DNA from: Ferruginibacter sp.
Lineage (GTDB): Bacteria > Bacteroidota > Bacteroidia > Chitinophagales > Chitinophagaceae
DNA length: 64,000 nucleotides
NCBI GenBank assembly: GCA_046595125.1
Contig: JBKJPN010000204.1
Coordinates: forward strand, 595-64,594
Direction of reading: 5' to 3'
The notes beneath the pieces were generated by a model. That model ran no database searches. It was not told the DNA's origin and saw nothing but the letters and a program-made list of their open reading frames with translations. Shown here piece after piece: positions 1 through 64,000 of the stretch (the first letter of the stretch is position 1; every line of letters begins with the position of its first letter). Made by a program: the position numbers and the translations under genes.

Positions 1-3
1 GAA

Positions 4-1380
4 GTGGCGAAGGAAGATGGGGGACCTCCAACCGATCCTCCGGTTAACATAGAAGTAATTGGTGATAAGTTTGAAGAGATTGCCAAGGTTGCCAGTAGTC
101 TTCAGAATTATTTAGATACAAACCAGGTATACGGCATCGAAAATTTGCGGATGGATGTGGATCTTAATAGTCCGGAAATAACTGTAAACGTAGATCGTGA
201 AAAAGCAATGATGGAAGGGTTGAGTACGGCACAGATCGGAATGGAAATTCGTACTGCTGTATTTGGAAAAGAAGTAAGTAAACTAAAGGAAGGAGAGGAT
301 GAATATAAAATTCAGTTGCGTTATGCCGACCTTCAGCGGAAAAATATCACCGATGTAATGAACATGCGTATTACATTCATGGATATGAATACCATGATGG
401 TAAAATCGATTCCCGTGAGTGCGGTTGCCTCCATCGATTATACCAATACCTCTGGTGCTATAGCCCGTAAGAACGTAAAGCGGACTATTCAATTACAGTC
501 AAATGTGCTTGATCCTACATTGACCGGGAAAGTAAATGCAGAACTTGCTATAAAGATTGCCGACTTTAAATCGAAGAACATGATCCCAGCTGATGTAACC
601 ATCAAACAAACCGGGCAAGGTGAGCAGGAAGCAGAAACAAACAGCTTTTTGATAAAAGCCTTCGTTCTTGCGCTTGGGTTGATATTCTTGATCCTTGTAC
701 TGCAGTTCAACTCTATGAGTAAACCATTCATTGTATTAACAGAAATATTCTTTTCGGTAATTGGTGTATTGCTTGGATATGCATTTACAGGAATGACCAT
801 TGCGACTATCATGTTATTGGTAGGTGTAATCGGTTTGGCAGGTATAGTAATTAAAAACGGAATCTTGTTGATTGAATTTACCGATGAATTGCGTGGGAGA
901 GGTGTTAAGACGAGGGAAGCGGCCATACAGGCCGGCAAGATTCGTATCATTCCGGTATTGTTAACAGCGTCGGCAACAATGCTCGGGTTACTACCACTAG
1001 CAGTAGGGTTCAATATTAATTTCGTTTCTTTCTTTCAGCATCTGAATCCCCATATTTTCTTTGGTGGCGACAGTGTGGTATTTTGGGGACCTTTAAGCTG
1101 GACAATAATCTTTGGTTTAATCTTCGCTTTCTTCCTCACATTGATTATGGTGCCGAGTATGTATATTATCGCCGAAAGATTGCGCAGGCCTATGGAAAAA
1201 TTCTACGGAACAAGATATGTTGCCATACTTGGTTTTGCCGGTCCGTTCTTCTTCATTTTTGTAGGTATCATGTACTTGGGTAGAAGATTGCAGGGTAAAA
1301 AAGTATGGAATGGACAGCAAAAAGAAAACCAGAATAGGGATGATAACGGAAATGACCTGTTACCAGATTACAATACATAG
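4..1380 (+). CDS. Efflux RND transporter permease (AcrB family), C-terminal part, 5' truncated by window
   Basis: Periplasmic subdomain sequence followed by TM helices with GIVIKNGILLIEF and RIIPVLLTASATMLGLLPLA motifs. Confidence 0.9.
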   Translation: MAKEDGGPPTDPPVNIEVIGDKFEEIAKVASSLQNYLDTNQVYGIENLRMDVDLNSPEITVNVDREKAMMEGLSTAQIGMEIRTAVFGKEVSKLKEGEDEYKIQLRYADLQRKNITDVMNMRITFMDMNTMMVKSIPVSAVASIDYTNTSGAIARKNVKRTIQLQSNVLDPTLTGKVNAELAIKIADFKSKNMIPADVTIKQTGQGEQEAETNSFLIKAFVLALGLIFLILVLQFNSMSKPFIVLTEIFFSVIGVLLGYAFTGMTIATIMLLVGVIGLAGIVIKNGILLIEFTDELRGRGVKTREAAIQAGKIRIIPVLLTASATMLGLLPLAVGFNINFVSFFQHLNPHIFFGGDSVVFWGPLSWTIIFGLIFAFFLTLIMVPSMYIIAERLRRPMEKFYGTRYVAILGFAGPFFFIFVGIMYLGRRLQGKKVWNGQQKENQNRDDNGNDLLPDYNT

Positions 1381-1396
1381 TTAGAAATATTTGTTG

Positions 1397-1430
1397 AAAA
1401 TGCCGCTCATTAATTGAGCGGCATTTTTTT
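1397..1430 (+). terminator. Intrinsic terminator after RND gene
   Basis: AAAATGCCGCTCA / TGAGCGGCATTTT 13-bp stem then T-run. Confidence 0.85.
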
Positions 1431-1580
1431 GCAGTTAATTCAAGTTAACCGGCGACGGGATTTTACGCAACCCCATCGGCGTTTTTAACCCTGGCGGCGG
1501 TTAATAAAAGGAAACACCATTCATCATAATTTTATGATTTCCTTTTTCCTATTGATATTAACTTCACATAAAAATCAGCC

Positions 1581-2369
1581 ATGATAACAAACCACGAAAT
1601 TGATTACAAAATTTACGGAGAGGAACTTCAGTTTGTAGAAATTGAATTAGACCCCAATGAAACGGCCATTGCCGAAAGCGGAGCCTTTATGATGATGGAT
1701 AACGGCATTGAGATGAACACCATCTTTGGTGACGGAAGCCAGCAACAGGACAATAGTCTGCTCGGCAAATTGTTTAGCGCCGGTAAAAGACTGCTGGTAG
1801 GAGAGAGCTTGTTTATGACAGCGTTTACCAATACCGGTCAGGGAAAAAAGCGGGTGAGTTTTGCAGCACCGTATACCGGAAAAATAATTGCGTTCGATCT
1901 GTCGCAACTGGGCGGCAAGATCATTGCTCAAAAAGATGCCTTTTTATGCGCTGCCAAGGGTGTAAGCATAGGCATCGAATTTCAACGCAAGTTGGGTACC
2001 GGTATTTTTGGCGGCGAAGGATTTATAATGGAAAAACTAGAAGGCGATGGAATGGCTTTTGCGCATGCAGGTGGCTATGTGATTGAAAAAACATTGCAGC
2101 CAGGTGAAATTCTGAAAGTAGATACCGGTTGTGTTGTAGCCTATACAGCCAATGTAGATTTTGATATTGAATTTGTAAAAGGTATTAAAAACTGGATGTT
2201 TGGCGGCGAGGGTTTATTCTTCGCAAAAATGACCGGACCCGGTAAAGTGTGGTTACAATCACTCCCAATAAGCAGACTGGCAGGCCGTTTACAGCAATAT
2301 ACATATAAGCGCAAAGAGGAAGGAAGTATTTTAGGAGGCTTGGGTAATTTGTTAGATGGAAGGGAATAA
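1581..2369 (+). CDS. TIGR00266 / AIM24 family protein
   Basis: AESGAFMMMD, GESLFMTAF, GGEGFIMEKL, GGEGLFFA repeats typical of AIM24. Confidence 0.88.
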   Translation: MITNHEIDYKIYGEELQFVEIELDPNETAIAESGAFMMMDNGIEMNTIFGDGSQQQDNSLLGKLFSAGKRLLVGESLFMTAFTNTGQGKKRVSFAAPYTGKIIAFDLSQLGGKIIAQKDAFLCAAKGVSIGIEFQRKLGTGIFGGEGFIMEKLEGDGMAFAHAGGYVIEKTLQPGEILKVDTGCVVAYTANVDFDIEFVKGIKNWMFGGEGLFFAKMTGPGKVWLQSLPISRLAGRLQQYTYKRKEEGSILGGLGNLLDGRE

Positions 2370-2501
2370 GTTGTTTTAAAAACGCAGGTAGCTTTGCCAA
2401 AGTTCTAAACTTTGGCAAAGCTTTAAGATGCAGAATATTTCAAAGTTAGGTTTGCCACCTGACTTTTTTATTTGAAAATATTTGGTGACTTGATTTTATT
2501 A

Positions 2502-2517
2502 ATCGTATATTTGCGAT
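2502..2517 (+). promoter_or_regulatory. ars promoter -7 element (TATATTTG 2506-2513) overlapped by an imperfect palindrome, probable ArsR operator
   Basis: ATCGTATATTTGCGAT; TTTG at 2481-2484 as -33 element; 14 bp before arsR ATG. Confidence 0.65.
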
Positions 2518-2531
2518 ATAAGATTAAATAT

Positions 2532-2867
2532 ATGGCTATTCACAAAAAAGAAGCATTCACACAAAAAGAGCAGGATTTGGCAGCATTTGCCAAGGCACTA
2601 GCACATCCGGCACGAATTGCCATATTGAAATTACTGGCGCAGAAGAACGAATGCATCTGCGGAGAGATTGTAGAAGTGTTGCCGCTGTCGCAGTCTACCG
2701 TATCGCAGCATTTGAAAGAGTTAAAAAATGCCGGACTGATTGACGGAAATATTGATGGGCCACGTAGTTGCTACTGCATCAACTGGAAAGCATTTGAAAA
2801 ATTTATGGGTGAATTCAGTTTTCTATTTAACAAACTTAAAGTGCAGAATGAGAAGGCTTGTTGCTAA
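2532..2867 (+). CDS. arsR: ArsR/SmtB family arsenic-responsive repressor
   Basis: [18 protein letters not shown] metal site, [14 protein letters not shown] helix, C-terminal CC; ATG 2532 preferred over TTG 2472. Confidence 0.9.
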
Positions 2868-2876
2868 AAACCAATG

Positions 2877-2982
2877 CCCCCTCCGCCCCCTGAAGGGGGG
2901 AACTTAGCTTAGCGGAGAATATGATTAATATTAAAAAGTATTTTTAACCGCTCCGGTAAAAGCCCCTTCAGGGGTTTGGGGC
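2877..2982. repeat. Inverted pair of REP-like GC palindromes between arsR and arsM
   Basis: CCCCCTGAAGGGGGG near 2886-2900 and AGCCCCTTCAGGGGTTTGGGGC at 2961-2982 share CCCTGAAGGGG in opposite orientations. Confidence 0.6.
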
Positions 2983-2996
2983 TTCAAAAAAACGCC

Positions 2997-3854
2997 ATGA
3001 ACAACGAAACACAAATTAAAGAACTCGTAAAAGAAAAGTACGCAGCTATTGCGGAGCAATCGCTGGATCAAAATTTAGCTTCCTGCTGCGGTGCTACATC
3101 ATCTTGTGGTGGTGATGAAGTGTATAACATCATGAGTGATGATTATACTAAAATGGAAGGATATAATCCTGATGCTGACCTAGGGCTTGGCTGCGGATTG
3201 CCAACCGAATTTGCAAAAATTAAAGCGGGTGATACCGTGATTGACCTTGGCAGTGGTGCCGGTAACGATGCTTTTATTGCACGAAAAATAGTTGGTGAAA
3301 ATGGAAAAGTTTTAGGAATTGATTTTACCGAAGCGATGATTAACAAAGCCAGAGCCAATGCAGAAAAACTGAATTTTAATAATGTTGAGTTTCGCTTAGG
3401 TGATATTGACGATATGCCTGTTACTTCCAACTACGCTGATGTAATTGTAAGCAACTGTGTACTAAATCTGGTTCCAAATAAACACAAAGTAATCAGCGAA
3501 ATTTTTAGGGTATTAAAGCCTGGCGCTCATTTTTCCATTTCAGATATTGTTTTAGAAGGAAACCTACCCGCTAAGTGGAAGGAAGTTGCCGAATTATATG
3601 CAGGCTGTGTTAGCGGTGCCGTTCAAAGAGAAGTGTATCTGGAAATGATTGAAGCAGCTGGTTTCCAAAACATAGTACTTCAAAAAGAAAAGGAAATTAA
3701 AATACCCGATGATATTTTAAAGAACTATTTATCGGAAGAAGAAATTGCTACCTATAAAAAAGGCGGTACCAAAATCACCAGTATTACTGTATACGCCGAT
3801 AAGCCTGCAAAGGATGATCGTAATTGCTGTGAGCCGGGGAGTGGCTGCTGTTAA
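2997..3854 (+). CDS. arsM: Arsenite S-adenosylmethionine methyltransferase
   Basis: SCC, LGLGCG, VIDLGSGAG SAM motif, SNCVLNL, AGCVSGA (four conserved Cys regions); follows arsR. Confidence 0.92.
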   Translation: MNNETQIKELVKEKYAAIAEQSLDQNLASCCGATSSCGGDEVYNIMSDDYTKMEGYNPDADLGLGCGLPTEFAKIKAGDTVIDLGSGAGNDAFIARKIVGENGKVLGIDFTEAMINKARANAEKLNFNNVEFRLGDIDDMPVTSNYADVIVSNCVLNLVPNKHKVISEIFRVLKPGAHFSISDIVLEGNLPAKWKEVAELYAGCVSGAVQREVYLEMIEAAGFQNIVLQKEKEIKIPDDILKNYLSEEEIATYKKGGTKITSITVYADKPAKDDRNCCEPGSGCC

Positions 3855-3902
3855 ACCGGTGAATCACCCCCCAAAGGGTGGCTCACCGCCAAAAAACTAA
3901 TT

Positions 3903-4298
3903 ATGAAAATGAAACTGCTTTTTGTTTGCGTTGAAAACAGCAACCGCTCTCAAATGAGCCAGGCCTTTGCGAAAATGCTGGGCGGCGAAAATGTTGAAGC
4001 CTACAGCGCCGGCAGCAAGCCCAGTGGTATTGTAAACCCAAAAGCCATTGCGGCTATGAAAGAACTGGGTTACGATTTAAGCAAACACGATAGCAAAAGC
4101 CTGGATGAAGTAAAATCTTTTGCTCCCTTTGATGCGGTGGTAACCATGGGCTGTGGCGATGCTTGCCCTTGGATGCCAGCTAAACAATTTGTTGATTGGC
4201 AGATACCAGATCCGAAAAATATGGAGCCAAAAGAATTTAATGAAGTAAGAGATTTCATAAAGAATAAAGTCAAATCTTTAATTGAAGAACTTAAATAA
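3903..4298 (+). CDS. arsC: Arsenate reductase, LMW-PTPase fold
   Basis: CVENSNRSQM P-loop, TMGCGDACP redox Cys pair, WQIPDP. Confidence 0.85.
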   Translation: MKMKLLFVCVENSNRSQMSQAFAKMLGGENVEAYSAGSKPSGIVNPKAIAAMKELGYDLSKHDSKSLDEVKSFAPFDAVVTMGCGDACPWMPAKQFVDWQIPDPKNMEPKEFNEVRDFIKNKVKSLIEELK

Positions 4299-4333
4299 AA
4301 CAAGGCCAGCATTTTTAAATGCTGGCCTTGTTT
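4298..4333. terminator. Bidirectional terminator between arsC and the Bax inhibitor gene
   Basis: 17-bp perfect stem AAACAAGGCCAGCATTT / AAATGCTGGCCTTGTTT between convergent genes. Confidence 0.85.
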
Positions 4334-4355
4334 ATCTTCATCTAATAAATGTCTA

Positions 4356-5123
4356 TTAATTCCTGCTGCTGATTTTGCTTAGCAAACGCAAAATTTCAAG
4401 ATACAGCCATACTATAGTTACCATCAGGCCAAAAGCGCCATACCATTCCATATACTTTGGAGCGCCCAATTCAGATCCTTTTTCAATCATATCAAAATCA
4501 AGAATTAGATTTAGCGCTGCAATGGCCACAACAAAAAGTGAAAAGCCAATTCCAATAACGCTTCCCTCATGTAGGAAAGGAATATTTATTCCAAAGAAAC
4601 CAAGTCCAAGTGAAATCACATAAAATATAGCAATGCCTGCTGTGGCAGTAACAATAACTGCCCTGAATTTTTCAGTGGCCTTTATTATTTTGAAACTATA
4701 CAACAGGTACATAGCTATTGCGGTTCCAAAAGTCAAGCCAACAGCATTCATAATAATCCCCGGAGCAATTTCTGAAAAAGCAGCATGATAGTAAGCCGAA
4801 ATGGCGCCTACAAATAATCCCTCAAGCAACGCATAAGCAGGAGCCAGAAAAGGGGACCATTCTTTTTTAAATATCATCACTAATGCAAGTACCAGACCGC
4901 CAATAGCGCCGCCCCATATATATAGCTGTGCATTACTTCCGCCACCTAAAACTTCCTTCCAGGCGTAAAAGGCAGTGCCCATCAACATTAGAAATAAAAA
5001 GCCAAATTTTTGCAAAGTACCATTAACGGTCATCGCGTTATCATGCGAAATCACATCCTGTAAAACAGAATCTTTAAACCTGTTTTCCGATAAGGTCGGA
5101 TTGCCCGATTTGAATAGAGACAT
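4356..5123 (-). CDS. Bax inhibitor-1 / YccA family membrane protein
   Basis: Seven hydrophobic segments; LDFDMIE and WLYLEILRLL motifs. Confidence 0.88.
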   Translation of the reverse strand: MSLFKSGNPTLSENRFKDSVLQDVISHDNAMTVNGTLQKFGFLFLMLMGTAFYAWKEVLGGGSNAQLYIWGGAIGGLVLALVMIFKKEWSPFLAPAYALLEGLFVGAISAYYHAAFSEIAPGIIMNAVGLTFGTAIAMYLLYSFKIIKATEKFRAVIVTATAGIAIFYVISLGLGFFGINIPFLHEGSVIGIGFSLFVVAIAALNLILDFDMIEKGSELGAPKYMEWYGAFGLMVTIVWLYLEILRLLSKISSRN

Positions 5124-5168
5124 AGTTGTGTTTTTTAAGGTATAAAAATAATGAATATTGCATAATTA

Positions 5169-6050
5169 TCATTCTGCTTTTTTCAAATAGGGGTATTTAC
5201 TTACTACTTCAAAATTGTATTCATTTTTAGCTTTAAGTTTAATAATAAACTGGCGCAGTTCTGCAGAATCGCAGGGGTCTTGATATACCTGGTCGTGGGC
5301 AAGTAACACCAAGTGGTCAGTTGTTTTTGTTCTAGCATGGGTAAACATACTATCAACTTGCAACATCATTTCATCGCTGCTGTTCTTCAATTTAAAGTTA
5401 CTGTCGTAATGCCATTCTAGGTCCCAGCCGGCAACAATAAATCCATTAGCAAAAAGTGAGTCGGCTGTCGCCGCTGACGATTTAATATCGGTACTGTTTA
5501 TCGAATTGGTACGCCAGATATTACGCCCCGGTGTGCGGATGATATTTGCTGTTAAACGAAGACTATCGGCACAACGCTTAAAATCTTTTACAACGCTATC
5601 GGGCACCTGGTAAAACTTGGCATATTTATTTTGAAAAGCATGAGTGAAACTGTGATTAGCAATTTCGAAATATTTACATTTAACGATGCTGTCGAAAATG
5701 GCGGTTTGTTCCTTGCTGCCATAAACATGTTCACCAACAATAAACAAAGTAACCGGTATCTCCTCATCCTGCACAATGTGCATCATGTTTTTAGTGCCTT
5801 TATTGGGCCCGTCATCAAACGTTAGGTAGATAGTTTTCTTTTTCTTGTTCGGCGTATCGGCTTTAACTACTGCAGCAATAACTGTATCTGCTTTGGCAAA
5901 TTTAAAGGCTGCGGAGGTTGTTGATGTTTCGGTTTTGTAACTGTAACATGCGGAGAAAGCAACGGTCAAAAAGGTTGTTTTTGCAAGTTGTGCGGTTGCC
6001 TGTTCCATTAACCTGTAAGGGAAGTAGGCGTTGACTGAGTCGGGGTCCAT
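5169..6050 (-). CDS. Polysaccharide deacetylase (CE4/NodB) family protein; start uncertain
   Basis: IYLTFDDGP, EIANHSFTH, RTPG, WDLEW, LAHD motifs. Confidence 0.82.
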   Translation of the reverse strand: MDPDSVNAYFPYRLMEQATAQLAKTTFLTVAFSACYSYKTETSTTSAAFKFAKADTVIAAVVKADTPNKKKKTIYLTFDDGPNKGTKNMMHIVQDEEIPVTLFIVGEHVYGSKEQTAIFDSIVKCKYFEIANHSFTHAFQNKYAKFYQVPDSVVKDFKRCADSLRLTANIIRTPGRNIWRTNSINSTDIKSSAATADSLFANGFIVAGWDLEWHYDSNFKLKNSSDEMMLQVDSMFTHARTKTTDHLVLLAHDQVYQDPCDSAELRQFIIKLKAKNEYNFEVVSKYPYLKKAE

Positions 6051-6186
6051 AAAAGTTGGGATAAATAATTTGAAATATGAAGATAATAGTAGCGACAATC
6101 GGTTTCAAAATATTGGCTGTTAAATATTGTATAAAGCCCAACAACGTTTTTTAAGACTCTGGTAAACCGGCAATCTCCAAGTTCCT

Positions 6187-6194
6187 TATCTTTG
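6187..6194 (+). promoter_or_regulatory. -7 promoter element of pheS
   Basis: TATCTTTG matches TAnnTTTG, 4 nt before the ATG. Confidence 0.7.
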
Positions 6195-6198
6195 CGCC

Positions 6199-7221
6199 AT
6201 GGACAATCTGGTAAAACAAATAGAAGCGCTAAAACAGGAAATAGTGGCTTTTGCTGATGCTGATGCAGAGGTTTTTCGTATCAAGTACCTGGGCACTAAG
6301 GGTATGGTAAAAGCCATCATGGGAGAAATGAAAAATGTGGCTGCCGAGGATAAAAAACAAGCTGGCCAGTTATTGAATGAGTTTAAATTATTTACAGAAG
6401 CCAAACACGAAGAGTTAAAGTCTAGTTCTAACAACGGTCAACAAAAAACGGCCAACGAATTTGATTTGAGTTTGCCCGCCGACCCGTTGCCATTGGGCAG
6501 TCGTCATCCTATCAGTTTGGTGAAAAATAAAATCATTTCTATTTTTCAAAGGCTTGGTTTTGCTGTGGCTGAAGGGCCCGAGATTGAAGATGACTTTCAT
6601 AATTTTACGGCACTTAATTTGCCGGAGAATCATCCTGCCAGGGATATGCAGGACACATTTTATATTTCTCAAAATCCCGATTGGCTTTTACGCACACACA
6701 CATCAAGTGTACAGGTACGTGAAATGCAAAAGGGCAATGTGCCCATTCGTATTATTTGTCCGGGCCGTGTGTACCGCAACGAAACCATCAGCGCAAGGGC
6801 ACATTGCTTTTTTCATCAGGTAGAAGGATTGTACATTGCCGAAAATGTTTCCTTTGCCGATTTAAAACAAACGCTGTACTTTTTTGTACAGGAAATGTTT
6901 GGTAAAGATGTGAAAGTTCGTTTCCGTCCCAGTTATTTCCCCTTTACCGAACCTAGTGCCGAAATGGACATTAGTTGCCTGATATGTGGAGGCGAAGGTT
7001 GCAGTGTTTGTAAAAAAACAGGATGGGTTGAAATTTTAGGCTGTGGGATGGTACATCCCAATGTATTAGATAACTGTGGCATCGATAGTAATAAATACAC
7101 CGGCTTTGCATTTGGTATGGGTATCGAAAGAATCACCATGCTCAAATATCAGATTAAGGACCTGCGTCTGTTCAGCGAAAACGATGTGCGGTTTTTGAAA
7201 CAGTTTACCTCTGCGGTTTAA
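6199..7221 (+). CDS. pheS: Phenylalanine--tRNA ligase alpha subunit
   Basis: HPARDMQDTF, LLRTHTSSVQVR, FHQVEGL, YFPFTEPS, GFAFGMGIER. Confidence 0.97.
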   Translation: MDNLVKQIEALKQEIVAFADADAEVFRIKYLGTKGMVKAIMGEMKNVAAEDKKQAGQLLNEFKLFTEAKHEELKSSSNNGQQKTANEFDLSLPADPLPLGSRHPISLVKNKIISIFQRLGFAVAEGPEIEDDFHNFTALNLPENHPARDMQDTFYISQNPDWLLRTHTSSVQVREMQKGNVPIRIICPGRVYRNETISARAHCFFHQVEGLYIAENVSFADLKQTLYFFVQEMFGKDVKVRFRPSYFPFTEPSAEMDISCLICGGEGCSVCKKTGWVEILGCGMVHPNVLDNCGIDSNKYTGFAFGMGIERITMLKYQIKDLRLFSENDVRFLKQFTSAV

Positions 7222-7391
7222 ATTTTCTATACGGCACTACTTTAGTGCAATCAATTAATTTATAGCTCGAATCATTACGATTCACAGAATTATGTAAGTC
7301 CGAAATGCTGGTTTGGCATCATAATTGACTTTACCGTATTTGAACGCAGAACTGCGTCAAACATTCCTGTATAAAAATAAAACTATCAAAA

Positions 7392-7880
7392 ATGAGATTC
7401 TTAAGCGGCAGTTTAGTAATGCTATTATTTGCACTCACATTAAGTTCATGCTCGGTATCTAAAGAAGCCCGCAGTATGAAGAAGACTATTAACGGCGACT
7501 GGGTGCTTCAGACCATTACCACAGAGGGAATAACTGGAGTAGCAAAAACAAAAATATTTAATGAAGCTGAATTTAGTTGCTTTATCGGTAGCCAGTGGAA
7601 TTTCATTTCTAACAATAGTATGGGTAGTTATTCTCTTATCGATAAGGGATATGGTTGTCCTGTTTTAAAGCGATATATCCGCTGGTCTATATATGAGCCA
7701 AAAGACTTGCCCGGAGAATTTCAATTTAAAAGACTTGATGATAAGAAAAATTCCATGGACAATGGCGATGGGTACAGGTTATCAATTTCTGAACTGAGTA
7801 AAAACACGATGAAGCTCAGGTCTGATATTGTATTCAGCGGACATTCCGGAGCAATCATTTACAATTTTACCAGAAAATAA
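7392..7880 (+). CDS. Lipocalin-like lipoprotein
   Basis: Lipobox LSSC; INGDWVLQ N-terminal lipocalin-like motif. Confidence 0.65.
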   Translation: MRFLSGSLVMLLFALTLSSCSVSKEARSMKKTINGDWVLQTITTEGITGVAKTKIFNEAEFSCFIGSQWNFISNNSMGSYSLIDKGYGCPVLKRYIRWSIYEPKDLPGEFQFKRLDDKKNSMDNGDGYRLSISELSKNTMKLRSDIVFSGHSGAIIYNFTRK

Positions 7881-7904
7881 TTTATTTATTAAAAACTGAT
7901 TTTT

Positions 7905-8624
7905 ATGAAAAGAGTATTAGGAAATATGAGCTTGATAATGGCCGTTGTTATGTTGATGGGGACAAGCTGCAGCACGGTTAAAAAAACAAATAAAGCACAA
8001 AGAGGAGCTGTAATTGGAGCCGCTGGTGGTGCGGTTATTGGTGGAGTAATTGGCAACAATGTGGGCAATAAAAACAATACCGTATTGGGAGCAATTATTG
8101 GTGGTGTTGTGGGTGGTGTTGCCGGCGGTATTATTGGTAATAAGATGGATCGTCAGGCGGAAAAAATAAAGAATGAAATACCGGGAGCTGATGTGCAAAG
8201 AGTGGGAGAGGGTATCATTGTAACATTTAGCGAAAAAAATCCAGATGGCTCAAAAATGGGTGTATATTTTGATTTTGATAAATCAGAAATAACATCAAAT
8301 TCGAAATTAGCACTTGACAAACTGGTTCAAATATTTAATGAATATTCCGAAACCAATATTTTAGTGGAAGGACATACAGATGATAAAGGCAGCGATAGTT
8401 ATAACCTTGCTTTATCAGAGCGCAGGGCCCAGGCGGTTGGCAATTATTTGAAGCAACATAGTGTTAGTTCATCAAGACTAACCGTAAACTGGTATGGTGA
8501 AGCACAGCCTAAAGTAGAAAATACTTCCGATGCCAACCGTGCTGAAAACAGGCGGGTTGAATTTGCCATTACCGCAAATGATGCAATGAAGGCGGAAGCA
8601 AAGAAAGAAGCTGGGGGAAAATAA
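7905..8624 (+). CDS. OmpA family lipoprotein with glycine zipper
   Basis: Lipobox GTSC, GAVIGAAGG zipper, FDFDKS, VEGHTDDKG, NLALSERRA, NRRVE. Confidence 0.93.
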   Translation: MKRVLGNMSLIMAVVMLMGTSCSTVKKTNKAQRGAVIGAAGGAVIGGVIGNNVGNKNNTVLGAIIGGVVGGVAGGIIGNKMDRQAEKIKNEIPGADVQRVGEGIIVTFSEKNPDGSKMGVYFDFDKSEITSNSKLALDKLVQIFNEYSETNILVEGHTDDKGSDSYNLALSERRAQAVGNYLKQHSVSSSRLTVNWYGEAQPKVENTSDANRAENRRVEFAITANDAMKAEAKKEAGGK

Positions 8625-8644
8625 TTTTCTCAATAAATACTCTG

Positions 8645-8684
8645 ATGCATTGTTGTTACTCAAGTAACTGCAATGCATTTTTTT
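8645..8684 (+). terminator. Intrinsic terminator after ompA-like gene
   Basis: ATGCATTG..GTTACT / AGTAAC..CAATGCAT stem then T-run. Confidence 0.65.
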
Positions 8685-8757
8685 ATGGCAGTTAACTGTC
8701 TTGTGAAAACTAAGGGAGATATAATATCTTTACCGAAATTTAAACACAAATTCATTG

Positions 8758-9603
8758 ATGATAAATACCATTTGCGTTATTGGTGCCGGCACAATGGGCA
8801 GCGGAATTGCCCAAACAGCGGCACAACGCGGCTTTTATACATTGTTATTTGATATCAACACTGATGTTTTAGAAAAAGCAAAATTATCCATTAAAAAAAG
8901 CTTGGATTATCTGCTTAATAAAGGAAAGATATCCGCAGATGAAAAAGAAACCATTTACCAACGGATAAAATTTGTAACTGATACCAACGATTGTTTGGCT
9001 GATATTATTATTGAAGCCATTGTTGAAAAAACAGAAGCTAAGGTTTCTATATTTAATCAACTGGCGGAGCTAAATCACAGCGAAGTAATTTTTGCTTCCA
9101 ATACTTCTTCCTTATCTATTTCGGAAATACAGGCAAAAGTGCAGAATCCGAATCGGGTTGTGGGCATGCATTTCTTTAACCCAGCGCAGGTAATGAAACT
9201 GGTAGAAGTGGTAAAAGGAAACCAAACAGATGATGCAGTTGCTGAAACAGTATATAATCTTTGTCTGCAAATGAAAAAAACACCGGTGATGTGTAAAGAT
9301 GCACCGGGTTTTATTGTAAACCGAGTAGCCCGTCATTATTACCTTGAAGGAATGAAACTGGTTGAAACTGGCGTTGCTACGATAGAAAATGTTGACGAGA
9401 TACTCGAGGCTTCTGGTTTTAAAATGGGCCCGTTTAAATTAATGGACCTTATTGGTAACGATATTAACTTGGCTGTTTCTCAGTCTTTGTACGATGCCTG
9501 CAATCAGGCGGAGCGTTTTAAACCTTCTCCTTTGCAAATTGAAAAGGTTGCAAAAGGTGAACTCGGTAAAAAATCAAAAAAAGGATTTTATAATTATAAT
9601 TAA
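8758..9603 (+). CDS. 3-hydroxyacyl-CoA (3-hydroxybutyryl-CoA) dehydrogenase
   Basis: GAGTMGSG Rossmann motif, EAIVE, ASNTSSL, GMHFFNPA, GFIVNR. Confidence 0.92.
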   Translation: MINTICVIGAGTMGSGIAQTAAQRGFYTLLFDINTDVLEKAKLSIKKSLDYLLNKGKISADEKETIYQRIKFVTDTNDCLADIIIEAIVEKTEAKVSIFNQLAELNHSEVIFASNTSSLSISEIQAKVQNPNRVVGMHFFNPAQVMKLVEVVKGNQTDDAVAETVYNLCLQMKKTPVMCKDAPGFIVNRVARHYYLEGMKLVETGVATIENVDEILEASGFKMGPFKLMDLIGNDINLAVSQSLYDACNQAERFKPSPLQIEKVAKGELGKKSKKGFYNYN

Positions 9604-9605
9604 CG

Positions 9606-10583
9606 ATGATTTTAGTAACTGGAGGTTCTGGCTTGGTAGGAAAAGAATTGATTACACAGTTATTGAATGCTGGTAAAAAGGTAAGGGCAATATATAACAG
9701 CACGCCACTGAGTAATTTTGAGTCTGAAAATCTTCAGCAATTTCACTGTAATATTTTAGATGTAGTTGGTTTAGAAGAAGCCATGATTGGTATTGACCAA
9801 GTATTTCACTGTGCAGCCATTGTTACATTTGGCCCAAAAGGCCGTGACGAAATGTTTAAAATAAATATTGAAGGAACTGCTAACGTGGTTAATGCAGCTT
9901 TGGATGCCAATGTAAAAAAGATGGTTTATGTAAGTTCGGTTGCTGCTCTAGGCAGGATAAGAGAAAACGAACCCATTAACGAAACCATGAACTGGACCGA
10001 GGAAACCAGCAACAGTAAATACGGGCAATCTAAATTTTTGGCCGAGATGGAAGTGTGGCGTGGCATTGGCGAAGGGCTGAATGCCGTAATGGTTAATCCT
10101 GTTATCATATTAGGACCCGGCGACTGGAACAGCGGTTCATCACAAATTTTTAAATCTGTGTACGATGAATTTCCTTGGTACGCAACAGGCACAACAGGGT
10201 TTGTTGATGTACGTGATGTTGCAAAAGCCATGATTGAATTAATGAACAGCGATATAACGGCGCAAAGATTTATTTTAAGTGCAGACAACAGAAGCTACAG
10301 GGATATGTTCAATTTAATAGCAAGGGCTTTTGGTAAAAAACCGCCGCATAAAAAAGTTACTCCATGGCTTGCTAAAATTGTTTGGCGGTTCGAAGCAGTT
10401 AAAAGCATGTTCACTGGCAAAAGTCCGCTAATAACAAAAGAGACAGCTGCAACAGCATTGGCAAAAGTTAATTTCGATAACAGCAAGCTAAAAAAACACC
10501 TGCCAGGGTTTACGTATCGTTCAATTGAAGACACTATTGCAGAAACCTGTTCAGTATTACAACAAAAGCTTAACAGTCAATAA
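9606..10583 (+). CDS. NAD-dependent epimerase/dehydratase family protein
   Basis: VTGGSGLVG, HCAA, YGQSK catalytic YxxxK, VDVRDVA. Confidence 0.9.
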   Translation: MILVTGGSGLVGKELITQLLNAGKKVRAIYNSTPLSNFESENLQQFHCNILDVVGLEEAMIGIDQVFHCAAIVTFGPKGRDEMFKINIEGTANVVNAALDANVKKMVYVSSVAALGRIRENEPINETMNWTEETSNSKYGQSKFLAEMEVWRGIGEGLNAVMVNPVIILGPGDWNSGSSQIFKSVYDEFPWYATGTTGFVDVRDVAKAMIELMNSDITAQRFILSADNRSYRDMFNLIARAFGKKPPHKKVTPWLAKIVWRFEAVKSMFTGKSPLITKETAATALAKVNFDNSKLKKHLPGFTYRSIEDTIAETCSVLQQKLNSQ

Positions 10584-10642
10584 CTTAATTTCGGGCTTGT
10601 ACTAAATTCTTTATATTAAAGAAAGACATTTAATAATATCAG

Positions 10643-12229
10643 ATGAAAAAAATTATTCCTTTTTTACTTTTTTCTTTTACATCATTGCTTTCGTTTTCAC
10701 AGTCCGATTATACTATCAGCGGACGAATAGTTGACGAGGAAACAAGGCTTCCTTTGCAAGGCGCTTCGGTATTTGCCGAAAATACCACCATTGGTACGGC
10801 TACCAACAACGACGGCGTGTTTCATTTAAAATTGCCCAATGGTGGTTACAGTATTGTAATCACCTTTACCGGTTACAACACCGAAACAAAAAGAGTTACC
10901 ACGGCCGATGCCGGAAATAATGAACTAGTTATTGATTTGAAGAAAAAAGAAAAATCGATGGACGAGTTTGTTGTAAAAGCCTCCTACGAAGTGAAAGACG
11001 GACTGGAGAAATACGGTAATTTTTTTATGGAGAATTTTCTGGGCAAGACGGCTAATGGTCAACTTAGTTATATAAAAAATAAAGAGGCGCTCAAGTTTTT
11101 TTATTACAAAAGAACCAATCGTTTAAAAATTCTGGCCACTGCGCCACTCGAAATTGTAAACGAAGGCTTGGGCTATACTATTAAATATGAACTGGATTCT
11201 TTTGTGCATGAGTACAACACACAAGTAAGTGTGTACACCGGGTATCCATTGTTTCAGGAAATGGAGACCAGCAGCATTGACCAGTTGATAAAATGGAACT
11301 CAGCCCGTAAGATTGCTTACAATGGATCCATCCTGCATTTCATGCGTAGTATGTATCAGAAAAAATTAAAAGAAGAAGGCTACGAAATTCAGTATATCGT
11401 TAAACGAAACGATAAAGAAGTCCCATTAAAAGTTAAAGACGCTTATGCCACCATGAATTATAATCGTGATGACAGCACCAACACGGTTGAAATTTTACCG
11501 CAGTATAAAGATGTTGCCATTATTTATAAAGATGAGGAATCATCGCCTTTGTATGTTGCTGCTAATCCAGAAGCGTCTTCAAAGTTTCAACTTTCGGTGC
11601 TTAATTTTACACCAGGAGAGTCTTTAATAATAGAACAAAATGGATTTTATTTTGAACAAAATGATGTAATCATTAGCGGTTACTGGGCATGGGAAAAAGT
11701 AGGCGATATGCTCCCCTATGATTTTAAAGAGAAAGCAGCTTCGGCTGTTAAGCTACAGGCAGCTGCGCCTATAGTTACCCCAATTACTCCCAAAACAAAA
11801 GTTGTGCAGCCGGAAAATGCAGTTGTATCCAATGAAACAACCGTTGCGGAAATGGAGCATGCACCATCTAGTGGTAGCTTCTTAACCAGCGCAACCTGGA
11901 AAATGGATGAGAGCAGGGTGATTGAAGGAAACAGTATGAAATATTATAAAAGAGGTGGAGAAGAGAACTCGATAGACTTTGATAAGGACCTGTACAGATC
12001 CAATCCAGATAATACTGGTGTTTATTTATTTAATGGACAGGAATACAAATTCAACTGGAAATACCAGAATGCGGAAAAAACTAAAATGGAAATGGTAATA
12101 CAATATCCAACGCCGCTTATTGTAAGCCTCGAAAATATTATGGTTACTGCAAACTCATTTAAATATACCCGACTGCAAAAAGTTAATGGGGTAAATTATG
12201 TAGCTATTGAAACAAGAGTGAGGAATTAA
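10643..12229 (+). CDS. Secreted protein with carboxypeptidase-like regulatory domain and an extra C-terminal domain
   Basis: Signal peptide; ISGRIVDEETRLPLQGASV..GTATNNDGVF; low-complexity linker before a ~110-aa tail domain. Confidence 0.7.
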   Translation: MKKIIPFLLFSFTSLLSFSQSDYTISGRIVDEETRLPLQGASVFAENTTIGTATNNDGVFHLKLPNGGYSIVITFTGYNTETKRVTTADAGNNELVIDLKKKEKSMDEFVVKASYEVKDGLEKYGNFFMENFLGKTANGQLSYIKNKEALKFFYYKRTNRLKILATAPLEIVNEGLGYTIKYELDSFVHEYNTQVSVYTGYPLFQEMETSSIDQLIKWNSARKIAYNGSILHFMRSMYQKKLKEEGYEIQYIVKRNDKEVPLKVKDAYATMNYNRDDSTNTVEILPQYKDVAIIYKDEESSPLYVAANPEASSKFQLSVLNFTPGESLIIEQNGFYFEQNDVIISGYWAWEKVGDMLPYDFKEKAASAVKLQAAAPIVTPITPKTKVVQPENAVVSNETTVAEMEHAPSSGSFLTSATWKMDESRVIEGNSMKYYKRGGEENSIDFDKDLYRSNPDNTGVYLFNGQEYKFNWKYQNAEKTKMEMVIQYPTPLIVSLENIMVTANSFKYTRLQKVNGVNYVAIETRVRN

Positions 12230-12262
12230 TTTTACGAACATAAAATTACAATGGGCAAATAT

Positions 12263-13207
12263 TTATTTGCCCATTACTTTTTCCCATAACTGCGGAATCC
12301 TTTTTATCCACACCAGTTCTTTTTGTGCTGCACGTGCATCCTGCGCCGGAGCACCCCAATAAGTTTTATTGCCTTCTAGGTCGGTACCAACACCAGTTCT
12401 TCCTAACAACACTGCATTAGCACCAATGGTTAAGGTTTTGTTGATGATTACCTGGCCCCATAAAGTAACGCCGTCTTCAATGGTAACTACACCAGCAATA
12501 ACTACATTGGCAGCAAACAGACAGTTTTTACCAACAACGGTATCATGCCCTATATGAATCAGGTTGTCCATCTTAGTGCCCTGCCCAATTTTGGTATCAT
12601 GTGTAACGCCTCTGTCTATGGTGCAGCCCGATCCTATTTCCACATCATTTTCGATGACTACTCTTCCGCAACTGGGCATTCTTTTATACCAAACTTCTCT
12701 GTCTTTTTTGCCGTTGTAGTAGAAAGCATCGCTGCCAATTACAGTGCCCGATTGTATCACCACATTATCTCCCAAAATACAATAATCCATGATGCTGGCA
12801 TTGGGATGAATAATGCTGTTTTTACCAATGCGTACATGATTGCCAATAAATGCTCCTGGATAAATAAAACTTCCCTCGCCAATCACAGCTGAGTCGCTAA
12901 TCATTTTATTTGTTTTTTCAAACGGGCGGTAATGGTTTACAATTTTGCAATAAGCTTCAAACGGATTATCAACAATCAGCAATGCTTTTCCCTCGGGTAC
13001 TATTGTTTCTTTATTGATGATGATAAAACTGGCGGCGCTGTTTAAACACTTGTCGTAATATTTTGGATGATCAACAAATACCAGATCACCATTTTCAACT
13101 TTGTGAATTTCGTTAATGCCAGTAGCTGCATCTGTAGTGTTGCCAATTAATTTTGCGCCGATAAATTCGGCCACCCATGTTAACGAAACCGGAGAAGGAA
13201 ATTGCAT
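12263..13207 (-). CDS. lpxD: UDP-3-O-acyl-glucosamine N-acyltransferase (LpxD-like, stand-alone paralog)
   Basis: LpxD N-domain, hexapeptide repeats, CTIDRG, KMDNLIHIGH. Confidence 0.78.
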   Translation of the reverse strand: MQFPSPVSLTWVAEFIGAKLIGNTTDAATGINEIHKVENGDLVFVDHPKYYDKCLNSAASFIIINKETIVPEGKALLIVDNPFEAYCKIVNHYRPFEKTNKMISDSAVIGEGSFIYPGAFIGNHVRIGKNSIIHPNASIMDYCILGDNVVIQSGTVIGSDAFYYNGKKDREVWYKRMPSCGRVVIENDVEIGSGCTIDRGVTHDTKIGQGTKMDNLIHIGHDTVVGKNCLFAANVVIAGVVTIEDGVTLWGQVIINKTLTIGANAVLLGRTGVGTDLEGNKTYWGAPAQDARAAQKELVWIKRIPQLWEKVMGK

Positions 13208-13624
13208 AATTAAAATTTTCAGCAAAGGTACATTGCTTTGCTTTTATCAGACAATTACACTAAAATGCAAAAAACAGGGCCTAATTTTGAAAAAAGTCTA
13301 AAATATTTTCATTTTATATTTTCGGTAAAAACAACCTAAAAAGAAACCATTGATGCAAGCTTTTGCATTTAATGCAGCATGATGCTTTTAATGAAAAAGA
13401 TGCGGTAGCAAAAAACAGAACGGCTGCAAGGGCTGTAAACAGGAGGTTTCAGACTAGGACTATTTTTTTATTTAAAAAAAAGATGACTCGCAAATTTTAT
13501 TTAAGCGCTATGCTTCTCGTAAAACAGCAAGATAAAATGCCTGCCTTATCCACAACCACATTCTAAATGTGAATAAAATAATTGCCCAATATTTTTTGGT
13601 TAGCGAAAATTCTTTTTAATATTG

Positions 13625-13702
13625 TGAAGGGAATTTGGTTCCCGGTACTTACTAACCCATCTATATACAAAGCTCGGCTCGCAAAGCCGGGCTTTATTTT
13701 TT
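13625..13702 (+). ncRNA. Putative small RNA or terminating leader
   Basis: Promoter-like TAATATTG just upstream, 5' hairpin GGGAA/TTCCC, single-stranded CTTACTAACCC segment, terminator AAAGCTCGGC/GCCGGGCTTT with T-tail. Confidence 0.5.
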
Positions 13703-13751
13703 GAGAGACGTTTGCTGCAAACAAAAAATTTCAACCATTAAAAGCCGCAGA

Positions 13752-14207
13752 ATGTTACAAGATAAATTTGTGATAAGTACCGATAAAAGTAAATTGAATG
13801 TGGCCTACATTCATAATTATTTGAGCAACAAAAGTTACTGGGCAAAAAATATCTCGCTGGCGATTGTTCAAAAAAGTATTGACGGGTCATTTTGTTTCGG
13901 TTTGTATAAAACTGAAAAAAATATTGTGTCTGAGCAGATTGGTTTTGCTAGAGTAGTTACCGATCATGCAACTTTTGCATACCTGGCCGATGTGTTTGTT
14001 GATGAAAAATACAGAGGCATTGGTTTGGCAAAATTTATGATGGAAGTAATTATGCAGCATCCCGATTTACAGGGCCTACGGCGATGGATGCTGGCAACCA
14101 AAGATGCCCACGATTTGTATACTCGGTTTGGGTTTTTGCCACTCGATAAACCCGAGCGCATAATGGGCTTTAAACCTTTTGAGGAATACCCAAAATTCAA
14201 CTCGTAA
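13752..14207 (+). CDS. GNAT family N-acetyltransferase
   Basis: GFARVVTD, YLADVFV, YRGIGLAK, DAHDLYTRFGF. Confidence 0.9.
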   Translation: MLQDKFVISTDKSKLNVAYIHNYLSNKSYWAKNISLAIVQKSIDGSFCFGLYKTEKNIVSEQIGFARVVTDHATFAYLADVFVDEKYRGIGLAKFMMEVIMQHPDLQGLRRWMLATKDAHDLYTRFGFLPLDKPERIMGFKPFEEYPKFNS

Positions 14208-14242
14208 TTATATCCTTAACTTGCAGCCCTAAATTATACAAT

Positions 14243-15118
14243 ATGCTGAAATCGATGACAGGCTTTGGAAGAGCAGAATCAACAGAAAATGATAAGACTT
14301 TTTTGATAGAAGTGAAAGCGCTGAACGGGAAACAATTTGAACTGCAATTGCGATTGCCGCCATTATTAAGGCCTTACGAATTTGAAATACGTAATACATT
14401 ACAGGAGCATTTGGTAAGAGGTACTGTTGATTGTATGATTGTCATCAAACAAAACGGGACATCCAAACCGGTAAATATCAATACCGATCTTATAAAAGCA
14501 TATTACACACAAATAGAAACGCTGGCCGGCGAGCTAAACATCGATACCAACTCGGTTTTAAGCGCATTGCTGCGCCTGCCAGAAGTGGTAACACCAACTA
14601 ATGATGTTTTAGGCGAATCGGATTTTGCTGGGTTCAATAAAACTTTGCTGGAAGCATTAAATAATTTGAACCAGCACAGAGCCGAGGAAGGCGCCGTGCT
14701 GGAAGCTGACTTACTAAAACGCATTAGCAATATTAAGGAGCAGGAAGAAGCTATTTTAAAACTAGAACCCAACCGTAAAACAAGAATTAAGGATGAGATA
14801 AACAGTTTACTTGAAAAACATGTGGGCAAAGAGAATATTGATAACAACCGCATGGAGCAGGAACTAATTTATTACATGGAGAAAATTGATATTCATGAAG
14901 AGCAAATAAGATTGCGTCAGCATTGTGAGTATTTTAAATCGATTATTGATGAGCCAGAAGAAGGCAAGGGTAAAAAATTATCTTTTATTTTACAGGAGAT
15001 AGGGCGGGAGATAAATACCACAGGCAGCAAAGCCTACGATGCAGATATTCAGAAATGTGTGGTAAAAATGAAGAATGAATTGGAAAAAGCAAAAGAACAG
15101 GTACTTAATATTTTATAA
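14243..15118 (+). CDS. yicC: YicC/YloC family endoribonuclease
   Basis: MLKSMTGFGR start, GKKLSFILQEIGREINTTGSK, EQVLNIL end. Confidence 0.92.
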   Translation: MLKSMTGFGRAESTENDKTFLIEVKALNGKQFELQLRLPPLLRPYEFEIRNTLQEHLVRGTVDCMIVIKQNGTSKPVNINTDLIKAYYTQIETLAGELNIDTNSVLSALLRLPEVVTPTNDVLGESDFAGFNKTLLEALNNLNQHRAEEGAVLEADLLKRISNIKEQEEAILKLEPNRKTRIKDEINSLLEKHVGKENIDNNRMEQELIYYMEKIDIHEEQIRLRQHCEYFKSIIDEPEEGKGKKLSFILQEIGREINTTGSKAYDADIQKCVVKMKNELEKAKEQVLNIL

Positions 15119-15134
15119 AACAAGATTTTTTAGA

Positions 15135-15623
15135 ATGATTGGAGCAGGCAGAAATAGATTTATTTTTACACTGATAACAGTTGGTTTACTGTTCCTTGCA
15201 TCCTGCAAACAAATAGATGTTTTCGAAAAGAACACGGTCATTCCAGATTATCAATGGAAGTCGGATTTTAAAGTTTCGGGTTCGTTTACCATCAGCGATA
15301 CCATTTCAGCCTATAGTATTTACTTGGTACTGCGCCATACCGATGCCTATCAATACAATAATATCTGGCTTAATATTGGTTTACAACCACCGGGCGACAG
15401 TTTACAAAAACAAAAAATAGATATTAAACTTGGTGATGATGCCAATGGCTGGGAAGGGACCGGTATGAATGATATATGGGAAGTGCGGAAACTGCTTAAT
15501 GGCGAACCGCGCCGGTTTAAAAAACCGGGCTATTATTATTTTGAGATTACCCAAATTATGAGGGATAACCCATTGCCGGAAATGATGAGTGCGGGTTTAC
15601 GAATTGAAAAGAAAGAACCCTAA
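15135..15623 (+). CDS. gldH: Gliding motility lipoprotein GldH
   Basis: Lipobox LASC; LRHTDAYQYNNIWL; GWEGTG; ITQIMR. Confidence 0.82.
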   Translation: MIGAGRNRFIFTLITVGLLFLASCKQIDVFEKNTVIPDYQWKSDFKVSGSFTISDTISAYSIYLVLRHTDAYQYNNIWLNIGLQPPGDSLQKQKIDIKLGDDANGWEGTGMNDIWEVRKLLNGEPRRFKKPGYYYFEITQIMRDNPLPEMMSAGLRIEKKEP

Positions 15624-15696
15624 AGTTTAACAAACCCTTTAAGTCAAATCTGTGTTTGGACCGTTTATTTAAAAACAATTCTTTATTTTGCATATT

Positions 15697-16533
15697 ATGA
15701 AAATGAAATTTCTTGCTTTCTTGCTGATAAGCTTTACAGCTGTTAATGCACAGTCGCAAAATAACGAATATGTACAAAAAGGTGAATTTGGTATTACTGT
15801 AGGTGTGGCCCATTATTTTGGCGATCTTAATACACGGGTGGCACTTAACAGGCCCAAACCGGCGTTGGGCGCATTTTTCCGCAAGCAGTTTGGCAATTAT
15901 GTGGGTGTAAGATTAAGCGCTCATTATGCCCAATTGGGATATAGTGATACCTACAGCAAGAATGAATATCAGAATATCAGAAACCTTAGCTTTAATACCA
16001 ACATTTGGGAAGTGGCAATACAGGGAGATTTTAATTTTTTTAAGTTCATTCCTACAGATCCTAATTACAGCTTTACACCCTATGTTACTTTGGGTGTTGG
16101 CGTTTTTACCTACGATCCCTATGCTTATACCAATGGCGAAAAAGAATTTTTACGTCCCTTGGGTACCGAAGGCCAATTGATAGGCTATAATGGCCGAAAG
16201 CCTTATAATACTCTGGCCATGTGTATTCCACTTGGAGTAGGTGTTAAATACAATATCAGCGAAAAAATAAATTTCTCTTTCGAAATAACTCATCGTTTTA
16301 CAACCACCGATTATTTGGACGATGTAAGTACAACTTTTGTAGGCGCTGATAAGTTTACACCTTTGTCTACAGCCGCATTGCTGCAGGACAGGTCGGTTGA
16401 ACTTACTCCCTTAACTCCATTAGGAGTAGAAGGAAGGCAACGTGGTTGGAGTAAGCAAAAGGATCAGTACATTATTGCGGAGATAGGAATAACCTATAAC
16501 CTGAGTAGTTACCGGTGTCCCTCTGCCAATTAA
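15697..16533 (+). CDS. DUF6089 family outer-membrane beta-barrel protein
   Basis: Signal peptide, YFGDLN, RNLSF, TDYLDDVS motifs. Confidence 0.72.
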   Translation: MKMKFLAFLLISFTAVNAQSQNNEYVQKGEFGITVGVAHYFGDLNTRVALNRPKPALGAFFRKQFGNYVGVRLSAHYAQLGYSDTYSKNEYQNIRNLSFNTNIWEVAIQGDFNFFKFIPTDPNYSFTPYVTLGVGVFTYDPYAYTNGEKEFLRPLGTEGQLIGYNGRKPYNTLAMCIPLGVGVKYNISEKINFSFEITHRFTTTDYLDDVSTTFVGADKFTPLSTAALLQDRSVELTPLTPLGVEGRQRGWSKQKDQYIIAEIGITYNLSSYRCPSAN

Positions 16534-16721
16534 AATTGACTTGTCAGTTTTATCGCCAAAAAACAAACTTCCATCTCAAATCACATTTTTTAATACGTTG
16601 AGTATTAATTTCATTTTAGTATACTTTTTGATAAAGGTTAATTCGGTATAATTGTAAAATGAATATACTTGCATATGGTATAACAGTATGTTTAAGTCAA
16701 TATTAATTTACAACTAACCCC

Positions 16722-18185
16722 ATGTTTTTTAATTCAATTGATTTTGCAATATTTCTTCCAATTGTATTTTTGCTATATTGGTTTGTTGCAAAAAAAAGCC
16801 TGACGTTCCAGAATATATTGCTGCTGATTGCCAGTTATTTTTTTTATGCCTGTTGGGATTACCGCTTTCTTTTTTTATTAATATTCTCCACCATTCTGGA
16901 TTATACAACCGGAATAAAAATGGATGAATCTACCAGTCAACGCAAAAGAAAATTTTGGTTCTGGTTAAGTGTGATAATAAACCTTGGGTTTTTAGGCGTA
17001 TTTAAATACTATGATTTTTTTGCAGCTTCTTTTGCAGAGGCCCTTTCGCATGTAGGTATCAAAACTAATTTCTGGGTTTTAAATGTGATACTACCGGTGG
17101 GTATTTCTTTTTATACTTTTCACGGCTTATCTTATGTAATTGATATTTATCAGAAAAAAATAAAGGCCGAAAGAAACTTTATCAGTTATTCAGTTTTTGT
17201 AAGTTTTTTCCCATTGTTGGTAGCAGGCCCAATTGAAAGAGCAACGCATTTGCTTCCACAGATAAAGAAAAAAAGATTTTTCGACTACAGCAATGCAGTA
17301 GATGGTTTACGCCAGATATTATGGGGGCTTTTTAAAAAAATTGTAATTGCTGATAACTGTGCAGAGTATGCCAATGCGATTTTTAATGATTCTGCTGATT
17401 ATTCAGGAAGTACACTTGTTTTAGGAGCCTTGTTTTTTGCCTTTCAAATCTATTGCGACTTTTCTGGTTATTCCGATATTGCACTGGGCACTGCCCGACT
17501 TTTTGGAATTGACCTGTTGCGGAACTTTGCCTTTCCGTATTTTTCAAGAGATATCGCCGAATTCTGGAGGCGATGGCATATTTCACTATCATCGTGGTTT
17601 AAGGACTACCTGTATATACCCTTAGGCGGCAGCAGGGGTGGTACATGGATGAAAGTACGGAACACTTTTATTATATTTTTGGTAAGCGGATTTTGGCACG
17701 GTGCCAACTGGACTTTTATTATCTGGGGTGCATTAAATGCTTTATATTTTTTACCCTCCTTACTTTTAAATACAAACCGCGTTAATTTAGGAACAGTAGC
17801 CGAAGGAAAATACCTGCCCTCCTTAAAAGAACTGTTCAATATGTTACTCACGTTTGGGTTAACATTATTTGCCTGGATATTTTTTAGGGCCGAAAGTGTA
17901 CAGCACGCACTTGCCTATATCTCTACAATTTTTTCTTCATCATTATTTAATTTGCCGGAAAAAGCAGCATTTGCTGCATCGCAAAATAATTTTTTCATTC
18001 TGATATTTTTAATTTTTTTGTTCATAAGCATTGAATGGATTGGTAGACAACAGCAATATGCAATTGCCGTTATCGGGTTAAAGTGGCCCAGGATAATAAG
18101 GTGGAGTTTTTATTCGTTCCTGATTTTTTTGATGGCCATGTATATGTCAACTTCGGGCTCAGCTTTTATTTATTTTCAGTTTTAA
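16722..18185 (+). CDS. MBOAT family O-acyltransferase (AlgI/DltB-like)
   Basis: LPVGISFYTF, FFPLLVAGPIER, DFSGYSDIA, FWRRWHISLS, GFWHGA catalytic His. Confidence 0.93.
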   Translation: MFFNSIDFAIFLPIVFLLYWFVAKKSLTFQNILLLIASYFFYACWDYRFLFLLIFSTILDYTTGIKMDESTSQRKRKFWFWLSVIINLGFLGVFKYYDFFAASFAEALSHVGIKTNFWVLNVILPVGISFYTFHGLSYVIDIYQKKIKAERNFISYSVFVSFFPLLVAGPIERATHLLPQIKKKRFFDYSNAVDGLRQILWGLFKKIVIADNCAEYANAIFNDSADYSGSTLVLGALFFAFQIYCDFSGYSDIALGTARLFGIDLLRNFAFPYFSRDIAEFWRRWHISLSSWFKDYLYIPLGGSRGGTWMKVRNTFIIFLVSGFWHGANWTFIIWGALNALYFLPSLLLNTNRVNLGTVAEGKYLPSLKELFNMLLTFGLTLFAWIFFRAESVQHALAYISTIFSSSLFNLPEKAAFAASQNNFFILIFLIFLFISIEWIGRQQQYAIAVIGLKWPRIIRWSFYSFLIFLMAMYMSTSGSAFIYFQF

Positions 18186-18194
18186 ATTCAGCAA

Positions 18195-19130
18195 ATGATA
18201 AAGAAGTTTATAAAACGATATTTTTTATTCATGCTGTTTACCGCAGGTGTTTACTTGGCATTACTTATTATTTGGGGAGAGCTGATGCCGCCAGCGGTTA
18301 CAAAAAATGTAAATTATTCGATTGGTGCATATGGGCATATGTATACCAGAACAAGAGAAGTGGAAAAGTATACAGATATAGACCTGCTTTTTATTGGGTC
18401 ATCGCATGCATACAGGGGCTTTGATACAAGGATTGCCGCAAAATTTGGTTTTAAAAGTTTTAACCTAGGGTCCAGTGCGCAAACACCTATACAAACAAAA
18501 CTTTTATTAGAGAAATATCTTGACAGCCTGAAGCCTAAAACTGTGATTTATGAAGTGTATCCTTATACTTTTATAAATGATGGTGTAGAATCATCATTGG
18601 ATATGATTGCAAATGGAGAGATTGATTGTAATGTTTTAAATATGGCCTTTTCGATAAACAATATCAAAACATATAACAGTTTAGTTTATGGGTATTACAG
18701 AAACCTATTTAATAGGAATAAAAACTTCCACGAAAATAAAATAATTAAAGAAGACAGCTATGTATCTGGCGGTTTTGTAGAGCGAAAGATGGAATATTAC
18801 AGTAGTAATGCCGAAAAACAGGGAGAGAAAACGGAATGGATTCCGAAAGAATACCAGGTTGATGCTTTTGAGAAAATAGTTAAGCTGATTGCTGAAAGAA
18901 ATATTAAGCTGATTTTGGTTCAATCTCCCGTAACCAGAGCCGCCTATGAAAAATATACAGACAATGAAAAGATTGACCAGTATTTTTCCACTAAAGCGAG
19001 GTATATTAATTTTAATAAGCGCTTAAATTTATCTGATAGTACCGACTTTTATAATAGTGATCATTTAAACCAAAATGGTGTAAGGGTATATAATGAAAAC
19101 CTGTTTTCTATATTACTAAAAGATAAATAG
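18195..19130 (+). CDS. SGNH-like membrane-anchored partner of MBOAT (AlgJ/DltD-like)
   Basis: N-terminal TM, FIGSSHA Ser motif, C-terminal DHLN; 9 bp after the MBOAT gene. Confidence 0.7.
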   Translation: MIKKFIKRYFLFMLFTAGVYLALLIIWGELMPPAVTKNVNYSIGAYGHMYTRTREVEKYTDIDLLFIGSSHAYRGFDTRIAAKFGFKSFNLGSSAQTPIQTKLLLEKYLDSLKPKTVIYEVYPYTFINDGVESSLDMIANGEIDCNVLNMAFSINNIKTYNSLVYGYYRNLFNRNKNFHENKIIKEDSYVSGGFVERKMEYYSSNAEKQGEKTEWIPKEYQVDAFEKIVKLIAERNIKLILVQSPVTRAAYEKYTDNEKIDQYFSTKARYINFNKRLNLSDSTDFYNSDHLNQNGVRVYNENLFSILLKDK

Positions 19131-19274
19131 GAGGAAATACTTTCTAGTTCAAATAAATTAATATAGTTTTACGGCTCCCCAGAAATTAACTGTTACCAAC
19201 CAAAGAATAACAAAGTATAAATCCTTATCATTCTGTGATGAGACCATAGTCTTTCAGCTTAAAAACTCTGAACT

Positions 19275-22200
19275 ATGGCGATCATTCGCACCTGCTTTGT
19301 TACGCTGGTGTTTGCGTTTTGTGCATTTTTTACAAATGCTCAAACCGTCAAATATCCTGCTTTGTCCTCCCAATTGCTTAAATCAACTGCGGCTGATGCT
19401 GCTATGTTGTTAAACAAATCTATTGCAGGTAGTCAGTTCACAGTTTCGGTTTACACAACTATGCCTCAAACCGGGGTTATTTTTGTTTATGATTCTTCCA
19501 TTACCGATTACCAGGCCTGTAAAGTTGAAAGCGATGGGGTTAATTTTATTAAATTTTCAGCTGCAGAAGATAACGGTCTTTGCTTTGGATTTTATCAATA
19601 CCTGAATGCTCTGGGATTTAAGTTTTATCAACCTGGCACAATTTGGGAAACCATTCCATCGATTGCGTCAGCCTATAAAAAACTCGACAGTGTATTTACT
19701 TTTAAATATAAATATAACGGCTGGCTTTTAAGTGGTGGACACAATCCGTGGATAATGGATTCGAATCCGGATTATGGATGGGATGTTTGTTACGGCGACA
19801 ATGGGCATAATTGGTCACTATATCAGCGCAGGAATGGAATGACGGGCGTAAGCAGGTTTCAAGGCCACCGGGGCGATTTGATGACAGGTGCCTATCTTAC
19901 CACTTTACAAAATAACCCGTGCTATGTAGCACCTTATAATAATTCAAGGGTTGCAAACGCACATTCTGTACCGGATGTAAACAATACTGCTGCAAAAGAT
20001 TTATGGGCCAATACAATTGCACAAAATTATACACAGTATACAAATAGTATTTACGGCAATACGGCACTGTATGTAAATCATTACAGGAGTATTAACTACA
20101 ATTATAAAAACATAGGTATTGAAGTACCCGATGCTGCCCAGTGGGCTAATACTACCGATAATTTGGGTTGCAGTGCTGGCGACTATAAGAGCGTAAGTGA
20201 CCAGCAATTTACGCTGGCAAATTATACGGCACAAAAAATAAATGGCATATTCCCTAGTAAAAAATTTCAGGTTTATGCCTACTCTACGCATGCCGATGTT
20301 CCATCGCCGGGTATTTCAATTAACAATAAAATCGACATACAGTTAGTTCCAGCTGTTTATCAAAATATAACCAGCACCAATGGATTAAGAAACCGATGGT
20401 ACAAGCGCACAGCAAATATTTCGGAGTACAATTATTTAAACTTATCGGCCTGGAGCGGAGAAACGCCAGCATTTAGTTTAGAAGAGTTTAAAGCAACTAC
20501 TCAAATTGCAAAAAACCAAAAAAGCCAGGGGCTTTTGTGGGAGGCTTCGCCGGCAAAATTTGCTAGTCTACCTTATTTATATGCTGCCAATAACAGCCTG
20601 CTTAATGATGTTTCAATTGATAAAACGTTGCAGGAATTTTGTAATAATATGTTTGCCGATGCAGGTAACACAGTTTATGAATTACTGAATTTTTGGACCG
20701 ACGATAAAAATATGGCCGGAGGTAGTTCTAATAAATACAAAATACCTGTTTATCTGCAGTTAATAGAAAAAGCCAATCAGCAAACAAAAGATGCACCCGA
20801 AATAGTAAAAGAAAGGCTAAGGGAATTAAAAGCCTACCTGCATTATATGATTCTTTATTTTGACTGGTCTACAGATCAAAGAGGCAATGATGCAAAGATT
20901 GATAAGGCAGCAAAATTATGTATATACCTGGCTAAAATAAACAGGATGCAACTGGTTAACAGTTATTTTCTTCTTGGTACTATAACCTGGAAATATGCAA
21001 ACAATAGTTCCTTTTTTCAGCAGTACAATATTACAAATGGCACGGTTTATCAAAATGGCAATTTGCCTTTAATTACATCAGCCGAAATTGAGAATGACTT
21101 CACAGCAGATTATCTGGCCTATAATAACATCATCAACAATACTAAATTTGAGTCGGCGCTTATTATAAAAGATAAACTGCAGACGGGTGATTTAATTCCC
21201 CAGGAAAAAATAATCGTGCAACTGAAATATACAAACGGGATAGACAACTATAACCGAGCTGTGTTTTTTATTTATGCACCCAAAGCCGGAAATTTTATTA
21301 TTGACTACACACCAACATTTGAATCGTCTGACAAAGGCTATATCAACTTCCTAGTTGAATCAGCAGACAAAGCGATGGAAATTATAGACGATGTTACATT
21401 AGACAGAAATGCAAAAGCAGGGAAATTAACTATTGCCCTGCCTGCAAACGGTACATATATGCTAACCATAATATCCAAATATCGGTCCTCGGTTGATTTG
21501 GAAATAGCTGCCAACAAGAATGTGTTTTACAAGAGCGGTGTGTTTTTTGGAAATGCTACAGAAAATTACAAAAAGGAAGATAATATGCCGGGGTACTTTT
21601 ATGTACCAGTGGGTTTAGATAAAGTGTATTTTAGTTTTGGAAATAGCAATGCAGGTGGAGCTGGGTTTAAGGATGAAACACATATGAATGCTGCATTTGC
21701 AATACAGGACAGCAAAGGAAATTTTTTAAAAGCACGATTTGTAACCCCCAGAGATTCTGCTTTGTTTTATATAGAAATACCTCAGGAATCTAGGGGTAAG
21801 TTTTGTCGCATCATTAGAAAAAACTATCAATACAGTTTGGTTTTTTCGAACATCAGTAATTATTTGTGGTATGCCCAGCCAAAACCTTTGCCTTGTGCCG
21901 ATGCTGATTTTACGATTGCGGTAGTAAACAACAATGGCATATGCACGGTTAAACTTACTGCGGTAAAAACAACAGGTGATTTTCAGTGGGAAGTAATCGA
22001 TTTGGGACGAACTACGAGTTTTACCAATCAGCGGGTTATTGAGCTGCCCGTTACCAGTTCGCCAAATGCGCAGATAACACTGGTAAACGGAAATAGCTGT
22101 AGCAATACCAAACGATTAAGGGAGGATAATCAATATGTAAGAGGAATGCAGGCCTGTGCCGCAGGTGCCCCTTTACCGCAAACTGCCGACGCCACAATAA

Positions 22201-22424
22201 TTCCTGCATTGTATCCTAATCCATCAACAGGTACCTATTTGTGTTTACAAAAAGGGGTGGTTTTGCAGGCCGATAAAATTATAATTGTGAATTTAAATGG
22301 AGCCTTTTTGGCAAGTTTCAACAAAGTGAGTCAGTTTAATATTGGTCATTTGCCGGCAGGTATCTATCGCTATAGAATTCAAGTAAAAGAAGAGGTTTTT
22401 AACGGGAAACTGGTAAAGCTGTAA
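19275..22424 (+). CDS. Large T9SS cargo (type A CTD) with DUF4838-like / glycoside-hydrolase-like N-region
   Basis: Signal peptide; GLCFGFYQYL..GFKFYQPG, VYAYSTHADVP; C-terminal LYPNPSTG..LPAGIYRYRI..KLVKL. Confidence 0.65.
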   Translation: MAIIRTCFVTLVFAFCAFFTNAQTVKYPALSSQLLKSTAADAAMLLNKSIAGSQFTVSVYTTMPQTGVIFVYDSSITDYQACKVESDGVNFIKFSAAEDNGLCFGFYQYLNALGFKFYQPGTIWETIPSIASAYKKLDSVFTFKYKYNGWLLSGGHNPWIMDSNPDYGWDVCYGDNGHNWSLYQRRNGMTGVSRFQGHRGDLMTGAYLTTLQNNPCYVAPYNNSRVANAHSVPDVNNTAAKDLWANTIAQNYTQYTNSIYGNTALYVNHYRSINYNYKNIGIEVPDAAQWANTTDNLGCSAGDYKSVSDQQFTLANYTAQKINGIFPSKKFQVYAYSTHADVPSPGISINNKIDIQLVPAVYQNITSTNGLRNRWYKRTANISEYNYLNLSAWSGETPAFSLEEFKATTQIAKNQKSQGLLWEASPAKFASLPYLYAANNSLLNDVSIDKTLQEFCNNMFADAGNTVYELLNFWTDDKNMAGGSSNKYKIPVYLQLIEKANQQTKDAPEIVKERLRELKAYLHYMILYFDWSTDQRGNDAKIDKAAKLCIYLAKINRMQLVNSYFLLGTITWKYANNSSFFQQYNITNGTVYQNGNLPLITSAEIENDFTADYLAYNNIINNTKFESALIIKDKLQTGDLIPQEKIIVQLKYTNGIDNYNRAVFFIYAPKAGNFIIDYTPTFESSDKGYINFLVESADKAMEIIDDVTLDRNAKAGKLTIALPANGTYMLTIISKYRSSVDLEIAANKNVFYKSGVFFGNATENYKKEDNMPGYFYVPVGLDKVYFSFGNSNAGGAGFKDETHMNAAFAIQDSKGNFLKARFVTPRDSALFYIEIPQESRGKFCRIIRKNYQYSLVFSNISNYLWYAQPKPLPCADADFTIAVVNNNGICTVKLTAVKTTGDFQWEVIDLGRTTSFTNQRVIELPVTSSPNAQITLVNGNSCSNTKRLREDNQYVRGMQACAAGAPLPQTADATIIPALYPNPSTGTYLCLQKGVVLQADKIIIVNLNGAFLASFNKVSQFNIGHLPAGIYRYRIQVKEEVFNGKLVKL

Positions 22425-22517
22425 GCTTTTGTAGTAAAAGCTATATTCCAACTAAAATTTGTTACTTTTGCCCCCCAAAGTCAGGCCCTGTGCCTGACTA
22501 CTCATTTTTAGCGTTTT

Positions 22518-23276
22518 ATGAGCTTAACACACAAAATTGATATGACTAGGCTACCCAGCCACATTGCCATAATTATGGATGGCAACGGCAGGTGGGCAAA
22601 AGAAAAAGGCGAAGACAGGCTCTACGGTCATTTGCATGGGGTGGAAAGCGTTAGAAATATTGTTGAAGGGGCTGCTGAACTAGGGATTAAATATTTAACC
22701 TTGTATGCATTTAGTACCGAAAACTGGGACCGACCTAAGTATGAAGTGTCGGGTTTGATGGAATTACTGGTAGATACCATTAAAAATGAGGTTCCTGTTC
22801 TTAATAAGAATAACATCAAACTGCATGTTATTGGAGATACAGATATGCTGCCCGAAGCTGCAAATCATGAATTGAATGAGGCGCTAAATGAAACTTCCAA
22901 AAATACTGGACTTAATCTGATTATGGCCCTCAGTTACAGCAGTAGATGGGAGATAGCCAATGCAGTTAAGCAAATAGCACGGGATGTTGAGGATAAGCAG
23001 TTGAAGGCAGACGATATTAACCAGGAAACTATTAAGCAATATCTTACAACTAAAGCTTTTCCAGATCCAGAGTTAATGATAAGAACTAGTGGTGAATACC
23101 GTATCAGCAATTTTTTACTATACCAGCTGGCCTACGCCGAGCTGCATTTTACCAATACGCTTTGGCCCGATTTCAGAAAAGAAAATCTGGCAGAAGCCAT
23201 AGTTGATTATCAAAGTAGAGAAAGGCGTTTCGGAAAAACTGGGGAGCAGGTAAAAAAGGAAGATAATTTAAGTTGA
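22518..23276 (+). CDS. uppS: Isoprenyl transferase (undecaprenyl diphosphate synthase)
   Basis: HIAIIMDGNGRWA, YAFSTENW, IRTSGEYRISNFLL. Confidence 0.96.
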   Translation: MSLTHKIDMTRLPSHIAIIMDGNGRWAKEKGEDRLYGHLHGVESVRNIVEGAAELGIKYLTLYAFSTENWDRPKYEVSGLMELLVDTIKNEVPVLNKNNIKLHVIGDTDMLPEAANHELNEALNETSKNTGLNLIMALSYSSRWEIANAVKQIARDVEDKQLKADDINQETIKQYLTTKAFPDPELMIRTSGEYRISNFLLYQLAYAELHFTNTLWPDFRKENLAEAIVDYQSRERRFGKTGEQVKKEDNLS

Positions 23277-23394
23277 AAAACATAAATAATTAATAATGAA
23301 CGACCTTTTCGGACTATATACACATGATTTAGGATGAGGTTAACAAATAGTTTTAATTAATGGGCTTAATTTGCCGCTCGAAAAATACTAATTG

Positions 23395-26112
23395 ATGCAG
23401 AGGATTTACAAAGGAATTTTTATTGTGGTTACCCTATTATTTTGCAACCAGCTTGTAATGGCACAGGTTTCGGTTGACCCTGCATTACAGGCAATATTCG
23501 AGTCCAGAATACCCAAAGAATATACCATTGCCGGCATACATGTATCCGGTTCAAAAGCTTTCGATGGCAATTTAATAATATCCATATCCGGCATAGCCGT
23601 TGGCGATAAGGTGATGATACCTGGTACCGATGTATTTGGTAAAGCTATAGCCAAATTATGGCGGCAAAGTCTTATTTCGGATATTGAAATATCAATAACC
23701 CGTTTAGAAGGTAGTAATATTTATCTGGAGTATGCCATAACTGAGAGACCCAGATTGGCCAGTTTTAAAATTGTAGGAATTAAAAAAGGAGAAAGAGACG
23801 ATCTGGAACCCAAATTGGGTCTTTCAAAAGACCGTGTGTTAACAGAAAATATGAAATTGAGCGCTGTGGAAGCCATCCGTAAGTTTTATTATGGTAAAGC
23901 TTATCGTAACGTGGAAATAGATTTGAAGGAAGAGAATGTAACAACAATGGCCAATGCAGTTTCATTAACTTTCTATATAAAAAAGGGCGGCAAAGTAAGA
24001 GTTAACTCAATCAACTTCAGCGGCAACCAAAGTCTGGAATCTCAAAGGTTAAAAAAACAAATGAAGAATACGAAGGAAATGAACCGTATCACTTTATTTC
24101 CAATTGAGGTTAAAAATCCCTTTGGAGATACCGCTTCAAGGCCATCTTTTAAAAGCTATATAAGTGATGTAGGCTTTATGTCGATCACCAAAACCCGTGA
24201 CTATGTTGATCCTTATTTTAGAATACGGGGTTTTAGCGGCGCTAAATTTAACGAAGTAAAATATACAGACGATAAGGAAAGTGTTTTAAATTATTACAAT
24301 TCCAGAGGCTATCGTGATGCTTCAATATTGGGCGACACTGCCATCTTGGACGAACGCAATAACCTTAATCTGTTTATAAAAGTAAGCGAAGGCCGCCAGT
24401 ACTATTTTGGCGATATTGTTTGGCGTGGAAACACCAAGTACACCGATTCTGTGCTAAATACAATACTCGGTATTAAAAAAGGCGATGTGTATAATTTAGA
24501 CATCCTCAACAAAAAACTGGGCAAACAATTATCGGCAGAGGGTCTGGATGTTGGAAGTTTGTATATGGATGATGGGTATCTTTTCTTTCAGGTAGACCCA
24601 GTTGAAACAGCGGTTTATAATGATACCATTGACTTTGAATTAAGGATGAGGGAAGGTCCGCAGGCTACCTATGGCAATATTACTATTTCGGGAAATCAGA
24701 AAACAAAAGATTATGTAATTCGCCGTGAACTTAGAACCATACCCGGAGAGAAGTTCAGCCGACAGGATATCATTCGTACGCAAAGAGAGCTGGGGCAGCT
24801 GGGATTTATTGATGCAGAAAAGATTAACCCACAGGTTGTTCCTAATGCCGAAAAAGGAACCGTTGATATTAATTGGGGTATCGAGGAAAAATCAGGCGAT
24901 CAGCTGGAGCTGTCGGCAGGCTTTGGCGGCGGTATTGGCTTAACTGGAACACTGGGTGTAACCTTTAATAATTTCTCAATAAAAAATATTACAAAACGCT
25001 CTACTTGGGATCCATTGCCGGCCGGCGACGGGCAAAAGCTGAGCGCAAGGATACAATCAAACGGTAAAGCTTTCCGGTCGTATAATTTTTCGTTTACTGA
25101 GCCATGGCTGGGCGGTAAAAAACGTAATTCATTTACAGTAGCTTATTCCAACACAAGGTATTCAAATGCATACGATGCTATTGGGCAATATTGTAAAAGC
25201 TGTGCCGATACATCCTATGTAAAAACTGCAAACATCTCCATATCGCTTGGTAAGCAGCTAAAATGGCCTGATGATTATTTCAATTTAATTTATTCGTTCA
25301 ACATACAACGGTATAAACTGCGTAATTATAACCTTTTTGGCAGTACAGAAGAATTGCGAAATATTACGTCAACTAACATTAGTTTAAAACTAGCTTTAGT
25401 ACGTAACTCAGCCGGGCCAAATCCAATTTTCCCTACCAGTGGTTCAAACTTTTATTTAAGCGGACAGTTTACGCTTCCATACTCTTTATTGGGCATTACG
25501 TCAGCCTCTACCAATAGTTATAAACTGCCCGAATTTCATAAATGGCGTATGAATGCCGAATGGTATGTACCTATAGGAATGGCGCGGGGAGCGGATAATA
25601 ATAAACAATTTGTTTTGAAAATAGCGGCTAAATACGGATTCATAGGCAGGTATAATAATAATTTAGCTATTTCGCCATTTGAGCGTTTTCAGGTGGGCGA
25701 TGCCGGTTTAAGTAACAACTTTGCCTTATTGGGTTACGATATTATTGCACATCGGGGATACCCGGTTTATGATAATTCGAATCCAAAAATTAACCCTGAT
25801 GGTATTACCCCATCGCAATTTTTTACTATTTTTAATAAGTACACAACAGAATTGCGTTATCCTTTCAGCACCAGTGCCGGCAGTACCATTTACGGGTTGG
25901 CATTTTTTGAAGCTGCAAACGGTTGGTACGACTTTAAAAGTTATAATCCATTTAAGCTCAGAAGATCTGCCGGTATTGGCTTGCGGTTTTTCCTGCCCAT
26001 GTTTGGTTTGCTAGGCTTTGATTACGGCGTTGGTTTTGACAGGTATAATAATACAAGCGGATTAAAAGGAGCAGCCAAGTTTACATTTATGTTAGGGCAG
26101 GAGCCAGAATAA
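23395..26112 (+). CDS. bamA: Outer membrane protein assembly factor BamA
   Basis: POTRA repeats, VIRRELR, ERFQVG..GY motif, RSAGIGLRFFLPMFGLLGFDYG; uppS-bamA-skp synteny. Confidence 0.93.
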   Translation: MQRIYKGIFIVVTLLFCNQLVMAQVSVDPALQAIFESRIPKEYTIAGIHVSGSKAFDGNLIISISGIAVGDKVMIPGTDVFGKAIAKLWRQSLISDIEISITRLEGSNIYLEYAITERPRLASFKIVGIKKGERDDLEPKLGLSKDRVLTENMKLSAVEAIRKFYYGKAYRNVEIDLKEENVTTMANAVSLTFYIKKGGKVRVNSINFSGNQSLESQRLKKQMKNTKEMNRITLFPIEVKNPFGDTASRPSFKSYISDVGFMSITKTRDYVDPYFRIRGFSGAKFNEVKYTDDKESVLNYYNSRGYRDASILGDTAILDERNNLNLFIKVSEGRQYYFGDIVWRGNTKYTDSVLNTILGIKKGDVYNLDILNKKLGKQLSAEGLDVGSLYMDDGYLFFQVDPVETAVYNDTIDFELRMREGPQATYGNITISGNQKTKDYVIRRELRTIPGEKFSRQDIIRTQRELGQLGFIDAEKINPQVVPNAEKGTVDINWGIEEKSGDQLELSAGFGGGIGLTGTLGVTFNNFSIKNITKRSTWDPLPAGDGQKLSARIQSNGKAFRSYNFSFTEPWLGGKKRNSFTVAYSNTRYSNAYDAIGQYCKSCADTSYVKTANISISLGKQLKWPDDYFNLIYSFNIQRYKLRNYNLFGSTEELRNITSTNISLKLALVRNSAGPNPIFPTSGSNFYLSGQFTLPYSLLGITSASTNSYKLPEFHKWRMNAEWYVPIGMARGADNNKQFVLKIAAKYGFIGRYNNNLAISPFERFQVGDAGLSNNFALLGYDIIAHRGYPVYDNSNPKINPDGITPSQFFTIFNKYTTELRYPFSTSAGSTIYGLAFFEAANGWYDFKSYNPFKLRRSAGIGLRFFLPMFGLLGFDYGVGFDRYNNTSGLKGAAKFTFMLGQEPE

Positions 26113-26153
26113 ATAAATATTTAGTTGATCAGTTTATAAGTAAATACACTTTT

Positions 26154-26684
26154 ATGAAAAAGACACTTAATATCTTCCGCGTACTCTGCATTGCTTGTTT
26201 TTTATTGCTAATTGCCCATTCAACATCGGCACAACGTTATGCCGTTATTGATTCAAAATATATTCTGGATAAAATGCCGGAATACTCCGAGGCTCAAAAG
26301 TTGCTCGATCAGTTTAGTGTACAATGGCAACAAGAGGTAGATCAAAAGCAGGCGCTAATGGATAAAATGTACAAAGATTATGAAGCAGAACAAGTAATGC
26401 TCACCGATGCACTTAAAAAGAAAAGAGAAGACGAATTATATAATAAAGAGAAAGAATTACGTGACTTACAGAAAAAGCGCTTTGGTTTTGAAGGCGACCT
26501 GTTTAAAAAAAGGCAGGAACTTATAAAACCTATACAGGATAAGGTTTATAACGCAATACAAAAACTGGCAACCGAAAAACAATATGACTTTATTTTAGAC
26601 AAAAGTGAAGGAATTACCGTTATCTTTGCCGACCCAAAACTGGATAAGAGTGCAGATGTGCTCAGAAATTTGGGTGTTAAATAA
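26154..26684 (+). CDS. skp: OmpH/Skp periplasmic chaperone
   Basis: Signal peptide, YAVIDSKYIL, coiled coil, YDFILDK. Confidence 0.9.
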   Translation: MKKTLNIFRVLCIACFLLLIAHSTSAQRYAVIDSKYILDKMPEYSEAQKLLDQFSVQWQQEVDQKQALMDKMYKDYEAEQVMLTDALKKKREDELYNKEKELRDLQKKRFGFEGDLFKKRQELIKPIQDKVYNAIQKLATEKQYDFILDKSEGITVIFADPKLDKSADVLRNLGVK

Positions 26685-26775
26685 AATACAACAGCATTAA
26701 TTTGGTGTGATTATTGAATTAATAAAAACATCTTAGATAATAAACAAACACAATTAATTAAATAGAAAAACAAAA

Positions 26776-27303
26776 ATGAAAAAATTATTTTTAGTAGCTG
26801 TAATGGCAGTTGGAATGTTAGGTGCATCGGCACAGGTAAAAATCGGTTATATTAATACTGATGAATTAATGGCAATGATGCCTGAGGCGGCTAAAATTCA
26901 GGCTGACCTGAATGAATACCAAACCAACTTGCAACAGCAGGCGATAACGCTGCAGAGTGAAGCGGATAAAAAGCGAGATCAATACTATAAAGATTCGCTT
27001 ACCTTTTCTGCAACTAAAAAAGAAATTGTTGTAGGTGAATTGGTAAAATTATATTCTCGTCTGCAAAACTACGATCAGGAAGCGCAACAAAAAGCAAACG
27101 ATTATGCTCAAACAAAAATTGCTCCGGTTCGTAAAAGAGCGTTGGATGCTATTAGTTTAGTAGCTAAAGAAAAAGGCTATACTTATGTAATTGACGACGC
27201 TCAGGGAAGTCTTTTGGTAATGCCTCCCGGCGATGATTTATTGCCAGCAGTTAAAACAAAATTGGGTATTAAAGACCCGGCTCCAACACCAGCGGGTAAA
27301 TAA
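26776..27303 (+). CDS. skp: OmpH/Skp periplasmic chaperone, second paralog
   Basis: KIGYINTDEL, KEKGYTYVID. Confidence 0.88.
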   Translation: MKKLFLVAVMAVGMLGASAQVKIGYINTDELMAMMPEAAKIQADLNEYQTNLQQQAITLQSEADKKRDQYYKDSLTFSATKKEIVVGELVKLYSRLQNYDQEAQQKANDYAQTKIAPVRKRALDAISLVAKEKGYTYVIDDAQGSLLVMPPGDDLLPAVKTKLGIKDPAPTPAGK

Positions 27304-27323
27304 TTATAAATTAATAAATTTTG

Positions 27324-27360
27324 ACAAAGCCTCCTTTAATTGGGAGGCTTTGTTATTTTT
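27324..27360 (+). terminator. Intrinsic terminator after skp2
   Basis: ACAAAGCCTCC / GGAGGCTTTGT stem then T-rich tail. Confidence 0.75.
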
Positions 27361-27365
27361 GACAG

Positions 27366-28187
27366 ATGAAACAACAGCCAATAGGCGTATTCGACAGCGG
27401 TTATGGTGGATTAACTGTTTTAAAGGAAATAACAGCTAAGCTGCCGCAGTACGATTATATATACCTAGGGGATAATGCCCGGTCGCCATACGGAACCCGC
27501 AGCTTTGAAACGGTGTACGAGTATACACTGGAATGTGTAAATTGGTTTTTTGAACAAGGGTGTAGTCTTGTGATACTGGCCTGCAATACAGCTTCTGCAA
27601 AAGCACTGCGGTCTATACAGCAGAATGATTTGGCAAAAGTAGATACTTCAAAAAGAGTGTTAGGAGTTATTCGACCTACAACAGAAATTATAGGGCAGTT
27701 TACTAAAACAGGTGATGTAGGGATATTGGCAACCAATGGAACAGTTATTTCTGGCTCTTATCCAATTGAAATACAGAAATTCTATCCGCAACTCAATGTT
27801 TACCAGGAAGCTTGCCCTATGTGGGTTCCGTTGGTTGAAAACAATGAATACAATAGCTCCGGTGCCGATTATTTTATTGAGAAGAATATCAATAATCTGT
27901 TGCAACAATCGCCACAGATAGATACTATTTTGCTGGCATGCACCCACTATCCTTTGTTAATAGATAAGATAAAAAAGGCGGTTCCGGCCGGAGTAACTGT
28001 TTTGTCTCAGGGAGACATAGTTGCAAAAAGTTTAAGTGTATACCTGAAAAATCATCCCGAAATGGACGAAAAATGTAGCAAAAACGGCCAAATCAGTTTT
28101 TATACTACCGATTCAACCGAAGATTTTGATAACCATGCTGCCATTTTTTACGGAAAGCCCGTTAAATCAACACATTTGACGCTTTAA
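27366..28187 (+). CDS. murI: Glutamate racemase
   Basis: IGVFDSGYGGLTV, LACNTAS, LACTHYP. Confidence 0.96.
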   Translation: MKQQPIGVFDSGYGGLTVLKEITAKLPQYDYIYLGDNARSPYGTRSFETVYEYTLECVNWFFEQGCSLVILACNTASAKALRSIQQNDLAKVDTSKRVLGVIRPTTEIIGQFTKTGDVGILATNGTVISGSYPIEIQKFYPQLNVYQEACPMWVPLVENNEYNSSGADYFIEKNINNLLQQSPQIDTILLACTHYPLLIDKIKKAVPAGVTVLSQGDIVAKSLSVYLKNHPEMDEKCSKNGQISFYTTDSTEDFDNHAAIFYGKPVKSTHLTL

Positions 28188-28332
28188 ATGTAAAAAACAC
28201 CAAATTCCTAATCCCCAATTCCTATTTTCCCCTTACCTTTGCCGTCCTTTCACAAACAGCAGGGATGGTGCCTTGTTGAGTGTAACAAAAATGAATTCAG
28301 AAATTAATTTGTAAAAGGAAAAATAATTAACA

Positions 28333-28500
28333 ATGCCAGGTAAAAAAAGAACCTATCAACCGCACAAGCGCCGCAGAAAATCAGTACATGGTTTTCGTCA
28401 ACGTATGCAAACAGCTAATGGCCGTAAGGTGTTAGCCAGCCGCAGAAAAAAAGGACGTCATAAATTGACTGTATCAAGCGAGCACGGAGATAAAAAATAA
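28333..28500 (+). CDS. rpmH: 50S ribosomal protein L34 (55 aa; absent from the ORF track)
   Basis: Manual translation [55 protein letters not shown]; TACCTTTG promoter at 28234-28241. Confidence 0.96.
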
Positions 28501-28542
28501 GATTAACTGATTCCTACAACGGAAATTCAGTCAAAATAATTC

Positions 28543-28570
28543 AGTCCCCCGATTTGTCGGGGGACTTTTT
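28543..28570 (+). terminator. Hairpin/terminator between rpmH and rnpA
   Basis: AGTCCCCCGA-TTTG-TCGGGGGACT then TTTT. Confidence 0.7.
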
Positions 28571-28583
28571 TAATTTTAAGGAA

Positions 28584-28982
28584 TTGGAGCCCAAACAACG
28601 ATATACATATAAAAAGGAAGAGAAGCTTAAAAGCCGCAAAACAATTGAGCAATTGTTTCAGGAGGGCAAGTCATTTTCTAATTTTCCCTTTAGGATATTG
28701 TGGTTGATTAATGAACGTGCAACTGTTCCGCTGCAAACGGGTTTTGCTGTTAGCAGCAAGCATTTTAAAAAAGCTATTGACCGCAATAGAATCAAACGGT
28801 TAATGAGAGAAGCGTATCGCTTACAAAAAAAAGACCTACAACTCTTATTAAAGCAAAACAATAAACAGCTTGCAGTATTTTTTATTTATGTGGGTAATGA
28901 ATTACCCGAGTATGATTTTATTTTTGAAAAAACAGGGAATGTTTTTAAGCGCTTATTAAAAGTTTGCCATGAAAACAATTAG
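28584..28982 (+). CDS. rnpA: Ribonuclease P protein component (probable TTG start)
   Basis: [43 protein letters not shown] motif; rpmH-rnpA-yidD order. Confidence 0.9.
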
Positions 28983-29199
28983 ACAAATACTCAGCTTTCC
29001 TTTTATTGCTTTGATAAAGCTCTACCAGTGGATTATATCGCCTTGGCTGGGCCCAAAGTGTCGCTATACACCCACCTGCTCTAATTATGGTATAGAAGCT
29101 TTTAGAAAACATGGCCCCATAAAAGGTTTTTGGTTAACCTTTAAACGGGTGAGTAAATGCCATCCTTGGGGAGGACACGGGTACGACCCTGTTCCATAA
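28969..29199 (+). CDS. yidD: Membrane protein insertion efficiency factor YidD
   Basis: [27 protein letters not shown]. Confidence 0.95.
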
Positions 29200-29238
29200 A
29201 AAAAGAAGTCAAGTTTTTAAAACTTGACTTCTTTTTTT
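29198..29238. terminator. Bidirectional terminator yidD/sod
   Basis: AAAAAAAGAAGTCAAGTTTT / AAAACTTGACTTCTTTTTTT perfect inverted repeat. Confidence 0.88.
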
Positions 29239-29258
29239 ATGGATCTTTCTTTAAATAA

Positions 29259-29852
29259 TTAAAACCTTTCTGCCACCTTGTCCCAATTAACCACATTCCA
29301 AAATGCAGCCAAATAATCGGCTCTGCGGTTTTGATAATGCAGATAATAAGCATGTTCCCAAACATCACATCCAAGTAATGGTGTTCCTTTTACTTCTGCA
29401 ACATCCATCAATGGATTATCTTGATTGGGTGTAGATGAAACTTCCAACTTGCCGTCTTTAACAATCAGCCATGCCCAACCACTTCCAAATCTTGTCATGC
29501 CTGCTGCTGCAAATTTTTCTTTAAATGCATCCAAAGAGCCAAATGCGCTGTTGATTGCATCAGCTAATTTTCCTGTTAGGGCTCCACCTGCATTAGGCGC
29601 AAGGCTTTCCCAAAAGAAACTATGGTTCCAATGGCCGCCCCCATTGTTGCGTACCGCAGGGCTGATGCTACCAGCTGCAGCTACCAATTCTTCAATGCTT
29701 TTATTTTCATTGTTGGTGCCTGCAACGGCTTTGTTTAAATTATCTACATATGCCTGGTGATGCTTGCCATGGTGTATTTCCATAGTTTTTGTGTCGATAT
29801 GTGGCTCTAGTGCGTTGTGTGCAAAAGGTAAAGCCGGTAGTGTAAATGCCAT
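29259..29852 (-). CDS. sodA: Superoxide dismutase, Mn-type signature
   Basis: [28 protein letters not shown]. Confidence 0.9.
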
Positions 29853-29938
29853 AATGTATCTATTTTATTTTTAAGAAATTGTTGTGAAATGTATACGTAC
29901 AAATTTACGTTATCTATTTCCTTATCAGATATAATATA

Positions 29939-30334
29939 ATGAAATTTGTGTTGCTTTTTATTACGCTTTCGGGAAATTATGCCGTGTTTGCACAAAATCA
30001 AACACCGCTACCTGATTCGATAGCATCGAGGCAAAATAAAAAAGTTCAAGCAAGGACAGTTATCGCTGATACGTTGGCAGTGGAAAAACCATCAATGCGT
30101 TTATATCCAAATCCAGCCGAAAATAAAGTTGAGATTAAAGTCACAGGTTTTAAGGTTGGAAATGTTGACGTTTTACTGCTGGATAATAATGGCAATGTTG
30201 TGAAAAAAGATACTCGGCAGTTATTTACTGGTAGCGAAAATATTGTTTTTATGTTTATGCAAAAACCTGGCATTTATACTTTGATGCTCAAACAAAAGAG
30301 CACAATAGTAAATGGGCGATTGATTATCCGGTAG
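29939..30334 (+). CDS. Small T9SS type A sorting-domain protein
   Basis: Signal peptide, LYPNPA, PGIYTLML, GRLIIR. Confidence 0.72.
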   Translation: MKFVLLFITLSGNYAVFAQNQTPLPDSIASRQNKKVQARTVIADTLAVEKPSMRLYPNPAENKVEIKVTGFKVGNVDVLLLDNNGNVVKKDTRQLFTGSENIVFMFMQKPGIYTLMLKQKSTIVNGRLIIR

Positions 30335-30335
30335 A

Positions 30336-30773
30336 TTACCGCCGAGATTTAAAAAAATCCTTCATCAGCTTGGCACATTCGTCTTTTAAAATGCCGCCAA
30401 CCAATTCGGTTTTGGGGTGATAAGGATTATTATTGCCGCAACATTTTCTATAACCGTTTTTCTCATCATCGGCACCATAAACAACTTTGCCAATCTTACT
30501 CCAGTACAGGGCGCCGCTGCACATCAGGCAAGGCTCCAGTGTAACGTAAAGAGTTGCGTCGGGCAAATATTTGCTGCCTAAAAAATTATAAGCGGTGGTA
30601 ATGGCTAGTATCTCTGCATGTGCAGTGCTATCATTCAACAACTCAACTTGGTTGTGTGCACGGGCGATGATGCGGTTGTTCATTACAACAACTGCACCAA
30701 CTGGCACTTCCTCATTGTCATATGCTTTTTGTGCTTCAATGAGCGCCTGCTGCATATATTGTTCATCAGTCAT
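30336..30773 (-). CDS. tadA: tRNA adenosine deaminase TadA family nucleoside deaminase
   Basis: EVPVGAVVV, TAHAEI, TLEPCLMCSGA; real start MTDEQYM at 30773. Confidence 0.88.
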   Translation of the reverse strand: MTDEQYMQQALIEAQKAYDNEEVPVGAVVVMNNRIIARAHNQVELLNDSTAHAEILAITTAYNFLGSKYLPDATLYVTLEPCLMCSGALYWSKIGKVVYGADDEKNGYRKCCGNNNPYHPKTELVGGILKDECAKLMKDFFKSRR

Positions 30774-30811
30774 AGTTGCCAATTTATTACCTTTCAGCAA
30801 ATTTAACAGTA

Positions 30812-32176
30812 ATGGAACACTTAATGCAGATGCGCCGTTTTTTCGACACTGGAAAAACAAAACCATACGCCTGGCGGAAGGAACAATTGCAAAAATTGAA
30901 AGCCTCCGTAAAGAAGTATGAAAAGGAAATTCACGATGCGCTTTATGCCGACTTGAAAAAAAGCCCCGAAGAATGCTGGGTGACAGAAACTGGTTTTTTA
31001 TTATCTGAGATAAATCAGACTTTAAAGCATTTGAAAGCCTGGATACAACCCGAACTAATGCCAACTAATCTGGTTAATCTGCCTTCAAAAAGTTATGTAT
31101 TGCAGGAGCCACTTGGTGTAGTACTAGTCATCAGTCCTTGGAATTACCCTTTTCAACTATTACTTGCACCACTCGTTGGAGCTATGGCCGCAGGTAATTG
31201 TGCAGTAATTAAATCATCTGAATTTGCACCGGCTACTTCCGCTATCATGAAAAAGATGATTGAAGAAAATTTCGACAAAGAATATATTCTGTTTGTAGAA
31301 GGAGATGGTGCAACCGTTATTCCGCATATGATGAACAATTTTACTTTTGACCATATTTTTTATACCGGCAGCACCGCCGTGGGGAAAATAATTTATAAAA
31401 TGGCAGCCGAAAGACTGGTGCCTGTTACATTGGAGTTGGGCGGTAAAAGCCCGTGCGTCGTGGAAGACGATGCAAATATTAAAGTTGCGGCCAGAAGAAT
31501 TGCGATGACAAAATTCAGCAATGCCGGGCAAATGTGCGTAGCTCCCGATTACGTGTTGGTACATGAAAGTAAGAAAGAGGACTTGATTTCGGCGTTAAAG
31601 GAAACAGTTCTTGCGTTTTTCGGCGACAAAGCAGAAGGGAGTTACAATTACGGGAAGATTATCAATGAAAAGCAGTTTAACAGGCTGGTAAGTTATCTGC
31701 AGCAGGGAAATGTTTTACATGGAGGCAGGAGCGATAAAGAAAAGCTCTTTATTGAACCTACAATTGTTGATGAGGTAAGTCTTGATTCGGATTTAATGAA
31801 AGAAGAAATTTTTGGCCCAATACTGCCAATCATTTCTTTTAAAACAAAAGAAGAAGCACTTGCAATAATTGCGAACAATAAGAACCCGTTGGCGTTTTAC
31901 GTATTTACATCAAGTAAATCAAAGGAAAAAGACTGGTTGAGCTGCGTTGCATTTGGCGGCGGCTGTGTAAATAACGCCAGCTGGCATTTAACCAACCATA
32001 GCCTACCCTTTGGTGGCAGGGGATTCAGCGGCAGTGGACAGTACCACGGCAAGTATTCATTTGATACATTCAGTCACAAAAAATCAATTATGAAAACGCC
32101 AACCTGGTTCGACCCAGCAATGAAGTATCCGCCATTTAAGGGAAAGTTGAGTTTATTTAAATGGATAATAAGGTAA
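30812..32176 (+). CDS. Aldehyde dehydrogenase (ALDH3-like)
   Basis: PWNYP, FYTGST, LELGGKSP, NAGQMC, EEIFGP. Confidence 0.93.
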   Translation: MEHLMQMRRFFDTGKTKPYAWRKEQLQKLKASVKKYEKEIHDALYADLKKSPEECWVTETGFLLSEINQTLKHLKAWIQPELMPTNLVNLPSKSYVLQEPLGVVLVISPWNYPFQLLLAPLVGAMAAGNCAVIKSSEFAPATSAIMKKMIEENFDKEYILFVEGDGATVIPHMMNNFTFDHIFYTGSTAVGKIIYKMAAERLVPVTLELGGKSPCVVEDDANIKVAARRIAMTKFSNAGQMCVAPDYVLVHESKKEDLISALKETVLAFFGDKAEGSYNYGKIINEKQFNRLVSYLQQGNVLHGGRSDKEKLFIEPTIVDEVSLDSDLMKEEIFGPILPIISFKTKEEALAIIANNKNPLAFYVFTSSKSKEKDWLSCVAFGGGCVNNASWHLTNHSLPFGGRGFSGSGQYHGKYSFDTFSHKKSIMKTPTWFDPAMKYPPFKGKLSLFKWIIR

Positions 32177-32212
32177 AAACAAAATTTGTGCATTTCGTGT
32201 TTTAGTGGAAAG

Positions 32213-32686
32213 TTTGTCCCACAAAGACGCAAAGAACACAAAGAGATTCATCATTTATATTTAATTGTATGACTGAAAATGAATTAGCAACCGTTGCAGT
32301 TGATATTTGTTACAGAATTCACACGACACTTGGACCGGGTTTACTGGAAAGTGTTTATGAGGCTGCATTTGCGCATGAGTTGAAGAAAAGGGAAATTCCG
32401 TATTTTAGACAGGCTGATATTCCAGCTTATTATGATGGCGTTTTATTGGATGTAGGATTTAGGGCTGATATTATCATGGGTGGAAAACTGTTGATTGAAT
32501 TGAAATCAGTTGAGCATTTGGAAAAAGTCCATCACAAAACCGTACTTACCTATATGCGGCTAACAGAAATTAAATTGGCGATACTGGTTAATTTTAATGT
32601 TAACCTTATTAAAGAAGGAATTCATAGAAAAATTAATGGAGAATTAGAGTAATTACTTTGTGTTCTTCGTGCCTTAGTGGGACAAA
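32213..32686. mobile_element. Putative 474-bp IR-bounded cassette carrying only the GxxExxY gene
   Basis: 31-bp inverted repeats at 32213-32243 and 32656-32686 (27/31 identical) tightly flank the ORF. Confidence 0.5.
32269..32652 (+). CDS. GxxExxY protein (PD-(D/E)XK nuclease-like)
   Basis: LGPGLLESVYE motif; RADII..LIELKSV nuclease-like residues; LVNFN. Confidence 0.92.
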   Translation: MTENELATVAVDICYRIHTTLGPGLLESVYEAAFAHELKKREIPYFRQADIPAYYDGVLLDVGFRADIIMGGKLLIELKSVEHLEKVHHKTVLTYMRLTEIKLAILVNFNVNLIKEGIHRKINGELE

Positions 32687-32692
32687 AATAAA

Positions 32693-33391
32693 ATGCCATC
32701 AAAAAAAGTATATAAAAGGTTGAAGTGGATATTTGTTATCCTTTTCTTATCGGCCATCGCATTTTATACATTTGTAGAAATATCAAACAGAAATTCAAAA
32801 AATATGACAGCGAGACAAAAAGTATTAAAAGCAGTTTATCCTGTATTTATGTGGTTAGCTGGTAAGAAAGGAAAAACTGTGAACGAACTCTCAAAAGAAA
32901 AAGCATTACCTGCTGTTTCATTTTATTCTTTAAAAGATACAGCAAACAACGGTGCTGAATTTGATTTTGAAAAATTGAAAGGCAAAAAAATAATGCTGGT
33001 GAATACAGCTTCTGATTGCGGTTTTACAGGCCAGTATGATGATTTGCAAAAACTAAGTGAGCAGTTTAAAGACAAGCTTATTGTGATTGGTTTCCCTGCC
33101 AATGATTTTAAAGAGCAGGAAAAAGGCGATGATAACGATATAGCTGAATTTTGCAGGTTAAACTTTGGCGTAACGTTTCCACTGATGAAAAAAAGCAGCG
33201 TGGTTAAAGGGTCAGAACAAAATAAAATATTTAACTGGCTTAGCGACTCCACCAAAAACGGCTGGAACAACAAGCAACCTTCCTGGAATTTTTGTAAGTA
33301 TCTTGTAGATGAAGAAGGAAGGCTGATAAACTTTTTTGGATCAACCGTTGAACCACTAGGCAAAGAAATTACCGAGGCATTAAACCGATAA
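32693..33391 (+). CDS. Glutathione peroxidase family protein with N-terminal membrane anchor
   Basis: VNTASDCGFTGQY, GFPANDF, WNFCKYLVD. Confidence 0.9.
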   Translation: MPSKKVYKRLKWIFVILFLSAIAFYTFVEISNRNSKNMTARQKVLKAVYPVFMWLAGKKGKTVNELSKEKALPAVSFYSLKDTANNGAEFDFEKLKGKKIMLVNTASDCGFTGQYDDLQKLSEQFKDKLIVIGFPANDFKEQEKGDDNDIAEFCRLNFGVTFPLMKKSSVVKGSEQNKIFNWLSDSTKNGWNNKQPSWNFCKYLVDEEGRLINFFGSTVEPLGKEITEALNR

Positions 33392-33394
33392 GTC

Positions 33395-33925
33395 ATGTTT
33401 GAGCAAAGAGACTTTAGTTTTATTCATAAATATTTTATTGCTGAAAAACAGGGAAGCCTGTTTATAGTTATTGTAGGCATTGCTGCCATTTTATTGGCTA
33501 TTGGATTTTGGTTCTTTGTAAAAACTAATCCGTTGTTATATAAAGGCGCCGCTGTTGTCTTGCTGGCCATTGGGCTTGGCCAATCAATTGTAGGGTTTAA
33601 TATTTATACGAGAACGGATAAACAGAAGTCCGACATTGCCTATAACATCGGCATGGAGCCTGCATCTTATGCAAAACACACCGAATTACCCCGTATGGAA
33701 AAAGTAATGAAGACCTTTACTGTTTACCGATGGATTGGAATTGCATTAATCATTATCGGTATTGTATTGGTATTTGTTTTTCGAACAAACCCCGACCGAG
33801 TTTTCTGGTTTGGCTTTGGTATTGCGCTGGCAGTACAGGGCGCTATTATGTTGAGTGCCGATTATTTTGCGGAAAAAAGAGGGGAGGTTTACACCGAGCA
33901 AATACGAAAAATAATCGCAGATTAA
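33395..33925 (+). CDS. Hypothetical membrane protein (about 4 TM)
   Basis: Open 176-aa frame with four hydrophobic segments, directly after the peroxidase gene. Confidence 0.7.
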   Translation: MFEQRDFSFIHKYFIAEKQGSLFIVIVGIAAILLAIGFWFFVKTNPLLYKGAAVVLLAIGLGQSIVGFNIYTRTDKQKSDIAYNIGMEPASYAKHTELPRMEKVMKTFTVYRWIGIALIIIGIVLVFVFRTNPDRVFWFGFGIALAVQGAIMLSADYFAEKRGEVYTEQIRKIIAD

Positions 33926-33987
33926 AGAATGATTGCGATGATTTCGCAGAGTCATATCAGCGAAATCTACTAATCAATTAATCAGCG

Positions 33988-35025
33988 TTACACGGGGCAT
34001 TTTTCATGATAGTTGATTAACTCTATCGGCGTTTTTTCAAATTCGTAACCAGCGTATTTACTGTTTATGATATCCAGCACTTCTACAATCTCTTCAACAG
34101 TTTCAAGCGTAACCAGTTTAAGGCGAAATTCTTTTATACCGGGTAATCCTTTTAAATAGTTGGTATAGTGTCGGCGCATTTCGTAAATGCCCACTTTGGG
34201 TCCCTTCCAGTCAAATGACTTAAGTAAATGTTTTTTGCAAACAGCAACACGGTCTTCAATGCTAGGTGAAGGCAAATGCTCGCCAGTTTTTAAGAAGTGT
34301 TTTATCTCATTAAATATCCAGGGATAGCCAATCGCCGCACGGCCAACCATAATGCCATCAACACCGTACCGGTTTTTGTATTCAAGCGTTTTTTCGGGAC
34401 TGTCGATATCGCCATTTCCAAAAATAGGTATCTGTATCCGCGGATTGTTCTTTACTTTTCCAATCAAGTCCCAATCTGCCTCACCTTTATACATTTGGCA
34501 TCTTGTTCTTCCATGTATGGCAAGCGCTTTTATGCCCACATCCTGCAGCCGTTCGGCAACTTCTTCAATATTCAGGGTATTACTGTCCCATCCAAGACGG
34601 GTTTTTACAGTAACAGGTAGTGAAGTTGATTTTACCACAGCGCTCGTCAATCTCACCATCAAATCAATATCTTTTAACACGCCTGCACCTGCACCTTTTA
34701 AGGCTACTTTTTTTACCGGGCAACCAAAATTTATATCTAACAAATCCGGATTGGTAACATCTACAATTTTAGCAGCCAGAGACAGACTTTCCTCATCGCC
34801 TCCGAATATTTGTATGCCCACCGGTTTTTCGTAATCAAATATGTCTAGTTTTTGACGGCTTTTAATGGCATCACGTATCAATCCTTCGCTGCTGATAAAT
34901 TCGGTGTACATCAAATCGGCTCCATGGTCTTTACAAACGGCACGGAATGGGGGGTCGCTTACGTCCTCCATGGGAGCAAGCAAGAGTGGAAAATCGGGTA
35001 ATTGTATAGGCCCTATGTTTGGCAT
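33988..35025 (-). CDS. dusB: tRNA dihydrouridine synthase B
   Basis: LAPMEDVSD, DINFGCP, IHGRTR, GNGDI, MVGRAAIGYPWIF. Confidence 0.94.
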   Translation of the reverse strand: MPNIGPIQLPDFPLLLAPMEDVSDPPFRAVCKDHGADLMYTEFISSEGLIRDAIKSRQKLDIFDYEKPVGIQIFGGDEESLSLAAKIVDVTNPDLLDINFGCPVKKVALKGAGAGVLKDIDLMVRLTSAVVKSTSLPVTVKTRLGWDSNTLNIEEVAERLQDVGIKALAIHGRTRCQMYKGEADWDLIGKVKNNPRIQIPIFGNGDIDSPEKTLEYKNRYGVDGIMVGRAAIGYPWIFNEIKHFLKTGEHLPSPSIEDRVAVCKKHLLKSFDWKGPKVGIYEMRRHYTNYLKGLPGIKEFRLKLVTLETVEEIVEVLDIINSKYAGYEFEKTPIELINYHEKCPV

Positions 35026-35092
35026 TTTATTTTTTAAAACTTGTAGTCATTGTATATTGCGCCTGCAAATTTACATCAAAATAGGCTTAGAT

Positions 35093-36052
35093 ATGGAATA
35101 CAGGAGCGTAAAAGGTTTGACGGGGCTGGGGCAACTGGGCATATTACTGATTTTTACCGGCGCTGGCTTTATGCTGGCAGGCGGTGTGCAGCTATTAATT
35201 GGTGCTTTTTTGGTGCCAGCTGGCCTGCCATTCGAGCAAATGCTTGAAGCTATTAACAAAGCCATGATGCTGCCCGAAAATGTTGGATCGGCCAGACTTG
35301 CCCAGGTTTTAGGTACTTTTTTCCTGTTTTTTTTGCCGGCTGTATTGTACATGATAATTTGTCACGGAAAAAACAAATTTTGGCTTGGTTTCAACAAACA
35401 TATCAATCCGCAACAGATTGTTTTAGGATTCTTTCTAATTTTTTTAGCCAATGTAATTGCTAATCCCTTGGTTGATTTAAGCAAAACATTAGCCGCCAAT
35501 TTCCCAGATTTGAATGCGTTAGGCAAGACGTTGGAGGCCGCTTACACTCAGCAGGTAACTGCACTAAGTAATTTAAAAAGCTGGGGCGAATTTGTGCTGG
35601 CCATTTTTATCATGGCTTTTTTTCCGGCTCTGTTTGAAGAAATATTTTTTCGTGGAGCGTTGCAAAATTTGCTGGAACGCTGGTGGAAAATGCCTTTGCT
35701 GGCCATAGTGGTAACATCGTTGCTGTTTAGTTTGATACATATGTCGGTGTACTTATTTTTAAGCCGGGCAATACTTGGTTTTGTTTTGGGGCTGATGTAT
35801 CAGCGCAGTAAAAACCTTTGGGTAAATATTGTTGCACACTTTTTAAATAATACGGTTGCGGTGATCCAGTTATTCTGGTTATCCAAACATCAAACTAAAA
35901 TTGAAGTAGATAAACTGGATCCTGATGTGCCGCTTTGGGGCGCTTTGATTGCTGTTGCTATTACCGGTGGCTTTTTTATTTTATTCGAAAAAGTATCCAG
36001 CAAAAACCGTAAGCAAATTGCTTTTGAAGAGCAGAACCTGCTGGAGCATTAA
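35093..36052 (+). CDS. CPBP family intramembrane glutamic endopeptidase
   Basis: EEIFFRG, FSLIH, AHFLNN motifs; multiple TMs. Confidence 0.88.
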   Translation: MEYRSVKGLTGLGQLGILLIFTGAGFMLAGGVQLLIGAFLVPAGLPFEQMLEAINKAMMLPENVGSARLAQVLGTFFLFFLPAVLYMIICHGKNKFWLGFNKHINPQQIVLGFFLIFLANVIANPLVDLSKTLAANFPDLNALGKTLEAAYTQQVTALSNLKSWGEFVLAIFIMAFFPALFEEIFFRGALQNLLERWWKMPLLAIVVTSLLFSLIHMSVYLFLSRAILGFVLGLMYQRSKNLWVNIVAHFLNNTVAVIQLFWLSKHQTKIEVDKLDPDVPLWGALIAVAITGGFFILFEKVSSKNRKQIAFEEQNLLEH

Positions 36053-36091
36053 TATTGTTACATTAGTTTCTCGATTATAAAATCAATAAAA

Positions 36092-36808
36092 TTGGCATTT
36101 AATTTTCAAACATTCAAGACAAGATCCCTAACTGCACTGCTGTTTGTGGTAGTGATGCTTACCGGACTGCTTTGGAATTTCTGGAGTTTTTTGATATTGT
36201 TTACGGTGATACATTTTGGTTGCTGGTTTGAGTTTGCGAAACTGATGAAGAAGATTTATCCCGATAGGTATTTAAAGTATTGTGTGTTTGTGCTGATTTA
36301 CATATCGCTTCCGATATTGTTGATGTTTTGTTTACAGGGAAAATCTATCCTGTTTTTTTCAGGTGATGTTTCAAATCCTTCCTGTTTTCCGGCATTCGAT
36401 GGTGCTGAACCATTTAGGTTTACTGTTTTAATTTTTGTTATTGCCGCTATTTGGATAAATGATACGATGGCTTACCTGGTTGGTTCTTTTATAGGTAAAA
36501 CTCCGCTTACCAAAATCTCACCTAAAAAAACCTGGGAAGGAACGGCAGGAGGAGCTATACTCGCTGTTGCAGTTGCAATTCTCTTTGCATGGTCAATGAA
36601 TTTGAATATCATGCATGTTTCAATTGTAACCAGCATTATTGCTGTAGCTGGCACCCTCGGCGATCTCTTCGAAAGCAAATTAAAACGTATGGCCAATGTT
36701 AAGGACAGCGGCAGTTTTATGCCCGGTCATGGTGGTTTTTTAGACCGGTTCGATTCGCTTTTATTTGCAGTGCCTGCAGTATGGGTTTATGTTTATTTCT
36801 TTTTATAG
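36092..36808 (+). CDS. cdsA: Phosphatidate cytidylyltransferase (TTG start)
   Basis: ISPKKTWEG, GDLFESKLKR, KDSG..PGHGGFLDRFDS. Confidence 0.92.
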   Translation: MAFNFQTFKTRSLTALLFVVVMLTGLLWNFWSFLILFTVIHFGCWFEFAKLMKKIYPDRYLKYCVFVLIYISLPILLMFCLQGKSILFFSGDVSNPSCFPAFDGAEPFRFTVLIFVIAAIWINDTMAYLVGSFIGKTPLTKISPKKTWEGTAGGAILAVAVAILFAWSMNLNIMHVSIVTSIIAVAGTLGDLFESKLKRMANVKDSGSFMPGHGGFLDRFDSLLFAVPAVWVYVYFFL

Positions 36809-36850
36809 TAAATAGTTTGTGCAGGAGTAATGTACTAAGTTTCAGCAACC

Positions 36851-36878
36851 AACCCATAACCCACAACCCATAACCCAT
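36851..36878 (+). repeat. Heptamer tandem array (AACCCAY)x4 upstream of the psd promoter
   Basis: aacccat aacccac aacccat aacccat; TATATTTG at 36886-36893. Confidence 0.8.
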
Positions 36879-36910
36879 AACTCTCTATATTTGCAGCTTA
36901 ATTCATAAAA

Positions 36911-37567
36911 ATGACCATACACAGAGAAGGATATAAAAGTATTGCCATCGCCACGTTGATTTTTGGAGTAATCAACCTGTCGGTATTTTATTTTTTCAGT
37001 GCATCACTGATGTGGCTTTGCGCCATTATTTTTTTTCTTACACTCGGGTTGTTATTATTCCTGATATCTTTTTTTAGAATACCAAACCGTAAACTAACCA
37101 TACAAGATGGTGTTATTGTGGCCCCTGCCGATGGCAAAGTGGTAGTAATTGAAGAAACTGTTGATGTAGAGTATTTTAAAGACAAGCGTTTGCAGGTTTC
37201 CATTTTTATGAGTCCGGCAAATGTGCATGTTAACCGCAACCCATTGGATGGTGAAGTGGTATACAATCAATACCACAAGGGAAAATATCTGGTTGCTTGG
37301 CACCCAAAATCATCTACCGATAATGAGCGCCATTCGGTAGTTATACAAAACGGCGATACCAAAGTGCTGGTAAAGCAGATTGCAGGAGCATTGGCTAAGC
37401 GCATTGAAAACTACCTACAGGTGGGCCAAAAAGTAAAACAAACAGAGGAAATGGGCTTTATTAAGTTTGGAAGCCGTGTTGATTTGCTTTTACCTGTAGG
37501 AACAAAGGTTAATGTAGAGCTGAATCAGGTTGTACAAGGCGGAGTTACCGTGATTGCAACTCTATAA
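36911..37567 (+). CDS. psd: Phosphatidylserine decarboxylase proenzyme
   Basis: APADGKVV, IFMSPANVHVNR, IKFGSRVD cleavage motif. Confidence 0.93.
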   Translation: MTIHREGYKSIAIATLIFGVINLSVFYFFSASLMWLCAIIFFLTLGLLLFLISFFRIPNRKLTIQDGVIVAPADGKVVVIEETVDVEYFKDKRLQVSIFMSPANVHVNRNPLDGEVVYNQYHKGKYLVAWHPKSSTDNERHSVVIQNGDTKVLVKQIAGALAKRIENYLQVGQKVKQTEEMGFIKFGSRVDLLLPVGTKVNVELNQVVQGGVTVIATL

Positions 37568-37644
37568 TTTAACATATTTAGTAGTTGGCGATATGCAATT
37601 TCTGCCCTACTTTTACGTTTGTAAAATTAATTAAAACATTAACC

Positions 37645-37857
37645 ATGAAAAAAGTAATTGTATTAGCTACAGCTTGTTTATTTGTTGCCGGAGTTTCTTT
37701 TGCTCATACGAGCGACAGAGGAAAAAAGAAAAAATGTGCTAAAGGAAAAACCTGCTGCACTAAAACTGCCGGTAAAGAAGGTTGTTCTAAAACTGAGAAA
37801 GATGCAACCGCCACTAAAGCTTGTTGCAAAGACAAGGCTAAGACTGTACCGATGTAA
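37645..37857 (+). CDS. Small secreted Cys/Lys-rich protein (70 aa)
   Basis: 20-aa signal peptide then 50 aa with C, CC, C, CC; followed by a terminator. Confidence 0.7.
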   Translation: MKKVIVLATACLFVAGVSFAHTSDRGKKKKCAKGKTCCTKTAGKEGCSKTEKDATATKACCKDKAKTVPM

Positions 37858-37879
37858 TTTTGGTCAATAAAATATTTCT

Positions 37880-37909
37880 AAGCCAATCCCAAACGGATTG
37901 GCTTTTTTT
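37880..37909 (+). terminator. Intrinsic terminator
   Basis: AAGCCAATCC / GGATTGGCTT then T-run. Confidence 0.82.
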
Positions 37910-37921
37910 ATGTCCGAAAGA

Positions 37922-38620
37922 TTAAAAAATCTGCTCCAGTTCCTTTAAATGTGTGATGGTATAAGTTGGTGTAGTTTGTGGCAGCGCATTTATATGGTTT
38001 ACAAATACGGTATCCATGCCGGCATCAATAGCGCCCTGTATATCAGCATGCTGGTTATCTCCAATCATAATACTTTCAGGTAAAGATGCCATGGCTTTGT
38101 TCATCGCAAAATCAAATATTTCTTTTTTGGGCTTTAGGCTGTTGCTTCCTTCTGAAGTAATTACTTCTTTAAAAAAACCATTCAATCCGCTGTTATTTAA
38201 TTTACTCCACTGTGTTTTTTCAAAACCATTGGTAATTAAATGCAGCGTATAGTTTTTCTCGGTGAGGTAATTCAATATTTCTAAAGTATGCGGAAATAAT
38301 AATTTTTTAGTAGGTAATATCTCCAGAAATTTTCCGCTCATATCACGTGCTAACAACTCGTCGGCTATTTTAAAATCCAGCATGGTACGCCACATCCGCT
38401 TCCATTTTAAATCTTCCGAACTTATCAAACCTTTGTGGTACCTATCCCAAAGCATTTCGTTGTGAAATAAATATCTGGGATAAAAATCTTCAAAGGGAAC
38501 CTCTATTTTTTTATCCAAACTAAAAATGCTGTATAATTCAAAGAGGGTTTCTTTCGCATTTGCATCAAAATCCCAAAGGGTATGGTCGAGGTCGAAAAAG
38601 AGATGTTTGTATTTTGGCAT
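37922..38620 (-). CDS. yjjG: YjjG family noncanonical pyrimidine nucleotidase (HAD)
   Basis: FDLDHTLWDF, ITNGF, KP, MIGDN..DI. Confidence 0.88.
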   Translation of the reverse strand: MPKYKHLFFDLDHTLWDFDANAKETLFELYSIFSLDKKIEVPFEDFYPRYLFHNEMLWDRYHKGLISSEDLKWKRMWRTMLDFKIADELLARDMSGKFLEILPTKKLLFPHTLEILNYLTEKNYTLHLITNGFEKTQWSKLNNSGLNGFFKEVITSEGSNSLKPKKEIFDFAMNKAMASLPESIMIGDNQHADIQGAIDAGMDTVFVNHINALPQTTPTYTITHLKELEQIF

Positions 38621-38704
38621 GAGTAAAAAGAAAATGATTTAATGTTTAATGAGCAGAGTACTAACTTTACCTGTCATTGCAAGATAACGAATTAACAAAA
38701 ACTG

Positions 38705-39412
38705 ATGAACATAGTAATTACAGGCGCATCAAAGGGACTGGGCAAAGCCATTACCGAAGCTTTTGCCGATGATAAACAGGGGCACAGTTTTTTTCTTTGT
38801 GCACGAAATCAGGTAGAACTTGAAAGAACAGGCAAAGAGTTGCAGGGCAGGTTTCCTCGCATTAATATGTACACCAAAACATGCGATGTTGGCGATAAGA
38901 TTTCGGTACGGGAATTTGCAAAATGGATTTTGAGCAAAACAGATAAAATTGATATACTCGTTAATAATGCCGGCATTTTTGTGCCCGGCAGTGTACACAG
39001 TGAGGAAGAAGGCATGCTGGAGAAAATGATTGAAACAAATGTTTACGGTCCTTATCATTTAACTAGGATGTTGTTACCGGGTATGATAGAAGCTGGCAGT
39101 GGGCATATTTTCAATATCTGCTCCATAGCCGCGTTAGGCGCCTATGAAAATGGCGGCTCATACAGCATCAGCAAGTTTGCTATGTATGGGTTTAGCAAAA
39201 ACCTACGTGAAGAAATGAAACCACTCGGTATTAAAGTTACCCATGTGCTGCCTGGTGCAGCTTTTACCGACAGTTGGAGTGGCAGTGGAATAGACCCTAA
39301 ACGCATAATGGAAGCAACAGACGTTGCTAAAATGGTTTATGCTGCAGCACACTTGTCGCCACAGGCCTGTGTGGAGGAAATTATTTTACGGCCACAGCTC
39401 GGGGATCTGTAA
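38705..39412 (+). CDS. SDR family oxidoreductase
   Basis: TGASKGLG, LVNNAG, YSISK. Confidence 0.92.
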   Translation: MNIVITGASKGLGKAITEAFADDKQGHSFFLCARNQVELERTGKELQGRFPRINMYTKTCDVGDKISVREFAKWILSKTDKIDILVNNAGIFVPGSVHSEEEGMLEKMIETNVYGPYHLTRMLLPGMIEAGSGHIFNICSIAALGAYENGGSYSISKFAMYGFSKNLREEMKPLGIKVTHVLPGAAFTDSWSGSGIDPKRIMEATDVAKMVYAAAHLSPQACVEEIILRPQLGDL

Positions 39413-39499
39413 GTACAGTAGTTTAACAATTTATTTAAGCCGTTTGCACTTCTGATTTTTTATGGCAATAAGTAATCCGTTATTTTTGCTTTCACTGAT

Positions 39500-41398
39500 A
39501 TGCGTTCATTTTTACACAAAATATTTTTATTTTTTCTGTTGCTTGCCGGAAAAGCGGCAATTGCACAGGTAAAATTTACAGCCAGCGTTTCTCCATCCGA
39601 AATTGGAATAAATGAATACAGTCAATTGGAGCTGCGGGTCGAAAATGTTTCGGAAATACAACAGATTGTTCCTCCTTCACTAAAAAATTTCGATATAATC
39701 AGCGGCCCCAACCAGGAGAGCGGCATGACGATGGTGAATGGCGTAGTAAAAAAATATTTTAGCCTCAATTTTATCATCAAGCCTCGCAAAACAGGCCGGT
39801 TCGTTATACCTGCTGCAGCGGCAAAGGTAGATGGGGCCGAACTTACAAGTAATCAAGTGGTGTTGGTAGTAACCAACAAGGCATCAACAAACCAATCTGG
39901 AAATGTTATACTGAGCAGTCCTTTTGGTGGGCAGGATCCGTTTGCAGAACCTACGCCCCGTTCATCTTATAAAGATTATATTTTGCGCAAGGGCGAAAAT
40001 CCGTCAGAAAAAATCAGGCGCAACATGTTTGTACGTGCCGAAGTTGATAAAACCAGTGTTTATGTTGGCGAACCAGTTGTTGCCACATTCAAATTATACA
40101 CGCGGTTGAAAAGTGAAAGTAACATGATTAAAAATCCATCCTTCAATGGATTTTCGGTGATTGACATACAGCAGCCCAACGATATGATACCCCGGTTTGA
40201 AAAATATGAAGGTCGGGAATATAATGTGTATACTTTACGAAAGGCGCAGTTATACCCCTTGCTGTCGGGTAATCTTGAATTGGGCGTTGCCGAAATTGAA
40301 AACAATGTACGCTTTATAAAAGCTGAATATTTAGATGCACAGCAGAATCAGTTTGGTGATAGTTTCAGGGATTTTGTAGATGCTGGTATTCCGGCTGCTG
40401 GCACAGAAATTCATAAGGTTACACTCCAAAATAAACCTATTTCTGTTCTGGTAAAAGTGTTACCTGATGCCAACAAACCGGCAAGTTTTAAAGGTGCCGT
40501 GGGAAATTTTGAAATTGAAGCCAAGGTAGAAAAAAATAGTTTCAGCACTGATGATGCAGGTAAACTGGCAGTAATAATAAGCGGCTCGGGTAATTTGCAA
40601 ATGATTAATGCGCCTACAATAAACTGGCCAGAAGCTGTAGAAGGCTTTGATTCAAAAGCAACCGACGATTTGTATAAAGGTACCGTGCCTGTAAGTGGAA
40701 GAAAGATATTTGAATTCCCTTTCACGGTTTCCAAGGCAGGCCAGTACACAATTCCTGCATTGGAATTCAGCTATTTTGATAGCCGGGAAGCAAAATATAA
40801 AACCGTTACAACCAAACCTGTTGAAATATCGGTTACCAAAGGCACAGGTAAGCCGAAGAAAATGGATGTTGCTGAAAATAAAAAATCGACAGGAAATTTT
40901 CTTAGCAAATTTTTCAGCAACCGGTTACGGGTAGTAAGTGTAATTGCGGTGCTTATCATTCTGGGTTTAATTATTTGGTTGAAAAGAGATACAAAACAGG
41001 ATAAACAGACAGCAGAAGCAGCTACATTACAGGAGGAGATTATTTCGGATGATAAACCTGTTGAAGCGATATTAGAAAGTCAGCAAAATCCTTTAGAGGC
41101 TGCAGAAAGACACCTGCAAAGGCAAGATGGTACTGCATTTTATATTGCACTGAACGATGGGCTGAAAAATTATTTAGCAAAAAAATTATCTATTACACCC
41201 GAAGAATTGAATAAAAAAAATATTACAGAGCAGGTGGATAACCATGGAATAGCCAATGAAACGGCTGTGCAGCTATATACCCTGATTGATGATATAGAAT
41301 TTGAATTGTACACACCTTTTGCCGAAAGTGAAAAGATGAAAGAGATGTATGACAGGACTAATACCGTTATTCAGCTATTGAATACTTACCGCATTTAA
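39500..41398 (+). CDS. batD: BatD family protein
   Basis: Signal peptide, VDKTSVYVGEPV, FKGAVGNF, ISGSGNL, FSYFD, single C-terminal TM. Confidence 0.8.
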   Translation: MRSFLHKIFLFFLLLAGKAAIAQVKFTASVSPSEIGINEYSQLELRVENVSEIQQIVPPSLKNFDIISGPNQESGMTMVNGVVKKYFSLNFIIKPRKTGRFVIPAAAAKVDGAELTSNQVVLVVTNKASTNQSGNVILSSPFGGQDPFAEPTPRSSYKDYILRKGENPSEKIRRNMFVRAEVDKTSVYVGEPVVATFKLYTRLKSESNMIKNPSFNGFSVIDIQQPNDMIPRFEKYEGREYNVYTLRKAQLYPLLSGNLELGVAEIENNVRFIKAEYLDAQQNQFGDSFRDFVDAGIPAAGTEIHKVTLQNKPISVLVKVLPDANKPASFKGAVGNFEIEAKVEKNSFSTDDAGKLAVIISGSGNLQMINAPTINWPEAVEGFDSKATDDLYKGTVPVSGRKIFEFPFTVSKAGQYTIPALEFSYFDSREAKYKTVTTKPVEISVTKGTGKPKKMDVAENKKSTGNFLSKFFSNRLRVVSVIAVLIILGLIIWLKRDTKQDKQTAEAATLQEEIISDDKPVEAILESQQNPLEAAERHLQRQDGTAFYIALNDGLKNYLAKKLSITPEELNKKNITEQVDNHGIANETAVQLYTLIDDIEFELYTPFAESEKMKEMYDRTNTVIQLLNTYRI

Positions 41399-42102
41399 GC
41401 AGCGGTAAATTTATAACCCACGCCACGTACTGCATGAAAATATTCTGGGTCACGGCTGTCGGCTTCAAAATACTTGCGAAAGTTGAGGATAAAATTATCG
41501 ATAGTACGGGTAGTAGGGTAAACATTGTAACCCCAAACCACCTGTAATATTTTTTCACGGGTTACCACTTCATTTTTATTTTCGATTAGCAGCTTCAGCA
41601 GCATAATCTCTTTTTTGGTAAGGGTTATTTTTTCGCCGCTTTTAATAAACGCTTCCGATGCTTTAAAATCGATTTTGTTTTTGCCGAAAGTATAAATTTC
41701 TGGCAGTGGTTGTTTGGTACTCAACCTTTCACTTTTTTTAATGAGATTATTTACCCTTATTAAAAGTTCTTCCAGATTAAATGGTTTGGTAAGGTAATCG
41801 TCGGCACCTTTTTTAAGGCCCAGCACTCTGTCGGCGCTGCTGTTTTTTGCACTAAGGATGAGAATGGGAATATCGGCATTGCTCAGCCTGATGGTTTCGC
41901 AAACGGTAATGCCATCCACTTCGGGCAGCATGATATCAAGAATGATGAGATTGAAAAATTCTTTTTGTACCGCCTGCAAAGCTTCGGCACCATCGTAAGC
42001 ACTGGTAATTTCATAGCCTTCCAATTCTAGGTTAAGCTTTAGCGCTTCCTGTAAATTTTCCTCGTCTTCTACCAGTAATATCGAAAATTTTTTATCGGAC
42101 AT
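41395..42102 (-). CDS. OmpR-family response regulator
   Basis: LLVEDE, LDIMLP, KPF, winged helix RTIDNFI..VRGVGYKF. Confidence 0.94.
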   Translation of the reverse strand: MSDKKFSILLVEDEENLQEALKLNLELEGYEITSAYDGAEALQAVQKEFFNLIILDIMLPEVDGITVCETIRLSNADIPILILSAKNSSADRVLGLKKGADDYLTKPFNLEELLIRVNNLIKKSERLSTKQPLPEIYTFGKNKIDFKASEAFIKSGEKITLTKKEIMLLKLLIENKNEVVTREKILQVVWGYNVYPTTRTIDNFILNFRKYFEADSRDPEYFHAVRGVGYKFTAA

Positions 42103-42110
42103 ATTTAAAG

Positions 42111-43097
42111 CTATGCTTTTTCGGTTGATGATTTTAAGATAACTGTAAAAGTACTGCCTGTAGGGTTATTGTCTGTCACAGTAATGTTTGCATTATGTTG
42201 TTTGGCTATTTTTTTAGAGAGATAAAGTCCCAACCCGGTTCCCTTAGCGGCTTTGGTAGCGGCATTGCCAATGCGGTAAAATTTGGTAAATATTTTTTCT
42301 CTTTCTTCTGCAGCAATTCCTTTGCCCTGGTCTTTTACCAGTAAAAATATCTGTTCGTCCTTTTCAGACAAAGAAACTGAAACGGGCATTTCCTTTGGGC
42401 TGTATTTGATGGCATTGTCAATCAGGTTGTTGGCCAGCATTTGTAACAATAGCCGGTCGCCATCTATAAAAATATCTTTGGAAATATCTGTTTCAATTTG
42501 CTGCTGCGGATAACGGGCTTTAAAATCCTGTACACATTTACTAATGAGCTCGCTGATATTTGTGTCTTCCAATGTCAGCCGGTAACCACCTGCTTCTATC
42601 TGCGAGGAGAGGAGCATGTTGTTACAAAGTGCATTCAGGCGGTTGGTTTCTTCCAGTGTGTTTTGTAAAAGTCGTTGCTGTTGCTTTTCATCCAGTTTTC
42701 GCTTTTGCATGGTCTCCAGGTTGAGCATGGCAACCGAAATGGGTGTTTTTAATTCATGCGTAATAGCAATCATAAAATTTTGCTGCTGTTCACTTATTTT
42801 AAGTTCACGTCGTACTGCCCTAAAAACGAAAACTGCTCCTGCAACAATCAACAGGAAAAAGGTAATGCCTTCGCCAATGTATTGTGCGGTCTTTCTTTTT
42901 TCAAGCGATTTTATTTCCTCGTATTTAGTCTGGTATTGGGCATCTGTTTGTTTCAGTTGCTCCAGTTCGTAAGTAGCCATTTGCTGATTTTGGCGGCTGA
43001 GGGCAATAAACCACCAGATAAGGGCGGCAAGTATATAGGCCAGTAAAAACCAATACAGGATAAATATGGAGCGGAGTTTTTTTGTTTTGTTGAACAT
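42111..43097 (-). CDS. Sensor histidine kinase
   Basis: Two TMs, ITHELKTP H-box, NLIDNAIKYS, DQGKGI, GTGLGL. Confidence 0.94.
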   Translation of the reverse strand: MFNKTKKLRSIFILYWFLLAYILAALIWWFIALSRQNQQMATYELEQLKQTDAQYQTKYEEIKSLEKRKTAQYIGEGITFFLLIVAGAVFVFRAVRRELKISEQQQNFMIAITHELKTPISVAMLNLETMQKRKLDEKQQQRLLQNTLEETNRLNALCNNMLLSSQIEAGGYRLTLEDTNISELISKCVQDFKARYPQQQIETDISKDIFIDGDRLLLQMLANNLIDNAIKYSPKEMPVSVSLSEKDEQIFLLVKDQGKGIAAEEREKIFTKFYRIGNAATKAAKGTGLGLYLSKKIAKQHNANITVTDNNPTGSTFTVILKSSTEKA

Positions 43098-43240
43098 AAT
43101 GAAAGTTCAGCAAAGGTATGCCGTACAAGTGAGATTCATTTTTGGCTTTTATCAAAAGCTAAAATGAACAAAATAATATTTACAACGATGATGCCATGAA
43201 TACTTCGACTTCGCTCAGCATTTATGCCGGCTACCAAAAA

Positions 43241-44119
43241 TTAATTCCGCTTATCCAATCCCCAACTCAGCTTATTACGCAGCGTTTGTAAAAAATTATT
43301 TTCGTTCAAGCGAATAAGGTTAAGGCCAAAACTTTCTTTCTTAACTGCGAGCTGAATTTCTTTGGTTACAAGTTCACGGCGGCTATCTAACGTGCAGAGG
43401 AATCCATCGGTGCGGCCCTCTACTTCAAAAGAAATAATATTGTTATCTGGAACTACTATGGGACGTATGTTTAAATTGTGTGGCGATACCGGCGTAATTA
43501 CAAAACTGCCACTATCAGGGAAGACAACAGGGCCATTACAGCTCAATGAATAACCTGTGGAGCCAGTTGGAGTGGATACAATTAATCCATCGGCCCAATA
43601 GGTATTTAAAAATTCACCATTGAGGTATGTGTGAATTTTAATCATGGGGGAGGAATCTTTTTTGTGCAACGTAAATTCATTCAATGCATAAGGCGCATTA
43701 TCAAACAAAGGAATATCAGAATCTAAATGCAGCAGTGTTCTTTTATCAAGTACATACGTGCGGTTTACAAGCGCTTCTACGGCCATATGCAAGTCTTCCT
43801 TACCAATGTTTGCCAAAAATCCCAGCCTGCCGTAATTGATACCGGCTACGGGAATGCCGCTGTCTTTTACCAAGGTAACTGTATCCAGTAGTGTTCCATC
43901 GCCACCTAAGCTGATGATAAAATCTATATTTTGATCCAGATCTTTCGATGAATTAAAGGTTGAATATTTTGCTTTTGAATTGATAGCAGAATAAAACTGG
44001 TTGAAAAAATCCTGGTAAAAAACTAGTTCCACACCACTGAGGGCAAGTTCATCTAACAGGCGTATAATATCCTGATGCTGATTATTCTCGATACCCCGGC
44101 TGTAGATTGCTATTTTCAT
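43241..44119 (-). CDS. nadK: NAD kinase
   Basis: LGGDGT, GRLGFL, ALNE, DGLIVSTPTGSTGYSLS. Confidence 0.94.
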   Translation of the reverse strand: MKIAIYSRGIENNQHQDIIRLLDELALSGVELVFYQDFFNQFYSAINSKAKYSTFNSSKDLDQNIDFIISLGGDGTLLDTVTLVKDSGIPVAGINYGRLGFLANIGKEDLHMAVEALVNRTYVLDKRTLLHLDSDIPLFDNAPYALNEFTLHKKDSSPMIKIHTYLNGEFLNTYWADGLIVSTPTGSTGYSLSCNGPVVFPDSGSFVITPVSPHNLNIRPIVVPDNNIISFEVEGRTDGFLCTLDSRRELVTKEIQLAVKKESFGLNLIRLNENNFLQTLRNKLSWGLDKRN

Positions 44120-44166
44120 ACCCCTATCTCCGCCAACTGGCGGAGAATTATACATTTTGTTATTAA

Positions 44167-45648
44167 TTAAAAACCTGATTGATTATGCAAAAATAAACCG
44201 TTTTGGCCTAACTGGTTAAAGCTGTATTCAAAACGAAGGTTTATATCGTACAAGGTAAGTATATCTATGCCAAATCCGCCAGAATATAAGAGACGGTTGC
44301 TGAGGTTTGTTTTGTAAATATCCTTTGTATATACATAACCCATATCGGCATAGGTTTTTGCAAAAATGGTAAACGGTATTTTTGTTAAAATTTTTGGAAA
44401 GAAAGGAAAGGGTACGTTAAACGCAATCAGTTTTTTCTTAAGCGTGGTTTTTATAAGTCCCGATGTTACACCATCTATAACATAGTACTCCAATCCACGC
44501 AGGTAATTTTCACCATAACCAAGCCCACGTTGGTTTATATAAGCCTGGTTAAAGGGAAGTTTTATTTTTCCGTTTAACTGAATACTGCTGTACCAGTTTT
44601 TACCAAGTGCATCATATTTATTGTAACCAGCTTCAACAGAGAGCATATTAACGCCACCAGTAAAACCTAACCCCATCTTTTTAATGGCAAGAAAACCTGT
44701 TTTACCTGTTAAAGGATAAGAGCTGTTGTTTACATTGGCATATTGCTGTACATAATTTAACTCAACAATTCCTTTTGAACTTACCGAATCGCCAAAATAA
44801 TTGGAGTTGTATTTTTTATTAATCACCGAATCGGCAATGGTTATGTGGCTGTAACTGGCAGAAAAAATATGCTTTCGGAATAAGCCTTTTCTGATGGTAT
44901 AACCTGCGTTAATGTACCAGCTTTTAAAAACAAATTCGGCTTTGGCTCTTGTAGTTGAATCAATGGGATAAAAAAGCAGTGAATCTTTGTAGCTGGTTTT
45001 AAAAGGTAACTCTCTTTTTTGGCTGTAACCAGCGCCTACAAAGAATCCGTCGGTTAGTGCTTTGTTGCTATAAGGTGCATTGTAACTGAAAGAAATATCC
45101 CTGGAGTAACCATTTATCAGGTAGATGCGTAACTGGTCACGCCGGCCACTGAGATTGTAGTGCACAAACTTTACGCCATAGTTTACTCTTTGTAAACTGT
45201 GGTTGTAGGTTTTCCACCACTCGTTAAAATTACGATCAATCCATTTAAATTGCGGAACAGGGTACAAGTACCAACGCTCTAAAACTTTTACATTAATGTT
45301 TATATTGAAAGCATCAATGGCTACCAGTTCAAACTTAACTTCATTAAAAAGGGTGGTGTTGTAAACCTGAAACCGTGCCTGTTCCATTTCTTTTTGCAAA
45401 TCGGGTATCAGTATCGAATCACCTGCTTTAAATTGTATCTCCCGGTAAACAATAAATATCTTGGTTTTTTTGGTGCCGATAACTTCTAGGTTTTTTATGC
45501 ATACTTTTTTGCCAGTATTGTTTGCAAACAAAGCAGTATCAACAAAAGTAAAATCGGGGGTTTTTAATGTTGTATTCTTTTGAGCATATAGTTGTCCTGT
45601 TAAGAGTAAAATAAAAACGCACCAGCCTATCTTTTTCAAATTATTCAT
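44167..45648 (-). CDS. POTRA-containing Omp85/TamA-like outer membrane protein
   Basis: Signal peptide, one POTRA-like region (IVYREI..LFNEV..VLERWY), beta-strand C-region ending in Phe, LRGLEYY motif. Confidence 0.7.
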   Translation of the reverse strand: MNNLKKIGWCVFILLLTGQLYAQKNTTLKTPDFTFVDTALFANNTGKKVCIKNLEVIGTKKTKIFIVYREIQFKAGDSILIPDLQKEMEQARFQVYNTTLFNEVKFELVAIDAFNININVKVLERWYLYPVPQFKWIDRNFNEWWKTYNHSLQRVNYGVKFVHYNLSGRRDQLRIYLINGYSRDISFSYNAPYSNKALTDGFFVGAGYSQKRELPFKTSYKDSLLFYPIDSTTRAKAEFVFKSWYINAGYTIRKGLFRKHIFSASYSHITIADSVINKKYNSNYFGDSVSSKGIVELNYVQQYANVNNSSYPLTGKTGFLAIKKMGLGFTGGVNMLSVEAGYNKYDALGKNWYSSIQLNGKIKLPFNQAYINQRGLGYGENYLRGLEYYVIDGVTSGLIKTTLKKKLIAFNVPFPFFPKILTKIPFTIFAKTYADMGYVYTKDIYKTNLSNRLLYSGGFGIDILTLYDINLRFEYSFNQLGQNGLFLHNQSGF

Positions 45649-45711
45649 CAGGCAAATACTTTGCTTTACAATCAGTAAGTTAATACTATCGGGGAAAAGA
45701 TACCGCAACGG

Positions 45712-46374
45712 TTAAATATCGAGGTAATTCATCAGGTGGCGGTAGTTGCTGTGAATTTCATTTTCAAATTTTTCGTTACCAAAATAATAGATAACATCAA
45801 ATTCGTACCGCTCAAAAGTTGCTACAATGGCAGATATTTCTTTTTTGTTGATGTGCAGGGTTACAGTAAGCATGCCGGTTTCGGGATGTATTGTACTGTT
45901 TAAATGGAGTATGGTGGCATCGTTGCTTTCCACTAAACGGCTTATTTCGGAAATGGCAAACTGACTACGCTCCATCTCTAGTACAATAATGCCGCCTATT
46001 TCGTTGGTGCCAGCAAAATTGCCCAGTGTTTTTAATAAATTATCGGTTGTTATCACACCCATTAATTCATGCTCTTCGTTTAGTACAGGTACAACTGTAC
46101 TATCAATTTGATTGCTGCAGGTTACGGCATTTAAAAAATGTTCATTATCATGCACAAATGCATGTATAAAAGAATCCTGCATTAATTCGATGGGCATTTT
46201 TGGTTCTTCCTGGTCTAGCAAATCATCTTCGCTTACCAAGCCTAAAAATTTTTCATCTTCCACCACTGGTAAGTGAGTTACTCTGAAATCGCCAATAAGC
46301 CCCAATGCTTTGCCTACCGAATCTTTAAGCTGTAAACGGGGAATATTGTTATTAATGAGGTCGATGGTTAACAT
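45712..46374 (-). CDS. CBS domain-containing protein
   Basis: Two CBS motifs (LPVVEDEKFLGLVS, VPVLNEEHELMGVIT) plus an ACT-like tail. Confidence 0.85.
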   Translation of the reverse strand: MLTIDLINNNIPRLQLKDSVGKALGLIGDFRVTHLPVVEDEKFLGLVSEDDLLDQEEPKMPIELMQDSFIHAFVHDNEHFLNAVTCSNQIDSTVVPVLNEEHELMGVITTDNLLKTLGNFAGTNEIGGIIVLEMERSQFAISEISRLVESNDATILHLNSTIHPETGMLTVTLHINKKEISAIVATFERYEFDVIYYFGNEKFENEIHSNYRHLMNYLDI

Positions 46375-46451
46375 ATAACTGGTTTAGGTTAGCAACAGCC
46401 AATATTATAACGGAGTACCAATGTGTAAAAGTATATAGACAACTTAATCTT

Positions 46452-47228
46452 CTAAATTGTTGCAGCGGGCGTTTTTAATTTTGTTAAAAACGCATCCAGC
46501 AGCCGGTTAAACTCTTCGGGCACTTCCATCATAGGTGCATGGCCGCATTTATCTACAAAATGTAATTCGCTGGTTGGCATCAGCCTGTGAAATTCTTTGG
46601 CCACAAAGGGCGGAGTAATGGTATCATTATTTCCCCAAATGAGGCAGGATGGTTGTTTGATTTGATTTAACTCTTCACCCAAATTATTGCGGATGGCGCT
46701 TTTTGCCAGCGCAATAATTTTAATCACTTTCATGCGATTGTTGGTGATTTCAAAAACTTCATTCACCAATTCTTCGGTCGCCATGGCGGGATCATAAAAA
46801 GTGAGCTCGGTTTTTTTGCGGATATATTCTTTATCGCCACGTTTGGGATAAGTATCGCCCATGCCGTTTTCAAATAAGCCAGAGCTGCCTGTAAGTGTGA
46901 TTGATTTGATGCGTTCGGGTTGTTTTAAAATGTGCACCAGCGCCACATGGCCGCCCAGCGAGTTGCCCAGTAAATGAATATCGTTATAATTGCGATGCTC
47001 AATAAAGCGATGCACAAATTTTTGTAAACCGCCAACCGAAGTGTGCAGCAAATCAAGTTCCAATAAAGGTAACAGCGGAACTATAACCTTATTGGTTTTA
47101 CGAAAATGCTCAATGAGAAACTGAAAGTTGCTGAGGGCACCAAAAAGTCCATGCAGCAGCATCAGCGGTTCACCATCGCCTTCTTCAATAAATCTAAATT
47201 TTCCGTCTTGTTTTATTTCGTAACTCAT
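46452..47228 (-). CDS. Alpha/beta fold hydrolase
   Basis: LHGLFG, GNSLGG nucleophile, WGNNDTITP, CGHAPM. Confidence 0.9.
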   Translation of the reverse strand: MSYEIKQDGKFRFIEEGDGEPLMLLHGLFGALSNFQFLIEHFRKTNKVIVPLLPLLELDLLHTSVGGLQKFVHRFIEHRNYNDIHLLGNSLGGHVALVHILKQPERIKSITLTGSSGLFENGMGDTYPKRGDKEYIRKKTELTFYDPAMATEELVNEVFEITNNRMKVIKIIALAKSAIRNNLGEELNQIKQPSCLIWGNNDTITPPFVAKEFHRLMPTSELHFVDKCGHAPMMEVPEEFNRLLDAFLTKLKTPAATI

Positions 47229-47414
47229 CCCTAAAAACTAATTAATAATATAAACCGCTAACTCAATCTTAAAGTTATGAAATGAGCCATAAGTTAAAGT
47301 TGTTTATCAACCGTGATAATTATGGCGAATTCAATGTGACCAAAATCAATTAATATCTCCACATTAAACCGTTGATTGAGGCTAAAATTACGTTAAATAA
47401 GATAATGGCTGAAA

Positions 47415-47954
47415 TTAATGCTGCATTTTGTTTGAGAGGCCATTGAAAAAATCTCCCAACTGGGTAAACATATCTTTAAACCATGGGATAATGCTGCCAA
47501 AGCTATCCATTACTCTGGGTCCCCAAGGCTGTATAAAATGGTACGTTACCGATGATTGTATGGTTGCCGGTTGCAGCAACTGTAGCTTCTCAGCATAAAA
47601 AATAAAAATACTAAGGATAATCGTGTACAGTGCAGCATATAACAAGATACCGCCAATTCGGTTTGCCCAGCCCAGCAACGCAACCTGAAATGCTTTTTCG
47701 ATCAATTTACCACCGAGCCGTACCAAAAGAGCCACTCCAAAAAATACCAAAGCAAAAGCAATAAAGGGGAGCCATTTAGCAGAGATGTTGATACTGTCTT
47801 TAAGATAATCGGCTACTAGAGCCGATAACTTTAATGCTGCCGCCAATCCTACAATAAAGGCAATAATGGAAAACAAGGCAATGATTAATCCTTTTTGGTA
47901 GCCTTTAAAAAGGGCCATGATCATGAACACCGCAAATATCAGGTCTATAAACAT
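47415..47954 (-). CDS. cvpA: CvpA family protein
   Basis: Hydrophobic N-half, KGYQKGLI, LGWANRIGG. Confidence 0.82.
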   Translation of the reverse strand: MFIDLIFAVFMIMALFKGYQKGLIIALFSIIAFIVGLAAALKLSALVADYLKDSINISAKWLPFIAFALVFFGVALLVRLGGKLIEKAFQVALLGWANRIGGILLYAALYTIILSIFIFYAEKLQLLQPATIQSSVTYHFIQPWGPRVMDSFGSIIPWFKDMFTQLGDFFNGLSNKMQH

Positions 47955-47986
47955 TGGTAAGCTTTATAACCTCAATATAGCAAAAT

Positions 47987-48439
47987 CTATCCAGCCAGTA
48001 TTTCCTTAACGATATTGCTGATTACCTTTCCATCGGCTTTGCCCGCTAATTGTTTGCTGGCTACGCCCATTACTTTGCCCATATCGGCAGGATTAGAAGC
48101 GCCGGTTTCGGTGATGATTTGTTGAATAATTGTTTTCAATGCTGCTTCATCTAATTGTTTGGGCAGAAATTTTTCTATAACAGCCATCTCCTCTCTTTCT
48201 TTTGCTGCCAGGTCTTCACGACCCTGCTTTTCAAAAATATCTAGCGAATCTCTGCGCTGCTTCATCATCTTTTGTAAAAATTTTTGCTCGGTAGCTTCGT
48301 CAATGGTACCACCAGCACCGGGGTCGGTTTTGGCCTTAATAATTTCGGCTTTAATAGCACGCAAGGCTCGCAGAACCCCTTCGTTCTTAGCTTTCATGGC
48401 CTCTTTCATTTCGGTCATTATCTGTGTTTCTAAATTCAT
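47987..48439 (-). CDS. GatB/YqeY domain protein
   Basis: MKEAMKAK, KQRRDS, EMAVIEKFLP, MGKVMG. Confidence 0.92.
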   Translation of the reverse strand: MNLETQIMTEMKEAMKAKNEGVLRALRAIKAEIIKAKTDPGAGGTIDEATEQKFLQKMMKQRRDSLDIFEKQGREDLAAKEREEMAVIEKFLPKQLDEAALKTIIQQIITETGASNPADMGKVMGVASKQLAGKADGKVISNIVKEILAG

Positions 48440-48473
48440 AGTGGTTTTCTTTTAGTGTTTAAGTCTTTATTTA

Positions 48474-48537
48474 TTGGCTGTTGGCTATTAGCCTTTAGCC
48501 ATCAGCTTTTGAACCCCGCTAACGGCTAACAGCTAAC
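48474..48537. repeat. Degenerate heptamer array with inverted halves
   Basis: ttggctg ttggcta ttagcct ttagcca tcagctt ... ccgctaa cggctaa cagctaa. Confidence 0.7.
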
Positions 48538-48546
48538 TTCTTATAG

Positions 48547-48891
48547 CTACTTTTGCTCCTTCATCTGTATCGCTCTAAACTTATCAAAAAATTCTTTCGC
48601 AAATTTTTTCATGTCGTCGCTCATTTCCTGCTGCTGGGTGGCTCTTTTAAAAGTATCGGCCATGCTCATCAGCATCTGGTAATAAAAATCGGCCATCTCA
48701 TCTACCATCATGTCTTTTGTCCACAAGTCAATCCGCAGGGCGGTTTTATCGGTGCCATCCCAAAATGCAACGCTCATAGCTTTGGCTTTTTGCACCATAT
48801 TGGCGGTACTGTCGCTGGCAATCCAGTTTATCTGCTCGGGTACTTTATTGGGGTCTAGTAAAACGTCGATTTTTATGGTAGATTGATTCAT
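48547..48891 (-). CDS. gldC: Gliding motility protein GldC
   Basis: VPEQINW, WDG..ALRIDLWTKDM.VDEM..F. Confidence 0.9.
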   Translation of the reverse strand: MNQSTIKIDVLLDPNKVPEQINWIASDSTANMVQKAKAMSVAFWDGTDKTALRIDLWTKDMMVDEMADFYYQMLMSMADTFKRATQQQEMSDDMKKFAKEFFDKFRAIQMKEQK

Positions 48892-48943
48892 ATTATTATT
48901 TATCCAATACCGGATTATTTGTGAACCGCAAATTTAACTGAAA

Positions 48944-50062
48944 TTAATTATTGTATGCCTTTTGAATGGATTGCATCAACATTTCGACTGCTTTGGCGCT
49001 GTTATGCTTTTTAATTTGCGTTTTACCTGATTCCACAAGCGCTTTGGCTATTTCTTCATCTTTATAAACCCGCATCATATTTTCGGCAATGCTGTTTATA
49101 TCAGCGGGGTTACAGTATAACGCTGCTTTTTCGCAAATGGAGGGTAGGGCTCCAGTATTTGAACAGATGACGGGAATTTGACTTTGCATGGCTTGCAGGG
49201 GAGCAATAGCCAAATCAGTATAAATAACAGGATAAACTACGGCGTATGCCGCTGCGGTTATTTTTGAAAGCTCAATGGGCGATAAATTTTCCAGCAGTTT
49301 TACGTCGTTCCGCAGCTTATAAGTTTTAAGGTCTTTTTTAAATTGATCATTTGCACTACCGGCAAAGACTAACACCATATTTGACTTCAATCGCTTTTTA
49401 AAAAAAGAAAAAGCCTTTAGTAGATTTAAATAATTGCTGCGGTCATCTATACTTCCGCTGAATAAAAAATAGGCTTTCTCATCAGTGTATTTTTCTTTGA
49501 TGCTTTCTTTTTCTTCCCAATCAATGGGTTTAAAAATTTCATCAACGCCAAAATGAATTAAATCTATTTTTTCATTGTTTATTTTATACTGATTGGTTAG
49601 TATGTTATGGCTGTAATCGGAAATGGCAACAAGTGCTTTCGCTTTTTCCAGAAAAAGTGGTGTAAACTTTTTGTAAAACCCTGCCAGCCATTTTTTCATC
49701 GTTGGCGGTTGCTCCAAAAACCCCCAATCGATTGTTACCATACACTGCGGTTTTTTCGTACGCATGCTGCAGATACCTTCCAGGCTTAACAAAACATCGG
49801 CCTTGTGTTGGCGTAGTACTTTGGGTAATTTAAAATTAAGCCAGTACTGCAAACGCAGACTGTTACTGGTTTGTGGCCCCGCTATAACGGGTTGTACGTT
49901 TTTGGGAAAAATCAGTTTTTCATCAAAAGCCTTGTCAAATATATAGATGAACTGATGCTGCGGATAATTCTTACTTAATTGGTTCAGGCTACTGAACAAA
50001 AAAATTTCATAATCATCCGGCTGTTGATTTTTTTGTAACCTAGTATTAACAGCAATAATCAT
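48944..50062 (-). CDS. Glycosyltransferase family 4 (GT-B)
   Basis: MIIAVNTR start, AISDYS, VYP..LAIAPLQAM, VICSN..LP. Confidence 0.82.
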   Translation of the reverse strand: MIIAVNTRLQKNQQPDDYEIFLFSSLNQLSKNYPQHQFIYIFDKAFDEKLIFPKNVQPVIAGPQTSNSLRLQYWLNFKLPKVLRQHKADVLLSLEGICSMRTKKPQCMVTIDWGFLEQPPTMKKWLAGFYKKFTPLFLEKAKALVAISDYSHNILTNQYKINNEKIDLIHFGVDEIFKPIDWEEKESIKEKYTDEKAYFLFSGSIDDRSNYLNLLKAFSFFKKRLKSNMVLVFAGSANDQFKKDLKTYKLRNDVKLLENLSPIELSKITAAAYAVVYPVIYTDLAIAPLQAMQSQIPVICSNTGALPSICEKAALYCNPADINSIAENMMRVYKDEEIAKALVESGKTQIKKHNSAKAVEMLMQSIQKAYNN

Positions 50063-50094
50063 GTAAATAAAATAAGAGAGGAAAAAACAATTCG

Positions 50095-51381
50095 CTATTT
50101 AAGCACTTTAAGCTTTACCATTTCAATTCGGGTGTCGCTTACATTTAAAATATCAATTTCAAAATTTCCAATGATGATATGCTCTTTTAGTTTTGGAATT
50201 TGCTCGTGGTGCTTTATTATGTAGCCCGATAAAGTTTCCGTGTCTTCATCTTCCGGAAAAATCAGTCCGTATTTTTCTGTAATTAAATCCAGTTCCACAC
50301 GGCCGCTAAAAATAAATTCATTGCTTGCCAGTTGCTTGTCAACAAACTCTTCGGTATCGTGTTCATCTCTTATCTCACCAAAAATCTCTTCCAGCAGGTC
50401 TTCCATGGTTACAATACCTGCCGTACCGCCAAACTCATCAATAACCCAAGCAATTGATTTTCGTTCTTTGCTGAATTTATTCATGAGGTCGGTCGCGTTC
50501 ATGCTTTCGGGCACTGTAGGAATGGGCAACAAGATTTCGCTAACAGTTGCCGGTTGTTTAAATAGGTCTAGCTGGTGAATATAACCGGTTATATTATCGA
50601 TATTTTCATCGTAAACAACCAATTTGCTCAGGTGTGTATCAATGAATTTTGCTTTTACATCTGCGATGGACGTATCTGATTTTACGCCTTCAATTTCTTT
50701 GCGTGGTATCAGACATTCCCTCAGTTTTGTTTCGCTGAGCGATAAGGCATTTTCAAATAATTCTTTGTTTAACACACTGCTGTCTTCTTCCTCATGATGT
50801 TTACTTTGTTGCATAAAATGCTCCAGGTCCACTTTGCTGAACATGTCTTTTTTATGGTCAATCTTCAGATTAATGATGTATTTCAGTATCCATTCAGAAA
50901 AACTTACCAGGTAAGCGCTGATGGACGAAAACAACCAGTAAAATAGTTGTACAATACCGCTGATTAAACCCGAACTAAGTATACTGCTATTTCTTGCCCT
51001 GAAAAATGCTTTGAAGAAAAACTCGACAATCAGTACGATGAAGGTGGCGGCTAGGGTTTCTACCAGAAGTTTGATGTAGTCAACAAAATTTTTAAAAATG
51101 GGTGGCAAAAAAGATTTTATAGCAAGCCACAGTGGCGACAGCATATCAACTACCAGCAAGCCATACACCACAAAAGCCAAGTTTATGCCTACCAGTGCCG
51201 TGCCAATAAATTTTGCAGGATGATCGGCGTAATTGCCCCAAATTCTACCACTTTTGGTTCCCTGCTTTCTGTTTAATTCAATAGAAAGTTTATTGGCCGA
51301 CGTGAAGGCGATCTCTATGCCAGCAAGAAAACCAATCAGTAACAAAGCAACAATAAGGGCGAAGAAAGCTATCCATTCCAT
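50095..51381 (-). CDS. Hemolysin family protein (CNNM-CBS-CorC_HlyC)
   Basis: GIEIAF, CBS pair, DEFGGTAGIVTMEDLLEEIFGEI.DEHD. Confidence 0.9.
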   Translation of the reverse strand: MEWIAFFALIVALLLIGFLAGIEIAFTSANKLSIELNRKQGTKSGRIWGNYADHPAKFIGTALVGINLAFVVYGLLVVDMLSPLWLAIKSFLPPIFKNFVDYIKLLVETLAATFIVLIVEFFFKAFFRARNSSILSSGLISGIVQLFYWLFSSISAYLVSFSEWILKYIINLKIDHKKDMFSKVDLEHFMQQSKHHEEEDSSVLNKELFENALSLSETKLRECLIPRKEIEGVKSDTSIADVKAKFIDTHLSKLVVYDENIDNITGYIHQLDLFKQPATVSEILLPIPTVPESMNATDLMNKFSKERKSIAWVIDEFGGTAGIVTMEDLLEEIFGEIRDEHDTEEFVDKQLASNEFIFSGRVELDLITEKYGLIFPEDEDTETLSGYIIKHHEQIPKLKEHIIIGNFEIDILNVSDTRIEMVKLKVLK

Positions 51382-51414
51382 ATCTAAAAATAAGAAAGAG
51401 TTTTTAAACGGGTT

Positions 51415-51990
51415 TTATGCCGTAATAAAGCCGGCAACAATGGCCTCAGCTTCGGCACAGGCAGGTTCTAAAATATCGTTTGTAACAGTTTTATTAAAAT
51501 GGTCTTTAAAAGAAAGTTCGAATGATGCTTTGTTAATTCTGGCAGCCAGCGATTCGGCAGTTTCGGTGCCGCGGCTTTCCAGTCTTTTCTTCAGTTCATC
51601 AATGGAAGGCGCCTGTATAAAAATACTAAGCGAACTGTTTGGGTACTGCTGCTGCACATGAATGGCACCTTTCACGTCAATATCTAGCACCGGAATTTTA
51701 TTGTTGTTCCAGATGCGTTCCATTTCCGATTTAAGCGTGCCGTAATATTTCCCTTCGTACACCATTTCCCATTCAACAAATTCGTTGTGCTGAATTTTTG
51801 TTTGAAATGCTTCGGTACTCATAAAATGATAATCAACGCCATCTTTTTCGTTAGCTCTAGGGCTTCTGGTTGCTGCTGATACCGAAAAAGCCAGTTGCGG
51901 AAAGGTTTTCATCAGATGCCGGGTAATGGAAGTTTTACCGGCACCGGAGGGTGCAGTGATGATAATAATTTTCTGTTCTGGATTGTCCAT
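51415..51990 (-). CDS. gmk: Guanylate kinase
   Basis: APSGAGKTS, SVSAATRSPR, YYGTL, DIDVKGA. Confidence 0.95.
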   Translation of the reverse strand: MDNPEQKIIIITAPSGAGKTSITRHLMKTFPQLAFSVSAATRSPRANEKDGVDYHFMSTEAFQTKIQHNEFVEWEMVYEGKYYGTLKSEMERIWNNNKIPVLDIDVKGAIHVQQQYPNSSLSIFIQAPSIDELKKRLESRGTETAESLAARINKASFELSFKDHFNKTVTNDILEPACAEAEAIVAGFITA

Positions 51991-52020
51991 GTGCAAAGAA
52001 ACTACTTAATTTTTATTTAT

Positions 52021-52443
52021 CTAGTTTGGTTTAAAATGCAAAATTACTTTACTGTTTTCGGCACTTCCACTTAAAACCAAATCATTTTCGGTGAGGGTAT
52101 TAATGATATACCTATTAATATTATTTTTTGTTTCGGATGTGAGGATCAAAATTTTATCAGCTTCTAACAATTGATATTTGCCTTTTACGGTAACCCTGCT
52201 GCCAACGGCACATTCGTAACGCATATTGTTTTTAAAGGTCCAGCTGATAGATTGCAGCACCGTTTTAAGTTGTTCGGCATTAAGCGAATCCTGTTTCGAC
52301 TGGAATCTGGTATCGGGCGGCACAATATTATCTACCTGCACACAATCCCATTTTTTGGTGAGCAGTTGAACTGTTTTGTTTTGGCAGGAACTGATTATAA
52401 TTACAGCCAGCAAAACCAACGGAATATGTTTTAAAACCTTCAT
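52021..52443 (-). CDS. Lipocalin-like lipoprotein
   Basis: Lipobox ISSC; LTKKWD motif; beta-rich. Confidence 0.6.
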   Translation of the reverse strand: MKVLKHIPLVLLAVIIISSCQNKTVQLLTKKWDCVQVDNIVPPDTRFQSKQDSLNAEQLKTVLQSISWTFKNNMRYECAVGSRVTVKGKYQLLEADKILILTSETKNNINRYIINTLTENDLVLSGSAENSKVILHFKPN

Positions 52444-52448
52444 CAGGA

Positions 52449-53753
52449 TTAAATTCTTTTAATATCGGCACCCAATGCCAGTAACCTTGCGTCAATGTTT
52501 TGATAACCTCTGTCTATCTGCTCAATGTTTTGAATAGTGCTTTTTCCCTGCGCACTTAAAGCTGCTATCAGCAAAGCTACGCCGGCACGTATATCCGGGC
52601 TGCTCATGGTTATCCCACGCAATTGCTGTTCACGTTCCAAACCAATAACAACCGCACGATGAGGATCGCAGAGGATGATTTGGGCGCCCATGTCAATCAG
52701 TTTGTCTACAAAAAATAAACGGCTCTCAAACATTTTTTGATGAATAAGTACACTGCCCTTTGCTTGTATAGCGGTTACTAAAATAATGCTTAATAAATCG
52801 GGCGTAAAACCTGGCCATGGATGGTCGTAAACGGTAAGCACGCCACCATCCATATATTTTTGAATTTCATAAATTTCCTGTGCAGGAATATGAATATCAT
52901 CAGCTTTAAAATCCATTTGAATACCAAGCTGTTTAAATCTTTCTGGTATTATGCCTAAATGTTCAATACCTGCATTTTTGATCGTGATATCACTTTGGGT
53001 CATGGCCGCAAGGCCAATGAATGAACCCACTTCAATCATGTCGGGCAACATGCTGTGTTGGGTGCCACCCAAAGAATCTACACCGGTGATGGTAAGCATA
53101 TTGCTGCCCACACCACTAATTTTTGCACCCATGCGGTTCAGCATGCGGCAAAGCTGTTGTAAATATGGTTCGCAGGCAGCATTGTAAATAGTAGTGGTGC
53201 CGCTGGCCATAGAAGCCGCCATTAAAATATTAGCCGTGCCGGTAACACTGGGTTCGTCTAAAACAATATTAGCTCCTTTTAATCCGGTTGTATTTAAATG
53301 GAAGAATCCATCATCGGTATCATATTCAAAAGAAGCGCCCAGTTTTTCGAAACCAATAATATGTGTATCTAGCCTGCGGCGGCCAATTTTATCGCCACCG
53401 GGTTTGGGTATAAAAGCTTTTTTAAACCGGGCCAGCATAGGTCCGGCCAGCATTACGGAGCCACGCAGTTTGCCACTTTTTTTATGGTAAGCTTCGCTGT
53501 GCAAATAATCCACATCCACATCATCGGCCTTAAAAATACAGGTATCTCTGCTGACTCTATTAACCTTCACCTTCATTTCGCCCAGCAGTTCAATCAGCAG
53601 GTTTACATCAACAATATCGGGAATGTTCTTAACGGTAATTTCTTCGGCGCTTAACAAAACGGCAGAGATAATCTGCAGCGCTTCGTTTTTGGCCCCTTGT
53701 GGTGTAATCTCACCCGATAATTTTTTTCCGCCTCTAACTTCAAATGATTGCAT
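52449..53753 (-). CDS. murA: UDP-N-acetylglucosamine 1-carboxyvinyltransferase
   Basis: GAKNEAL, PGGDKIGRR (Asp variant), PWPGFTPDL, SPDIRAG, IDRGY. Confidence 0.96.
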   Translation of the reverse strand: MQSFEVRGGKKLSGEITPQGAKNEALQIISAVLLSAEEITVKNIPDIVDVNLLIELLGEMKVKVNRVSRDTCIFKADDVDVDYLHSEAYHKKSGKLRGSVMLAGPMLARFKKAFIPKPGGDKIGRRRLDTHIIGFEKLGASFEYDTDDGFFHLNTTGLKGANIVLDEPSVTGTANILMAASMASGTTTIYNAACEPYLQQLCRMLNRMGAKISGVGSNMLTITGVDSLGGTQHSMLPDMIEVGSFIGLAAMTQSDITIKNAGIEHLGIIPERFKQLGIQMDFKADDIHIPAQEIYEIQKYMDGGVLTVYDHPWPGFTPDLLSIILVTAIQAKGSVLIHQKMFESRLFFVDKLIDMGAQIILCDPHRAVVIGLEREQQLRGITMSSPDIRAGVALLIAALSAQGKSTIQNIEQIDRGYQNIDARLLALGADIKRI

Positions 53754-53809
53754 ACTTATTTTTTTTCATCAATATTTTGGCAATTGTTCTAATAATAGTA
53801 AACGTACAT

Positions 53810-53836
53810 AAAAAAAACTCCGAAAACTCCGGAGTT
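53810..53836 (-). terminator. Terminator downstream of the DUF4290 gene
   Basis: AACTCCG / CGGAGTT stem with A-run on its left (U-tail on minus strand). Confidence 0.6.
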
Positions 53837-53891
53837 CATAAATATCGTTCTTCTCCATATCCCTCCCCTTCGGGGAGGATAGGAGGGGCCG

Positions 53892-54683
53892 TTAATAGCG
53901 CTTTTTAAAATTCCGGTTGTTACTCCTGTTGTCATTGCCTCCACCACGGTTATCGTTGCCACCCCGGTTATCACGGTTGCCACCTCGGTTATCATTTCCA
54001 CCGCGGTTATTGTTGCCGCCACGGCTATCGTTGCCACCGCGGTTATCACGGCCACCACCACTACTACTGCGGGTGCCATAATTTTTACGATAGTTATTGC
54101 TGCCAGTGCGTTTGCCGTAATCATTAATTTCATCACGGTTATCGGTGCGGTGTTTTACAAACGGACGGTTGTTAAACTCAAGTTCGCCTTTTGTCATTGC
54201 AGATAATTCCGATTGAATATTATCATCATGCACCAATTCTTTATGCCAGTTGCTGTACGTAAGTTTCATATAATAAGCAACTGCATTGGCAAAGCCTTGT
54301 TTCTTTTCGGGGTTCTCTTCTTTAAGTGCCTTGTCAATCACCACTTCAATATTTTTACCCAGGTGATTAAATTTTGGATATCTTTTTGGATAAGCCAAAC
54401 GCTCGGGTTTGGCCTTTAAGGTTTCCCGTGTGGGGATGGGATAAGGGCTTTCTACATCCAGCGTAAAATCGCTGATAAGGAAAAGATGGTCCCATAATTT
54501 ATGACGGAAATCTTCTACGTTTTTTAAATGCGGATTTAAAAAACCCATCAGTTCAATAACGGCGTAGGCATTGCGCTGTCTTTCTTCTTTGTCTTCAATA
54601 GTTAGCAGGTATTCAACCATTTTCTGAATATGTCTGCCATATTCTCTCATGATTAAAAAGTTCCTGGTAGTATTGTACTCCAT
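53892..54683 (-). CDS. DUF4290 domain protein with RGG-repeat tail
   Basis: MEYNT..REYGRHIQKMV, HKLWDHL, YMK..Y..W; C-terminal (DNRGGN)n. Confidence 0.85.
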   Translation of the reverse strand: MEYNTTRNFLIMREYGRHIQKMVEYLLTIEDKEERQRNAYAVIELMGFLNPHLKNVEDFRHKLWDHLFLISDFTLDVESPYPIPTRETLKAKPERLAYPKRYPKFNHLGKNIEVVIDKALKEENPEKKQGFANAVAYYMKLTYSNWHKELVHDDNIQSELSAMTKGELEFNNRPFVKHRTDNRDEINDYGKRTGSNNYRKNYGTRSSSGGGRDNRGGNDSRGGNNNRGGNDNRGGNRDNRGGNDNRGGGNDNRSNNRNFKKRY

Positions 54684-54739
54684 GTTCTCTGTGTTAAGCA
54701 TAGGCAAAGGTAATGAAACGGTTTTGAAACTTGTGCGGC

Positions 54740-57130
54740 CTACCTGATGAGTATAAAATAACCCTTTTCCAGTTCTTCTCTTTTGCCGATAAAACGGTAC
54801 TGGCATTGATACATATAGCCGCCAGCGGGCTGATTGGTTCCTTTAAAGGTTCCATCCCAGCCGGTTGATTGATTTTTGGTTTCAAAAACTACTTGACCAT
54901 AGCGGTTGTAAATAATAAATTGATATAATAAAAGCGTTTGGCTTATGGCGGGTTTAAATATATCGTTTTTACGGTCGTTATTGGGTGTAAAAGCATTTGG
55001 TATAAAAATGGTTTGCGGACAAATTTTTATAACCACCTGGCTGGTTTTGCTGATGGGGCAATTAACCTGCCGCTCGGCGGTAATATTATACAATGTTGTT
55101 TGAGAAGGGTATGCTATTAAGCTGTTATTACGCAGCATGGTATTGACTGTTGGTTGCCAAACAATATTGGTTACATCGGCTGGCAGGGTAATAACTGCTG
55201 TATCGTATAAACAAATGGTTTGGCTGGGTATAACCGTCATGGTTGTATCTGAGAACGTTACGGTGATACTATCGGCAACAGGGTTGTTGCAACTGTCGGA
55301 TGCGGTAATGCGGTACTGCCCGGCGGTATTTACCGTAAGCTGCTGGCCGGGGCTGCTGTTTTGCCACAGGTAATTGGTAAACCCGTTATTGGCGGTAAGC
55401 AGCAAAGTTTTGCCGGGGCACAGTACGCTGTCGGTACGGTTAATTAATGGTTTTGGCAACGGTGCTACCGCTTTAACGGGTAAACTGTCTTTAACCACAC
55501 AATCCGTTAGGGCGGCATGTAAAAAACCGGTAAATGGTTTTTTAAAACTGATGGTGATGGCGCTGTCGCCTTCGGTGTTTATAATAGTAACAAGGGCGGT
55601 ATCCATAAGCCAGTCTGCATTTTTAAAGCAGCCGTTGTTACGGGTAAGGCTGTAACGAACCGGCTGGCCCACACATACATTGGCAGGGCCGGTTATTTTT
55701 AAACTATCGCAACGGCTTACAATTTTGCAAACCAATTCTTTGGTAACAATGGCAGTGTCTTCCGTATAAGGCACATCAATAGCGGTAATTAAATCGGTTT
55801 GTACTTCATCCCAAACAAAAGGTTGCCTGCTGAGTCCAAAAGGGCAGCGGCTAAGTATGCTGGTATCTTTACCCACGCAACCCAAGGTGTTTGACGGTGC
55901 AAAATTACTTATCCGGACATATTCGGTTATTGTTTTACCAGCCTGTAGGTTATGATAGATAAAATGTAGGTTTTGTTTATCATCGATATTTACAGAAGTC
56001 CTAAATATAGACGGAAAATTGGAAGGAACAATAAATTCACGACTCCGCTGTACTTCATCATTTTTATTAAAAGTTATAAAATATTTATTGTAGCGGTTTA
56101 ATGCACTCTGCGATAAAACAGTATGTTGCTGTTGGTTATTAAAATCGTAATAGAACTCTGTAGCTTCAAGCGGAATAGTATTCCTGTAATAAAAATTATG
56201 CCTAGGTTGCAGCGTCTCATTGATTCTTGTATTAAAAAGGATATTAGAGCCACCTATATTACCGAAAATATCCAATACTGCAACAGTTCCGGTAAGGGAA
56301 AGGCTGTTGTCGGGATTTAGATTCATAAAAGTTGCTGTGGCTCCCTTTATTAAAGTATCAGTAATTGTTTTGTATGCATAGCCCTCAATTACACTTCCGT
56401 CAGTATCATTTAATCTGGTGAGTGTTGTGTAGGCGTCAGTTAAAACTCCTCCCGGAAATTCAGCAACATTGGCGACGAATACAACGGAATTATTATAGAA
56501 CACCGGGGCATCAATAACGGCTCCAACTTTAGGCGACAGTATCCTAAAACCTTTGCTCCATATAATATTACCATCGAGGTTTAATTTTGTAATTACATTG
56601 TAGTAGCTATTAGTTTGTATTGAGTTAAAATTAAATATAGCATTTACATAAATGGCATTATTTGTAAGAAAAACATTTTTTATTGAACTGCGGGAAACAT
56701 ATTGATAAGATAAATGATTTTGGCTGAGTTGAATACGCTTAGCCCATTGTACATTTCCATTGCTGTTTAGTTTGCATAGAAGCAATTCACTGTTTGCCGA
56801 CGCCCCAAAATATCCTGTGCATAAAATCGACCCATCAGGAAAAGGAAAACTATTGCGGCTTGTTCCGTTAAGGCTTATTTTTTTCGACCAAACTATGCTA
56901 TCACCCCATGTTGTTTTTAATAACGCAATGCCAGTAGCAGGATTAATTGGTACAATTTCGCCTGTAAAAATATTTATTCCTGAAGTATCGGGGTTATTAA
57001 ACAACGCAGCACCGTTTGCTCCAAAAGTGTATTTTATTCTTATGCTGCTATCGGCACAAAAGGGTTGTTGACCGTAAGTTGTAACGGTTAAAAACAAAAA
57101 GGATAGTATGAGTATGGTTTTTATTTTCAT
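54740..57130 (-). CDS. T9SS type B (gliding-motility-associated C-terminal domain) large protein
   Basis: Signal peptide, propeller-like W-S/A-K repeats, C-terminal IFIPNAFTPNNDRKNDIF..YNRYGQVVF..WDG. Confidence 0.85.
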   Translation of the reverse strand: MKIKTILILSFLFLTVTTYGQQPFCADSSIRIKYTFGANGAALFNNPDTSGINIFTGEIVPINPATGIALLKTTWGDSIVWSKKISLNGTSRNSFPFPDGSILCTGYFGASANSELLLCKLNSNGNVQWAKRIQLSQNHLSYQYVSRSSIKNVFLTNNAIYVNAIFNFNSIQTNSYYNVITKLNLDGNIIWSKGFRILSPKVGAVIDAPVFYNNSVVFVANVAEFPGGVLTDAYTTLTRLNDTDGSVIEGYAYKTITDTLIKGATATFMNLNPDNSLSLTGTVAVLDIFGNIGGSNILFNTRINETLQPRHNFYYRNTIPLEATEFYYDFNNQQQHTVLSQSALNRYNKYFITFNKNDEVQRSREFIVPSNFPSIFRTSVNIDDKQNLHFIYHNLQAGKTITEYVRISNFAPSNTLGCVGKDTSILSRCPFGLSRQPFVWDEVQTDLITAIDVPYTEDTAIVTKELVCKIVSRCDSLKITGPANVCVGQPVRYSLTRNNGCFKNADWLMDTALVTIINTEGDSAITISFKKPFTGFLHAALTDCVVKDSLPVKAVAPLPKPLINRTDSVLCPGKTLLLTANNGFTNYLWQNSSPGQQLTVNTAGQYRITASDSCNNPVADSITVTFSDTTMTVIPSQTICLYDTAVITLPADVTNIVWQPTVNTMLRNNSLIAYPSQTTLYNITAERQVNCPISKTSQVVIKICPQTIFIPNAFTPNNDRKNDIFKPAISQTLLLYQFIIYNRYGQVVFETKNQSTGWDGTFKGTNQPAGGYMYQCQYRFIGKREELEKGYFILIR

Positions 57131-58317
57131 ATAAAAGTAAGAGCTACAGGCCTAAGATCTGTAGCTCTTACTGCTAGTAAATTATAAAATCCATATTTCG
57201 GTAATCCAAAGGGCAGAATTTGGCCATGTACCACCCGGGGCACCCCCGGCAGAGGATTAATTATATCGCAAACTGAGGTTTTTACATTTCTATATCTTAC
57301 CAGCCACGTGCCACTACTAGGGGTCATTTGTACTAAATTCGACACACCGGTAGAAGGATTTAATGCGGGGTCACCGGTGCCAGTGCCAGTTGGTTGGCCC
57401 CAATACACGCTGCTTGTTTGATCATCCCATAAGAAACTAGTGGAATGGTTTACAGCTCTGTACTCCACCTGATGATAATCAATAACATTTAAACCAGATG
57501 GTGGTGAGCACAAAATATAGTTACCTGCTGCCGTAGCGCAATTACTAGGCCCCGTATTTGGATTTACGTACATCTTATCTATCCTGTTACAGGGAAGGTA
57601 TGGGTCCTGGCTAAATGATGGAGCACTAACATAGCCAGAGGATGCAGTATAGCCCAACAGAGAGTAGTCATTCTCAAGGCTTATAAAGGCATCTAATGTT
57701 GTACCGCTAAGCAAATCGCTGTTAGATACGCCGGTAAATTTGTAGGTAATTTCGTAGAGCTTATTATTAAAACAGGCAGGCCCCAAATATGTTACAATAA
57801 AATTACTGGTGCCGTTTTGTGTATTTAATTCAACCGCAGGGCCACTTGTTGGTGTAAGTTTAACCTTTCCATATGAATTGGGTGTAGCTACAATACTAAA
57901 TGGTACACTCACCGTCCATTTAGCCGTTATATCGCTTTGGGTGCTGTTTTCGCACATGTAAAAGCGTTGTACATAATCCAATGTATAAATAATTGTCAAG
58001 TCCGCAGGGTTACTGGTCTGGCTGCAGTTTACACAAGGCCTGTTTAATAGAGATGAACTGTAGTCATATAATTTTACCATATTACCGGTTGCATTTTTAT
58101 AAAAAATTGCTGCTGCTGTTTTATTAACCGGATAAACAAAGCCTGCAGATATATCGCCATATTTTTGCTGAATGGCTTTTTTAACATCGGCTATAATCGT
58201 TGCCGGGTCTTTATCGGGCAAAACATCATTCGATTTTTTACAACTCTTTAATACAAATGTAAAAAGAATTATGCCAGTGAGGGCTATTATCAGTTTTAAG
58301 AAATTTATTGCTTTCAT
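57127..58317 (-). CDS. Hypothetical Cys-containing lipoprotein; probable frameshift near the 3' end (natural stop likely at 57182)
   Basis: Lipobox LKSC; alternative-frame ending GGTWPNSALWITEIWIL* stops just before the terminator. Confidence 0.7.
   Translation of the reverse strand: MKAINFLKLIIALTGIILFTFVLKSCKKSNDVLPDKDPATIIADVKKAIQQKYGDISAGFVYPVNKTAAAIFYKNATGNMVKLYDYSSSLLNRPCVNCSQTSNPADLTIIYTLDYVQRFYMCENSTQSDITAKWTVSVPFSIVATPNSYGKVKLTPTSGPAVELNTQNGTSNFIVTYLGPACFNNKLYEITYKFTGVSNSDLLSGTTLDAFISLENDYSLLGYTASSGYVSAPSFSQDPYLPCNRIDKMYVNPNTGPSNCATAAGNYILCSPPSGLNVIDYHQVEYRAVNHSTSFLWDDQTSSVYWGQPTGTGTGDPALNPSTGVSNLVQMTPSSGTWLVRYRNVKTSVCDIINPLPGVPRVVHGQILPFGLPKYGFYNLLAVRATDLRPVALTFI
57132..57172 (-). 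terminator. Intrinsic terminator inside the read-through tail of the lipoprotein ORF
   Basis: 14-bp perfect stem AGTAAGAGCTACAG / CTGTAGCTCTTACT with U-tail on minus strand. Confidence 0.75.
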
Positions 58318-58493
58318 TTTGTGTGTTTTAGTGATTATTAAATATGACTAATACACATGCTTGACTGGTTTATCTTTTGGCAGGGATTTACGTAGGCAAT
58401 AAAATGAAAGCTAAGGAGGTTGATAGTGATTTATGAGATAAGCCGAACCTTTGGTAGGAAGGAAGGGTTGCAGTTTGCAACGAGAGAAGAATC

Positions 58494-58505
58494 GGGGGGG
58501 GGGGG
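58494..58505. repeat. G12 homopolymer (C12 on minus strand) upstream of the lipoprotein gene
   Basis: 12 consecutive G, 177 bp upstream of ATG 58317. Confidence 0.9.
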
Positions 58506-58614
58506 TACCTCTCATTAGTACAAATTTTATACTAATGTAAACCTTTATAACTATAAGTGCAAAATAATATTAATTTTTTTTGAAGCCGCACATAGTAATA
58601 ATTTAATGTGCGGT

Positions 58615-59022
58615 TTATTGCCGAAGTAAATATTTTTTATAACAAAAGATATAAGCGATTAGAATTCCAAAGCTATCGGCCGCCCAGTCTAAAAGATCAA
58701 AGTCGCGTTGTGGAATAAAGAATTTCTGCATAAACTCGGTAGTAATGCCCCAAATACAGGCTGCAATGGCAATTTTGATGGCGGTGTTCTTTTTAATAGC
58801 AAGCGGTAGTATAAGTTTGGTAACTGGGTAAATAAATAAAAATGTAAGTACACAAAACAAACCTGCATGCACCCATTTATCAAAATAGATAGCATCTAAA
58901 AAAGCGCTCAACCAGCTTTCAATTTCGGGCATATCGCTGCCGGGCAGGCAAAGTAATATCAACACAAGAAAAAACCAGGCAATGCCTGGTATAAATTTTT
59001 TTATAACCGATTGATTATTCAT
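58615..59022 (-). CDS. VanZ family membrane protein
   Basis: DKWVHAGLF, TEFMQ..R.FDLLDWAADSFG. Confidence 0.85.
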   Translation of the reverse strand: MNNQSVIKKFIPGIAWFFLVLILLCLPGSDMPEIESWLSAFLDAIYFDKWVHAGLFCVLTFLFIYPVTKLILPLAIKKNTAIKIAIAACIWGITTEFMQKFFIPQRDFDLLDWAADSFGILIAYIFCYKKYLLRQ

Positions 59023-59032
59023 AGAGAAAATT

Positions 59033-59410
59033 CTATCCTACAGAAGCTGTGTAAGCTGCAGCATCCATCAGGGCTTCAACATCTGTCGGGTTATCTACGG
59101 TCATCTTAACCATCCAACCATCGCCATAAGGATCGCTGTTTACTAACTCGGGTTGGGCATCCAATTTCGGATTAACCTCGGTAACAGTACCTGCAACTGG
59201 TAAGAAAAGATCGCTTACTGTTTTAACTGCTTCAACAGTACCAAAAATTTCTTCGGCAGCTAGCGGTTTTCCTTTTGATGTTACATCAATGTAAACAATA
59301 TCACCCAGCTCACGTTGAGCAAAATCGGTAACGCCAATAGTGGCAATATTACCTTCTAATGAAACCCATTCGTGGTCTTTGGTGTAGCGTAAGTTCTCTG
59401 GAAAATTCAT
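59033..59410 (-). CDS. gcvH: Glycine cleavage system H protein
   Basis: [22 protein letters not shown] lipoyl-Lys, NSDPYGDGW. Confidence 0.96.
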
Positions 59411-59478
59411 TTTATCTAGTTTGAAGTTAACTGAATCGGGTGCAAAATAAGGATTTTAGACCGAAGTGATATGTCGTT

Positions 59479-60264
59479 TTACTTTATCAGCTCCATATAC
59501 ATGCGAATATCGCCAACTGGCCGATCGCCGTATTGTTTTGGAGCCGAAGCTATCTTGTCGATTACCTCAAAGCCGCTTTCCACTTCCCCAAATACAGTAT
59601 AATTCATGTCTAATTGAGCGGTTCCTCCTACGGTTTTATATAATTTCCTTTGTGCTGGCGAATATTTAAAGCCTCTTTGCATTTCAAACATGTTCAATTC
59701 TTCGTCGGTCCAGATTTTACCTTGTACAATATAAAACTGACATCCGCTGCTTGCTTTTTCGGGATTGCCAGTACGGGCTGCAGCCAATGCTCCTTTTTTA
59801 TGAAACAAGCTAGTGTCGAATTCGGCGGGTACTAAATAACCTACATCACCGTTTCCAAGCTGTTGCCCCGGCATGGCATTTTTGCTGATTGGGTCGCCGC
59901 CTTGAATCATAAATCCTTGAATAATGCGGTGAAATAACAAGCTGTCGAAAAACTTTTGACCAACTAGTTTGCTAAAATTATCACGATGCAGCGGTGTTTT
60001 ATCATACAGGCGGATAATCATTACACCCGAATCGGTCGTAACTTTTACTCTTATTCCAGGAATTTTAACGGCAACTGTAGGTTTAACTATTGGCTTTACC
60101 GTAGTAACTGGTTTTTTAGCCACCGGTTTAGCAGTGGTTGTTTTCTTTACTACAGGAGCGGCAGGTTTGATTACAGGTTTGGTTAATGGTTTTGTTTGCG
60201 CATGGAGCGAAAGACTGCCTAAAGTAATTGCAATCACTGCAATTAATGATTTCATTGTTGTCAT
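59479..60264 (-). CDS. Cyclophilin-type peptidylprolyl isomerase with Pro/Lys-rich N-terminal linker
   Basis: FHRIIQGFMIQGGDP, ALAAAR, SGCQFYIVQG, YTVFGEV. Confidence 0.93.
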   Translation of the reverse strand: MTTMKSLIAVIAITLGSLSLHAQTKPLTKPVIKPAAPVVKKTTTAKPVAKKPVTTVKPIVKPTVAVKIPGIRVKVTTDSGVMIIRLYDKTPLHRDNFSKLVGQKFFDSLLFHRIIQGFMIQGGDPISKNAMPGQQLGNGDVGYLVPAEFDTSLFHKKGALAAARTGNPEKASSGCQFYIVQGKIWTDEELNMFEMQRGFKYSPAQRKLYKTVGGTAQLDMNYTVFGEVESGFEVIDKIASAPKQYGDRPVGDIRMYMELIK

Positions 60265-60270
60265 AAATAT

Positions 60271-60624
60271 TTAGTCTATAAAATTTTGATTTTTAAAATA
60301 AAGTAAGATATGGTCTTTTAAGAAATTTTCCTGTTCAATCATAATAAAACCCGGTAATGGTTGTAACTGTTTAAAGTGGGGCCAGCCTTCTTCGTCGTTT
60401 CCTTCGTTTACATAATAACCGCTCAGCGCTAGTACTGTGCAAACGGCAATATGCATCAGGTCTTGTTTTTCTTCTTTGCTGAATTCTTGCTTGCCGCTGC
60501 CCAGTTCCTGTATGCCGATGAGAAAAAGAATGCCGTCCATATCGGGCTTAATGCCGAAGCGTTCTTTTAATTTGATACGGAGTTTAAGCCAGCGAACCTG
60601 TAAATCTTCTTGTAGGTGTTGCAT
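60271..60624 (-). CDS. Conserved hypothetical protein
   Basis: LFLIGIQELG, KEEKQDLMHIAVC, GWPHF; TATATTTG 4 nt before the ATG. Confidence 0.75.
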   Translation of the reverse strand: MQHLQEDLQVRWLKLRIKLKERFGIKPDMDGILFLIGIQELGSGKQEFSKEEKQDLMHIAVCTVLALSGYYVNEGNDEEGWPHFKQLQPLPGFIMIEQENFLKDHILLYFKNQNFID

Positions 60625-60757
60625 TGTGCAAATATAAAAAAGAAACCCCATCGAACTACGTTCTTTCCCTTGGCAGGGAACCTAAAGGGGGAACTTATTA
60701 TGCGAAGATTATGATAAAGGTTGCAAATTGTATCTTTGGCAAAATTTTTTAAGATAC

Positions 60758-62032
60758 ATGTTACAGATCAGTTATATCAGGCAGAACACGGACTTAGTGA
60801 AAGAAAAATTAGCGGTTAAAAACATTACCGATTTATCGGTGGTAGATAAATTACTGGAGGCAGATGAACAAGTTCGTAAGTTAAAAACCGAAACCGAAGC
60901 TTTGCAGGCGGGCATTAATGCGGCCAGCAAAGAAATTGGTATGCTGATGGCAAAAGGTGAAAAAGAAGCTGCCGAAAATAAAAAGCAAGAAGTAGCTGCT
61001 CACAAAACTTCTTTACAAAATCTTGCCCAGCAACTTGCCGACACCGAAAAACAATTGCATGATGAATTGATTTTGTTACCAAACCTGCCCCACACATCTG
61101 TACCAAAAGGAAAAACACCCGAGGAAAATGAAACGGTAAGAGAAGGCGGAACCAAACCAACTTTGCCGACAACTGCGGTACCCCATTGGGATTTGATAAA
61201 AACATACGATCTGGTAGATTTTGAAACCGGTGCAAAAATTACCGGCAGCGGATTCCCTTTATTTAAAGGGAAAGGCGCAAAACTGCAACGGGCGTTAATT
61301 CAATATTTTTTAGACTATAATACTGCTGCGGGTTATACCGAATATTTACCGCCGCTGATGGTGAATGAAGCAAGTGCTTATGGAACAGGACAGCTACCCG
61401 ATAAAGAAGGACAGATGTACCACATGCCTGCTGATGGATTTTACATGATACCAACCGCCGAAGTACCGGTTACTAATATTTACCGTGATGAGATTGTAAA
61501 GGAATCAGACCTGCCGATAAAGATGACAGCGTATACTCCATGCTTTAGAAGAGAAGCCGGAAGTTTTGGTGCCGATGTACGAGGATTGAACAGGGTTCAT
61601 CAATTTGATAAGGTTGAGATTGTACAGATAGTTCATCCTGATAAGAGTTACGAAGTGCTGGAAGAAATGGTGGACCATATTGAAAAATTATTGGAGTCAC
61701 TTAAATTACCTTACCGCATTTTAAGATTGTGCGGTGGCGATATGAGTTTTGCATCTGCTCTTACTTACGATTTTGAAGTGTACAGTGCGGCACAGCAAAA
61801 ATGGCTGGAAGTAAGTTCTGTTAGTAACTTTGAAACCTTTCAAAGTAATCGCATGAAGATTCGTTTTAAAGACGGCGACAGCAAAACACAACTTGTACAT
61901 TCATTAAACGGCTCATCATTAGCACTGCCAAGAATTATGGCTTGTCTGTTGGAAAATAACCAAACCGAAAATGGAATTGATTTGCCAGAAGTGTTACACA
62001 GCTATTTTGGTAATTCAAAAATTACCGGATAG
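60758..62032 (+). CDS. serS: Serine--tRNA ligase
   Basis: IPTAEVP, FRREAGS, LNRVHQFDKVE, EVSSVSN, LNGSSLA; TATCTTTG at 60731-60738. Confidence 0.97.
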   Translation: MLQISYIRQNTDLVKEKLAVKNITDLSVVDKLLEADEQVRKLKTETEALQAGINAASKEIGMLMAKGEKEAAENKKQEVAAHKTSLQNLAQQLADTEKQLHDELILLPNLPHTSVPKGKTPEENETVREGGTKPTLPTTAVPHWDLIKTYDLVDFETGAKITGSGFPLFKGKGAKLQRALIQYFLDYNTAAGYTEYLPPLMVNEASAYGTGQLPDKEGQMYHMPADGFYMIPTAEVPVTNIYRDEIVKESDLPIKMTAYTPCFRREAGSFGADVRGLNRVHQFDKVEIVQIVHPDKSYEVLEEMVDHIEKLLESLKLPYRILRLCGGDMSFASALTYDFEVYSAAQQKWLEVSSVSNFETFQSNRMKIRFKDGDSKTQLVHSLNGSSLALPRIMACLLENNQTENGIDLPEVLHSYFGNSKITG

Positions 62033-62034
62033 TA

Positions 62035-63375
62035 TTATTTTTCGCCAACGCCTTTTTCTTTCATCAGTTTATAAATATCTGCAGGTTCTATTGGCGATTG
62101 TGGTGTTAGATTCTCAGCTCCCGTTGCCGTAATCACAATAGTATCCTCAAGCCTGATGTGAATCTTTTTTTCTTTGTCTTCCAAAATTGGTTCTACATTA
62201 AATACAACACCTTCAACAAATGGTTTATCATATGGGCCAACATCATGTACTGCCATGCCAACAAAATGTCCGATGCCTCCAACCCAATTTTTTTCAAATC
62301 CATGTTTTATAAATACATCCTTACCAATCTTTTTCAAGTCGTTTACAGTAACGCCGGGTTTCATAGCTTTTATAATTTCGGCTCGGGCTTCTTTTACACA
62401 GTCGTACATTTTAAGTTGATAAGCCGTAAACTCGCCTTGCACTGGCCATGTTCTGGTGATGTCGGTAACATAATAATTCACTTCGGGTGCATAATCAATC
62501 AGCAAAACCGTTCCGGGTTCAAGTAAATGATTGTTTGCATTGTAATGCCAGATTAGGCCTCTGTCTCCTGCAGCAGCAATGGCATAATATGCAGGGCCTG
62601 TAGTACCCATATCTTCATAAATAAAATTGCAGGCAGCCACTGTTTGGTATTCATAAATACCAGGTCTGGTAACTTTAATGGCTTCATTAATGCCCAGACA
62701 TCCAATGCGGCCGCATTCTCTTAAAACGGCAATCTCTTTTTTGTCTTTTACCCAGCGCATTTCGTCCAATATAGGGCTGATATCTTTTATTGTAGTTGAT
62801 GGAAAACGTTCTTTTATTTTATTAATGAACGTTACTTCTTTTGATAACCTACCATCCCATGGGTCGTTTATGCGGTTGACCCGGGTCATCATACATCGGT
62901 CTCGGCTCATTTCGGTTGTTTCTTGCGGAGTTGATTGCAGATAAAAAGGCTGACCGGTGGATGAATTCCTGTTCAATATTGTTGTCATCATCGTTTTAGA
63001 AATTACCCTGTCAAATTTATACAGGGCGGCCGCTTCATCGCCGGGTTTTATAATCGCTTCTGTTTTGATGTCTTTCGAAGTGATGTCGGGCACAAGTAAA
63101 ACAGATTCTTTAGTCTTTCCATCAATGATCAAAACGGCATCGGGTACTTCAACTCCAGTGAGGTAATAAAAATTATTATCCTGCCTGAATTTTACATAAG
63201 CTTCCGGTAATTCGGCCCCTTGTAATATTAAAACCCCATCGCCTATTTTTTCCATTACCTTATTGCGGCGAACTTCAAAATCCTCCGGTGTAAAATATTT
63301 CCACATGGTTTGAGAAAATGAACTTTCAGCAAAGAGTAAAAATGTACAGCAAAAAATCAGTTTCGGCAATTTCAT
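62035..63375 (-). CDS. Xaa-Pro aminopeptidase (M24B) with signal peptide
   Basis: FRQDNNFYYLTG, DITRTWP, GHFVGMAVHD, NVEP, IRLEDTI. Confidence 0.88.
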   Translation of the reverse strand: MKLPKLIFCCTFLLFAESSFSQTMWKYFTPEDFEVRRNKVMEKIGDGVLILQGAELPEAYVKFRQDNNFYYLTGVEVPDAVLIIDGKTKESVLLVPDITSKDIKTEAIIKPGDEAAALYKFDRVISKTMMTTILNRNSSTGQPFYLQSTPQETTEMSRDRCMMTRVNRINDPWDGRLSKEVTFINKIKERFPSTTIKDISPILDEMRWVKDKKEIAVLRECGRIGCLGINEAIKVTRPGIYEYQTVAACNFIYEDMGTTGPAYYAIAAAGDRGLIWHYNANNHLLEPGTVLLIDYAPEVNYYVTDITRTWPVQGEFTAYQLKMYDCVKEARAEIIKAMKPGVTVNDLKKIGKDVFIKHGFEKNWVGGIGHFVGMAVHDVGPYDKPFVEGVVFNVEPILEDKEKKIHIRLEDTIVITATGAENLTPQSPIEPADIYKLMKEKGVGEK

Positions 63376-63488
63376 AATACAGTTATTTGGTTGAACAAAA
63401 AAAGCGTGCAGTTTTTAACTATCCTAAATTTAAAATAAAAAACCATAGCAGTTTAATTTAGTGTAGATAAAAAGGATAAGCGGAAAAT

Positions 63489-64000
63489 TTATGGTTGGCT
63501 TTGTAATTGCCTGATCTTTTTATTCATCACATAAAACCAAAGCGGCGGTACCATCGCCAGAATCATACTGCCTGGGTAGCCTGTTGGTAACTGCGGAGCA
63601 TCATTGTGATGTTGCAATATCTGATATTTTCTGCTGGCCAGATAATGATGATCGCTGTGGCGGCTTAATTCAAATAACATCAGTCTTCCTAAAATATGAT
63701 TGCTGTTCCAGCTATGATGTGGCATGGCTCTTTCGTAATTTCCATCTTCCCGTTGACTGCGTTGCAAACCGTAATGCTCAATGTAGTTAACGGTTTCAAG
63801 CAATAAAAATCCAATTGTAGCAGCGATTAAAAAATATAGCGTAATCATCCACCCAAATAAAAAAACAATGGCTGTTACAAATAATAGCTGAATGATTTGC
63901 GCCTGCAGCATTTCGTTTTTCCAATGTAAAACGGGCAGGCCTTTTTTTCTCATGTCGCTGTTGGCAATTTTCCATGCAGAGATATAAGAGAAGATGACGG
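63489..64000 (-). CDS. alkB: Alkane 1-monooxygenase AlkB-like, C-terminal fragment (5' end beyond window)
   Basis: NYIEHYGL, HSWNSN, LSRHSDHH His boxes, PQLPTGYP; frame open to the window edge. Confidence 0.85.
   Translation of the reverse strand, partial: VIFSYISAWKIANSDMRKKGLPVLHWKNEMLQAQIIQLLFVTAIVFLFGWMITLYFLIAATIGFLLLETVNYIEHYGLQRSQREDGNYERAMPHHSWNSNHILGRLMLFELSRHSDHHYLASRKYQILQHHNDAPQLPTGYPGSMILAMVPPLWFYVMNKKIRQLQSQP

Follow-up and report, generated by a model that had tools for sequence, protein, structure and literature searches.

A small nuclease-like gene between inverted repeats

Why should a small gene for a nuclease-like protein, flanked by inverted repeats, sit in the gap between two housekeeping genes, and is it a mobile element or a settled resident? 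The question is raised by a locus of Ferruginibacter sp. within the window analyzed here, a stretch of 64,000 nucleotides. The open reading frame, which encodes a GxxExxY protein of 127 amino acids, occupies positions 32269–32652 on the plus strand and lies between the genes for an aldehyde dehydrogenase (aldH, 30776–32176, plus strand) and a glutathione peroxidase that has a membrane segment at its N-terminus (gpx, 32693–33391, plus strand), both of them co-oriented with it. An earlier note on this DNA had described a 474-bp unit between two co-oriented housekeeping genes, bracketed by 31-bp inverted repeats, and had proposed a minimal self-mobile cassette analogous to RAYT/REPIN. We could confirm the unit, its length and its setting. 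The repeats at 32213–32243 and 32656–32686 are identical at 27 of 31 positions and give an inverted-repeat score of 21, far above the scores of shuffled sequences (n = 200, mean 7.8, maximum 11); they can also be drawn in a longer form of 36 nt at 83% identity (32213–32248 and 32651–32686). The distances within the unit had likewise been given correctly, with 25 nt between the left repeat and the ATG at 32269, 3 nt between the end of the TAA codon at 32652 and the right repeat, and 6 nt from there to the gpx ATG at 32693. Upstream, orthologues of aldH align only from about residue 5–15 of the listed reading frame (window 30776–30830), and its true start is therefore probably an ATG downstream of the TTG listed at 30776.

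Each arm of the inverted repeat is an inward-facing array of three heptamers of the form CRCNRAG. The left arm (32213–32248, plus strand) begins with the outer terminus TTTGTCCCAC, the outer end here being TCCCAC, and continues with the units CACAAAG, CGCAAAG and CACAAAG; the right arm (32651–32686) reads on the minus strand TTTGTCCCAC followed by CACTAAG, CACGAAG and CACAAAG. The strict 9-nt period ascribed earlier to the repeats does not hold, the CAAAG cores in the arms being spaced at intervals of 8 and 9 nt. The left arm is separated from the ATG by a spacer or 5′ leader (32244–32268, plus strand) that is poorly conserved in the alignment of orthologues. A degenerate extra array, R′ (32185–32208, plus strand), is found 8 nt behind the aldH stop codon and directly before the left arm; it is oriented like the right arm, with which (32657–32680) it is identical at 19 of 24 positions. 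R′ carries unit variants specific to the right arm (CACTAA/CACGAA/CACAAA) and is absent from the orthologous cassettes of the genomes G048 and G011, and we therefore read it as a lineage-specific duplicate of the right arm. This third copy had been noticed before and had been thought to form a hairpin with the left arm; the similarity stands, but the hairpin is unconvincing, with a folding energy of −9.1 kcal/mol (z = −1.6) that 14 of 200 shuffled sequences equal. A scan with sigma-70 promoter and terminator models, which do not cover Bacteroidota promoters, found nothing in the arms.

The GxxExxY protein as a predicted nuclease

The encoded protein matches the profiles TIGR04256 with 121.4 bits (cut-off 35) and PF13366 (PDDEXK_3) with 118 bits (cut-off 22). 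Residues Gly-24, Glu-27, Tyr-30, Asp-67, Glu-77 and Lys-79 are invariant across 25 sequences, and the predicted active site, E27/E37...D67...E77-x-K79, is complete and invariant. The AF2 model (pLDDT 95.1) has an alpha-beta fold for which the nearest solved structures are Cas4 SSO0001 and the lambda-type exonucleases, with query-normalised TM-scores of 0.51–0.58, and the protein can be described as a predicted minimal Cas4/RecB-like PD-(D/E)XK nuclease. No match was obtained in a sequence search of the PDB, in the PADLOC models of defence systems or in the PHROGs phage families. The earlier description of a PD-(D/E)XK-like protein as the sole cargo, with no DDE or HUH transposase, agrees with our annotation, in which the unit contains a single open reading frame and PF13366 is its only Pfam match. 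That family is very large, at least 7,973 of 8,000 scored candidates matching it at E ≤ 1e-10. Its function is given as ‘Unknown’ (PMC3424549) in what was the sole mention of PF13366 found in the searchable literature, where we also found no paper tying the family to arrays of this kind.

Inverted arrays bracket most GxxExxY genes

Nine GxxExxY paralogues are present in this genome (G000), and compared with the aldH–gpx protein the paralogues are only 36–41% identical. Significant inverted arms of their own were detected at no fewer than seven of the eight paralogues for which both flanks are available. Each pair of arms differs in sequence and has the same build, in which short units are repeated about three times, and among all nine paralogues we found no cassettes with common arms. 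Across a sample of the genus, arms at z ≥ 4 flank 30 of 37 GxxExxY loci, so that the enrichment of inverted repeats around homologues of the gene, anticipated in the earlier note, is seen both within this genome and beyond it. Wherever the neighbourhood could be resolved (five of five cases), the cassette lies on the same strand as both of its neighbours. In the paralogue at C145:31707–32057 the GxxExxY motif is followed closely by an in-frame TGA (GLLESSY*E), and on the evidence of its reading frame this copy is a probable pseudogene; its arms are still recognisable.

Gene-less arrays fall into classes that match resident cassettes

A census of arrays was made with the strict unit C[AG]CN[AG]AG repeated three or more times, and it covers CRCNRAG-type units only. 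It returned 39 arrays in the genome versus none in a shuffled genome. Where arrays are paired, they make up 17 gene-less foldbacks, one pair in reverse order and only three gene-bearing cassettes, and the copies without a gene thus outnumber those with one. A foldback consists of a left array, a loop of 3–24 nt and a right array, about 55–70 nt in total, and is placed 5–25 nt from the neighbouring open reading frames in narrow intergenic gaps, close behind stop codons. The flanking genes are co-oriented at nine of the 17 foldbacks, convergent at six and divergent at two. Solo arrays belong mainly to three classes of outer terminus, ACCAC (21), CCCAC (10) and ACCGC (8), and these are the ends of resident cassettes, namely those on C6 (ACCAC), on C75 (CCCAC, the aldH–gpx cassette) and at C145:5212 (ACCGC). 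The arms of one foldback (C79:8911–8965) match the arms of the aldH–gpx cassette at 25 of 29 and 26 of 29 positions.

Among 61 congeners the number of GxxExxY genes correlates with the number of arrays (rho = 0.58, P = 1e-6), in a rank correlation that ignores kinship; a simple Fisher test on the presence or absence of genes and arrays was not significant (P = 0.20), and only the rank correlation was. Eight of the 11 genomes without the gene are also without arrays. The other three carry 28 (G076), 12 (G050) and 4 (G015) arrays with no GxxExxY gene at all, the completeness of the first two being 94% and 99%, respectively. Arrays can therefore persist after loss of the gene, or something else may serve them. 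Several genomes have 5–10 GxxExxY genes but 0–2 CRCNRAG arrays, and these presumably use other unit types.

A CGC-type foldback at the junction of gapA and pgk recurs in the genomes G006, G010 and G003; its ends read AACCGC...GCGGTT, and a T-run usually follows. Foldbacks may therefore have taken on a role as terminator-like elements, and this would account for the arrays of genomes that have no gene. The gapA–pgk gap (L078–L102) is a hotspot in the genus, with two-ORF inserts of about 0.7–0.9 kb in G011 and G014 and other hairpins in G013 and G008, and it measures 17 nt in G033, a relative that belongs to another family within the same taxonomic order. At G001:C51:107–535, near a contig end, identical array pairs (CACGAAGACACTAAGGCACGAAG / CACAAAGACACGAAGACACAAAG) occur three times about 150–180 nt apart, the result either of a foldback-like unit amplified in tandem or of an error in the assembly.

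The cassette at aldH–gpx is old

The synteny of aldH and gpx is kept in about 17 congeners. A cassette lies between them in G000, G048, G011, G074, Ferruginibacter sp. SUN106 and four metagenomic genomes. The G074 copy has an intact gene and no recognisable arms; at the same site in G012 the gene has been lost, and what remains of the cassette is its two arms, the leader and ~25 nt from the start of the open reading frame. No trace of a cassette was seen at aldH–gpx in at least 12 congener genomes, which provide the empty sites that the idea of a mobile cassette had called for. Between G000 and G048 or G011, the GxxExxY gene has a dS of ~2–2.4 and a third-position identity of 0.52–0.55, like aldH. 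With synonymous sites as saturated as those of its flanks, the cassette has been resident since the species diverged; it is an old, vertically inherited unit of the same age as the species split. The dN/dS values of 0.027–0.049 for GxxExxY, 0.085 for aldH and 0.13–0.15 for gpx indicate that purifying selection acts more strongly on the protein than on the housekeeping neighbours.

Occupancy of the site is patchy. In species trees from a single gene (aldH), jgiC, which is full, is sister to G023, which is empty (support 97/95), and G048, which is full, is sister to G012 with its remnant (support 100/99); the grouping of all occupied genomes in one clade is rejected (p-AU 3.5e-5). In the gene tree the eight aldH–gpx copies are monophyletic (95/93), and losses are therefore the simplest account of this pattern. 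The closest filled/empty pair, jgiC and G023, revealed no clean excision footprint, since the empty site has an unrelated spacer of 19 nt and the filled site lacks ~105 nt of gpx 5′ coding sequence. In jgiC (L076, 2884–2930) the gpx gene beside the right arm is without the ~35-codon N-terminal membrane segment (compare window 32693–32800) that is present in both G000 and G023, and the deletion directly adjoins the end of the cassette.

Gene and arms have relocated together, but rarely

Outside the genus, proteins 79% identical to the one studied here are encoded between an amino-acid permease gene and glnA in Ilyomonas limi and at L072, and a 76% identical relative after an FAA-hydrolase gene represents a third site, known from the protein only. 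The copies in Ilyomonas limi and at L072 belong to the orthologue group of the aldH–gpx gene and share its arms. The right arm at L072, which stands at a different locus in another genome, is identical to the aldH–gpx right arm at 27 of 27 positions, and the left arm is of the same type; the two genes have only 74% nucleotide identity. This match of arms at separate loci shows gene and arms moving as a single unit. In the gene tree the copies from each insertion site group in a deep clade of their own, and the moves are therefore rare and of old date. The gene is often joined by additional foldbacks, in the orders L-gene-[L2-R] at L072, [L-R′]-gene-[L2-R] at L071 and [L-R′]-gene-R at L075; the order at aldH–gpx is [R′-L]-gene-R.

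Within the genus, the same element was not found elsewhere, all homologues of at least 74% identity being located at aldH–gpx. Neither did we find near-identical copies of the cassette among the nine paralogues of the genome. No target-site duplication is visible by eye in the printed flanks of the cassette and foldbacks, in line with what had been said of this locus before. Of the features expected of a homing endonuclease gene, presence/absence polymorphism is seen across the genus, but the gene, which ought to decay after fixation, is under strong purifying selection (dN/dS 0.03–0.05), and no homing among the resident foldbacks was observed. Relocation is thus, as far as these comparisons reach, real but rare, and self-mobilisation unproven. 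Of the idea of a self-mobile cassette, a part survives, in that gene and arms have moved together to loci in other genera; recent mobility of the aldH–gpx copy does not, given a dS saturated like that of the flanks, arms that are not shared among cassettes and the lack of precise excision in the closest filled/empty pair.

Conservation of the arms points to DNA sequence and not to an RNA stem

Strong pairing is predicted between the arms as RNA (−24.3 kcal/mol, z = −8.9), and a search of Rfam returned chance-level matches only. Over 30 cassettes, the transitions among arm mismatches comprise 28 that are compatible with pairing in the sense transcript versus 33 in the antisense transcript (P = 0.61), giving no G·U bias, and 103 of the 164 mismatches are transversions. 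Paired units carry the same base at the fourth, variable heptamer position in 40% of cases versus 38% expected (permutation P = 0.44). We therefore rejected the maintenance of the arms as an RNA stem, for want of a G·U asymmetry and with the register test null.

The sequence of the arms, by comparison, is well kept. Between G000 and G048 the left arm is identical at 28 of 29 positions, third codon positions being only ~54% identical, and the pattern CCCACAAAG-RCRCRAAG-NACACAAAG is found in the arms of 10 of 11 orthologues, with third codon positions ~50% identical. Arms that remain near-identical while synonymous sites are saturated show that the arm sequence itself is selected and not merely its pairing. 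Such conservation marks sequence-specific recognition of each unit, for which a protein would be the simplest agent.

Relation to known repeat systems

A RAYT is a small gene with inverted copies of a short repeat on either side. Away from the gene, further copies of this repeat, REP, are scattered through intergenic 3′ regions as inverted doublets; purifying selection acts on the gene, which is inherited vertically, and individual classes of the repeat are cognate to individual copies of the gene. The GxxExxY system is alike in having a gene between inverted repeats that are also dispersed as gene-less doublets (the 17 foldbacks), and in its vertical inheritance, purifying selection and cognate repeat classes. 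It is different in that the protein has a PD-(D/E)XK fold and no HUH/Y1 transposase domain, the repeat is an array of at least three degenerate heptamers where REP is a single palindrome, and a genome may hold up to 9–11 paralogues, each with its own arms. Because arms and foldbacks form classes matching resident cassettes and gene and arms have moved jointly, and because the design is family-wide, we consider the RAYT/REPIN analogy drawn in the earlier note to be apt.

The STRR repeats of cyanobacteria are heptamer arrays and are comparable as such. Transposons that have terminal inverted repeats with several subterminal binding sites are comparable too, since a short site recurs in their inverted ends and their MITEs keep these ends without a gene; the GxxExxY unit differs from them in having no recognisable transposase (DDE, HUH, serine or tyrosine) and no target duplication, identical copies or recent movement. 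The intervening sequences of 23S rRNA with their four-helix-bundle proteins (TIGR02436/PF05635) resemble it in that a gene of ~120 amino acids stands within inverted arrays of short units in a transcribed region, but their cargo is unrelated, their unit has another sequence, and the GxxExxY arms were negative in the tests for an RNA stem.

A close parallel is provided by SsnA and its NTS (SRM) repeats, SsnA being a small single-domain GIY-YIG nuclease that is site-specific for single-stranded DNA (Chenal et al. 2025, PMC11893778). In that family 42% of homologues are flanked on both sides by the cognate repeat, hundreds of gene-less NTS/SRM copies occur elsewhere, and Ssn specificity diverges together with the flanking repeats (PMC11893778). 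Both systems thus combine a small gene of nuclease fold between cognate repeats with dispersed gene-less copies. Ssn proteins are, however, of the GIY-YIG type (cd10448) and not PD-(D/E)XK, SRMs are single hairpins and not heptamer arrays, and cleavage has been demonstrated for Ssn, whereas GxxExxY is known here from its sequence and predicted fold. GGGNATC heptamer arrays have been reported from Xanthomonas and Nostoc between aligned open reading frames (Rehm et al. 2015, PMC4692102); they are enriched in non-coding DNA, prefer co-oriented gaps and positions at most 50 bp from a stop codon and are under-represented where genes diverge, and they were read as G-quadruplex formers with no gene family linked to them (PMC4692102). 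They share with the CRCNRAG foldbacks the 7-nt unit length and the genomic placement; the CRCNRAG arrays differ in forming inverted pairs tied to a specific nuclease family.

Possible explanations of the gene–array association

The comparisons establish an association between gene and arrays, selection on arms and protein, vertical persistence, rare joint relocation, decay of cassettes and cognate classes of repeats. To the reading that a nuclease and its cognate repeats have here formed a long-lived partnership, of the kind known from REP/RAYT or SsnA/NTS, we give roughly even chances of being right. On this partnership model, the arrays would be the sequence-specific binding and cutting sites of the GxxExxY nuclease they surround, with one protomer perhaps seated on each heptamer; its activity on them would, over long timescales, maintain, copy or move the arrays, and the gene itself would be expressed by read-through from the host operon. 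Counting against the model are the three genomes in which arrays persist with no GxxExxY gene, the gene-rich genomes that have few CRCNRAG arrays, the intact but arm-less gene of G074 and the four-helix-bundle genes found in a bracket of the same kind.

Three other explanations must be weighed against this one. The cassette might be an autonomous minimal transposon, whose nuclease excises the arm–gene–arm unit and reinserts it, the foldbacks being MITE-like derivatives mobilised in trans. The three loci occupied across genera, the full, partial and empty sites in the genus without a single occupied clade, the R′–L order at 32185–32248, which resembles a tandem or circle junction, the foldback termini common to resident cassettes and the G012 copy caught turning into a gene-less remnant can all be read in its favour. 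We nevertheless hold it to be unlikely. Unshared arms and divergent paralogues argue against recent transposition within the genome, a target-site duplication is not to be seen in the printed flanks, every insertion site has a deep clade of its own, dS equals that of the flanks, and a dN/dS of 0.03 over such a time is unlike that of a decaying selfish gene. Furthermore, the jgiC/G023 pair does not represent precise excision, and a hydrolytic nuclease of 127 residues has no evident strand-transfer or joining activity. A different origin would be that terminator- or REP-like hairpins of the host were colonised by selfish genes, the nuclease being a homing endonuclease that targets gene-less foldbacks. 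Such host hairpins would be expected where foldbacks are found, 5–25 nt after stop codons and rarely between divergent genes (2 of 17); the gapA–pgk foldback persists across species with a T-run behind it, arrays persist in genomes without the gene, and several unrelated small genes stand in inverted-repeat brackets. The array-bracketed cargo families differ in their unit, however (GTTTAGR for a four-helix-bundle gene, CRCNRAG for GxxExxY), the other brackets being plain inverted repeats, and a gene that reaches a new locus brings its arms along. In G012, the only directly observed transition, a cassette has become a remnant; a homing gene would be expected to spread among similar foldbacks of one genome, and yet the 10 solo arrays of the CCCAC type are empty, and the protein has stayed strongly conserved after fixation, so that we rate colonisation as quite improbable.

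We think it very improbable that the cassette is an RNA element like the 23S rRNA intervening sequences, in which the arms would pair in the aldH–gxx–gpx transcript and the stem would be cut, for example by RNase III, freeing the cassette mRNA and insulating the host operon, and in which the arms would be kept for pairing and not for sequence. The consistent co-orientation of cassettes (5 of 5), which fill an intercistronic gap, and the strong predicted pairing of the arms would suit such an element, as would the presence in this genome of four-helix-bundle genes of the intervening-sequence family in the same type of bracket. The mismatches are nonetheless without G·U bias and mostly transversions, paired units agree no better than expected, and Rfam offers no match; orthologous arms, moreover, keep their sequence with no compensatory change though neutral sites are saturated.

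If the partnership model is followed further, GxxExxY proteins would be array-reading, site-specific nucleases whose specificity co-diverges with the heptamers beside their genes, and together with the foldbacks they would form a third independent class of nuclease–repeat system in prokaryotes after RAYT/REPIN and Ssn/NTS; in this class the arrays would be maintained, copied or now and then relocated by a minimal nuclease of the Cas4 type. We put this wider generalisation forward tentatively, as something possible rather than probable. Were it true, a function would be found for a very large orphan family and many of the intergenic ‘heptamer repeat’ arrays of bacteria would be explained. Should the nuclease cut the arrays, evolution would have arrived here independently at a counterpart of REP/RAYT and Ssn/NTS, and small nucleases of sequence-programmable specificity might be obtained from this source. 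The locus offers the concrete hypothesis that the protein reads CRCNRAG arrays, for which three cassettes with distinct termini and their cognate foldbacks serve as natural controls in the same genome. It also shows the bracket to be selected DNA sequence and not an RNA stem, and the module to be an old, strongly constrained resident and not a fast-moving parasite.

Other small genes inside inverted repeats

A scan of the whole genome for inverted repeats 250–1200 nt apart returned mostly small bracketed genes, which encode GxxExxY, four-helix-bundle and GIY-YIG proteins, two RAYT-like Y1 transposases and a DUF559 endonuclease. The four-helix-bundle genes (TIGR02436, the 23S-IVS-protein family), three in number, all lie inside inverted arrays (C243:6105–6615, C88:9537–10017 and C206:5475–5795), the units being GTTTAGR, GTCATTG and an AT-rich unit. 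As these genes have no known nuclease activity and occupy the same bracket, the architecture alone does not require a nuclease. There are 16 GTTTAGR arrays in the genome, only 2 of which flank a four-helix-bundle gene, with 14 elsewhere; two arrays bracket an ordinary hexapeptide acetyltransferase gene (C243:8187–8987). The GIY-YIG genes (79–118 amino acids; C115:13549–14008, C235:5289–5733, C237:14503–15193 and C65:2182–2562) are located between palindromic hairpin repeats such as GGAACCTGCCTGCCGGCAGGCAGGT, which is the arrangement published for the Ssn nucleases, and this same hairpin is also present upstream of the GxxExxY paralogue on C7. The RAYT-like Y1 (IS200-like) genes (C12:10365–11140 and C44:534–1211) are each enclosed in their own inverted repeats of 24–38 nt, as is the gene for the DUF559 (Vsr-like) endonuclease (C82:4066–4563).
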